Origin: Eledone cirrhosa | Taxonomy: Eukaryota | Length of the DNA: 64,000 nucleotides | Direction of reading: 5' to 3' | Assembly (NCBI GenBank): GCA_964016885.1 | Contig: OZ024743.1 | Span: forward strand, 30,194,001-30,258,000 | In this document: positions 1 to 64,000 of the stretch, piece after piece | How positions within the stretch are numbered: position 1 is the first letter of the stretch | How the letters are laid out: every line of letters begins with the position of its first letter | Translations under genes and position numbers: made by a program | The notes under the pieces: generated by a model | What the model was told of the DNA's origin: nothing | The model's input: only the letters and a program-made list of their open reading frames with translations | Database searches by the model: none

Positions 1-2551
1 GCACGCCCAGCCCTCCACGTAGCGGGTGTTGACACCAGATGGACCGCCTGACCATCGGAGCGCGTCCCTTCCACAAAAAGCGAAAGAGCAAACGCTCCAG
101 CGCAGTCAGGCGAGGCTTAGGACAAGGTACGACGGTCAGGCGGTAGTAGATGACAGACGCGATGTACGCATTAGCCACCTCCGCTCGACCATTCAGGGAT
201 AGCTTCCTCTCCGCCCATTTCTGGGTGAGAGAAGCCACCCTGCTCGTTACCTCGTCCCAGTTTTTGTCCGCCTGGAGGTCCGGACCGAACCAGACCCCTA
301 GCAATTTAACCGGTGCGTCCGTCCAGCGTCCGACGACGCTGTTGGACGGCATGGACCTGCCTCTCCAGGTGCCGAGCTGCAGGCCCATTGACTTTTCATG
401 GTTGATCATTGCTCCTGTCACCGCTTCGTATTCTCTTAGTGTAGTGCCGATCGCCTCGATGTGTTTTGCGTTCGACACCACTACGGTGACATCGTCTGCA
501 TATGCTGACACGGATCTTCCGCATCCTAGTTCGCGCGGGACGCCCCTCAACGTCTCCAGTTTGTGCAGTAATGGCTCGAGCGTCAATACGTACAAGAGGG
601 ACGAGAGGGGACATCCTTGGTGGACCGAGCGCATGATGTTGAACGGTTCCGACAGGTGACTGTTCACTCTCAACACAGAGCAGATGTCGCTGTGCATGGC
701 AGCGATCCAGCCTCTGAAGACGGGCCCAAAGCCAGTCGACCTCGGGACTGCCGCTAGGTAACGATGTTCGTCCCTATCGAAAGCTTTCGACAGATCTAAA
801 TTGATCAAGGACCCACCCGTGCCATATTCCCTAGCTACCCTCTCTACGATGTATCGCATGAGGTGGAGGTTGTCGTGGATGGATCTGTCGGCAATGGCGC
901 ATGTCTGCGCCTCTCCCACCAGACCACCAACGACAAGCGCCAACCTCTTTGCTAGCACCTTGGCCAAAATCTTGAACTCTGTGTTTAGCAGAGTTATGGG
1001 CCGGAAATTATCTATGTTATCCCCCTTGTTCGGATCCTTTCTCAGCAGTGCCACCGCACCTCGGCTCACAGAACTGGCAATTCTTCCGTTCTGTTGCCAG
1101 TTGCAGTAGACGTCCGCCAAGAGGCCTCCGAACAAGTCTGGCATTTATACGTAAAGTTCATAGGGCAGACCATCCAAAGCAGGCGATTTACCCCTTGTGC
1201 AGCCAGTCATTGCCTCCCTTACTTCAGCGGCTGTTATCGGCTTTTCGCAGCACTTCGCCTCAGTGGCCGAGAGCCGCGGCACTCCGTCGAGGTAGACACT
1301 AAAGTCCCTCCCTCGACCAGGCCCACCGCTACCCCCGAACAGCTGAGCGAAGTGTCGCTGAAAAGCTTCACACATTTGCCCGGGATCGAGTAGCATGCAC
1401 CCGTCGTTGTCCACCAAAGACCAGATCGTGGCTTTGTTGCCACGACGCGCCTCCGCCACTCGGGCCCATTGAACGGCTTTCGTCCCCTCGTGTCTGAGAG
1501 CACGCACCCTTGCTCTGACAACGCAGCCTTCGTGCTTTGCATTGAAGAATTGGTCAAGGGCCAATTTCGCTGCAAGCACGTCGGTCGCAATGCCTTTGCT
1601 AAGCGCCTCGTCTAATTTTCTAACTAGTTCTCCCTCTGCTCTATGTTTCTCTATTTCTAAAGCCTTACTAAACCTAATCGATTCTATTCTAATCGCTCTT
1701 TTCAGAGCAAACCACCACTTGTTGTTGATGGCCCCCGTCAACGCCCGCTTAACTAGTTCGCTAATCCGGTCTCTGTAGGCCTTGCGCGCTGGTAAGGACG
1801 CGTTTAGCTTCCAGTAGCCGGATCCTCGTCTATGAAGCCTATCTAAGTCAAGCACACAGATCTCGAATTTGTGGTCCGTGTAGCTGACTATCTTGAATTG
1901 TGGACAGCCTATGCTAGACCTATCTATTTCCCCACAGAATTCTCTATCTAGGTATGATCTGGATGACCCTATGCGATTTGTCCAAGTCCACATTGGCACA
2001 TTCTGGAAATCCAATCGGTACCTGTCAGACAGTTCAAAACGCCTGAGCAGGTTGCTGAAGCTCTTGCACCCTCCACCCCTATCCACTAATCCCACACAGT
2101 CCCAGCGTGCATCTAAGATCCCGTTCCAGTCGCCCACTAACACTAAAGAGCGGGACGTTCCAAGAAAGGTCTCCAGACGCCGGAAGAAATCAGGCCGCCC
2201 TGCTCCTCTCGGGGCATAGACGGCCACTAGCCTGAAATCTAACCTGTCTCCGCTGGTCACGTCCAGCACCACCAACTTACCCTCTGGGTCCAGGAAGACG
2301 GCTCGTATGGCGAGATCCAAACCTCTCCGAAAAAGCACAGCACTCCTTCCCCCCGATCCAGGACGGCTGGGTGATGCGTACACATCGTGGCCGCCGAAGA
2401 TCAGTGCGAAGGCCTGTGCTTCAGAGATTCTGGTCTCGCTGATGGCCACTACATCTATGTTTAGTGATCTGTGGGCGTTGAGCAGGTGACCCTGCTTCCA
2501 TGACGACCCCAAGCCACGCGCATTTATGCTGCCTATTCTGAGTGAGGTCAT
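1..2551 (-). pseudogene. ORF2 (APE endonuclease + RT) of copy A with premature stop
   Basis: MTSLRIGSINARGL, SETR, LVGDWN, YTDHK; TAA at 1145-1147 where copy B has CAG; AYADDV near 490-507. Confidence 0.93.
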
Positions 2552-2586
2552 ATTTAAAATAGAGTGGAAAAGATGGGAAAGACCAC

Positions 2587-4707
2587 TTACCGTACTTTTC
2601 GTAGAGGAGGGATGGTTTTTCCATCCATTTTCACTTGATCGTCTGGTGAAGGGACCGTTGAATCGTCCCTTCGGCTGGTCGTCGGCTCTTCTATGAGTAT
2701 GTCCGAATATATTCTTCGTTTGATAGTTCCTCCTAGGTCTCTGAAATCACCAACTGCGTTGGGGAATTTCGTTTTAATGTTTGTGTATTGTTTCTGTGCT
2801 ATTTTTAGCAGTCTTATGTTAGTTGGCGTTTTGATTGGTGCTGGTATTATGTAGTCGTGTTGTGAAATGTCTGTGTGTTCAATTATGTAAGTCATTAGTT
2901 TCTTGTTGTGTGTATTTATTGCCGTGCATTTGTTTTTCTGGGCGTGGGGTGTGGTTCTGCTATTTTCTTGTCGTTGTTGCTGGGTGTGTGTGTTTTGTTG
3001 TTGTGTTTTCGTTGTTGGTGCTTGTGGTGGTGGTGTTGAAGGTGTTTTTTGCGGTGGGGTTGTCGCCGGTGGTGATGGTGGTGCTAGTGTGGGTGGTGAT
3101 GGTGTTGGTGGTGTTGCTGCTGTGAGTCTCTTTGCAGTAGACTTTACCCTTTTTTCATTTCTTTCCTCCCTTTTCAAAGGCGACGATGCGCTGCTTCTGC
3201 GTTTGTGCCCTCTTACGACCTTTTGCCAACCCTCTCCCACCTCACACTCCATGTCTGATTCTGTGAGGTCGGGCAGGGCTAACAGCTCCTCTCTTTCACT
3301 TGTTGTTGTTGGTGATGTTTGCACTGGAGTCTCTGTTGCAGCTGCATTTGGTATTGCTGTTGTTGTTGTTAATACTTCCACTGCTGCTGCTGTTTCTGAT
3401 TCCCGTGGCATCGGTATGGGTGCCACGGACCTATCGTTACTGGTTGCTGCTTGTCCTGTTGCTGGTAGCCGTGGAGCCGGTTTCGGAAGGAGGGGGGTAT
3501 TCTGCTTTCTCAGGGTCTTCTCGTTGCAGAAGGCCCTGAGCTGAGTCTTCGATCCACAGCGAAAGCATTTCGGGCGTTTGCCCTCAACACTTATGGGCAG
3601 TTGAGTGCCGTTATCGACGTCTATCACAATCGGGATAGCTTCGATGCACTCCTGGTTGGTTTGGATTAACATCTCAATGGAGGTGCCGACCCAATCTTCT
3701 CTTACTTTTTTCTGTACTTGCAGTACAGTTGTTTTGTCCTCAATTCCGACGAGGACAGACGCGGCCAGCGAAGAAGGGGCCATCCCGGGGGGGGGGGGGG
3801 GGTCAGTTTGACCCTCACAGTAGGAGGGCACCAACACCATTTTCTCACTCCTTAGGGTCACTAAGGATTGAGACTTTGCCCCCTGGGGTGTGGCAAAAAG
3901 TACGTCTACGGTGGCATATTTCTTGCCTCGGGTGATGTGCGTTTTCTGCTTCCACACAAACCCCAAGGCTTTTTGTATTTGAGCCTCTGTGGCTCTTTCA
4001 GCCCTACGGGATTTTGTACTTACTGTACGGTACGTGACCGTACAGTGCTGTTGGGTTTCGAAAATTTTTTCCGCTGCCTTGCAGATTGCTCGGTGTCCGG
4101 TTTTTGTCACCATCTTCTTCGCTTCCTCTAATTCCTAATTTGTTATGAGGATGGTTTCCAGGTTCTTCGCGATACCTGCAAACGAGATTGGTTTTTCTTT
4201 GCTGCTGTTGTTGTTGTTGTTGTCGTCAGAGCTGCTGTTACTTTTGTTGTTGCTGCAGGTACTACGACTACTGCCGCCGCCGCTGTTGCTGTGGTTGTTG
4301 TTGTTGTTGCTGCTGCTAATGCTGTTGTTGTTTATGCTGCTGCTGATGCTGTTGTGGCTGCTACTGTTGTTTTCATTGTCACTGTTGCTGTTGTTATTAC
4401 GGCTGCTACTGCTATTATTCCTGACGTCTGACGAATGAAATGGGTTTTCGTATTTCCCGCACACCTGTTTCGTCGTTGTCGTCGTCGTTGTGGAGAAATC
4501 TTGCACGCTTTGCACGAGACTTTTCTTTTCTGTCGTCGCTTGCGAAAGAGAAAGGAGGGAGAGAGACACATTTAAAGAAGGGAGGGAGAGAGACACATTT
4601 AAAGAAGGGAGGGAGAGAGACAATCTTCTCTCTGCTGTAGTGACGATTGAGGAAGAAGAAGACGGAATGAGTGAGAGTGACCTATGAACATTCTTTTTCG
4701 TAGCCAT
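2587..4707 (-). pseudogene. ORF1 (gag-like, zinc knuckle) of copy A, disrupted
   Basis: TAG at 4135-4137 (GAG in copy B); ~14-nt deletion near 3818; knuckle CFRCGSKTQLRAFC (H->Q); extra 27-nt tandem unit (LSLPSLNVS). Confidence 0.88.
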
Positions 4708-4924
4708 GTTGTTTTTTTTTGTTTAAAATAAATATTGGGCACAAAACCACAATAAGCAGTTATTTAACCCCGAAGGGCCAAATAACGGGCAGAAAGACCC
4801 CTCTCACGAGGAGGAGGGTATTTTTGTCTACAAGTTGGTTAAAGTTTTAAACAATTTACAATTGTTATAGCGTTCAAAATTTACAATACCTTACAGAGCC
4901 CTGCCTCTGTCAACCATAGCATTC

Positions 4925-4956
<32 letters not shown>

Positions 4957-5073
4957 GATGATGATGATGATGATGATGATGTTGATGATGATGATGATGA
5001 TGATGATGGTGATGATGGTGATGATGATGATGATGATGATGATGATTATGATGATGATGATGATGATGATGAT
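4925..5073. repeat. (AAT)n + (ATG)n microsatellite at the 5' junction of copy A
   Basis: Direct reading. Confidence 0.95.
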
Positions 5074-5737
5074 GCGAAATGTCATATCAGGACGAATTGA
5101 TCAATTAATTACTTAGCATTACAAGTTGGTCTTGCAGTATCTGATTTGGCGTCACAAGTACTTTCAGCGAAATCTGTAATGCTAGTGACTTTTACTGATC
5201 ACTAACATTTAGTGGGCTTGCATTTTCTTCGATACCATCGATGTATAGAAAAAGGAAGGCTTCTTAATCACGCGTCCCTGTGCATCTATCAAAGGAATGT
5301 TCTATATAAAGAAATATTGTTTACATTCACCAAAGGAGGTTTTCAAATCTGTATGTATAAACCTTGAGAATCAAGTCTCTTTTCAGTAAATGTAATCCCT
5401 CAAATTAAAACTGATGCATGGTCGCTGCTTGATATATTTTTTAATGGCGTTCCTCAATCATATCTGATGTGGTGTCAATCAAAAACGACAATAAATGATT
5501 TAAACGAAAGACAGAGCCCCAGCGGTAACCATTCAAACTTCAGTAATTTTTCCGATTCACATGATTTACCATTTACCCACTTAGTTCCATATGAAAATAT
5601 AAACGAAGTAAACTCGATGTATGGAAACGAAACACTGCCTTATAAAATATATCTTGTTAAGATTAATATATATATATGTGTGTATGTAGAGGGGGTGTAT
5701 ATGTGTGCGTTTGTGTGTGTGTATGTGTGTATGTATG

Positions 5738-5769
<32 letters not shown>

Positions 5770-5771
5770 TA

Positions 5772-5835
<64 letters not shown>

Positions 5836-6350
5836 GCTGTGTATACATGCGTTTGTGCCCTTACGCCTCTTGATGTCACGAACAACAACGATATATTTTT
5901 TGATCACGAAAACTCCCATGAAGTTTATTTATTCTATAACGTTTCGCAAATGAGAGAAAATGAGAAAGAATGAGACAGAGAAAGAGTCAATGCGCGTGAG
6001 AGAGAATAAGAGAGAGGCTCCTAAAAAAACAAAATTTCTACTGTGCACACTGATTCTATTCTGTAAATACGTATCACAATGTCTGGTAACTGGAAATAGA
6101 ATTTCTATATTTCTCAAACCACACAAACATATATTTCATTGTTATTTACACATTCAACAATGAAGTGCGACATTATCTTAAGTTTCCTGAGTTTTTCACT
6201 ACTAGTAATATCAATACAATATAATATGTGGCTAGAATAAATTCGAATTATTAGCAGGTCTCATATATATATATATATACTCACACACATACACACACAC
6301 GCAAACACACACACATACACACATATATATATATACATATATATATATAC

Positions 6351-6381
<31 letters not shown>

Positions 6382-7148
6382 GTTATGTAATAAACAGCAT
6401 AAGATAATTAATTAATTTACCAATGGTTTCTTGAAGAGCTTGACACTGATGTCTGTCTTCATTCATCAGAAAAAAATGTATTATTGAATGTGATATGGAT
6501 TTGAAAACAGAGTTTAGGATAAATGAAACTGAGGCTGAAATAAAATAACGGGCAAACATTGAGGGTAAAAAATATATATATAAACTCACGCATATACGTA
6601 ATGGTACGTAAACTTATACATTCACATATATATATATATATATATATATACGAAGTTAATTTACAACAGATTCGAAGCAATCAACGGTTTATATCCGGAA
6701 TATCATTAATATCAATAATATTAATACATCAAAAATATCTTTATAAAACCATATTTATTTTATTATACATATTTCAAGAGTATTAATATTTTAGTTTGCT
6801 TTCGCCAGATAAAATATGATAATTGGTGTAAAGATAGTGACATATCTTCATGGGAACTTCATGTTATAAGTTCACTGAACTTATATATATATGTATATAT
6901 ATATATATATATCAGTGAAATACATGTGGTATTACCAACACGAGCACTCAATGCTCAGGCAGGGGTTATATATGAATTGAAACAATTATATTTCTTTTAT
7001 ATGTAATAAGTTTTTATTTTTATTGTGTATCGGTCCCTTACGCACGTTTCGCAGCTTCACCCATAGAAGTTATGGATCCGACTATATCTATCTGCTCGTG
7101 AGACCGGCTTTCCATAATATATATATATATATGTTGTTATTTGCCGAT

Positions 7149-7563
7149 AATAAGTATGTGACAACGTCACTACTTCAAAACTCATAGCGAATGTTTTTAA
7201 ATAAACATGCAGTATATTGCCAAATATACTATACATACATTCGTGTATACATCGCTATTTCAGAGCACCAATACTAATACCTAAATTTTGCCAGACCGGC
7301 AATCGCCCTGTATGATCAGCTGCTGATTATTACTGGAATTCTATAAGAATCAAGCTTCAATAATTCTCGGCAAATGCAGTGGACTATGTGGTCTTGATAA
7401 ACGGCCATAAGCGAGAAACAGACTGTCTGTCGATCACTCTTAGTTGATATTTCCCTAGAATAAGTCACATAACCACTACTTTAAAACTCATAGCGAATGG
7501 TCTTCTAAATGTACTATACATACATTCATGTATACATCGCTATTTCAGAGCACCAAAACTAAT
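7149..7563 (+). repeat. Partial tandem repeat (period ~306 bp) enclosing a hammerhead fold
   Basis: cactact..aaaactcatagcgaatg...catcgctatttcagagcacca at ~7168 and ~7474. Confidence 0.8.
7388..7437 (+). ncRNA. Type I hammerhead ribozyme candidate, U3-A8 core
   Basis: GTGGTC|TTGATAA|weak stem II|GAA ACAGAC t GTCTGT|C|GATCAC; GUC triplet. Confidence 0.6.
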
Positions 7564-7589
7564 ATATATATATATATATAATTTGCTAT

Positions 7590-8300
7590 CTGTAAATATA
7601 GAGAGTGTGTACCCGAGTCTGCAAATATTTGTGTAATAAATATACACATTCTTAATATATAGACAAGTAAACTATATTAAACACACTCGCACCAATTAAG
7701 TGTTAGTAGTTCCTGACTTGTATAAGTCGAACATAATTGAAAGTCTGTTATATTCCTCTCAGAACCAAAATATATCATTTGGAAGGCAGTGTTGTAGTTT
7801 TGAATTTAATGAAGTGCCTTGATTCTGGTGTATCCTGAAAAAGTATATTCTTCAGAAATTGCGTAGGCTTTGTTATTATGAGTAGGTAAAACCTTGCATT
7901 TTAAGCATTTTAAGTCGCGGTTTTTCTGCTAGCCACGTCTTGGTGCCACATTGCTGAGAATATTTTTTTCATTTTTGCAAAGAATTCTGGATTGCTGCTG
8001 TTGTCATTTTGGAGGTCGAGCAAGAAGTAAACATCAGTCGTATTTGGTAAAGCTCGTCCTTTTGCTTGGACTGTAGAACCTTTTACATTATACCAATGTT
8101 GCTGGTGTTCCTCAGTTTGTTCTCTTGCAGCAGCAAACCTTTATCTCGTTTAAGCTTAACAGTAGTGTTTGTCTACTACGAATTCTTGTACACATGTCAA
8201 ATTATTCTGCATCCTGCTAGACAGGCCTCTCTAGTTTCTTCACTGCGTTTAGTTAGCTGTGATTTCTTTCTTCTGGCCTCTGAACATAACCTTCTATGTC
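7590..8300 (-). pseudogene. Helitron Rep/Hel N-terminal fragment, decayed
   Basis: Frameshifted minus-strand translation gives QCGTKTWLAEKP..., FLKNILFQDTPESRHFI / IQNYNTAFQMIYFG, resembling the Helitron F...IR.YN.AF.MTSFG region. Confidence 0.6.
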
Positions 8301-8641
8301 ATGATTTATAATGTTTCGGAGGTAGTGTAAGTGATTTTACACACCACACGTATTCCAAAATTGAAAATATAAAAACAATTTATTGAAAGTTTATTCAGTA
8401 ATGTTGTAGCAACATACTATTTATTAGAATACATATTAAACGTTACACATTACACACACATACATTGTGTGAGTGTGTGCAATTGTAATATAGTTTTGCA
8501 TATTTCATGATCAAAGGACGCGATCACCCCCTCCATCTCTCTGTGTAATGAATTTTCCCATTCTTTTTAAAATTTCAATAAAAATGTTGTCTCTCATTTT
8601 TCTCTCCATTCTCTTTTGACGTGCCTCCACCCCCCCATCTG

Positions 8642-8645
<4 letters not shown>

Positions 8646-8708
<63 letters not shown>
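8646..8708. repeat. (CT)n microsatellite
   Basis: Direct reading. Confidence 0.95.
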
Positions 8709-8711
<3 letters not shown>

Positions 8712-9959
8712 TCTGTCTATTTCCACTTCCCTAATATTTTCACTCATAGTCTTTCATCTCTCTATTTCCCTCACATATTCTGTGACCTCTCTCTTTCCTT
8801 TGTTCTTTCTTTCATTTATTCTCCTTCCCTCTCCCACCCCCTCTCTTTCTCTTTTTGTCATTTATTTATTTCTCTTTTATCCCCCCCCCCCTCCTCCCTA
8901 TCTCCACTCCCTTTTCTCTATGTTTTCTTTCTCTCCCATCATATCTCTCATTCTCTACAGAAACAAATTCAACATATTTTTCCTCATGCTTACGGAAGTA
9001 TATTCGATAGAATTTAAATATATTGTTTGCAGAGCAAGGCAAAATACCTTTACCATTACTTGTCCGGTGATGGAGTGAATATACATACGTAGTTTTGTAG
9101 GTATTGGTTATTTGAGTACTTTACCTATCCATATTGATTATTGCATGTTCCAAATTCGTTTATAGAGAAAGGTTAGCCATATTTAATACCCGGTGAAAAG
9201 TATTTCGCGGGAAAATATACAGAGAGGATATAAATAAAAAGAAGAAAAATATGTATAAATATGTTTCTAGAAATTTCTATGTGAAACCTTTTGTGGTTAA
9301 TCTAATCAACTACATGGAGATATCAAGCAATACGCATATAAATATTGCGTTGAACAACGTCATGTATTTCCAAATCTGTATTTGCTTGGTAGCAAGAAGA
9401 ATGTCTATGAATAAAGCGAGTATGTGTACAAATAACATACATTTAGAATATAAATGCGTTAGTTTGGGCGTATGGATGTTCATAATATATCTCTTGTGTG
9501 GATTTATTAAGTGTGCCAGCAAATTGAAATCCTATAAATGATGTTGTTATTTCTAGGTTGGAGGGACTGTATTCGTGGCAAAATGATAAGTGTTAATACA
9601 CTATGTTTGGTGTTTATAGCTTTGGTTCAGTCAGTTTATGAAGGGACAAAAAATTTACCTAACGCATAAGTAAATTAACGGTGTTAACGCAAGCAGGAAG
9701 AGATGATAATCAATGCTGTGTATGGAGGAATAGGGGAGTGTAAGGAAAGGAAACACAATGAAATAAACGAGATTAGAACGATGCTCAAGAAGAGAATACT
9801 GGGATAAAGATTTCATGGAAGTAGCTTTAAGTGGGCATCGACAGTCGATCGCAAGTTCCCAGAATTCACTCACTTAAAAGGTGGGGTGGAGCTCGTCAAA
9901 TCGGACCGAGGAAACAATGTTTCCATTGCTCTATCCAATTGCTAATACTATCTACAGGT

Positions 9960-10082
9960 CGCAAATCAACGCGAAATAAAGTGTCTGGCTGATGGTTATA
10001 ACGCATCGCCCGCTCCGAAAATCGAATTCAATCACAACCTCACGATTGCGAATTCAGTTTTCTAAACAATTAGCCATGCACC
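9960..10082 (-). mobile_element. Decayed tRNA-derived SINE (second family)
   Basis: Minus strand gtgcatggctaattgtttag (box A-like) ... gaattcgatttt (box B-like) ... agacactttatttc. Confidence 0.45.
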
Positions 10083-11014
10083 GTCACTAAGTGGATATAC
10101 TGAAGCATTTTCTACAACAAATTTGGCTTCAAATATGTCTATTATAATAAACATTGCACGTAATTTAAGCAAGCCAGAAACTATAAATTTCCTTGTTGAT
10201 AGGAATTAATTAAAATATATATTAAGAAGGGTGTTAGCAGCAGGAGTTAATGATAATGTTATATCTTTATAAATACAGAGTGAGTAACTGAGACGGCACC
10301 AACCTTTATAAATATACATGCATATCTAATATGCAAGCATGTAAACATGCCAGAAAATATGAATTTCCTTGAAATTGTGAAATGATAAACACCTTTAATC
10401 GAGTATAGTGCAGTCTCGGTTACACACACTGTATTTAAACAGATATCATTTCATCATCATATATATATATATATAAACTTTAATCTGTTATTTTAATAAA
10501 TATATATTATTATTATTACTATATATATATATATATATACATAGTAATAATAATAAATTTGAAGACTAAACTCCGAAGACGGCTCGATAAGGATAAATAT
10601 ATATCAAATATATAAGGACCGTAGAGCAAATCTGAAGCCGAGAATCATTCGGTTTCCTGAATAGAATTTTAGTCTACGACTTAAGTTATACTATAAACGT
10701 GGTTTTGTCTTTGCGTGTAATTATTCTCATCGTCCACATAATGACGTATTATCTTCGTTGTTTCCATTCTTTGCCAGTAAACGTCTCCACAAACCACCTA
10801 ATAGAATATCAGTCAACGACTTCCTTTCTACCATAAACGTGATTTTGTCTTTGCGTGTAATTGTTCTCAACGCTCCCAATAATGTGGTATTATTTTCGTT
10901 TTTTTTCGTTCTTTGCCAGAGAACGTTTCAACGAACCAAAGTATCGTCTTGCTGTCTTCCTTCGGTTGCAAGTTTTTGAAATATTTACTTCTGCGTTCAC
11001 AGATAGATTTTTTT

Positions 11015-11065
11015 AGTTTCAGAAGATCCCGTTAAGGGTAAAAGCAGCGATTCTTTGCTTAAACT
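11015..11065 (+). ncRNA. Hammerhead-like fold, CAGAnGA family (GAAA mutated to AAAA in this copy)
   Basis: AGTTT|CAGAAGA|TCCC gttaa GGGT|AAAAGCA...TGCTT|AAACT. Confidence 0.45.
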
Positions 11066-11094
11066 TTAATAGGTTATTTTAATAAATATATATA

Positions 11095-11229
11095 TACTAG
11101 CTGGCCCGTCCGGCTGGCGCTCGGCTAGGTACACCTGCTTCCACCACTCCACTGCAAAGATAGCCACACACACTCCCGTGTCACAATGTCCTTCCGACTC
11201 TCTCCCTCTCTCACTCTCTCTCTCTCTCT

Positions 11230-11262
<33 letters not shown>

Positions 11263-12145
11263 GGAAATAAACTAACACTTTAATTGTATCTCTTTCTCTC
11301 TAACGGCCGATCTCTCCCATTTCCCCTCCCTCTGTTTTTCTGTCTCTCTCTGTAGATGTGTGTGTGTAGTTTTTCCTAATCTTTCTCTAAATCTCTCTCT
11401 TTCTCTCTATGTATCTCTCTCTCTATGTGTATATATTGAAGGGAGATACGGAAACTAAAACGGTGTTGTTATAACAGAGAGTGAAGAGCGACAGAGAGAG
11501 TATATCAGTTAAATTATAGAGAGGGGGAACGATCTTACATACATACATATAAAGTATAGATATGTGTGTGTGTATGAGTGTGTGTGTTACTTATGCGAGC
11601 GACGGCAGAAAGTATGCGTATGTGTGTATGTGTGTGGGGGTGGGTGCGTGTGTGTGTTACTTCATGCGAGCGACGACAGAAAAACAGAGGGAGGAGGGGA
11701 AAAGAGAGAGATACGCCGTTAAACAGAGAGAGATAGAATTAAAACGGAAAGTAGAGATTCATATAGAGAGTGAAGAGAGATGAGAGTAAAGCAGTTAAAT
11801 TATAGAGAGGGTGAAAGAGGGATAGAGAGAGAGACAACGCTCAACTTAATAATATTTGGGAGTGAAGAGCGGACAGAGAGAGTAAAGCAGTTACATTATA
11901 GAGAGGGGAATGATTTATTATAGAGAGAGGGAAGAGCGACGGTGAGACGATGCTCAACATGACAATATTTGAGAGTGAAGAGCGACAGAGAGAGTAAAGC
12001 AGTTAAATTATAGAGAGGGGGAATGACCTATTATAGAGAGAGGGAAGAGCGACGGAGAGAGTAAAGCTAACAATCTATAGAGAGGTGTGTAGGATACATA
12101 CATACATACATAATACGCACGACACTCAGCTTTATAATATTATAA
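11095..12145 (+). mobile_element. Non-autonomous Helentron/HINE-like element with internal GA-rich repeats
   Basis: Start tactagctggcccgtccggctggcgctcgg; end (acat)n...cactcagctttataatatta; repeated gagagtgaagagcgac...agttaaattatagagaggg units. Confidence 0.4.
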
Positions 12146-12344
12146 ATGTATATACATGCATACATACATACATATAAGTATGCCCATATATATTTATATA
12201 CATTCAGAGATACAGCCACCTACATGCGCGCACACACACGCGTATATATATATATAAAAATATATATACCTGCATGCATACAAATAAGCATGCACATATA
12301 TTTTTAATACATTCAGAGAGGCAGATCCTACACACGCTAACATA

Positions 12345-12415
<71 letters not shown>

Positions 12416-12572
12416 TATATATATTGTTATACTTTGGGAGGGTCATGTTGCCAATAAGAAACACACGCACCAGTCGCTTTCACTTCAATTTATTATAAAT
12501 TAAATTTATAAATTTAGGAATTTATAAATTTCCGGTTGGTTGGTTCCACAACCAGATGATTGTTCATATATT

Positions 12573-12615
12573 GTCAAAGTTCTTTCGTCACACATTCTCT
12601 GACCTCTTCAGTGAC
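12573..12615 (-). ncRNA. Minimal type I hammerhead ribozyme
   Basis: GTCA|CTGAAGA|gGTCA..TGAC|GAAAGaaCTT|TGAC. Confidence 0.7.
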
Positions 12616-12929
12616 TGGGGATTATTTTCTTTTCAATAAACATAAATAAACATCAATAAACATCAATGAACTCCACCCAAAACTAAATAGAAAACATGAA
12701 TGGAACAGCAACATCACAACTTACAATTAAGGACAAAATAAAAACACACACACACATAGAACAAACAACCAACCAGTAACATGTAAATAAACAAATAAAT
12801 AAACAAATATAAACACACACAGACATCCGGATGTAACACATGCGCAAACTAAGCACACAACACACAGAAAAACAAGATGGCGTAGGACAGAACAAAGGAG
12901 AGGCACAAACACAAAGAAAAGAATCCCCA

Positions 12930-12972
12930 GTCACTGAAGAGGTCACGGATTGTGTGACGAAAGAACGTTGAC
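12930..12972 (+). ncRNA. Minimal type I hammerhead ribozyme (stem III altered)
   Basis: GTCA|CTGAAGA|gGTCAC..GTGAC|GAAAgaacgT|TGAC. Confidence 0.6.
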
Positions 12973-13120
12973 AACATATGAACAATCATCTGGTTGTGGA
13001 ACCAACCAACCAACCGGAAATTTATAAATTCCTAAATTTATAAATTTAAAGTTAAATTTATAAATTTAAGAATTTATAAATTTCAGGTTGGTTCGACAAC
13101 CGGACGGTTGTTCATATATT

Positions 13121-13163
13121 GTCAAAGTTCTTTCGTCACACATTATGTGACCTCTTCAGTGAC
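13121..13163 (-). ncRNA. Minimal type I hammerhead ribozyme
   Basis: GTCA|CTGAAGA|gGTCACAT..GTGTGAC|GAAAGaaCTT|TGAC. Confidence 0.72.
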
Positions 13164-13512
13164 TGGGGATTCTTTTCCTTGTTTTTGTGCATCTCCTTTG
13201 TTCTGTCCTACGCTATCTTGTTTTTGTATGTGCTCTGTGCTTATTTTGCGCATGTGTTACATCCGGTGTGTGTTTACATTTGTTTAAGGTTATCAATTAT
13301 AATATATAGTCACCTGATCCAGAAATATTATATGGAGTAGCGAAACAATTGTAAACGGACATTATTATTATTAATATTATTATTATTATTATTATTCTCT
13401 ACATTCCTTACATCAAACTAAAATATGTTGACAATCGTTTATTTAATAATGTCTTCCTTGTGAAATTTGTGGTCTTGTTCTGCTTAACCAATGAATATAT
13501 ATATATATAAGC

Positions 13513-13544
<32 letters not shown>

Positions 13545-13552
13545 GCATAGTA

Positions 13553-13645
13553 TAAGCAACGAATCGCTGCTTTCACCATTAATGGGATCTTCTGAAACAG
13601 AAGATCCCGTTAAGGGTGAAAGCAGCGATTCTTTGCTTAAACTTT
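13553..13645. repeat. Short palindrome made of two CAGAnGA hammerhead-like motifs
   Basis: gaatcgctgctttcacc...gggatcttctg aaa cagaagatccc...ggtgaaagcagcgattc. Confidence 0.8.
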
Positions 13646-13756
13646 AATCTGTTATTTTAATAAATATTTGCTCTACGGTTCTTATATATTTGATATATAT
13701 TTATCTTTATCGAGCCCTCTTTCGATTTTAGTCTTCACATTTATTATTATTACTAT

Positions 13757-13787
<31 letters not shown>

Positions 13788-13850
13788 TACACACACACAC
13801 CCACACACACCCACACACCCACCCACACACACACAGATATATATATATAT

Positions 13851-14039
13851 AATTGTTTCTACTTTAGGCACAAGGCCAGTAATTACCCAGTGCATTACTG
13901 GTACTTTATTTTATAGACCCCGTAAGGACGAAAGACAAAGTTAACCTCGGCGGGATTTGAACACAGAATGGCAAGGGTGTATCTCTATACGTCAAAGAAT
14001 GGCGTCCGACCCTCTCCCGATACTGCCAATCCACCGCCC
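13851..14039 (-). mobile_element. tRNA-derived SINE (main family)
   Basis: Box A tggcagtatcgg, box B gttcaaatccc, body ctttcgtccttacggggtc, end ggccttgtgcc..gtagaaacaatt. Confidence 0.85.
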
Positions 14040-14040
14040 T

Positions 14041-14822
14041 ATATATATAATATATGTAGAAAGAAACACAGACAATTCCGTGTCTAAAATTACGAGGGTA
14101 GAAAATGCCACAAATGATTTATATATTTAACCTGAAACATACAGTGTGATATAAAATTATATACACACCGTATCAATAACAATTTCATCTCTCGGACAGA
14201 TTAGAGATTTAATTCGTTTCGCCCTGAGAATTGTGTTTGTAACAGATAAACCGTAGGCTTTTCTCAGCGAGAGATAAAGATCAAATGAAACAAAACACAT
14301 CTAACAACAACACACAGGAGTAAATTATACACATCGTGGGTTGCACGCTATACGAGGTGTGAGTGGATATGCTAGAAATAATAGCCTTATTACACTCAAC
14401 TTATAAGCTCACCTAGTTAGGGAGCCGAAATACAAATAAAATACAGAGTTATTAACTCATATTGACACCCTGCAATTAACAAGCTCAAAGTATAAATACT
14501 GAGCATTTTGGCAGTATCGGTAGAGGGTCGACGCCATGCTTTCCAGCATAGTTACGTCCCTTTACGATCTGAGTTCAAATCCCGCCGATGTTGACTTTGT
14601 CTTTCATCCTTACGGGGTTGATAAAATAAAGTACCAGTAATGAACTGGGTAATTGCTGGCCTTGTGCCTAAAGTAGAAACAATTATATAATAATATATGT
14701 AGAGATAAACACAGAAAATTCCGTGTCTAAAATTACGAGGGTTGGGAATGCCACAAATGTTTTATATATTTAACCTGAAACATACAGTAAGATATACAAT
14801 TATATACAGACCGTATCAATAA
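14041..14822 (+). repeat. ~135-bp direct repeat (14045-14180 and 14690-14822)
   Basis: aattccgtgtctaaaattacgaggg...ccgtatcaataa occurs twice. Confidence 0.8.
14508..14686 (+). mobile_element. tRNA-derived SINE (main family)
   Basis: tggcagtatcggtagag...gagttcaaatcccgcc...ggccttgtgcctaaagtagaaacaattat. Confidence 0.85.
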
Positions 14823-15230
14823 TTTGCATATATATATATATATATATATTCAGTCTTGAGGTTCACCACTGGATAGAGCTGGTCAATTCCGTATGGTCAA
14901 TCGCAATGTAATAATATAGAGAGTACTCAACGTAAAGCAGTTCAACCGTCTTTGTTTTTGTAGTTGGTGGTGCTATTACGGAGTTAAATATTATAATGAA
15001 ATGACAGGCGGCTGGATTTGTGTAAATCCTTGAAAGGTTTATTATACTATGATCATTTCAATGACCGGGTTCCGTATGAATCCGGTGATATCACCAGGTA
15101 TTCAAAATATAATACGTGAATGTACTAGATAAAATCCATGGGGCTGAAAATATTATTATAAATATATATCAATTATTTGTATATATATATATATATATAT
15201 ACATATATATTTATTAAAATAACAGATTAA

Positions 15231-15281
15231 AGTTTAAGCAAAGAATCGCTGCTTTCAGACTTAACGGGATCTTCTGAAACT
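15231..15281 (-). ncRNA. Hammerhead-like fold, CAGAnGA family (stem II damaged)
   Basis: AGTTT|CAGAAGA|tcccgttaagtct|GAAAGCA...TGCTT|AAACT. Confidence 0.45.
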
Positions 15282-15397
15282 AACAAAGTCAATCTGTAAA
15301 CGCAAATTTATTATTGTTACTATATATATATATATATATATATTATTATTACTGTATATATATATATTATTATTACTATATATATATATATTATTAT

Positions 15398-15476
<79 letters not shown>

Positions 15477-15601
15477 ATAAATATTCTTAAAAAGGCTCCA
15501 GTTGCATTTTTGATTTCTTTTCCTTATATGTATATATATATATATATAGTGAAAGAATGAAGAGTAACATGGTTAGCTGTACAAAAAGGGGGCTTTTTTA
15601 A

Positions 15602-15712
15602 GTACTGACAATTGTTTCGTTGATCAGGTGAGTCTAGAGGTCACTAATCGCTTGAAGTTGCGTCACTCGATCTCCAATACATAATTTACCCCTGGTCAAC
15701 ACATCAGAGTAC
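15602..15712 (-). ncRNA. Type I hammerhead, A9->U core, extended stem II
   Basis: GTACT|CTGATGT|GTTGACCAGG...CCTGATCAAC|GAAAC AATT GTC|AGTAC. Confidence 0.65.
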
Positions 15713-16357
15713 GTAGATATAAAAATAATTCGTTCGAGGCAATATATATAGTAGAATCGCCTATAATCAAAACAATAACAAAATACACACCATCACACCG
15801 TTATTAGCTGTCAAACGGCCGTCTGGTCACTGGATCATAAATCTCTAAACATCTCTTTCACCTTCTCTTCATGAAAGAGCATCAAACCCATTAAGATAGA
15901 TCAATCAGCAAAACATTTACAACAAACGTTTGTCAAACGTCCTTTCACCCATAGCCCGTAAATTTCATACATGTAACGCCCAATTAATCTCTAATTTAAT
16001 ACTTTTTCTTCTATTATCTGTCACTACATCAGACCCTCTACAAGTATCTATGTATATCTCGAATCTGGTTTTGCACGTTAGCACTAAGCCCACCAAGGAA
16101 TCCTTATAAGAACATTTACTCACCATCACTACAAATGTACTTACATGTTCTCACTTATCCTTATTTCTTTCTTTATTTTCCATTTTCTCATTTTCTTACT
16201 TTTTTATTGTATCCTATCTTATCTTTTACTTTTTACTTTTTACTTTTTACATCTGTAACTTCTCTACCATATGAGTTTTATTATTGATGTTATTGTTTTG
16301 ATTATACGCTATTCTTCTATATATGTCTTGCCTCGAGTGAATTACTTTTATATCTAC

Positions 16358-16468
16358 GTACTCTGAAGTGTTGACCAGAGGTAAATTATATATTAGAGAT
16401 CGAGTGACGCAATTTCAAGCGATTAGCGACCTCTAGAGTCACCTGATCGACGAAACAATTGGCAGTAC
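16358..16468 (+). ncRNA. Same hammerhead family; cleavage triplet mutated to GGC
   Basis: GTACT|CTGAAGT|GTTGACCAG...CTGATCGAC|GAAAC AATT GGC|AGTAC. Confidence 0.55.
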
Positions 16469-18129
16469 TTAAAAAAAATCTCTTTTTGTACAGCCAACCA
16501 TGTTACTCTTCATTCTTTCACTATTATTACTCCAAGTATAACCTGCATAGGAATCACCGCGAACTCGTTGCATAACTATGAAAGCATCTTGTTGAGTCAA
16601 ACAAAACCGTACGTTAAAACTATCCACGACGCAGAGTACTCACAACCTCTAACTGGATTACCTATAACGATAACTTGTTATCCCATATGGAAAAGAATGA
16701 AACGAAATGTACACATACGTACATATATGTGTGTGCATGTATATATATATATATATGTACGTATGGGTGGTTTACAGAACATTTATTATAATGTTTGGTT
16801 TGTTTGTAAACAAACAGCCCGAATTACACCGTTCAATGCTCGGCAACCATCGTCGCCTTTTTGTTCAACACTGACACATGAACGATGTACTAGTTTCAAG
16901 CGTATTAGCTATCGTCAGCATCGTATACCTTTCTGTCAGATGATTGAACCTTTGAAAATATATACTCTCCTTATGCATATTAACGGCTGAGCAGCCTAAT
17001 TTGCATATCGAGTGAGTTAGTCGGCCGGCGCACCGAAAACGATAAATGGAAAAGAATGAAACGAAATTTTATTTCTCACTCTTAGTACGGCTGATACCTA
17101 ATTATAAGTATGTATACGTACATACATATATGTGTACAGACGTACAGTCGTATGTATATATATATACATGTACACATTCTTTTCCATTTATCGTTTTCGG
17201 TTACATACTATATATATATATATATATGTATATATAAGTGTTTGTGTTTTTAATGATGGTGATGATGATGATAATGATGATGATGATGATGAAGATAGGA
17301 AGGAGGATAATGATATTGAAATGATGATACTTATGCTCACGGCTTGGTGGTAATGACATGGCGGATTAGGCTAGGGAAGTTTCTGACGGTGGCAACGATG
17401 GGGATACTGAAGGTGCTGATTGTAAAGACACCAATCGAGTCTTTCGATTCACCGCCACGTAAGTCCATGTCGGTGTTTACAATAATTAAATTATTTGGCA
17501 TAGCGCATAAGAAAAATATTAATAATCTGGGATGTGTATGAAATAAGTTTATTGAGTTGACCAGTCATCTTAAGCTGTAATTTTCACAAAAAACTTCTTG
17601 TGCCTCGATTAATAATCAGCAAAGGTCTCTCAGTTTGCATATGTTTAAACACGACAATTGTGTCGGTGGAAACAAGATAATGGTTATATCTCAGTGCGGA
17701 ATTATCCCGAGAATACAGAAAATGCAGAGGGAATACGGTTCTACATGTTGTACTTTTCACAAGTGTCATATATTAACGTGAGTATTAGTGCTGGTAAATG
17801 TCAATAAGTAAGATGTTTGATTGTTTGATAGTTTCTTTCTTTCATTCTTTCTTCCTTTATTTATTTATTCATTTATATATGTATATATTTATTTATCATT
17901 ATCAAGCTGCGATAATTTATTTATCAGAAAGTGTTCTACCATTTTCAGTATGGATAAATTGCTATGGGGAAATGAGAGTAACTGTACTACAAGCAAAATT
18001 ATCAGTAATAATATATTAGCAAATATGGAGAATCCCAGTCATAGCAAGAAGGCAAGGATTGTTTAGATCCACATATATTGCCAAGAATATATAAATATAT
18101 AGTAGTGTGTGTGGGGGGGGGGGCGTGTG

Positions 18130-18215
<86 letters not shown>

Positions 18216-18385
18216 AAGAATTAATATCTAGTAACATATATATACATATGGATGCATATCAATGCTAGCAAATATATAGGTTTTGTCTTAGTAACTTTGT
18301 GGTTCAATGCATGGGGTTGCAGAACAATAATATGAGAGACGTAAAATAAGAAAATTATAAAATTAACTTACTTACTAAAATATCA

Positions 18386-18465
18386 CTTCCAACTAATTAG
18401 TTTCTGAAATGGAATAAATATACTTTCCGAAGAAAACACAGAGAATCATTTCGTCGTCAGGGAAG
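18386..18465 (-). ncRNA. Type I hammerhead ribozyme (523-bp family)
   Basis: CTTCC|CTGACGA|cGAAATG...CATTTCa|GAAAC TAATTA GTT|GGAAG. Confidence 0.8.
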
Positions 18466-19124
18466 ACTATTCTCATCTAAGTATCCAGGCAAAGCGTTGA
18501 CTCTGGAAACTTATTCAAAAATAATTCAGTGGAAAGAAAATAGCAAAGCGTGGACTGAATTCCTAGCCATTGAGAAAATCACTGTCTCTGCGTCGGTGGC
18601 AAATTCAAAAAGAATCAATCACGTGACATCGAGGTCAATCAGTGGAAAGTGGTTTGCTAATAAGACAGCGGCCTGCCTGCTACCATAGCAGTAGTCTTAG
18701 CCAATATTGCTCGACAAATAATTTGGAGATAATTATATTATTGTTCTGCAACCCCATGCATTGAACCACAAAGTTACTAAGACAAAACCTATATATTTGC
18801 TAGCATTGATATGCATCTATATGTATATATATGTTACTAGATATTAATTCTTTATAATTATCTCCAAATTATTTGTCGAGCAATATTGGCCAAGACTGCT
18901 GCTATGGTAGCAGGCAGGCCGCTGTCTTATTAGCAAACAACTTTCCACTGATTGACCTCGATGTCACGTGATTGATTCTTTTTGAATTTGCCACCGACGC
19001 AGAGACAGTGATTTTCTCAATGGCTAGGAATTCAGTCCACGCTTTGCTATTTTCTATCCACTGAATTATTTTTGAATAAGTTTCCAGAGTCCACGCTTTG
19101 CCTGGATACTTAGATGAGAATAGT

Positions 19125-19204
19125 CTTCCCTGACGACGAAATGATTCTCTATGTTTTCTTCGGAAAGTATATTTATTCCATTTCAGAAACTAATTAGTTG
19201 GAAG
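19125..19204 (+). ncRNA. Type I hammerhead ribozyme (523-bp family)
   Basis: Same fold; tttc-TTCG-gaaa hairpin inside loop II. Confidence 0.8.
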
Positions 19205-19647
19205 TGATATTTTAGTAAGTAAGTTAATTTTATAATTTTCTTATTTTACGTCTCTCATATTATTGTTCTGCAACCCCATGCATTGAACCACAAAGTTACT
19301 AAGACAAAACCTATATATATTGCTAGCATTGATATGCATCTATATGTATATATATGTTACTAGATATTAATTCTTTATAATTATCTCCAAATTATTTGTC
19401 GAGCAATATTGGCCAAGACTGCTGCTATGGTAGCAGGCAGGCCGCTGTCTTATTAGCAAACCACTTTCCACTGATTGACCTCGATGTCACGTGATTGATT
19501 CTTTTTGAATTTGCCACCGACGCAGATGCAGTGATTTTCTCAATGGCTAGGAATTCAGTCCACGCTTTGCTATTTTCTATCCACTGAATTATTTTTGAAT
19601 AAGTTTCCAGAGTCCACGCTTTGCCTGGATACTTAGATGAGAATAGC

Positions 19648-19727
19648 CTTCTCTGACGACGAAATGATTCTCTATGTTTTCTTTGGAAAGTATATTTATT
19701 CCATTTCAGAAACTATTTAGTTGGAAG
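19648..19727 (+). ncRNA. Type I hammerhead ribozyme (523-bp family)
   Basis: CTTCT|CTGACGA...GAAAC TATTTA GTT|GGAAG. Confidence 0.75.
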
Positions 19728-19777
19728 TGATATTTTAGTAAGTAAGTTAATTTTATAATTTTCTTATTTTACGTCTC

Positions 19778-19833
<56 letters not shown>

Positions 19834-20696
19834 CTATATAATATATATGTGGGTGCATGTGATATGTATACACTGGACATAGAGACACACACACATATAT
19901 ACCCAACTTTCAAACTACTCTGTCAAAACCACTATCCCTTTCTCTTTATCTTTCTCTCGCTTTGTTTATAAAGGTACCGGGAAAACCACATATCTCGGGA
20001 ACCCCTGGTCCGATGTCTACGAAACATGTTTTATTCCATTTGTATCCCCATTTCAGGACAACTTCCTGAGAAAGAATTTTCCCATTATGCACACTTTTGG
20101 CTGTATTACGTTACAGACAAGCAAGCAATCACAGACTTTTAGTATCATATAGATAAATCATACCTATTTTGTTGTATGTATTACCCTTGACTGCATTACT
20201 GATTCGCAAAAAAAGGTTTAGCATTTAAAAGCTGCTTGGAACAACATGTAATAAAGAATTTAGAACGACCCTACATATTATAATCTAAAATATATAGTGG
20301 AGCTCGAAATAACATAAATCATGTTGTGTCTAATGAGTCTTCACCATCCAAATTCTATTTTTATTGATGTAAATCAGAGACAGCGATTGCATATATAACC
20401 AAAACAATTACCATCGGTAGTTAAGGGAAAATACTTCATTTTGGAATACAAAACAATTTAAATATCGCTATTTCTGGATGAATATGAAACTAAGGTTTGA
20501 AAACTAAACAAACCATAACAGAACGTTCTAGTTTTCGTAGAGTAGTTTCATAATGCAGTTTTATGGTTGAGATTAGTACCATAATCGTAATGGGATGTAA
20601 CTAAATGAGACACAATTTTGTTTTCTATTGCATGTATCCTATGGCAGATTATGTTTATAGATACTGAAGCTAAAGAGAATGTTATCAAATATATAT

Positions 20697-20852
20697 TTCT
20701 TCTTCTTCTTCTTCTTCTTCTTCTTCTTCTTCTTCTTCTTCTTCTTCTTCTTCTTCTTCTTCTTCTTCTTCTTCTTCTTCTTCTTCTTCTTCTTCTTCTT
20801 CTTCTTCTTCTTCTTCTTCTTCTTCTTCTTCTTCTTCTTCTTCTTCTTCTTC
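20697..20852. repeat. (CTT)n microsatellite
   Basis: Direct reading. Confidence 0.97.
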
Positions 20853-21345
20853 TTTATCCTGTCATCTTCACAGAACTGTTATTGTTGTAATTCTTTAAAA
20901 TCTCAAACACAGTATAATTTTTTAAGTTGGTCCTTTCATTGACGCAAGCCTCTTTTTATATATAACTATTTATAAATTCTTGGAATACATCATATGGTTT
21001 TGAATTATAGCAATTTTGTAATGTAGTTATATTATAAATACTTGGAATTACAGAAACATTTATGCCAACTGTTTGTTTGGCGAACTATTGCCATATCGTT
21101 TGAGAGGGGTTAATCTCCTGATGTAAAGATAATGGAAGCAAATGTACTAAGATTGGATCATTAGATTAATATGTTAATGTAGCGTAAAATTATACAGGAC
21201 TTTACATTTAGAAATATTTTAATCCGTGTTTAAGCCTAATGTTTGGTAATGGTAACATTAACACATTTATAGTAATTCATACAATTCTCATATATCTAAC
21301 TAACAACTAACCTAACTATCTACTTACATACAGACATGTATATAC

Positions 21346-21409
<64 letters not shown>

Positions 21410-21411
21410 AC

Positions 21412-21510
<99 letters not shown>

Positions 21511-21552
21511 TACATATACATGTGTGTGTGTATGTGTATTATATATATATAT

Positions 21553-21643
21553 AAAGGAAATAAATACAAAGAGTTTAGAACCGTTAAAACATGTTTATAT
21601 AATTGTTTTTAACGGTGTTAAACTCTTTGTATTCATTTCCCTT
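21553..21643. repeat. Imperfect ~90-bp palindrome
   Basis: aatacaaagagttt..accgttaaaa / ttttaacggt..aaactctttgtatt. Confidence 0.8.
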
Positions 21644-21803
21644 ATAATCGTTGTGCTTATTTTTTCTCGCCCACTAAATATTGACGCTTCTAATATTTAA
21701 CCCTGTAGGCACGAGTATTGAGTACACATGCATAAACTATTGGCAACTAAATATATGTATCGACCATCTTTCCATTCTCTTATCTCTTTCGATACCTAAT
21801 CAA

Positions 21804-21864
<61 letters not shown>

Positions 21865-21983
21865 GTAAGTTAAAAACAAAAACAATAACGAAGTGTGAAG
21901 TACAAACAGTGTTCGTATTAGGTTCACGCTATATATACAGATATATACACACACGCACACGCACACACCTATATATGTATTTT

Positions 21984-22028
<45 letters not shown>

Positions 22029-22046
22029 ATATATATACAAGTTAAT

Positions 22047-22241
22047 ATAAATTAATATACGATAAACACGTAAGTGTTTGTATTGCAAAAGACGAAGTTA
22101 GCTAGAATGAAACAAACTAATTAAAATGAATATAGATTTTATATAGTTTTTATATTCATTTTAATTAGTTTATTTCATTCTAGCTAACTTCGTCTTTTGC
22201 AATACGAACACTTATGTGTTTATCATATATTAATTTATATT
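22047..22241. repeat. Near-perfect ~195-bp palindrome
   Basis: gtattgcaaaagacgaagttagctagaatgaaa / tttcattctagctaacttcgtcttttgcaatac. Confidence 0.9.
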
Positions 22242-22312
22242 AACTCAGAAATGCTTCTTTCTTTGAGCTAATTAATTGTAAAGGACTGTTTGAGTTTAAA
22301 ACTCTAAATATA

Positions 22313-22378
<66 letters not shown>

Positions 22379-22739
22379 CGCGCGCGAGTGTGTGTGTGTG
22401 TCTTTCTGTCTGTGTGTGCATGTATAATATGTAAACGGAAATGAAGTAGCAATGTTATAGCATCTTATACATATTTTCTTTTATTACAATTTTATATATG
22501 TGTGTGTTTGAGTATGTGTGTGCTCGTGTGTGTTTCTCTGTGTGTATGCGTGTATTTGCAGGGAGGTATTGTTCAGGTATTGATATATCTTCAATTTGTG
22601 AGACTCTTTGTCTTGCTATAACAACTGTTGAAGGAAAAACATTGTTATTCAATTTGTACACCGTGTATCATAGTTAGTTTCCTGTGTAAAACGCCAATGT
22701 TATTTTGGGTTTGTTTAAACGTTTATATCGAAGCTCATA

Positions 22740-23748
22740 AATAGTAATGCCTACAAGAAAAGTAAACCTGTGCTGCTCACAGATATACTAGACGTCTTTG
22801 AACGGACACTCCTACTGGGATGTCAAGTATTAAAAGAAATTCTTTTTTCAGCACAAATATACATCCCCGTCATCATGATCTCTCTCCATAACTCTAAACC
22901 AGGAGGAGAAGAAAATGAAAATGGATGCTAACTTCAGTCAACAAACAGACGTAGCGGAAGAAACGAACAAGTCCGTATAAATACACTTTCAAAATAGAGT
23001 AACTATTAATTGAAACAACACAAGCAACAACAACAATAGTGAAATGAATAAAAAACTTCTAAACGAAAGAAAAAACATCGACAGAATAAGGAAAGCTCTG
23101 CAACTCCCTCTCCTAAAACAAATACACACATACACACACAGACAACCAGTACTACTGAAACGTTATAAAATAAAATTGAGTCCTCATCCTCTAGTAGCGA
23201 AAATCAGGGACAACCAAGGAAGGCAAAAGGCTAAAATGCAAACGCAAACAACTGAAACCGGAGATGCCACACACACAACAAATACTTCCTCAACACTGAT
23301 ATTTACTATACCACCATCACAATCCCTGAAATGCAAATAACGACAACAAACACAAAAACAAAACAAGACACAACTTCGTGGGCCAACAAGACTTTCTTGG
23401 CCTTAATAGCACAAATTAAAGAAATAGAACAGCAGGGGGAGATATTTGAAACGAGAACATATCACGTGCCAGACGATTTACTACTGGTATGAATGTCACT
23501 CGACGCCTATGAATGGATGAGAAAGAACTTTCCACCAGAAGAGGGAACCCCAAGTGTTAACCCACATCAAGAATTTTAAAGTGGTTTCCAAGGGAAGCAC
23601 CTCTCTGTTAGCTGCCTAATATGGCCATTGAAAGAGTAGGATGCTGGAACGTTGGTGGCCTAGGGTCGTCATGCAAGCAGGGTTAACTGCTGAACGACCT
23701 CGAGTCACTAGACATGAATGTGATTGCCGTCAGTGATGCTCAGAATAT
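22740..23748 (+). mobile_element. Old Tx1-like fragment: probable ORF1 remnant and ORF2 start
   Basis: From ~23620 MAIERVGCWNVGGLGSSCKQG*LLNDLESLDMNVIAVS, homologous to the ORF2 N-terminus; left boundary approximate. Confidence 0.65.
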
Positions 23749-23749
23749 G

Positions 23750-25125
23750 TACGAGTGTGTGCATGTCGGAGACCCAGTTGACGGCACTTCCATGCCTGTA
23801 AAGTTTATCTCGAACTGGAAAATCTCACCGGTAGCACTGCCAGGCCAGGAATTTCTAGAAGTTGTCCATGGGCCCTGGCCCGAAAGTTCTCCCGAAGAGA
23901 TTGGCTAGTTCATTTTCGTCGATATCCGGAGTCTCCCCAAGGACATCGTCGCTCTTTTCCTCCACTAACCCTCTATAGAACGCCAAGGTGGAGTTTCCGC
24001 CGATCGCATCGCCCGATTGGGTGAGGACTGTCAACGCCTAAATACATTCCAATCTTGAAGCGCTCCCTCTCGGTCTTCGCTTGACCCAGGACTGCAGCTC
24101 CATCAAGGAGTCGAACTGGGGAAAACGCGTCTAGCAAACGGTGACCACACCTGTTCACCGTCGAAGAAGAGCTGGAGATACCATAGTCTGAGCGCATGTC
24201 TGCACATCATCTGCCATGGCATGCCCAGCCCTCCACGTAGCGGTTGTTGGCAGCAGATAAACCGCCTGACTATCGGAAAGCCTCCCTTACTCAAAAGGTT
24301 AAATAGGAAGACTGCCTCTTCAGTTGCTAATCTGCAGGCCCACCGACTTGTCCTGCTTGATCACTGCTCCTGTCATGCCTCGCATTCTTTTAGTGTACTG
24401 CCGATCGCCTCGTTGTGTTTGACCTTCGACACCACTACGGTGACGTCGTCGGCATTTACAGACATGGTTCTCCCGCATCCCACTTCCCGCGTGACGCCCC
24501 TCAACGCCTCCTGTTTGTGCAATAACGTCTTGTGAGCCAATATGTACAACATATACGAGAGGGGACATCATTGGCGGACAGAGCGCATGATGTTGAACAG
24601 TTCCAAAATGTGACCATTTACTTTCATCACAAGAGAAGATGTCGCTGTGCATGGGAGCAATCCAGCTTCTGAAGACGGGCCCAAAGCCGGCCGGCAGATA
24701 GCGATGGTTAACCCAATCGAAAGATTTCGCCCGATCTAAATTGGTCAAGGACCCACCCGTGCCAGGTTCCCTAGCTCTCCTCTGCATGATGTATCACATG
24801 AGGTGGAGGTTGTCGTGGATCTATCTGGAATGGTGCATATCTGCACCTCACCCACCAGAACAATGATGACAAGCATCAATCTCTTTACTAGCATCCTTGC
24901 CAAAATCTTGAAGTCTGCGTTTCCCAGAGTTATGGGCCTGAAATTATCTATGTTGTCCCCCTGTTCGTGTCCTTTCTCAGAAGCCCAGCCACTCCTCGGC
25001 TCACAGAGCTGGCAATTCTCCTGTCTGCTGCCAATTGTAATAGACGTCCGCCAAGAAGTCGCCGAAAAGTATGGCATGCTCGTAGGGCAGACCATTCAAA
25101 CCAGGCGATTTACCCATCGTGCAGT
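23750..25125 (-). mobile_element. Old Tx1-like ORF2 RT/C-terminal fragment with frameshifts and internal deletion
   Basis: GDNIDNFRPITL, REPGTGGSL.NLD..KSFD, ICCQQPLRGGLGMPW. Confidence 0.9.
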
Positions 25126-25263
25126 CATATATGTATTTGTGTGTGTGTGTGCGCGTGTGTGTGTGCGCGTGTGTATGTGCGCGTGTGTGTGTGCGCGTGT
25201 GTGTGTGTGCGTGTGTGTTTATTTGTGTGTGTGTGTGTGAATGTGTGTGCGCGTATGCATATC

Positions 25264-25331
25264 TAGTGTGTGTATAGAGTGTACACTAGTGTGTATAGAG
25301 TATACGCTAGTGTGTATAGAGTGTACACTAG
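25264..25331. repeat. 21-bp minisatellite, ~3 copies
   Basis: tagtgtgtatagagtgtacac units. Confidence 0.85.
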
Positions 25332-28306
25332 ATGTACTTTTATAGAGTGATTTGAATACAAAGGAGCACATTTAACATTGAGTTGCTCTTAGTGCCATCT
25401 ATCATATTAGTATGTGATTATTCTATGCAATATTAATGATGTATGAATATTTGGTATATTAAATTACCATGTAATTAGCACATATGCTCCCCATTTGCCA
25501 TACTATTTTCCTCATAATTACTAAAAGTAAAATCGTAATTTGAAAAACACATCTATAATATATTTTTCTCTTTTATGGATAATGGCAAGTATTGTCTCTT
25601 TGTCCACCTATGTTTTCCATTTGTCGTTGCCTGATATGAGTTACTGATAAGTTTAATTAACAATGTTTAGCATAGAATTGAATTTTGCAACCAGAAACAA
25701 CACTGGAGATTTTTGAAATCCTGGGAAAATTTAATTTTAATAATCCCTGATATTTCCTACGATATGTATTTGTAACCAGATATGACTCTCCGATTTTCAA
25801 TACTAGTTATATGTCACGTAGCGCATTAAATGATAATATTAATTTCAATGTTTCAGAAAATCATTTCTTTTTCCCATTTCACTACAGGTTCGTATCATAA
25901 TAGTAACCTAATTATTCTCAATTTTGTGTCATTATGCTCATAGAATAATCATATTTAAATTAAAAAAACAAACAAACTGAAATGTCACTTTTTTCTAATT
26001 CTTAATGTAAATGTTGATGTGTATTCTCGTTCATGATTTATCACGCTGAATTTTAGCAATAAGCAGCAATTATTCACATACAAAATAGACCTTAAAGGAA
26101 ACTTCTTTACATTTGCAAGGCCCGGTTTAAATTGAAATAAATATATGCATCTCAACTGAAAGATGTTACGCGGTCATTTTATGTAGCAAATCAGGTAACT
26201 ACACTAGGTTACGATTTAAAATTGAAAGCAAGTTATTTCTCTCCACATTGAATATGGATGGAAGTTGTAACATCCAAATGTACCACGCGGTTAATTATAT
26301 TTTCTTATTTGCTGTAAGAAACGTTTTTCATCCTCATATGTATAACAGAAGCGCCATCTTGAAGTTAGCCCAGCTGCTTGCATCTTATCTATCTTTATTT
26401 GAAGGTAATTAGTATAATAATTCCTTACACACATCTTATGATATAAAAGTTTTAATAACCCACTATGTATGTAGCCCCAAGGTTATATTTTGTAATTCGG
26501 AAATGCAATTATTTCTGTGTTTAACTTAGAATTTGTTTTCTATATATAAATGGGAATACAGTGTCTGAAACAGCATTTTCTTCGTTTTGTTTTACCTTGA
26601 TCCACAACTCGGTTTGCAAAGTAATTTCATTTTGCAGTAATTTAGATTCTGCAATTCTCTATTGATTTTCATTTTCGATGTATGCCGTATTTTGTTTTTC
26701 ATCATTTGGCAGATAATTAACTGGAGATTTAAAATCAAATTAGTTAGTTACGGCTACCAACGCTTCTATGTGCTTTGGCATATTTTCTTTAATTAAACTC
26801 CTGACGCCATTTCGTCTGAAGGTTTGGTAAACATCTTAGTCATTGATATAAAATAAATACTTTTTTATAAGTTATTGTAAACCATGTCAGTAATAATTGA
26901 TATGTGTATGTTTTGTTTCCTGAATATATACCTTTGTAGATACTTTCAGACATTTAATTGGCTACTAGGATGGCATATTATCATATTCTTTCCGGCCCCT
27001 TGCCGTATACCTTGTAAAGACACACAATTATTTGTAACGTAGTTCTAAATTAGCATAATTATGTCTTCGCATACATCAACACAGGAAATATTCACAAACA
27101 AAAAAAATAGCGGGAGCATTGTATAATAAAAGCATTTCGTTACCTTTCGGTGTTTTATTGGTTTCTTCTGTGGGTTATTCAAATCAACATTCAACTATAG
27201 ATGGTAACTAAGATTTTTAGAGTTTTTATAATCTAACACGAAAGTTTACTTCTATGTTATTAAGCCAATGTTACGTATATTTGTGTATAGGAAAATGTCT
27301 ATTACAAGTAGAATCCCTGGAGGGTTTCGTACCTATTACCAAGATAAGTTTTAATTCGTTATCGACAAAGTAAAATTGCACAATAGGACAATGTTTAGGG
27401 AGAGTAGCAAAACTCATTATGTTTTCCTTCTTCTAATAATACATGTTTACAATAAAGGAATTTATTTTAAAATACATTACATATTTCTATTTAATGTAAA
27501 TTAAATGAAACATTAATTTAATTTGCATTATGTTTTACTAATTGCCCATATTCAATATATCGTAGATGTATATGATATATAGTGAGCTATTGATCCTGAT
27601 TTTACTAAGTGTAATGTTCTGTACTAGATCAATGGAGTCCTTAAAACAAGCGATCTTCCATCCATACCTCTAAAATAATAATTCAATTTATATCAGGAAA
27701 ACATTCTAAAAGGTAGTGATTAATGTAAAAACCCATTCAGGAAGCTAAATTAATCACCTTAGAAAACTACATATATGTATATACTGTGAGACATATTGAG
27801 AAAGAATGATAGGTTAGCATGAGAGATAGTGAAATCGAGAAAGGAGAGAAAAAGAGAGAAGTTGTCACATTAGCAATTACAGCCGGAAAAATAATCTATG
27901 GACTGATGTCAGCTGCTTACAGCGCTATCCTAGAGTAATGTGAAACAAATGTCGACGCATATAGGGCAGGTCCAGCTATCGACTGATTCTAATTAGATGA
28001 CTGAGACTCCTTAGATCAAGGTGCAGGTAATAGCCATCAAGCTGGTAGGTATGATGAAAGTGAACGAATGTGAAAGGCATTAAAGCATAAACATTCTATT
28101 TTGAGCAAGCTCACATCAACATTTTTGTTTTCTATTTTAGAGAAAGTAGATTTGTTAAGGGATAGTGAAGGCAAGGGAATATCCCGAGTGAGATAAACTC
28201 CTCTAATCTATAGAGGGAATTTTTCTTAGATCAGCTCATCGCTAATGGGTTTGTAAATCCTCATTTTCTGTATATTTGTATTGCTCTTCGACTTTCTACC
28301 ATAGTG

Positions 28307-28307
<1 letters not shown>

Positions 28308-28337
<30 letters not shown>

Positions 28338-28376
28338 CTTCTTCTTCTTCTTCTTCTTCTTCTTCTTCTTCTTCTT

Positions 28377-28439
<63 letters not shown>

Positions 28440-28450
28440 GTTATTGTTAT
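28308..28450. repeat. (CTT)n + (ATT)n microsatellite at the 3' end of the R4-like element
   Basis: Direct reading. Confidence 0.95.
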
Positions 28451-31400
28451 TCCTTGAATCTCAGTCATTGATGTTGGTTAACTGGAAAGTCCGTTGGATT
28501 GAATATCAAGCTACTACCTGCAGCCTCAGATATTCAGGACGTATCGGAGGGTTCTTGCTGTTCCCAGCTAGCATGCCTTTTGAAGCGTTCCAAAAAGCGT
28601 GAAGGGGCCGATTTTCTTTAACCATCCCTGGAAACATTTGGAGATAGTCCCCAGTGCGCCTATGACGATCGGGATCACTTTGACTTCATGGCAGTTCCAA
28701 ATCCTTTTTACCTCCCACTTTAAGTCCTAGTATCGGTTAATTCAGACACGATCTTTTTTCTTTGTCCACAACTACCAGGTCAGGTCTATTGTGTTCCAAT
28801 TTCTTGTCCGTCTGTATCCTAAAATCCCACAGCACCTTCACCTGATCGTTCTCTATCACCGCCTCTGGCTTATGCTCATACCATTTCTCAGAATGTGGTA
28901 AATTGTTTACTTTGCACAGGTGCCAGTGGATCACCCTGCCCATCACATCATGTCTCCAGCCCTTATAGTGGGTCTGGGCTAAGTGTTTACACTCGGATAC
29001 AATGTGAGCCACAGTCTCCTCTCTCTCTCCACAGATCATGCACAGTGGGCTAGCCTCCTCCTTGTAAATATGGTGTTTCAACCACTTCGTTTTGAGGGCC
29101 TGCTCCTGCGCAGCCATTAACATTCCTTCTGTAGCCTTTTTAAGGTCTTCTCTTCTCAACCAGTTCCATGTCTGTGGATCTCTAAATTCAGTTTTCTCAA
29201 AGAAGGTGCTATGAAGGGATTTTTCCTGAAGACTGCTCTTTCTCCTTGATGTTATTTCCTCCTTGGACATCCCCTGGCCTATTGTCCCCTATTCAGTACA
29301 GTTCTGAGCATTGGCTCCTTACTATCAGTCACGTATTTGTGTAGATTGTTTTTCTCCATCTGAACACAGTCCTCTATGCTGATAAGACCTCTTCCACCCT
29401 CAGATCCCATTAAGTAGAGTCTATGGACATCACTCCTCTTGTGGAACATGTTGTAGATAGTCAATAGCTTCCTAGTCTACCTATCCATTTCTTTTTGTTC
29501 AGAAACATTCCATCTCAGAATTCCCGCACTGTACCTAATAATAGACACAGCTCGGGAATTTACTGCGCTTATGGCATTTCTGCTGTTCAGATGTGACTTC
29601 AATACGCTCCTTACTCTCCGTATGTATTCAGTTCTTAACAATTCCTTCATTTTTTTGTTCTTTATGCCATCTGCCTCCAGAACGCCCAAATACTTGTATC
29701 CTTCCACAGAGTCAATTTCCTTTATCATCTCACCTGTTGCTATCTGGATTCCGTTACTTCTGCTCAACCTACCCCTCCTCATCACAATGACTCCACACTT
29801 ACTAATACCAAATTGCATACATATATCATTGCTGAAAATACGGACAGTGTCAACAAGCACATCCAATTCCTTCTCACTCTTCCCGAAGAGCTTAAGATCG
29901 TCCATGAAGAGGAGGTGATTGATGGTAAGCCCTCCCTTTCCCAACCTGTATCCTGCTCTCACTTTTCGCAGTACACTGGTCAGGGGCATCAGGGGAAGGA
30001 CAAACAACAGAGGGGACAGGCTATCTCCCTGGAAGATACCTCTCTTGATCTTCACGCTTCCCAAGGATTCTCCAGTTGATGTCAACTCTGTTTCCCAGGA
30101 CCTCATACTTTTGCCCAACAACTGTCTGTTGTTATCTAGCACCTTCAAGATCTCCAGGTTTTTGGTGATCCAATAATGAGGCACCATGTCAAATGCCTTT
30201 CTGTAGTCTATCCATCCCATGGCAAGATCAGTGTGTCTCCTCCTGCAAGTCCCCATTACCATCTTATCAATAAGTAACTGGTCCTTTGTACCACGTGACT
30301 TCTTTCGGCATCCTTTCTGTTCGTCCGGTAACAAGTTGTTTGTGTGGAGGTGATGGTAGATTTCCTCAGACACAATGCTCATCAACAGTTTCCACATTAC
30401 GGACAGACATGTGATAGGTCTATAGTTGGTAACATCATTACCCTTGATTCGGTCTTTCATTATCAGAACTGTGGTACCTTTTGTCAACCACTCTGGTACC
30501 TCACCTGACATCAAGCAGTCATTGAACATGGTTGTCAGTTTCGGGTGGAGGGATGTTATATTTTTAATCCAATACACCTGCACACCACCTGGGCCTGGTG
30601 ATTTCCAGTTGGTTAGTTTTTTCGCCTGCCCCTTAAGAGTTTCAACTGTGATACTCAAATCAGTTTGTTGGTGTGCCTGTTCACCGATCTCCTTCTGTAC
30701 TGTCTCAATCCGCACTGCCTGGTCATTATGTCTAACATCCTGCTCCCATATTCCTCTCCAGAATGTTTTAGTTTGTTCCGAACCAGGGATCAAGTCGTTG
30801 CCTCTTTCTTTCCTCTCAAGCTGTGCAAACAGCATATTCTGGTTGTTGTCGAACATGCTGTTCTGTTTATACTGACTGACTCTGTTCTCGTATCGCCTGA
30901 TTTTTGCACTCTTTGCTACAATGCGTTGCTTCAGTTCCTCTATGATAATATTTAGCTTTTTCCTCCTAGTTTTGTACTTTATTTCCAGTCTATTTTTAGT
31001 GTCTATGTTTTTTAGTGTCCCATTCAGTAGTGACTCAAGCTTTCCAATGTCATTTCTCATTTCCCTGATTTGACCACTCAGTCGTTTCTTCCACCAAGGC
31101 TCTGCTCTTTCTTGTCTGTTGTTTCCTCTCGCTTTCATACCAAGTAGTTTCCTCACCGTATTTGCTGTTGCTTTGAGGATATTGTTGCACTGGTGAAGGC
31201 TCCTCGCCTCAAGGTATGGGATGACTTTGTTTACCTTAGCTGTTGTTTCTTTTAACTTTTACCTGTCTACAAATCTTAGGTTCATAGGTCTCCCACTATC
31301 ATTGTTCAATTCATCTACCACTAAATTTAGGATGTCAACCAAATCTTGTCCTAGCCCGTCAGCATTCATCTCCTCAGTGGCCGTATCTCTGTTCCAGGTA

Positions 31401-32010
31401 TTATTTATCTCAGTATTCAGATCATTGTCTGCTTCGGGTGGTTCCTCCGTTCTCTCGACCTCTTCACCTTCATTTCCCACTGGCTCGTTTGCCTGGCATA
31501 CTCCACCCTCCATCTAAGCTAATCTCTCTGCTCAGTTCCTCCAGTTCCAGCTCGCTTATCCACCCATTAGTTCTTATTACCCGAGCCTGCCCGGCCAATT
31601 TTTGTTCATCTAATTTAAATAGACCAATCTCGTTCCGGGATGTTATGCATCCGTCACCTATAGCCCCTCTCCTTGGGGTTACTTTTCAGGTAACATTGCT
31701 TAACAGTTCTATTCAATTCTTTCGTCCAGTTGGTTCTGGTCCCTTTCCTTCTTCTTCTTCCTCCGACACCAGCAGTATTTGGTTGACAGCCAGGTTCCTG
31801 CTGCTGAGCCAGCGAGCACCTGCTGGGTGAGAGTCTGTCACATGACGTTGTAGTCTCCATTTCACCGTTATTCGAACTGTTTAGGTTCCACATTTAAACA
31901 CTCTTATCGAGGATTGTCGAATGTATGGTTACATAACCACCTGTGGATTCACCGTCTCCAGTGGTTGCGTCGCTCCACCTAGCTCTTGTGTGGCATTATC
32001 ACGCTGTAGA
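28451..32010 (-). mobile_element. R4/Dong-clade non-LTR retrotransposon (RT + restriction-like endonuclease), near full length, inactivated
   Basis: Single long ORF broken by stops; 3' end runs into (AAT)n on the element strand; 5' boundary approximate. Confidence 0.85.
28526..31893 (-). pseudogene. R4-like RT-CCHC-RLE ORF with stops, frameshifts and a deletion
   Basis: NYRPITCL, WIDYRKAFDMVPH, RGIFQGDSLSPLLF, LFMDDLKL, YKYLGV, CMICGEREETVAHIVSEC, RHD, RPDLVV, VIPIVIGALG, LGTARTLRYVL. Confidence 0.92.
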
Positions 32011-32284
32011 CGAACACAAATAAACAAACAAACAAACAGGCAGAAAAAAACCCCAAAATGAATAAGCATAAGTTTCATTGTAATGTAGTGTTCGAATGTC
32101 TGACTTAGTTTTTCCCTTCCCTTCTCTGTCCGTCCGTTTGTTTCTCTCTTCATTCTTATTTTCTTTACGTTTTCTTGTTTTTGTTTTTTTTGTCTTTTTT
32201 TTTTCGTTTTTTTTTTGTTGCTGTGCTGCTTTGATTTTGATCTTTGTTTTTTCTTTTGAGTCTATCTATATATTTTGATGCCTT

Positions 32285-32935
32285 CCTCTTTTTTAGTAGG
32301 AATTCTAATAATGTTGTGGTGGTGCTGTGCTAGCAGCAAGAGGCAATGGGAGAGAATAGCGGCGGTAGCGATATTGAGGCAGTGGTGGTGGTGATGTGGT
32401 AGTATTACTGTAGTGATGGTGTCCTCTTTTAGTAGGAATTCTACAATGTGTTGGTGATGCTGTGCTAGCAGCAACTAGTAGGAGGCAGTGGGAGAGAATA
32501 TAGCGGCGGTAGCGATACTGAGGCAGTGGTGGTGGTGATGTGATCGTATTACTGTAGTGATGGTGTTGTAGTTGGGGTATAAATTTGAGTCGATTTGATT
32601 AGAGTTTTCATCGTGGTAGTGGTGGTGTTATTGGTGGTGAAATAATAATCTGTAGTCGTTTAGTAGTGGTGGTGATGTGATCGTATTACTGTAGCGATGG
32701 CGTTGTAGTTGGGGTATAAATTTGAGTCGATTTGACAAGAGTTTTCATCGTGTTATTGGTGGTGAAATAATAATAATAATCTGTAGTCGTTTAGTAGTGG
32801 TGGTGATGTGGTCGTATTACTGTAGTGATGGTGTTGTAGTTGGGGTATAAGTTTGAGTCGATTCGACCAGAGTTTTCATCGTGCCATGGTGGTGGTATTG
32901 GTGGTGAAATAATAATCTGTATTCGTTTAGTCATT
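32285..32935. repeat. Compound tandem repeat (~135-bp and ~125-bp units)
   Basis: tagtaggaattcta..gctgtgctagcagc x2; gtagttggggtataa.tttgagtcgat x3. Confidence 0.85.
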
Positions 32936-33686
32936 TTGCCATTTTCGACTCCAACATTCCTGATCCAAAATTACATATTAATCTTGTTTATCAATATTGT
33001 CTAGTGATATCGCCATCCTCCCCTTTCGTAAGTTAACAGAAGGTAGTGGGGAGGGGGGGGGGGGGGGTAGCGGTGGTAGCAATGGAGTGGTGGCGGCGGT
33101 GATGGGATAGTGGTAGTAATGATGGATGGGCGGCGGCGGCGGCGACTGTAGTGATGGTGTTGTCGTTACTAATGTCCGTTCAGTGAATCTATGGGGCTAG
33201 TCGCGTACATGTGTTGACATAAATTCCCTTAATGTTGGAATTAAACATTTTGTTAAAACTTGGGACAATAATAATAGTAATTATTATTATCATTATTATG
33301 TTGAGATTGGTTGTGGTGGTGGTGAAATTGCTGTTATCTGGCTGTTGTGTTTAGTGTACACAGAGGGGTGATGAGGTAGGTGGTGTATCTAGTTTCTGGT
33401 GTTGGTGAAATTGCTGTTGTTTGGCTGTTCTATATAGTGTAGACAGAAGGGGGGGTTCTTCTTCTTCCATTTATAGCCATTTTCATTTTTGAATATACAA
33501 TGTACAATACAAAGTTGAATATTTGAGCCTTATAACAATATATTTTGGGTCCGAAATTTTGGGGGGCTCAAGCCGGATGCTTTACGTAACATTTGTACTA
33601 ACAATTGTTATTTCACAAATGATTTAAATATGTTAAAAAATCAAAACTTACGGGAGCCATTTCTCGACCTTCTATCCACCAGTGTG

Positions 33687-33867
33687 TCTTCTTCTTCTTC
33701 TTCTTCTTCTTCTTCTTCTTCTTCTTCTTCTTCTTCTTCTTCTTCTTCTTCTTCTTCTTCTTCTTCTTCTTCTTCTTCTTCTTCTTCTTCTTCTTCTTCT
33801 TCTTCTTCTTCTTCTTCTTTTTATTCTTCTTCTTCTTCTTCTTCTTCTTCTTCTTCTTCTTCTTCTT

Positions 33868-33900
<33 letters not shown>

Positions 33901-34056
33901 ATTATTATTCTTACTATTATTATTATTGCCTTTCATCCTTACGGGGTCGATAAAATAAATTACTAGTAATGCAATGGGGTAATTGCTGGCCTTGTGCCAA
34001 ACGTAGAAACATTTATTATTATTATTATTTTTATTATTATTATTATTATTATTATA

Positions 34057-34089
<33 letters not shown>
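33687..34089 (+). repeat. (CTT)n/(ATT)n tract fused to SINE 3' half (33928-34011), then (ATT)n
   Basis: gcctttcatccttacggggtcgataaaataa...ggccttgtgccaaacgtagaaac. Confidence 0.85.
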
Positions 34090-34302
34090 GAATGCCATGG
34101 TTGACGGAGGCTCGGCTCTGTAAGGTATAGTAATTTTTAACCGTTAAAACAATTGTAAATTGTTTAAAACTTGAACCAAATTGTTGATAAAGACACCCTC
34201 CTCCTCGTGAGAGGGGTCTTTCTGTCCGTTATTTGGCCCTTCGGGGTTAAATAACCAGTTATTGGGGTTTTGTACCCAAAATTTCATTTTAAACAAAAAA
34301 AC

Positions 34303-36707
34303 ATGGCTACGAAAAAGAAATTTCATACGTCACTCCCACTCATTCCGTCTTCTTCTTCCTCAATCATCACTACAGCAGAGAGAAGATTGTCTCTCTCCCT
34401 CCCTTCTTTAAATGTGTCTCTCTCCCTCCCTTCTCTTTCGCAAGCGACGAAAGAAAAGAAAAGTCTCGTGCAAAGCGTGCAAGGTTTCTCCACGACGACG
34501 ACGACAGCGACGAAACAGGTGTGCGGGAAATACGAAAACCCAGTTCATTCGTCTGACGTCAGGAATAATAGCAGTAGCAGCCGTAATAACAACAGCAACA
34601 GTGACAATGAAAACAACAGTAGCAGCCGCAACAGCATCACCAGCAGCATAAACAACAACAGCATTAGCAGCAGCAACACCAACAACAACCACAGCAACAG
34701 CGGCGGAGGCAGTAGTCGTAGTACCTGCAGCAACAACAAAAGTACCAGCAGCTCTGACGACAACAACAACAGCAGAGAAAAACCAATCTCATTTGCAGGT
34801 ATTGCGAAAAACTTGGAAACAATCCTCATAACAAATGAGGAATTAGAGGAAGCGAAGAAGATGGTGACAAAGAACGGACACCGAGCAATCTGCAAGGCAG
34901 CGAAAAATTTTTTCGAAACCCAAGAGCACTGTACGGTCACGTACCGTACAGTAAGTACAAAATCCCGTAGGGTGGAAAGAGCCACAGAGGCCCAAATACA
35001 AAAAGCCTTGGGGTCTGTGTGGCAGCGGAAAACGCACATCACCCGAGGCAAAAAATATGCCACCGTAGACGTACTTTTTGCCACACCCCAGGAGGCAAAG
35101 GCCCAATCAGTAGTGACCCTAAGGAGCGAGGAAATGGTGTTGGTGCCCTCCTACTGTGGGCAAAAAATTGTGAGGGTCAAACTGACCCACGTCCCCCCCG
35201 GAATGACCCCTTCTTGGCTGGCCGCGTCTGTCCTCGTCGGAATCGAGGACAAAACAACTGTACTGCAAGTACAGAAAAAAGTAAGAGAAATTGGGTCGGC
35301 TCCTCCATTGAGATGCTAATCCAAACCAACCAGGAGTGCATCGAAGCTATCCCGGATGTGATAGACTTCGATAACGGCACTCAACTGCCCATAAGTGTTG
35401 AGGGCAAACGCCCGAAATGCTTTCGCTGTGGATCGAAGACTCACCTCAGGGCCTTCTGCAACGAGAAGACCCTGAGAAAGGAGAAAACCCCCCTCCTTCC
35501 GAATCCGGCTCCACGGCTACCAGCAACAGGACAAGCGGCAACCAGGAACGATAGGCCCGTGGCACCCATACCCACTCCACGGAAATCAAAAACAGCAGCA
35601 GCAGTGGAAATACTAACAACAACAACAGCAATACCAAATGCAGCTGCAACAGAGACTCCAGTGCAAACATCACCAACAACAACAAGTGAAAGAGTGGAGT
35701 TGGTACCCCTCCCCGACCTCACAGAATCAGACATGGAGTGTGAGGTGGGAGAGAGATGGCAAAAGGTCGTAAGAAGGCACAAACGCAGAAGCAGCGCATC
35801 GTCGCCTTTGAAAAGGGAGGAAAGAAATGAGAAAAGGGTAAAGTCTACTGCAAAGAGACCCACAGCAGCAACAACACCAACACCATCACCACCCACACTA
35901 GCGCCACCATCACCACCGGCGACAACCCCACCGCCAACAACACCTTCAACACCACCACCACAAGCACCAACATCGCAAACACAACAACAAAACACACACA
36001 CCCAGCAACAACGACAAGAAAATAGCAGAACCACACCCCACCCCCAGAAAAACAAATGCACGTCAATAAATACACACAACAAGAAACTAATGACTTACAT
36101 AATTGAACACACAGACATTTCACAACAGGACTACATAATACCAGCACCAATCAAAACGCCAACTAACATAAGACTGCTAAAAATAGCACAGAAACAATAC
36201 ATAAATATTAAAACGAAATTCCCCAACGCAGTTGGTGATTTCAGGGACCTAGGAGGAACCATCTATCGAAGAGTATACTCAGACATTCTCTTAGAAGAGC
36301 CGACGACCAGCCGAAGGGACGATTCAACGGTCCCTTCACCAGACGATCAAGTGAAAAGGGATGTAAAACCATCCCTCCTCTACCAAAAGTACGGTAAGTG
36401 GTCTTTCCCATCTTTTCCACTCTATTTTAAACATGACCTCACTCAGAATAGGCAGCATAAATGCGCGTGGCTTGGGGTCGTCATGGAAGCAGGGTCACCT
36501 GCTCAACGACCTCAGGTCACTAAACATAGATGTAGTGGCCATCAGCGAGACCAGAATGTCCGAAGCACGGGCCTTCGCACCGATCTTCGGCGGCTACGAT
36601 GTGTACGCATCTCCCAGCCGTCCGGGATCCGGTGGAGGAGTTGCTGTACTTTTTCGGAGAGGTTTGGATCTCGCCATACGGGCCATCTTCCTGGACCCAG
36701 AGGGTAA
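34303..36707 (+). pseudogene. ORF1 of copy B (gag-like, CX2CX4HX4C knuckle), 1-nt frameshift near 35290; true stop uncertain (36397 or 36707)
   Basis: gtaagagaa-attggg vs gtaagagaagattggg in copy A; KCFRCGSKTHLRAFC; S/N-rich and P/T-rich tracts. Confidence 0.85.
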
Positions 36708-39700
36708 GCTGGTGGTGCTGGACGTGACCAGCGGAGACGGGCAAGCTTTCAGGCTAGTGGCCGTCTATGCCCCGACAGGAGCAGGGCGGCCTGATTTCTT
36801 CCGGCGTCTGGAGACCTTTCTTGGAACGTCGCGCTCTTTAGTGTTAGTGGGCGACTGGAACGGGATCTTAGATGCACGCTGGGACTGTGTGGGATTAGCG
36901 GATAGGGGTGGAGGGTGCAAGAGCCTCACCAACCTGCTCAGGCGTTTTGAACTGTCTGACAGGTACCGATTGGATTTCCCGAATGTGCCAATGTGGACTT
37001 GGACAAACCGCATAGGGTCATCCAGATCATATCTAGATAGAGTATTTTGTAGGGAAATAGATAGGTCTAGCATAGGCTGTCCACAATTCAAGATAGTCAG
37101 CTACACGGACCACAAATTCGTGATCTGTGTGCTTGACTTAGATAGGCTTCATAGACGAGGACCCGGCTACTGGAAGCTAAACGCGTCCTTACCAGCGCGC
37201 AAGGCCTACAGAGACCGGATTAGCGAACTAGTTAAGCGGGCGTTGACGGGGGCCATCGTCAACAACAAGTGGTGGTTTGCTCTGAAAAGAGCGATTAGAA
37301 TAGAATCGATTAGATTTAGTAAGGCTTTAGCAATAGAGAAAAATAGAGCAGAGGGAGAACTAGTTAGAAAATTAGACGAGGCGCTTAGCAAAGGCATTGC
37401 GACCGACGTGCTTGCGGCGAAATTGGCCCTTGACCAATTCTTCAATGCAAAGCACGAAGGCTGCGTTGTCAGAGCAAGGGTGCGTGCTCTCAGACACGAG
37501 GGGACGAAAGCCGTTCAATGGGCCCGAGTGGCGGAGGCGCGTCGTGGCAACAAAGCCACGATCCGGTCTTTGGTGGACCACGACGGGCGCATGCTACTCG
37601 ATCCCGGGCAAATGTGTGAAGCTTTTCAGCGACACTTCGCTCAGCTGTTCGGGGGCAGCGGTGGGCCGGGTAGAGGGATGGACTTTAGTGTCTACCTCGA
37701 CGGACTGCCGCGGCTCTCGGCCACTGAGGCGAAGTGTTGCGAAAAGCCGATAACAGCCGCTGAAGTAAGGGAGGCAATGACTGGCTGCACAAGGGGTAAA
37801 TCGCCTGGTTTGGATGGTCTGCCCTATGAACTTTACGTACAGATGCCAGACTTGTTCGGAGGCCTCTTGGCGGACGTCTACTGCAACTGGCAACAGAACG
37901 GGAGAATTCCCAGTTCTGTGAGCCGAGGAGCGGTGGCACTGCTGAGAAAGGATCCGAACAAGGGGGATAACATAGACAATTTCCGGCCCATAACTCTGCT
38001 AAACACAGAGTTTAAGATTTTGGCCAAGGTGCTAGCAAAGAGGTTGGCGCTTGTCGTTGGTGGTCTGGTGGGAGAGGCGCAGACATGCGCCATTCCCGAC
38101 AGATCCATCCACGACAACCTCCACCTCATGCGATACATCGTAGAGAGGGTATCTAGGGAACCTGGCACGGGTGGGTCCTTGATCAATTTAGATCAGTCGA
38201 AAGCTTTCGATAGGGTCGACCATCGTTACCTAGCGGCAGTCCTGAGGGCGGCTAGCTTTGGGCCCGTCTTCAGAGGATGGATCGCTGCCATGCACAGCGA
38301 CATCTGCTCTGTAGTGAGAGTGAACGGTCACCTGTCGGAACCGTTCAACATCATGCGCTCGGTCCGCCAAGGATGTCCCCTCTCGTCCCTCTTGTACGTA
38401 TTGACTCTCGAGCCATTACTGCACAAACTGGAGACGTTGAGGGGAGTCCCGCGCGAACTAGGATGCGGAAGATCCGTGTCAGCATATGCGGACGATGTCA
38501 CCGTAGTGGTGTCGAACGCCAAACACATCGAGGCGATCGGCACTACACTAAGAGAATACGAAGCGGTGACAGGAGCAATGATCAACCAGGAAAAGTCAGT
38601 GGGCCTGCAGCTCGGCACCTGGAGAGGCAGGTCCATGCCGTCCAACAGCGTCGTCGGGCGCTGGACGGACGGACCGGTTAAATTGCTAGGGGTCTGGTTC
38701 GGTCCGGACCTCCAGACGGACAAAAACTGGGACGAGGTGACGAGCAGGGTGGCTTCTCTCACCCAGAAATGGGCGGAGAGGAAGCTATCCCTGAAAGGTC
38801 GAGCGGAGGTGGCTAACGCGTACATCGCGTCTGTCATCTGCTACCGCCTAACCGTCGTACCTTGTCCTAAGCCTCGCCTGACTGCGCTGGAGCGTTTGCT
38901 CTTTCGCTTTTTGTGGAAGGGACGTGCTCCGATGGTCAGGCGGTCCATCTGTTGTCAACACCCGCTACGTGGAGGGCTGGGCATGCCGTGGCTGATGATG
39001 CGCAGGCACGCGCTCAGGCTACGACATCTCCACCTCTTCCTCGACGGTGATCAGGTGTGGTCGCCGTTTGCTAGACGCGTTTTTCCCCAGCTCGTTTCCT
39101 TGACGGAGCTGCAGTCCTGGGTCAAGCGAAGACCGAGAGGGAGCGCCTGGAGACTGGAATGTCTTCAGGCGCTCACAGCCCTCGACCAATCGGGCAATGT
39201 GATCGGTGGAAACTCCACCTCGGCGTTCTATAGAGGATTAGTGGAGGGGAAGAGCGACGACGTACTTGGGGAAACTCTAGGCGTCGACGAAAATCAACTA
39301 GCCAATCTCTTCGGAAGAACTTTCGGGCCAGGGCCTATGGACAACTTCCAGAAATCTCTGGCCTGGCAGTGCTACCGAGGAGCCTTGCCAGTTCGGGATA
39401 AACTCTACAGGCATGGAGGTGCCGTCAGCCGGGCATGTCCGAGATGCGCGCAGGGCGACGAAACCGTCCTGCACGCACTCGTCCAGTGTCCGAAAATTGC
39501 TGACTTGTGGGTTTATGTCGAACACCTGCTGTCGCGTTTAGGACGGATCCAGCTATCATCTGAGTCTATCGTGAGGATTGCCCCGCCCTCCTCCTTTAGC
39601 CGGGAAGGGCAGGCAGTTTTTATCTGTCTGGTGGCCATGGCGAAAGAGATAGTATGGTGGACACGTTTGAAAGGGCTGAAGACGAGCACTTACCTCTTCG

Positions 39701-39852
39701 GTGATGCTCTGATTGACTTTTTCAAATTTCATTTGAAAAGGAAAATCAGAGTAGAGAAGGAAGTGCTCTCTTCCCAGCATTTTGTTGAAAGATGGGTGAG
39801 AGAAGCAAGAATGGCCCGAGTGAATGGGCCGACTCTGAGTATATATCTGTAA
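36433..39852 (+). CDS. ORF2: APE endonuclease, reverse transcriptase, C-terminal CCHC (1139 aa, uninterrupted)
   Basis: SINARGL, SET, GDWN, YLDRV, TDH; NFRPITLLN, DQSKAFDRVDH, VRQGCPLS, AYADDV, LLGV; CPRCAQGDETVLHALVQC. Confidence 0.97.
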   Translation: MTSLRIGSINARGLGSSWKQGHLLNDLRSLNIDVVAISETRMSEARAFAPIFGGYDVYASPSRPGSGGGVAVLFRRGLDLAIRAIFLDPEGKLVVLDVTSGDGQAFRLVAVYAPTGAGRPDFFRRLETFLGTSRSLVLVGDWNGILDARWDCVGLADRGGGCKSLTNLLRRFELSDRYRLDFPNVPMWTWTNRIGSSRSYLDRVFCREIDRSSIGCPQFKIVSYTDHKFVICVLDLDRLHRRGPGYWKLNASLPARKAYRDRISELVKRALTGAIVNNKWWFALKRAIRIESIRFSKALAIEKNRAEGELVRKLDEALSKGIATDVLAAKLALDQFFNAKHEGCVVRARVRALRHEGTKAVQWARVAEARRGNKATIRSLVDHDGRMLLDPGQMCEAFQRHFAQLFGGSGGPGRGMDFSVYLDGLPRLSATEAKCCEKPITAAEVREAMTGCTRGKSPGLDGLPYELYVQMPDLFGGLLADVYCNWQQNGRIPSSVSRGAVALLRKDPNKGDNIDNFRPITLLNTEFKILAKVLAKRLALVVGGLVGEAQTCAIPDRSIHDNLHLMRYIVERVSREPGTGGSLINLDQSKAFDRVDHRYLAAVLRAASFGPVFRGWIAAMHSDICSVVRVNGHLSEPFNIMRSVRQGCPLSSLLYVLTLEPLLHKLETLRGVPRELGCGRSVSAYADDVTVVVSNAKHIEAIGTTLREYEAVTGAMINQEKSVGLQLGTWRGRSMPSNSVVGRWTDGPVKLLGVWFGPDLQTDKNWDEVTSRVASLTQKWAERKLSLKGRAEVANAYIASVICYRLTVVPCPKPRLTALERLLFRFLWKGRAPMVRRSICCQHPLRGGLGMPWLMMRRHALRLRHLHLFLDGDQVWSPFARRVFPQLVSLTELQSWVKRRPRGSAWRLECLQALTALDQSGNVIGGNSTSAFYRGLVEGKSDDVLGETLGVDENQLANLFGRTFGPGPMDNFQKSLAWQCYRGALPVRDKLYRHGGAVSRACPRCAQGDETVLHALVQCPKIADLWVYVEHLLSRLGRIQLSSESIVRIAPPSSFSREGQAVFICLVAMAKEIVWWTRLKGLKTSTYLFGDALIDFFKFHLKRKIRVEKEVLSSQHFVERWVREARMARVNGPTLSIYL

Positions 39853-40113
39853 ACTAAAGGTGGAAAACTGGGAGAGGGCACTTGCCTTTGTGGTCAGGGT
39901 CATTGTGGCTTTTTACTGGGCTTTCTCCACAAATGTCCCTCCGAAGTCTCCCCCCTATTGGGGAATTTTTCATTGTTATTTTCATTGTTATTTTTGTTAC
40001 ATCCTCTGTTTTTGTTTTTTTTACACGCAGAAATGCCCATTTGTACCGTCCTGCATTGTCCTGCACTGTCCTTAATGTCTACTTTATGTAAACCCTTGTG
40101 GTTAATAAAGAAA

Positions 40114-40169
<56 letters not shown>

Positions 40170-40173
<4 letters not shown>

Positions 40174-40566
40174 GTGTTGTTGGGACCGGTAATACGGACG
40201 ATTCTGAGCTCTGTTTGCCAATTTAAGTTGTTTAATTTTTATTTTCTTATATGTTTTCTTGCAAAGGGATCGTAAGACTTCTGTCTTTGCCTTGTGAAAA
40301 GGCCTCGAATATTTCAGAAACCTACATTTAAGATAGTCATATTGGCTGCTCGATCGAAAGAGAACAGCTTTACCTAACTTCAGATAGCTTGTAGAGGATG
40401 GGAGATTTCACCTCCATGTTTCGGGGCGTTTCTTTCTGAGAACCCTTTAAAAATCTCATCGTTGATTTAACATTAGACATTCCCACGTCACGTGGAAAGC
40501 TCTCACTAATGCTTTTTGTAGGTAACCAGTGATATCCGTATCATTATCATCATGATCTCCCTAATG

Positions 40567-40636
<70 letters not shown>

Positions 40637-40848
40637 CTAGCACATTTCTAGTGCCGGAAGATATGATAATGATATGGATATCACTGGTTACCTACAAAAA
40701 GCATTAGGGAGAGCTTTCCACGTGACGTGGGAATGTCTAATATTAAATCAACGATCATATTTTTAAAGGGTTCTCAGAAAGAAACGCCACGAAACATAAC
40801 AAACAGAGCTCAGAATCGTCCGTATTACCGGTCCCAACAACACATATA
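40170..40848. repeat. Inverted repeat around (TA)n; right arm lacks ~200 bp present in the left arm
   Basis: tgttgttgggaccggtaatacggacgattctgagctctgttt and ~40416-40550 mirrored at ~40665-40848. Confidence 0.88.
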
Positions 40849-40850
40849 CT

Positions 40851-40975
40851 AATAATAATAATTGTTTCTATGTTTGGCACAAGGCCAGCAATCATGCCAG
40901 TGCATTAATGGTACTTTATTTTATCGACCCCGTAAGGATGAAAGGCAATAATAATAATAGTAAGAATAATAATAT

Positions 40976-41006
<31 letters not shown>

Positions 41007-41030
41007 AAGAAGAAGAAGAAGAAGACGAAG
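40851..41030 (-). mobile_element. SINE 3' half fused to an (AAT)/(AAG) tract
   Basis: Reverse complement of ~33850-34020, including the junction. Confidence 0.85.
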
Positions 41031-41087
41031 AAAAGATATATATATATCCTTACTTCATCCTCGCGTACACATATAATCAAATGCATA

Positions 41088-41134
<47 letters not shown>

Positions 41135-42080
41135 ACATACTCGTACACACAAACTCACACAGACACACACGCACACCTACATACACGCACACGCGTACAC
41201 ATACGCATAAACACACCATATGCATATATACAGAGGCACGCACTTATATATATATAAGAATATACACATTTCTCCCCATCTCAATTTCTACATCTCTGAT
41301 CGAATAATCATTAATATACCTTTTGTGTGTTTTCGAGTGAACAATATAGCCAAAGTTGGTGAGGCATATTGTTTCAGGTATCAGTAACGTATCGGTGAAC
41401 CATAACAATAATATATATTAAAGGATACTTTGCTTTGTAATTACGTTGTATTTGAGGCATTCCACCATTGTTCTCTTATTTTTTATGGCTTATGTCAAGC
41501 ACGCGGTCCGTTCAAACTGGCCTTGTCATTGCTTCATGATTGAATTTACACGAAAATGTTATGCTCATGTTATGTGCTGTGCAGGACAGTTAATGCCATT
41601 TATATTTCAGCCAAACGAGAATGGTATTCAATCTGAATGGATATTAAGACACATAATAACATTTGCACAAAATATATGCCATTATTTTTCATAGCTTCGT
41701 AAACATAGCTTCTTAGACTATTTTTCTTGATATATATTTCAGATATTTCTCTAAATCTAATGTGACTAAATGTCAGAAAGTTCTAAAAAATGAAACAAAT
41801 TATTTGTTTTGAATAATAAAAGAATACATCTAATATCTAGACTTTGTAGAGTTAATAAGATAATCAGAAGTTAGGCAACATATTTAATATGAAGTCCTCA
41901 TTATGTTTGATACTCAAGAATTAATGTACAATAACTGAAATAAATAAAAGTTCATTTACTCCGTTGTACTTTATCCTATGTTATTCATCTTCAAATCAGA
42001 ATCGGAAAATATCTAAAATTTGAAATAGCTTCATACCTTGAAATATTGAGTTTTGAAGAGGAATATAGGATATATACTCG

Positions 42081-43445
<1,365 letters not shown>

Positions 43446-46400
43446 ACACTAACAGAGTAATCTTTTTTTCGCCGGGTAATTTTCACCATACAATGCCTTT
43501 CTTACAATTTGTTTTTTCCATGTCAAACTATGTCTCCCCAGTGACTCATTTCCTATTATTTATTCCCTGCTGTCCGCCCCAGTGCATTGTCAACTGTACT
43601 CAACATGGTTTCTCTGTGACTTTGGAATTTCACTCGGTAGAGCAGTATGTTGATGTGGTATGAGTGGCTTGTGTACTTTAGCATGAGTGTCTTCACGTAA
43701 ACATCGCCTGACTACTCTGAGGGAAACTCCCTTCCTTGTCAATTTAACGTAGTTCATTGTTGAGTATTGCATAAACAAACGTACAGTTTACAATCATAAG
43801 GAAGAACCGGCGTGGAAAGATATACTTAACCGATATGCCAATTTTTCAAACCGGGTTAAATCGCTCATTGAACATATTGTCACTTTTAATATACTTTTAT
43901 ATATTTAGATTTTTAAAAATCAACTTTTAAATTAATCGACGATCAAAAATGGGCAACTGTTGCTTTTAAATGTGGTCATAGTCATTCCGATTTTATTTTA
44001 TTATTATTATTATCAGATTGGTTCCAACAAAACTATCGCCTTTAGAGGCAGCTGAGAGAAGTAAGATGGACGTTGTTAGAGATACTTTTCGGCGGCTGCA
44101 ATTTGACATCTGTAAGTAAACCACACGAGAGATTTATTTCCATTTAGTATCAAACTGCATTCAGTCAGATGTAGAAAATATGTTGATGGATTTGTTTCAG
44201 AGAATCTATATTTACAGTATAGAACACGATAAATAGGTTTTTGCCTGTTGTTTATCATGGAGACCATAGTGCTGTTAAATAATGGAAAATTGGATTTTTC
44301 AGGTAAGATTTTATAGCGATTATTACGAATAAATGTGACCGTTGAATATTGAATATTGATATTTTAGGGAAATAATGAAATAACGAATACGAATTGAACG
44401 ATGATATAAAACATTAAGATGAAGGTCATAATGTGTATGATGTTTTCATTAGCACAAGCTCGTAAACGTGTAACGGCGAATAGATGACTTTATTAATCTA
44501 AATACATAAACGATACTACACATGTTAAAGAGGAGAGAATGAAACACCATTCTTATAGATGTCTTCATAAACAAGTAAAATTATTTCGTGGCATTATGCG
44601 CTGTTATTTGAACCACTCATTAGGAACTAATAATATGAGTCATCTGCAATAACAGTCTTGTTAAAAGTTCACCACGAAAGCCTTAGAGTTTTGGATTCGG
44701 TTACACTGAATGTAGCCTTAGGCATGTGTCTTCTACAACAGGATCATGTCAATCAAATTTAAACATTAAACATAAATTTGAAAACACCAAGCCTCAAGCT
44801 CGCGACGTAAATATGTGTTACTTAATATTGCTGTACCTCTTAACATTTATTTATGTGCATCATATGTTTGATTGTATTGTATCACTGTTCTAACAGGAGT
44901 GAAATTATCTGCTAATAATTTTCATCAGCGCTCCTCGTCATCGAAGATGTCTCCAAGAATTTTGAAAATCTGCCTCAATTCGCTAGTTTTATTTCCAGAA
45001 TTATTATGTCAATGGCATAACTGGTGCTATGGCCTTATGAGTTACGGTTAAATCTGGTTCCACAGCCTATTTTCAGATTCTTGGATGCAACGAAATAGCC
45101 TTGATTATCATCGAATCCTTGGGAGGAATTTGTTGATAGAAATCAGAGATACCATTCAACGCGCCCAGTTCTATTAATATATTCGCTTTAAAATAAAATG
45201 AATATTCAGAATATAATGATATCAAATATAGCAAACTATGAGAATAGAACATTTTCACTAAGAAATAAATACATTAATATTATTCATCAGGATGGTTATT
45301 GGATATAGTTCCTAATTAGAATGTACTAAATTGCAGTGCGAATATCATGAAACGTATTTAATATATGCTTTATAAAAACACTTCGTTCATGTATATTTAA
45401 GATTGATCGGTGATACATATCTTTATTTGCTTTTTAGTTATTCAAACTGTGATGTTGTTACTATAATAGGTATTGTATTTCTAACCCCAAACCTCTATTT
45501 ATATACATTTCAATCTCAAGATATGTTTTAGAATTAGGAGAATGTGTAAACATTCCTTTAATGCGGCCTTTAATATATTTTTAAAATTATTTTGTTAGTG
45601 GATCATGTATATATTGAGTAATCTCCAATTTAATTAATAAAATAAACTGAGCTATACCAAGACAGCTAAATATTAATTTATGACATAATAATTAAGTAGT
45701 AGATGTTTCTTATAATGGGCCGATTGAATACGTATATTTTGGAGATAGACTATTCAGTTTCATTAGAGTGGATATAAAGTTAGCAAAATGGAATAAGACT
45801 GAGTCTGTTGGGGCAAATCTCGATAAAATTTCTCATGTCATATGGAATATAGAATCTAATTGTACTCTTGAGCGCTATCATTGACCGGTCATTAATTTAT
45901 TGGACAATTGTCTATACAGAAGACAGGTTTATAGCTTTGATTTACATAATATATTGAAATAGGATCAAACTTTCGAAATATGCACTCATATTAATTAATT
46001 AACATTCCTGATCTAATTATTTAATTATTAAATTTCAATTCAAGAAAATTTTAAATAAGATAGATTCAGTGAAGTATAGTCCTAGTGCCCATAAATTAAG
46101 CTTCCTTCCAAACGTTTATATTAAGGAAAATATTGTTTTAACTTACAACCCGTCATGTAAGTTGTATTTGGACCAGCCTAAATGATTTTTCAAAGCACGT
46201 GGAAACCTGAATGTAGCTCAACCGAAGTGCGAGTCTATGAGTAGTCAATTAAATTAATATCAACTGCATTGAAATTTTCCACAAATCACATAACATTGCT
46301 TTAAATAAGTATAACATTTTTTAGAAAGTATACAGGATGGTCGTGGCTTCTGGACGTTTCATTAACATATTATATACTCATATAGGTCTGCCTATAGGAC

Positions 46401-49400
46401 AACAGCATTCACAATCAACATTTTCAATCTCTCGCAGTGTGAATCTCTGTGCTAACTTTTCATTCAACACTGGATTTTAAATCGACTCAATATTTTAATG
46501 CTAATGTGCTTACAATTCTATGTCATTTATAACTCTTTATAATTCACGCACCTAACTAAAAGATACCTGAGTAGAAATCAATTCTTTGTAAGAAATAATC
46601 TCTAAAGAAATTCGGAATATAAATTTACAAGAAAATTAAATATATCAATAAATTATATATATACAAGAAAATTTGCTATACAATTTCCTAAAATTTTGTT
46701 TACCTAAGAAAAGATTCATTATCACAATTTGTCTCCTGGATTCAACGAAATACAGGAGTCTGTTGTCAAGTACAGACTGAGGAGTCGTCATGGAGTATTA
46801 AATGGAAGTTTAGTCATTCTCTTCGCCCACTCGTATATACGCATTGCTTTTAACACACCTGCGTGCATGCATACCTACATGTACACATGCTTACATGCGC
46901 ATATATACACACGCATATATACAAACACACGTACACACTGAAACATATATATATATATCTATTTATAAAGAGAGAAATTGTAAGAGAGGGTGGAACCGAG
47001 AGTGAACAAGAAAGCGATATATTATGCTATCTTCCATGATAGAATGTATTCACAGGGGAAACATAACAATATACCACTTAGATAATAATCAAAAAATGAC
47101 AACAGCAAACACTAGCTATTTCCCAAGGCGCCACATTATACACAGCCGAGCTTGGTGTCTAATTGTTCGACTTCAATACGGATTTAGAAATATTATTGTA
47201 GTTTAATTGATAGGAGATGTGAGTGTGACTGAGAGTGAGGGGGGTAACGTTTGGAAAAAAGAGAAGAGCTAATATCCTAATGAGAATACATTCGATTAGA
47301 TTTCCGTTTGCTTAGAAGTTGCTAAACGCATGAAAAGATATCGATTTCTTCCACATATATAAGTTTCTTTCTTTAGACAATGCAGCCTTTATTATATACC
47401 TTGACAACAAAGAATGTGCTGCTCACATAGCTATGCTAGTCCTTTACTTATATGTCTTTGAGTTGAAGTAAAGAAGTCTATAATCTATGTAACATTTTGG
47501 AGAATAGTTATTTTTGTTGCAACACTCCATCCAAATAAATAATAACTTAAATTTCTGTCATTTATAACACCGTGATAATTTCAATTAAACCATGCAACAT
47601 AACTGTGTCCACGAATATGTGTTTGAGATATACAGCAGCTATTAAGATGCAGATAACCCGGGAGAAATATAAGAACTTTAGGAGCTCAATTATTTTGCAT
47701 GAGAAGAGGTGAACATGGTAGGTACACACTGTATATTACCAAGCAGAATACGTCTTACTGTTCGGTATATTTTTAGGTGATGTTTCAAAATAGTGGGTGT
47801 ACATTCAGCAGCTCCACCGCTGAAGTATGGTACACATGTTAATAAAAGATGTTGTGTATCATTTCATAGATATGTGACAGTGAAATACATAAACCTTGCA
47901 TAGGAATCTGCATATCCGATTCATAATTATTTACAATATACATCTCGAGCATATGAGAAACATTACATTGTTATATCACTCTCGCAATGATAATACAACA
48001 TCAATGCTTGAAACACACCACGATTTCGATATCTGTCTATTAAATAGTCCTGTATAGAATATGTTATTTCTCTGGGTATACATTTGAACTATAATAATAC
48101 ACACTATGTGAGTTAATATTTAGTAAAAACTTATAAAACAAAATGAGACTATTCACATGTAAATTATTCTTCAAAATAACAAAACATAAGAAAAGATATT
48201 GTTTGGTTAATTTGTTAATCTAACTATATTTAAATGTGTTACATATTGTGGTTGGATATTATAAAGATAATGAATGTAATAAAAGTCAATTTCTTCTAAT
48301 CGATTCTAATTAAACGTATAGTATGTTAAACAAACTTTAAATAGTATCATCGTGCAAATAGTAATCAATCTGAACAACATTGAATATAGAAACATTGGAA
48401 CGGTGTACCAATAGCGTAAGATATTCTATATAATTACCAGTGTTATCCTTGGTATACCTTCCCACATATAACATCAACCCATCTGCTTTCGCACTAAGTT
48501 CTACATTACAAACTTATTTCAAGCAATATTTTATGTAAGAACCTCTGCTATATTATACTCCAAACATCAGCATATTATGTGAGTTGTCTTATTAAATTCT
48601 CCCACATTCTTGAATGTTTTAACACTTATTCGAAAAGTAGTAGCAGTACTTTTCATAGGAGGAGTTCCATATATAATATGTACATTGATATCAACATGCC
48701 CAGTTTCTGAAATGAGAAAAATGTGAGAATGTGTTGAGTTGTTCTATTTTAACTGCTACAAAATGTAATTTATGAAAACTAATTTCACACATATATGATA
48801 TGACGAACGTGTAAAACACAAGTAAAATATAGCCAATTGAAAACATGTATTCTACGTATTATCTATCACCTTATAGATAAAAAAAGTTCACAATCCTACT
48901 GAGGAAACGCCGATTATCTATGTTAAAGAAAATATACAGAATCCGGGTAAGGAAATTAAATTCAGTAGGGTATGTTGTTAAAGATATCCTTTGATAAATA
49001 TGGTGCACCATTCTTTGAAATAATTAAGTTTCTTATCTACCGAGTAGATATGAATCCAACTTTGAAAGGTAACAATACGATTGCATAGGTAATCAGCGAC
49101 TACACTGGTTAAAATAATAGATAATTTCACCTTGTGATACTTACTAATACCACGAAGTCTAAACTTACTCTTTCGTTGTACAACAATATGAGGATAAAAG
49201 AAACATACTCTTATGATTTGAAATTTAATACATCCAAATGGCAACACAATGTCTCTTCCTATCAGCTCTTCCTAAATATTCACGCTCAAAGGATATTCGT
49301 CTTATAGATTTTAAAGTTTCGATTCAAAACTTGTGGTTAATCTTTCAGAACTTTTAAACGCTATAATGTTATCATACTAGTGCTTATATCACAAATAAAT

Positions 49401-50015
49401 CTACCAAATATTCTCTTTAAATATATTTATCTTCCGATAAATATTTTTGTATTTCAATATATTCATTTTTCGTTTCCATTTTGTCCGGGAAAAAGCAAGT
49501 CGTAAATACTAACAGAAGATTATTTATTGGTAATAGCAGAATGTGAATGATTTGTCATTGTGATCGATTTAGCTTTGTTCTGTATTGATATAAATATAAT
49601 CGATTATGATAATACAACTTTATGATGGTAATATTGATGAATCCTTGAGTAAGGATAAATAATACGTCACCAATAAAGTCCATTACAGATCTTTTAATAT
49701 CAATCTAACAGCTTTGGTAGCCTGTGTTAGAATATTCTACCGGTAGTAATGATATATCAGAATATCTATACAACATGAAATAGCATTTCTCAAATAGAGA
49801 AAGATGCCGCATACACACATACATCCATATATATATATACATATATATATGAATATATACATATATATATATATATATTAGAAAATGAGGTTTTTTTTAC
49901 AAAATGAAAAATAACCGAGGTGTCCTACACGAGTGGAAGTATAAAGAAAAAGAGATGAAATCGAAAATGCAACTGAAGTCTTATTTTTTTTTTAAATATA
50001 TATATTTATTTGGTT

Positions 50016-50053
50016 CCTTTACCGGTTTCGCAGTTCTTCTGCTTTTCAAAAGG
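50016..50053 (-). ncRNA. Minimal type I hammerhead, U3-A8 core
   Basis: CCTT|TTGAAAA|GCAG aagaa CTGC|GAAAC CG GTA|AAGG. Confidence 0.7.
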
Positions 50054-50133
50054 TGAGTTGAGATGGAGGGTCCGTGGTTTTTCTCACATCTGGGAAAATG
50101 TGAGAAAAACCACAGACCCTCCATCTCAACTCA

Positions 50134-50171
50134 CCTTTTGAAAAGCAGAAGAACTGCGAAACCGGTAAAGG
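50134..50171 (+). ncRNA. Minimal type I hammerhead, U3-A8 core
   Basis: CCTT|TTGAAAA|GCAG aagaa CTGC|GAAAC CG GTA|AAGG; palindromic ACCGGT stem III. Confidence 0.7.
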
Positions 50172-50240
50172 AACCAAATAAATATATATATTTAAAAAAA
50201 AAATAAGACTTCAGTTGCATTTTCGATTTCATCTCTTTTT

Positions 50241-51351
<1,111 letters not shown>

Positions 51352-51399
51352 AATGTATGTGCATATATACATACACACACACATACACACATATATGTA

Positions 51400-51460
<61 letters not shown>

Positions 51461-52863
51461 GAATGTATATATATATATATATACCTTGCTTAGCGCAATA
51501 GATTCGTTCAACAAAAATGTAGTTAAACGTAACAGCACCATTACAATGTAGCGATTGCCAACTTCGTGGGCTATTTGAAGCAGCGATACAGAATTAAAGA
51601 CGCAAATAAAGATGATAGACATCATCAAATGAACAGAAATTCATTGTATATCCTCCAACCACTTAATAATTGTAGATAACCTCACAGAATTTGATGTCAC
51701 GCATTGCACTGAACAGGTATGTTGAAATTAAAATGCAATTAATCACGTTAGACCTAATGTAATAATGAAATTATGAACCAGGTTAAATTAATCAACTTTA
51801 ATCACGATTACGGAGATAGTAATAATTAATTCAATTGAATGCAGCATTGAGTATTAGCACACAAGAGGTGGTTTTCCTTTGCGCAACCATTGCTTATTGA
51901 AAATGCATTTAATGCGATCTGTGTTTCTTCAGGTTTCACTTACGAACCAATTCAAGGGAGCAGAATTATATATCTACAGAAACTGAACTGTTCTTACTAT
52001 TTCTCTTCCACCCAGAGTAGTTACTATTAAATCTGTCCATGTGTTCCTTAATCTATATGGCACTATTATTGTTATTATTACTATTATTATTTTGTACGTA
52101 AATATCAAGAATTTCGTCAGGTTTCCAACGAGGGTCTTTAGGCCCATATTCTATTCGGCGCTAATCTATCTCCTCTTCAACTAAAAACATTTAAGTCCGG
52201 GTCTTATTAGATTCCATAAATCTCCCAGATTGATATGTTTCATTCTCCTTTAATCAAGCAACATTTGTGAAACTTACATCCTATCAGCATTGGTAAGGGC
52301 ATTGATAGTATTGACACATTTTATTGCACATTGCAGGAGGTCAATACATGTTTCCTCCGAACCGCTTCCTGCAGTAACTCTTATTTATCACATACCTTTG
52401 ATATATTACATATGAACTTCGACATATGCTAGTTTTACCAATGGTCATGGCTATATTTCAAAGTCGATAGATTGTATCATCAGCAAGTTGCTTTTAATAC
52501 CTATGAAGTTAGTACGTATTAACCTCAGATGTCTAGGTTGGAGAATAAAAGAGTGGTATACAACTAAATAAATTGAAGAATAAGTGTCGTCTGGAGTGTT
52601 ATCAATCATCAATAATAATTATTTTATCTATTGAACAATAATCTTTGTAGAAATCCAATGTGTGAAAATGTTTATTGCTACCTAATTTCGATGTTTGGTT
52701 TTTCAAAACATAGTTATATTTATTATTTTACCGTAATAGATGTAATATATTTGGATGACAAACTAACATTAGATTTAGCTTGAAAGTACCATTATCACTA
52801 GAGCAAAGTAGTAGAGTAAACAGTTTGTTCTGACCTTGATAAAATAATCTTTCTTTCTTCCTT

Positions 52864-53056
52864 GGGTGGATTGGCAGTAACGGTAGAGGGTCGGACGCCA
52901 TGTTTGCACGAAAGAGTTACGGCTCTCTTTGATGGTCTGAGTTCAAATCCCGCCGACGTTAACTTAGCCTTGCATCCTTACGGGGTCGATAAACTAAAGC
53001 GCCAGTAATACACTGTGATAATTGCTGGGCTTTTGCCAAAAGTAGAAACAATTATT
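52864..53056 (+). mobile_element. tRNA-derived SINE (main family)
   Basis: ggtggattggcagtaacggtagag...gagttcaaatcccgcc...agtagaaacaattatt. Confidence 0.85.
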
Positions 53057-53965
53057 TTTGTGAGTAGGTCTGCTTCACATATTTCAAATATATTTGTTGG
53101 GTGAAGGCTAGATGCCACGCCCCAATAATATACCTAAGAAACTCTGATAATTTCTTGGTTGTCTGTACATCTCGGCGTGCTGCGCCACTAGACAAAGTAT
53201 TTTATTGGTTATAACGTTATTTGAATAGTTAAAGTCATTTTCTGCTTCTTGTGAATACTTCTAAATACACCTTGTAAATGCATGAATATTCATTTTGGTT
53301 TTCACGACTATTTGCTTTAGTGAGAGGTTTCGACTCCCCTCATCGCCAAAAATTATACCAATTGTACTTTCTATTTAACAAGGTACTTAATTTTTGAACA
53401 CATCTCTTTATATGCTGACATCAGAATACATTAATTTGTCCCCATTTATTATACATTGATGGGGGAAAGTTTGAAGAACTATTCATATACGATTAACATA
53501 TGTTAGTTTCCAATCACTTCAACATTTGTAGTTTTGCATCCGTTGAGATAATTATTCCACCAATATAGTCAAACTTTGAACATTTACAGTTGCAGGGCAT
53601 TTTCCACTAGAGTTGGATAAAGCGACAACATGAACTATTCGGTTATGTGCCTTAATAGACGTGGGTGTGAATCATATTTTTTCCATATAATCATACAATA
53701 ATCATACTATACTGATCTCCAACTACAGACATTAGCTACGACCGAAAATATCGCAATTGCCAACCAGCGTTAAACTGGCACTAAGTTGTGCGGTGCTTCT
53801 GCTACTACTGTTACAAAAAAACAAAACAAGATTAACAACAACTACTACTACTACTACTATTACTACTACAATGATCGCAGCCACCGTCACCACCGCCTCC
53901 ACTACTGACGCCGCTAGCGCCGCCACCGCCTACACCTCCACTGCAACCCTCCTCGCCGCTGCCGA

Positions 53966-54078
<113 letters not shown>

Positions 54079-54467
54079 AGAGAAGGAGATAAGGAGATAG
54101 AGATAAAAATTGTTCTGGCAGAATTTTAGATGTTTGTATATACTCTGAGACGTTTTATACAGTTATAATATTTTTATCATTTCGCAGAGTTACGTAATAT
54201 ATATATCTATAAGTATATAAAGGCGGGGTGGGTGAAAGTGTGTGCGAGCGTCTATTGGTATATGTGCATGTGTGTGACTTGATGAATATATGTACATGGA
54301 CTGGCTCTCAGTAGCACAATTACTTACATCGAATATTATTTTTTCACATAAAGTACCAGCCAATTCCAGACATTCAGTCTGTTTACATATTAATCAATGC
54401 AAATGAATCTCTACGTCTCTGGCCCTAGCGATCTCCGTCTATATAACTCTCTTTTACATTCCCGTAA

Positions 54468-54500
<33 letters not shown>

Positions 54501-54502
<2 letters not shown>

Positions 54503-55119
54503 CTAGAGTAAAGCATGTCCAGAGAATTATTTGATAATATATATACATCATCATCTCTACTCCTAATCAGCACAATTAACCACACAAAAAATCAAAATAT
54601 CAATTAGACCAGGCTATAAGAATTAAAGGCATCTATGATGAAACAGTAACTAGATAAACCATCGCGGCGTCTTCGCGTGTAGCCGCCCTAGAGCATCTAC
54701 CCAACGTTTCGACAGCACGTGGAAATTAATTAAATACACGATGAACCATACATAATTAGGTAAAAATTAATGTTAGAAATGCTTATATACATACCAGGAT
54801 TAAAGCACTTAGTGATTTAATCCTGGTATGTATATAAGCATTTCTAACATTAATTTTTACCTAATTATGTATGGTTGACCGTGTATTTAATTAATTCCCA
54901 CGTGCTGTCGAAACGTTGGGTAGATGCTCTAGGGCGGCTACACGCGAAGACGCCGCGATGGTTTATCTAGGTACTGTTTCTTCATAGATCCCTTTAATTA
55001 TTATAGCCTGGTCTAATTGATATTTTGATTTTTTGTGTGGTTAATTGTGCTGATTAGGAGTAGAGATGATGATGTATATATATTATCAAATAATTCTCTG
55101 GATATTCTTCACTCTAGTA
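54501..55119. repeat. Near-perfect ~620-bp palindrome
   Basis: ~305-bp arms; centre ccaggattaaa gcacttagtga tttaatcctgg. Confidence 0.95.
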
Positions 55120-55220
55120 TTTCGCTCTGATTAATTCATTAATTCTCCATTGAGCCACAACGTGAAAAGTTGCAAAAACACATATATACCTGTAACTTTT
55201 TAATTGGTGTATGTGTAAAC

Positions 55221-55284
<64 letters not shown>

Positions 55285-55418
55285 ATACATACATTTACAC
55301 ACTCATATATATGTATATATATATAAATGTGTGTGTTTATGTATTTATGTATATATATGTATATATGAAAGACGTACAATAAGAGTATTATGAAAATTGA
55401 CTTACTTACTAAAATTTC

Positions 55419-55499
55419 ACTCCAACTAATTAGTTTCTGTAAGGGAATAAATATGGTTACGTAACGTAATCATAGAGAATCATTACGTCATCAGGGAGT
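55419..55499 (-). ncRNA. Type I hammerhead ribozyme (523-bp family)
   Basis: ACTCC|CTGATGA|cGTAATG...CCTTACa|GAAAC TAATTA GTT|GGAGT. Confidence 0.78.
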
Positions 55500-55844
55500 C
55501 TATTCTCAGCTAAGTTCCTAGGCAATGCGTGGACACTGGGAACTCATATAAAAATAATTCAGTGGATTGAAAAAAGCGAGCGGGGACTAAATTCGAGGAC
55601 ATTGAAAACAATCTACTATGGTTCATGGTAGTGGCCAGGCTCCTGTCTTAATAGCATTCCACTCCTCACTGATTAAACTCAGTGTCTCGTGATTGATTAT
55701 TTTGAATTTGCCACTGACAAAGTAGGCAGTGAATTTTTTCAATGTCCTGGAATTTAGTCCCCGCTCGCTTTTTTCCATCCACTGAATTATTTTTATATGA
55801 GTTCTCCGTGTCAACGCATTGCCTAGGAACTTAGCTGAGAATAG

Positions 55845-55925
55845 ACTCCCTGATGACGTAAGGATTCTCTATGATTACGTTACGTAACCATATTTATTCC
55901 CTTACAGAAACTAATTAGTTGGAGT
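55845..55925 (+). ncRNA. Type I hammerhead ribozyme (523-bp family)
   Basis: ACTCC|CTGATGA|cGTAAGG...CCTTACa|GAAAC TAATTA GTT|GGAGT. Confidence 0.82.
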
Positions 55926-56269
55926 GAAATTATAGTAAGTAAGTCAATTTCCATAATTCTCTTATTTTACGTCTTTTATATAATTGTTCTGCATCCCCTT
56001 GCATTGAACTACAAAGTTACTAAGACAAAACCTATATATTTGCTAGCATAGGTATGCATCTGTATACATATGTTGGTAGATATACTAATTCTTCATAATT
56101 ATCTCCAAATTATTTGTTGAGTAAAAATTTGCCAAAATTACTACTAATAAGATATAATAATTCCTTATATATGTATATATACATATATGTATATATATTA
56201 ATATATGATAGTTTATATACAATAAACATACGGTAGCCTTGCTATAATGAAAAAACAAACTGTTCGTAA

Positions 56270-58025
56270 TGCAACAGCTCCAGCTTCCACAGTAAGGCTT
56301 GAGAGTCAATACGTACAGAAGGGAGGAGAGAGGGCACCCTTGACGGACCGATCGGGAGACCTGAAACGGTTCCGAGAGGTGGCCATTAATTTTGACCTCC
56401 GAGCAGGTGCCGCTGTGCATTGCAGCGATCCAGCTTCTGAAAACGGGGCCGAAGCCAGCCGCATTGAGGAAAGCCTCCAGGTACCGATGGTCGACCCTAT
56501 CGAATTCTTTCGATTGATCTAAATTGATCAGAGCCCCACCGAAGCCAGGTTTACATCCTACCCTCTCTATGATGTATCGCATTAGGTGGAGGTTGTCGTG
56601 TATGGACCTGGTTGTGATTGCGCAAGTTTGCGCCTCCACGACCAAATCCCCGACGACAAGCGCTAGCCTCTTCGCTAACACCCTGGCCAAAATCTTAAAC
56701 TCTGTGTTGAGCAGAGTTATAAGCCTGAAATTGTCTAATGTGTCCCTCTTGTTCTCGTCTTTCCTTATCAGCGTCACTACGCCCCGGCTGACACAACTGG
56801 GAATACTCCCGTTTTGCTGCCAGTTGCAGTAGAGTGCTTCAAGGAGATTGGAGAACAAGTCTGGTATATTTACGTAAAGCTCGTAGGGCAGATGATCTAA
56901 ACTGGGTGCCTTGCAGCCGACAAGGGAATCGTGAATCTCGGCTGAAATAATTGGCCTTTCGCAGCGACCAGCGTCAGCCGTCGAGAGTTGCGGCAAGCCA
57001 TCGCGGTATGGTTGAAGTCCGCCACCGTCTCTGACCCGCCACATCCCCCGAACAACCGAGCAAAATGTTGGCAAAAGGCCTCACACAACCGCTTGGAATC
57101 GTTCAGCCTGTGTCCGTCTCGGTCCGTCAAAGACCGAATCGTGGTTTTATTACCACACTGCGCCTCTGGCACGCGGGCCCATCGAATAGCTTTGGTTCCC
57201 TCGTTTCAGAGAGCACGCGCCTTAGCTCTGACAATGCAACATTTGTGTTTCGCAGTGAAGAAATGGTCTGATGCCATTCTCGCCGCTAGCACGTCAGTTG
57301 AAATGCCACTACCAATAGCCTCGTCTAACTTATCTACCAACTCTCCCCCCCCCCCCTTCTTTTTTTCTCTAACGCTACTTTTTTGCTAAACTCTATCGAC
57401 ATTACTCTAATCTCTATTGTTGATGACTCCGCTGTCAACTTCTTCTTAACTAAATTGTTGACCTGGTGCCTGTAAGACTTACGTGCCAGAAATGACATGT
57501 TTAGCTTCCAGTATCCAGGTTCTAACCTACGCATCTTATCTAGGTCGACCTTACAGATCACAAACTTGTGATCTGAATAGGCGACCGTTTTAAAACGTGG
57601 ACAGCTTACACTATTTCTGCCTATTCTCCTAATGAATATCCTGTCTATATACGATCTAGATGACCCTATGCGTTTAGTCCAGGTCCACACTGGCGCATTA
57701 TGGAAATCTAGTCGGTACCGGTCAGACAGTTGGAACTGGCTGATCAGGTTCTTGAGGCTTTTGCACCCCTCGCTCCTATCGGATACTCCCACACAGTCCC
57801 AGCGTGCGTGTAAGATGCCGTTCCGGCCCCCGCTAACAGTAAAGGGCGAGACCTACCCAGAAATGCTTCCAGGCGTCTAAAGAAGTTGGTCGTCCTGCCC
57901 CAGTAGGGGCGTAGACGGCCACCAGTCTAAAGGCACCACCTTCGTTATTGTTCGTGTCAAGGACCAAAAACTTCCCGTCCGGGTCCAGGAAGATCGACCT
58001 TACCTCGAGATCCAGGCTTTTCAGT
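56270..58025 (-). mobile_element. Diverged Tx1-like ORF2 fragment (endonuclease to RT), frameshifted
   Basis: SYIDRIF, YSDHKF, GYWKLN, DNFRLITLLNTEFKIL, VRQGCPLSSLLY. Confidence 0.92.
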
Positions 58026-60145
58026 GTTGATAGTTTTCTGACCAGGCCATCACAGTTTCAATGGTATAGCTTTAAGAAATCCAGCTATCCACGTGGAAGA
58101 TTGAGCTGGCACTTCAAGATTCACAATAAGCAACAGAAAATCGAACATCGAACCGGTGCTGAAATGAGATAAAGTTGGATCAAACGACATTTAACATCTT
58201 ACGCTATGAAGGATCAATTTTATGTACAAGAAGAGGTCAGTCTCCGCAAAGACAACCGTCTTATATCTGTATAACACAAAGGGATTTACAAACACACACG
58301 AACACCCACACACACATACGCACAAATGCGTGCACTCACGCACTCATGAACATTCACAAATGCACACTTGCTTCTACTACATACATAGACATACGCTTTC
58401 ACGCTTATAAAATATATACACACATACACACATTCACACACAAAAGAAATTACTTAAGCAATTCACAGATATTTTTGTACCATGATTTTTCTTGACAATG
58501 TCTTTGCAGAAGCATTTGGTATTTGATTCAAATAGCGTCTTCAAATAGAAAACACATGTTTCAACTTTGTATGCTTTGCTGTCCTGATATATTTACGCAT
58601 TTCCTCTGCTCCGGGCATGCCTATTTTCACGTTAATAAAAATATATTTTCTTTACTTCATATGATTCAATTGTTGCTTGCTTTTATACTTGATCACTCCT
58701 TTTAGATTTCGTTCAATTCTTTCAATTTAATGTTCTATGTTTTCTTCCATTTTCGCGGGTGGCTTTGACTGGGGTCTTAATCAATTAGAATCCGACTCGA
58801 GTTAGTTCGACTGCTACTGAAACTACTTAAATGCAAGTTCCTCTCAAGCGCTACTGTTACAATGTAATCAAGTACAACCAGTCACATAGTTTGATTCTCA
58901 ACACCAAATCCGTTAATAAAAACAAGCTTGCCCGGTGAGAAGGGTGATATTTAGGTGAGTAATTATAACCCGAGAAAACAGAGCTTGTTAGCCTTGGTTG
59001 GAAGTCTATCTAAAATATGTTCCACCATTCTGATTTCAAACCCAGAGCAGATGGGAAGCCGTAGTCTAACAAACTTAGAACTGAACACCCGATTAATCGT
59101 TGTGATGAAGGCGAAGAGCTGCGAATCGGTATCTATCTTCTGAGTAATAGTCGGATGCGAATTTTAGATTCACCGACGTGACCTTTTTCCGATGAGAATT
59201 ATGAAATTAGCATCGTTTTAATGAGGATTGGTGGAAATATACATGGTCACTGATCTTCAGCAACAAGGACGGAAAGGGATCAGACCAAATTACTGATAGA
59301 TTATGAACCAGATGGGTATTTTATTGTGAACAAAATGTAGTGCAGATGTCTTTTCCTAAAGCTGCCTCTTCGACTACAGCTAGTGCAGCTGATGTGTGTT
59401 CATAACTAATTTCATATTCCCTTCTATACTTCTTTTATGTTTTTGTAAATTTTATCTCACTGTCAACTAATTCACTGTTTGGTCATACATGTTATATTTC
59501 GTTCTTTTATAGTTTGTGTATAATTATTTGAATTTGTTATGGGTCGTCGGTATCACTCGCATTTTTATGATGAATTTTGTTGGATGATTTTGTGAGTTGT
59601 TTACGTGTTGCTCATTTATGCTTATCTAAAAATAATAATTTGTTACATTTAAAGCTCTGAGATCATATTATTAGTTAATTAATAAATATCACGTACATTT
59701 GGTAAATTTACGTGCAGTGATAGATTTCTTAACATCTTTTTTCTTGTCTCAGCATTTGAACATTTTTTTACAATCTTGACATATTTTAATTACATAGTTG
59801 CTGTTTATAGTGGAAGTAATTTATCAATACAATGCCTGATGTTACAACGTCATATGCGGTTTTGTAATACTAAGAGTATAACACAGACTTTACTGCATAA
59901 CATTAAACGTTTGTATCGATATGTTTTCGGGTGTTTCGTTATTTTCGTAACGTGATCTTATCTAACATGTACACTACAAAATTCATTACACAGCTAGACT
60001 ACAATGATGGGGTTTTCGACTTGGCTATTCATTTATAATTAGACATTGAACTCATTTATGTTGTTGGTAACTTTTACTAATATATCATTATCACCATCCC
60101 TATTCTCTTTCTCATTATCATAATAATCATGGTTGCTATTGCTTA

Positions 60146-60713
60146 AATAATAATGGTTTCAGCTTTAGCCAAAATCTTAGCTATTTTGGGGGAGAGGAAT
60201 GTCGATTAAATCTACGGGTGCTTTAGTTTATCGATTCCGTAAAGATGAAAGGAAAAGTTAACCTCAGCGTAATTTGAACTGAGAATATAGAGGGCCGTTA
60301 CCCTATGTAGCGAAGCATGTGTTCGGCGCTCTATCAATACTGCGGAGCCACCGCCCTATAATAATAATTGTTTCTACGTTAGGCACAAGGCCAGCAATTA
60401 TCCAGTGTATTACTGGTACTTTATTTTATCGACCCCGTAAGGATGAAAGGCAAAGTTAACCTCGGCGGGATTTGAACTCAGAATGGCATGGGCCGTAACT
60501 CTATGCGTGGCATCCGACACTCTATCAATACTGCCAATCCACCGCCCTATAATAATAATGATAATGATTTCTTATATAGGCACAAGGCCTGCAATTTTGG
60601 GAGCGGAGAAAGTCGATTATATCGAATCCAGTGCGTGACTGGTGCTTTATTTTATCGACCCCCGTAAGGATGAAAGTTAAGTTAACTTCGACGGGATTTG
60701 AACTCAGAATGGC
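60146..60713 (-). mobile_element. Three head-to-tail SINE copies (60146-60357, 60360-60548, 5'-truncated 60551-60713)
   Basis: Repeated ttatcga.cccgtaaggatgaaa...atttgaact.agaa, separated by (AAT)n. Confidence 0.85.
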
Positions 60714-60716
60714 AAG

Positions 60717-61240
60717 TGGGTTTTACACAAAAATCGAGTGAAAATATGAAAACAATAACAATAAACAAGAAAAATACAACAATGAAAATTCCCCAATAGG
60801 GGGGATAACCACGCAAGGTTGACTCAAATACCCCACCAATCCTGAAACACCCGACGCATCCAGGAAGGGCACCCCTCTCCACCTTAATTCACCAGCCTAC
60901 AGGTGCATGGTCAGAATAGGCACAATCACATGGGCCATTCTCGCAATATTCACCCACCTTTCAGCAAACGTACATGGAGCCAGCCCTTCTCTCTGGACCC
61001 TCACCTCCCTTTGCAAGTGAAATTCAATAGTCGTCGAACAATGTGGCTAGTGCGTGTATGTCGGAAATCCTGGTCTCACTGACGGCAATTACACCCATTT
61101 CTAGAGACCTAAGGTCGTTAAGCAGGTGACCCAGCTTCCAGGGCAAACACAGACTTCGAAGATTGGAATTCCTACCTTAAATATGGCCACGTTGGTAGGC
61201 TAAAAAAGAAAGGGAATGTTTACTTACATTCCGGAGTCTT
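60717..61240 (-). mobile_element. Internally deleted Tx1-like derivative (ORF2 start joined to ORF2 end + 3' UTR)
   Basis: WKLGHLLNDLRSLEMGVIAVSETRI... joined to FHLQREVRVQREG...FAERWVNIARMAHV...*; 3' UTR motif tcccccctattggggaatttt. Confidence 0.85.
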
Positions 61241-61411
61241 ATGAAGGTCGGGTGGTGTGACATAAAAGTCTTGATGTGGGTTTTAAGGCCCAACTATTAT
61301 AGCGTCTCCTATCACAGGGCAAAGACGGAAATATTCCAACCCTTTTCACAAAGTGCAAGCGTTATTACAAATGAAAATAGACTGAAAATTTATCACTTTT
61401 ACGGAGCTCCA

Positions 61412-61619
61412 ATAATAATAATAACAATAATTGTTTCTACTTTTGGCACAAGACCAGCAATTATTCCAGTATATTACTGGTACTTTATTTTATCGATCAC
61501 GTAAGGATGAAAGGCAAAGTTAACCTCAGCGGGATTTGAACTCAGAACGTAAAGGACCATGACCCTATCCTGTAAACCATGGTGCCTGACGCTCTACCGA
61601 TACTTCCAATTCACCGCCT
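61412..61619 (-). mobile_element. tRNA-derived SINE (main family)
   Basis: ggcggtgaattggaagtatcggtagag...gagttcaaatcccg...gtagaaacaattatt. Confidence 0.85.
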
Positions 61620-62144
61620 TTAATAATAATAACAATAATAAGAACCAGGTCAACTATCATCAATATCACTCTCATCATCATCAACGTTGCAATTATTGAC
61701 ACTGTCTCCGACAAGGAGAATATCTGCAAACATCATTAACACAAGCATTAACAACCCAACTCGTATATAGGTGCCTGTAATTACCGTAGGAATTTAATTT
61801 CCTAGTAATAGCAATAACCACATTAGAACTCTAAAAATGCCAAATCTTCGAATATAAAAATTTAATACGTGAAAAGGAAAAACAAAGATATAGAAAAGAA
61901 GACTAATATTGACTGTGGTAAGAAATGCAGGGAAAACTTTGCTTCAATTTGTCTATATATAAAAATATAAACATATCGTTCTACTTTCCATGTTGTATTT
62001 TAGCAAATTAAATTGTACTTATTTTCGTTATACTTGCAGTCCTATTAAACCAACTAACATACACCAATACACTCCCTACCTCCAAACAACCACACAACCC
62101 CACACTCACAATCACTCACACACACACACACATACACACACATA

Positions 62145-62221
<77 letters not shown>

Positions 62222-62245
62222 TTATTTATTAAAATAACAGATTAA

Positions 62246-62296
62246 AGTTTAAGCAAAGAATCGGTGCTTTCACCCTTAACGGGATCATCTGAAACT
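62246..62296 (-). ncRNA. Hammerhead-like fold, CAGAnGA family (best-preserved copy)
   Basis: AGTTT|CAGATGA|tCCC gttaa GGGt|GAAAGCA ccgattctt TGCTT|AAACT. Confidence 0.6.
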
Positions 62297-62819
62297 GAAA
62301 AAGTCAATCTGTGAACGCAGAACTAATTGCTCTACAGTTCTTATATATCTGATATATATTTATCCTTATCGAGCCCTATTTGGATTTTAGTTTTCAAATT
62401 TATTATTATTACTATATATATATATATATATACGATATTAATAAATGGAAACTATATTTATAAAGCCATATTTATTTCATTATACATATTTCAGGGATAC
62501 CAAATTAAATTATGGTATCCCTTCATCAGACAAAATACAATATATAACAGTTTTACAAATAAGCTTTGACGTACCCTATTAAAATGCAACCATTGTTTTT
62601 GGAAGTCATTATTTTGGAAGCGAAAAGCGAAAACCAACCAAACAGTGAGTGTGTTCTGTTATTAATGCTGGCAATATTACACAAATATGACCCTCCCCAA
62701 GTATAACAATATTTTTTTCGACACACGATTTCATATAAAAAACCTAGCAAAACTAATTCATCGCCGTTATGGCATTAGCTAGTGCCAAGCTGAAAGGTTA
62801 TTGAAAGACGCTGTTTTCT

Positions 62820-64000
62820 GTTATATAAAAACTACAATAACAACATAACAAATCCGTTTCTTAAAACACTGTGTTTCCTCCAAAATATACACAACAAACA
62901 TATCAAAACAAGTAAATAATTTATTATTGAACAAAGCACAAGCTGAACGACTAAAACACACAATAACAGTTAATATGAAAAGAACAACATACAGAAAAGT
63001 CAACGAACTTCTACAGACAGAAACGCATTAACGGTAAGGAAGTCCAAAATCTCACCACACCAAACGAAAGGAATGACTTCATGAGCGTCATCCGACGTGA
63101 AACGAAATACGCCCGAAACGAATGCAATAGGCATTTCAATAAGAAATTAGAATGGATGAATAAGAAAAAACTACAAGAAAGGGAAATAGAATATTCTCAA
63201 AAATACCCAGATAACATCAACAATATCCGTATGACTGATGTAAAACTACCGGAAGAATTTACCAATGACCACACAGTAAATATTTATGGGAACACTTTAA
63301 TCAGTGAACAAGAACAACATATCCTGCAACTACCACCAAAATTTGCCATCTACAAAAAGATTAACCCTATTGAGTGCAAAACGGAGCTGGAAAAGTGTTT
63401 CACAAAAATACGTTGGAATGCAAAAGTAAACAACAACAACAACAATAATAACGGTAGTAGTAATATAAACAATAACTCTGAGTATAGAAATAACAGCCAT
63501 AACAATAACAATAGCAGGAGAGTGAGAAATAGTAATAATGGTAATAATACTAACGATAGACAGAACAACAACAACAACCACAATAATAATAATAATAATA
63601 GAAACATTAACCACAGACATAGCAGATGCGACCACAGTAGTAATAACGGTAACAATACGAACAACAACAACAACAACAACCACAGTGGAAATAATGGAAA
63701 TAATACATGTAGCAACATTAATGATAGACACAACAAAAACAAGAAACATGATAAAAGTAACAACCACAATGGTATAAATAACAGTAACAACAACAATAAC
63801 GGTGAAGTAAACAACAATCACAGCAGCAACAATACATCTAGCAATCATAACAATAATAATAATGCTAATTATAGGAACAACAACAACCACCATAATAACA
63901 ATAATAGCAACACACACAACTATGACGATAGATATAATGACAACCCCTTAGAGAAACTATTTTTCAACCCAGCTGACAAAACATATAAGCTGGGAAATAT
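62820..64000 (+). mobile_element. Penelope-like element ORF N-terminus with Asn-rich insert; runs off the window end
   Basis: QIRFLKHCVSSKIY..., frameshift near 63000-63030, then open to 64000 (ATG 63081): ISEQEQHILQLPPKFAIYKKINPIECKTELEKCFTKIRW + ~170 N-rich codons + NPLEKLFFNPADKTYKLGN. Confidence 0.65.

Follow-up and report, generated by a model that had tools for sequence, protein, structure and literature searches.

The 522-bp hammerhead repeat of Eledone cirrhosa described here is most probably (at roughly 85%) a non-autonomous Penelope-like element (PLE) of the non-LTR retrozyme kind, whose RNA, exceeding one unit in length, would be copied in trans by the reverse transcriptase-endonuclease of a PLE. 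The observed basis for this reading comprises the sequence itself, over 12,000 copies of the ribozyme in the genome, the ends of the insertions, their (TA)n target, their inversions, covariation in the RNA and the lack of an adjoining open reading frame (ORF). The original prediction of a retrozyme family moved by a Penelope reverse transcriptase (RT) is thus supported as regards a non-autonomous hammerhead family, loci free of ORFs (0 of 59 run into one), an integration signature of the PLE type (a short and a tailed end paired at 38 of 48 loci) and covariation; the partner PLE we infer rather than identify.

Insertions in the window and extent of the family

The window, i.e., the whole 64,000-nt stretch that was analysed, contains three insertions of the family. 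The first (18212-19780) lies between two (TA)n target microsatellites, the left one at 18130-18215 and the right one at 19780-19848, and consists of an inverted arm (18212-18737, minus strand; unit positions 119-522 followed by 1-122) and a direct arm (18735-19780, plus strand) of two head-to-tail units (18735-19256 and 19257-19779). The direct arm has a short 3′ end, and the inverted arm has a tailed 3′ end at 18212, with a 122-nt tail (18212-18333, minus strand) that would be the stretch between both presumed reverse-transcription start points, in the sense given to such a tail in the available text of PMC11167929. The second insertion (50739-51255), also between (TA)n runs and 88-92% identical to the first, has a minus arm with a short end (50743-51204) and a short plus arm with a tailed end (51197-51255), and the third (55367-56146; 80-86% identity), of an older subfamily, has a minus arm at 55367-55613 and a plus arm at 55625-56146. 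A structure scan found six type I hammerhead folds at these three loci, just as had been predicted: 18385-18466 (minus), 19124-19205 (plus) and 19647-19728 (plus) in the first insertion, 50794-50876 (minus) in the second, and 55418-55500 (minus) and 55844-55926 (plus) in the third. The period, put at about 523 bp beforehand, proved to be 522 nt (the second unit measures 523), and the unit does hold a single hammerhead and no ATG-initiated ORF of at least 35 aa; TRF was blind to this unit, its period limit being 500. All units are arranged solely head to tail, and the LTR-retrozyme layout, a unique region between two LTRs, is absent. The palindrome GTCACGTGAT at 18963-18972, which most of 21 monomers retain and which we take to be E-box-like, is possibly a candidate internal promoter element. 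Also present in the window are an L1-like LINE (34033-39852, plus) whose 1161-aa ORF2, with EN, RT and zinc finger, is intact, a broken copy of it that is 94% identical (1-4980, minus) and another LINE family with a 593-aa RT frame (29477-31258, minus).

When the 3.0-Gb genome was searched with a 19-nt piece of the ribozyme, 12,089 exact matches were obtained, against none for a reversed-pattern control, so the recurrence of the ribozyme is not a product of chance. Two subfamily queries gave 1,726 and 2,958 first-look candidates, of which 40 and 38 were scored, the best scored copies for the first query reaching 96-100% identity. Loci were sampled from the first 100 of the 12,089 matches (59 position-ordered loci on contig C1) and from two sets of 30 best hits, which after merging left 110 non-overlapping loci. 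Their pieces are 69-97% identical to the window unit, with one young, 98%-identical subfamily, and monomers measured from cut to cut (n = 69) span 513-571 nt, except for one of 471. There are also two satellite-like arrays, at 18.416-18.465 Mb of contig C9 (at least 91 units over at least 48 kb) and at 84.689-84.727 Mb of contig C5 (at least 70 units over at least 37 kb, with matches reaching back to 84.648 Mb), the counts being lower bounds as the left ends of the arrays were not reached. Array units are about 4% apart, and both core motifs are exact in only 29 of the 91 units on C9 and 18 of the 70 on C5. Local amplification therefore also happens in these long arrays. In a separate case, a 57-nt end fragment of the unit together with flanking (TA)n has been amplified four times as a minisatellite (L226-L229, contig C21, 5.68 Mb).

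The hammerhead and the fold around it

In the ribozyme, a stem I of 5 bp is followed by CUGAnGA, an extra C, a stem II of 6 bp (with G10.1-C11.1) whose loop of roughly 37 nt contains a hairpin of its own, and then by an extra A, GAAA, a 3-bp stem III set within a 12-nt palindrome, and U17. With a CUGAnGA and GAAA core, three stems and an open stem I, this is a type I hammerhead, for which cleavage is predicted after GUU, between 19199 and 19200 in the second copy. The core motifs CUGAnGA and GAAAC, previously called invariant, are near-constant genome-wide: CUGAnGAC was recognisable at 204 of the 232 ribozyme sites in the 110 loci, and among these 204 sites CTAATTAG is present at 190 and UU at positions 16.1/17 at 199, the constancy of stem III being partly selected since the sites were located via its motif. 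The C.A mismatch proposed to close stem II is seen as a C and an A flanking the stem at 200 of the 204 sites, and the stem II variants GAAATG/CATTTC, GGAATG/CATTCC and GTAAGG/CCTTAC were borne out. Stem I, which was also said to covary, in fact differs between subfamilies by a paired one-base insertion or deletion (ACTTCC/GGAAGT versus ACTCC/GGAGT) and by C-to-U changes that give wobbles. Loop III reads TAATTA in five of the six window copies, as claimed; the sixth, at 19647, has TATTTA, which breaks the palindrome, as well as a stem I wobble, and is likely decayed. The palindrome extends beyond TAATTA to 12 nt, AACTAATTAGTT, at 19188-19199 in the second copy (plus strand), where it is predicted to pair between copies, the duplex of 19187-19200 amounting to -13.0 kcal/mol.

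No hammerhead was among the 109 Rfam matches listed at E ≤ 1, likely because of the long loop II. The minimum-energy fold predicted for single ribozyme copies is not the active hammerhead, and two copies together are predicted to gain about 12 kcal/mol, in the young subfamily via the palindrome. The ribozyme, with its U17, extra bases on both sides of stem II and a stem III of 3 bp, is expected to cleave slowly and to be most active when dimeric, so that most templates would stay uncut.

Base changes were followed in 36 ribozyme copies picked below 95% identity and in 21 monomers. In the former, 99% of stem II cells are paired, pair 45:95 occurs in all four Watson-Crick forms and pair 48:92 in two, and in the loop II hairpin five of seven pairs show change on both sides. 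Outside the ribozyme, 65 pairs are predicted in the monomers, with 96.6% of cells paired as against 33-42% when the alignment was slid, and ten of the 65 are compensatory, with both sides changed. The counts of pairs with two-sided change are no higher than in shuffles (200/500 for the ribozyme, 145/500 outside it), and they come from related sequences, uncorrected for relatedness, with structures derived from those very alignments. The claim of stem covariation is upheld in the form of compensatory changes in stem II, in the loop II hairpin and in helices beyond the ribozyme, kinship uncorrected. One such helix, formed by 19295-19306 with 19446-19457 (plus strand; 2 of 10 pairs compensatory), spans the tail end at about 19379; a template RNA containing it would need to extend beyond the two 3′ ends, in keeping with the demands of internal initiation.

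Arm ends, (TA)n targets and Penelope-like elements

Among the 163 arms at the 110 loci, 78 have the short end followed by (TA)n, 70 have the tail followed by (TA)n and 15 end otherwise, so that 148 of the 163 end in (TA)n at either of two points. The short 3′ end lies 57 nt past the predicted cut in the numbering of the young subfamily and the tailed end about 122 nt further; 3′ ends are fixed at these two points and 5′ ends are variable. Target-site duplications are unreadable within (TA)n. Of 48 two-armed inverted loci, 38 pair a short with a tailed end, the combination of two tails occurs once and that of two short ends never, and nine are unclassified; in the position-ordered set the pairing is found at 17 of 20 such loci, and none has two ends alike. 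By a hand calculation, the chance of 38 versus one would be near 1e-10 if the ends were independent. This anatomy matches the published PLE signature, in which (TA)n is the target, tandems are partial, a 5′-truncated copy lies in inverse orientation and one end bears a tail (PMC8557442, in the text available), and in the available part of PMC11167929 two internal RT starts define the tail and both strands are extended.

It had been proposed that copies start at different points of one circular unit. The different starts are real, but they result from variable 5′ truncation behind two fixed 3′ ends rather than from random opening of a circle. Given these fixed ends, and long linear arrays as a possible source of multimers, a circle cannot be argued from the seeming permutation. 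Within single insertions, the units and both arms mostly share lineage-diagnostic variants and, in 10 of 12 multi-unit loci, are 0.2-2.4% apart, the two exceptions being a long array and a nested pair of subfamilies. This likeness would fit one source RNA, circular or multimeric.

Near the predicted cut, 5′ ends of arms are unevenly spread. Their density is 0.29 per 100 nt overall and five times that in the 22 nt past the cut. This 0-21 nt bin, one of 16, holds 8 of the 82 ends where 1.6 would be expected (Poisson P 2e-4) and, for hit-selected loci, 10 of 50 where 3.6 would be. A second bin, near the 5′ side of the ribozyme (13 versus 5.5), holds a probable duplicate and is not significant after correction. 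Genome-wide patterns of the young subfamily peak at +14 (15 true ends, 13 of them distinct) and +15 (10; a pattern open to (TA)n junctions, unlike most others), with 2 ends and one jump at +0, 5 at -4, 3 at +4, 3 at +19 and 6 at +26; the +10 pattern was left out as its 77 matches were swamped by point mutants. The notion that arm ends mark the cut was consequently rejected, there being no excess exactly at the cut. The peak coincides with a conserved GTAAGT (19215-19220, plus strand), which stands at the foot of a possible extended stem I and which, as we assume, resembles the splice donor consensus; no conserved 3′ splice site precedes stem I. Stalling at the stem fold, use of the splice donor or trimming after cleavage may account for the peak. 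Of the arms that reach the cut, roughly two in three read through it. One insertion lacks 80 nt, the gap ending exactly at the predicted cut (the insertion is duplicated three times in the assembly and represents a single event), and such an edge would result if the template jump started from a cleaved end, which is suggestive of cleavage there.

At none of the 59 position-ordered loci does the unit lead, through a shared junction, into an ORF, so it is not an ordinary pLTR. PLE fragments are found in the flanks of 17 of the 59, apart from the unit, except that L196 touches it. Contacts with the two tested PLE families are shared (TA)n runs, save for the junctions of L002/L009 and L196, which are compatible with later insertion. 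A template switch at L196, where a Hydra-like copy is joined to unit position 198, was not counted, as a later insertion with deletion fits equally well. An nhmmer search with a profile of the 21 monomers against 75 PLE and 30 GIY-YIG loci returned no autonomous PLE resembling the unit: within these 105 loci, sampled from a genome with many further PLE families, the matches were solely inserted copies of the family, and the next best had an E value of 0.16. Young PLEs that target (TA)n and bear tails are abundant in the genome. Compared as candidate partners, the PLE at the end of the window, the Hydra-like PLE and the Neptune-like GIY-YIG loci have the (TA)n target in common with the unit and no significant likeness in sequence; a 13-nt match between the short end of the unit and the Hydra-like 3′ UTR was noted by eye only.

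The PLE at the window end (62979-64000, plus strand, continuing as L031 1979-4925) is a broken, 3′-truncated Penelope-like ORF with an Asn-rich insertion, from a family with 15,387 first-look candidates and a 1176-aa open frame in L092. The Hydra-like PLE (L102-L131, e.g., L116 241-2379, plus strand) is very young, with a 713-aa frame, 83,499 first-look candidates, 96-98% identity among scored copies and a tail of 86-90 nt; its motifs match those in the accessible text of PMC8557442, and in nearly all of 30 copies its hammerhead-like motif has CAGAAGA in place of CUGAnGA. Neptune-like PLEs (L253-L282) carry a variant hammerhead core, UUGAUAA (U3-A8), in the 3′ UTR, and covariation of U3-A8 was reported earlier (PMC4209133, available text). 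Two other families of hammerhead repeats were seen at 62475-62535 and 16882-16924 of the window (both minus) and at L031 7824-8292 and L093 9114-9624, the second of them with CTAG as stem III and in pairs spaced by 426-468 nt, and more retrozyme-like families are likely in this genome.

Template RNA, rival explanations and known systems

The sequence of events favored here would begin with the transcription of tandem copies to an RNA exceeding one unit. A PLE protein would then bind a folded part of the unit and nick both strands of a (TA)n run, one nick priming 57 nt past the predicted cut and the other about 122 nt further, which would give one short and one tailed arm. Synthesis of each cDNA would break off after some hundreds of nt, in many cases having passed through the ribozyme, and the cDNAs would join head to head or to the target.

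That the template must be a monomeric RNA circle, which the hammerhead would form by cleavage and ligation and the PLE RT would copy round, is quite possible, at somewhat under even odds. Arms pass the cut site with no visible scar and contain two to four ribozymes in 53 of 162 cases, plus one long array; the units of a single insertion are near-identical (the 10 of 12 loci above), eight monomers folded as circles beat their shuffles (z from -2.2 to -7.2; 25 shuffles each), the 80-nt gap has its edge at the cut, and retrozymes of coral, mussel and axolotl form circles according to the available text of PMC7229834. Every one of the DNA patterns, however, also fits an uncut multimer from tandem loci such as the arrays of at least 70 and at least 91 units, a possible source of long linear RNA, although the cores of most ribozymes in them have changed; folding stability is no sign of circularity, and the exact-cut deletion is one event, duplicated. 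A lizard PLE in vitro, moreover, mainly used unprocessed RNA, with cleavage dispensable (PMC11167929, available text). A more elaborate proposal, in which a structured circular RNA of 520-570 nt is the replicating form and is primed by a dimer of PLE protein from both strands of the target, at two different fixed sites, one per strand, is tentative and rather doubtful at present.

Three other readings are much less probable. Copies of an autonomous PLE are mostly 5′-truncated, with the same ends and inversions (PMC8557442, in its available part), and PLE fragments do lie in the flanks of 17 of the 59 loci, so the unit might be the terminal repeat left behind in such debris; but no ORF separates the units, which repeat head to tail perfectly, none of the 59 continues into an ORF at a shared junction, and the contacts with two PLE families are through shared (TA)n or, at L002/L009 and L196, fit later insertion. 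As an account of over 95% of the copies this is unlikely, and we would give it little weight. A satellite spread by DNA-level amplification and recombination, its ribozyme vestigial, would suit the arrays of at least 48 kb (C9) and at least 37 kb (C5), with units about 4% apart and most core motifs decayed; it is very improbable for a family of dispersed insertions of one to four units whose 3′ ends are fixed at two points, whose 5′ ends are random and whose arms follow the short/tail pairing, and with RNA-type compensatory changes, including G-U wobbles, across subfamilies. Least probable of all, and barely credible, is that L1-type or RTE-type LINEs of the genome mobilise the unit as a SINE-like element. 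The window does hold LINE ORFs with EN and RT domains, and L1 twin priming also yields inversions, but twin priming splits one RNA into non-overlapping parts, whereas here the 3′ end is present on both arms, there is no poly(A) end, and there are two internal 3′ ends with a tail.

A repeat of about 500 bp, going by the name, is known from the cricket as pDo500. It is likewise a satellite repeat with a hammerhead, compared by description alone (PMC2837043, as available). The closest class is that of the metazoan non-LTR retrozymes (Cervera and de la Peña 2020, PMC7229834), which in the text available are GC-poor, non-coding tandem repeats of animals, present in thousands of copies and bearing a single type I hammerhead in each unit, and for which coexisting PLEs were proposed as mobiliser; their units are about 170-400 nt versus 513-571 bp here, their circular RNA has been demonstrated and that of the 522-bp family is a possibility, the present ribozyme is non-canonical, and fixed ends, tail and inversions are not reported for them there. 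A 2026 preprint treats retrozymes as non-autonomous PLE derivatives (Li, Clavereau, Pollet, bioRxiv 10.64898/2026.07.22.740005); as far as its available text goes, these also have dispersed monomers and clustered multimers, lengths of 51-972 bp and a proposed PLE origin, 24 of 57 Xenopus families are tied by sequence to known elements, one of nine dimers cleaved in vitro and no mollusc is sampled. It suggests local amplification, whereas here no parent pLTR was found and the insertion anatomy points to dispersal by PLE-type priming.

The hammerheads of PLE pLTRs (Cervera and de la Peña 2014, PMC4209133, available text) share the long helix II, the 5-bp helix I, an extra base after A9 (between 9 and 10.1), G10.1-C11.1 and a small palindromic helix III with a predicted dimer; those of the present family differ in the extra A between C11.1 and G12, in U17, in the covarying hairpin within a loop II of roughly 37 nt and in flanking no ORF. 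The insertions of Hydra, Neptune and Naiad elements and of the Chlamys non-autonomous PLEs such as MRC1 (Craig et al. 2021, PMC8557442, in part) are likewise targeted to microsatellites, with copies head to tail, a truncated copy in inverted orientation and a one-sided tail, but the tail is about 122 nt here versus 30-40 bp, the hammerhead core is canonical, and there is no 3′ likeness to an autonomous family in the 105 loci searched. In Poseidon PAc of Anolis (Frangieh et al. 2024, PMC11167929), too, two internal RT starts lie downstream of the hammerhead, targets are AT-rich and RNA is required 3′ of the start; that element is autonomous, with adjacent starts and, in the available text, no strand difference in vitro, whereas the insertions here indicate two starts paired one per target strand in vivo.

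The retrozyme class and its PLE link are already published (PMC7229834; bioRxiv 10.64898/2026.07.22.740005; PMC8557442, each in its available text), and what is new is the family itself, with its non-canonical ribozyme, its long tail and unusually clear evidence of PLE-type dispersal. Neither a description of this family nor any cephalopod hammerhead or retrozyme family came up in the literature searched; Repbase, supplements and subscription papers, outside that scope, may hold this one. The family bears on how animal retrozymes move and on what the PLE hammerhead is for. A full PLE integration signature on an ORF-free retrozyme favors dispersal by PLE priming over local amplification alone, and the near-strict pairing of short and tailed ends constrains how both cDNAs start. 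With some 12,000 copies, a young subfamily, two mapped starts and covarying helices, it offers a compact substrate for the question of circle versus multimer. If the replicating form were indeed circular and primed in this way, a single step would produce the tail asymmetry, the inversions and the tandem units alike. The family would then serve through every stage of PLE integration as a minimal RNA substrate, itself protein-free, and how much circle there is relative to multimer would be governed by its slow hammerhead, dependent on dimers and with a hairpin that covaries in loop II.
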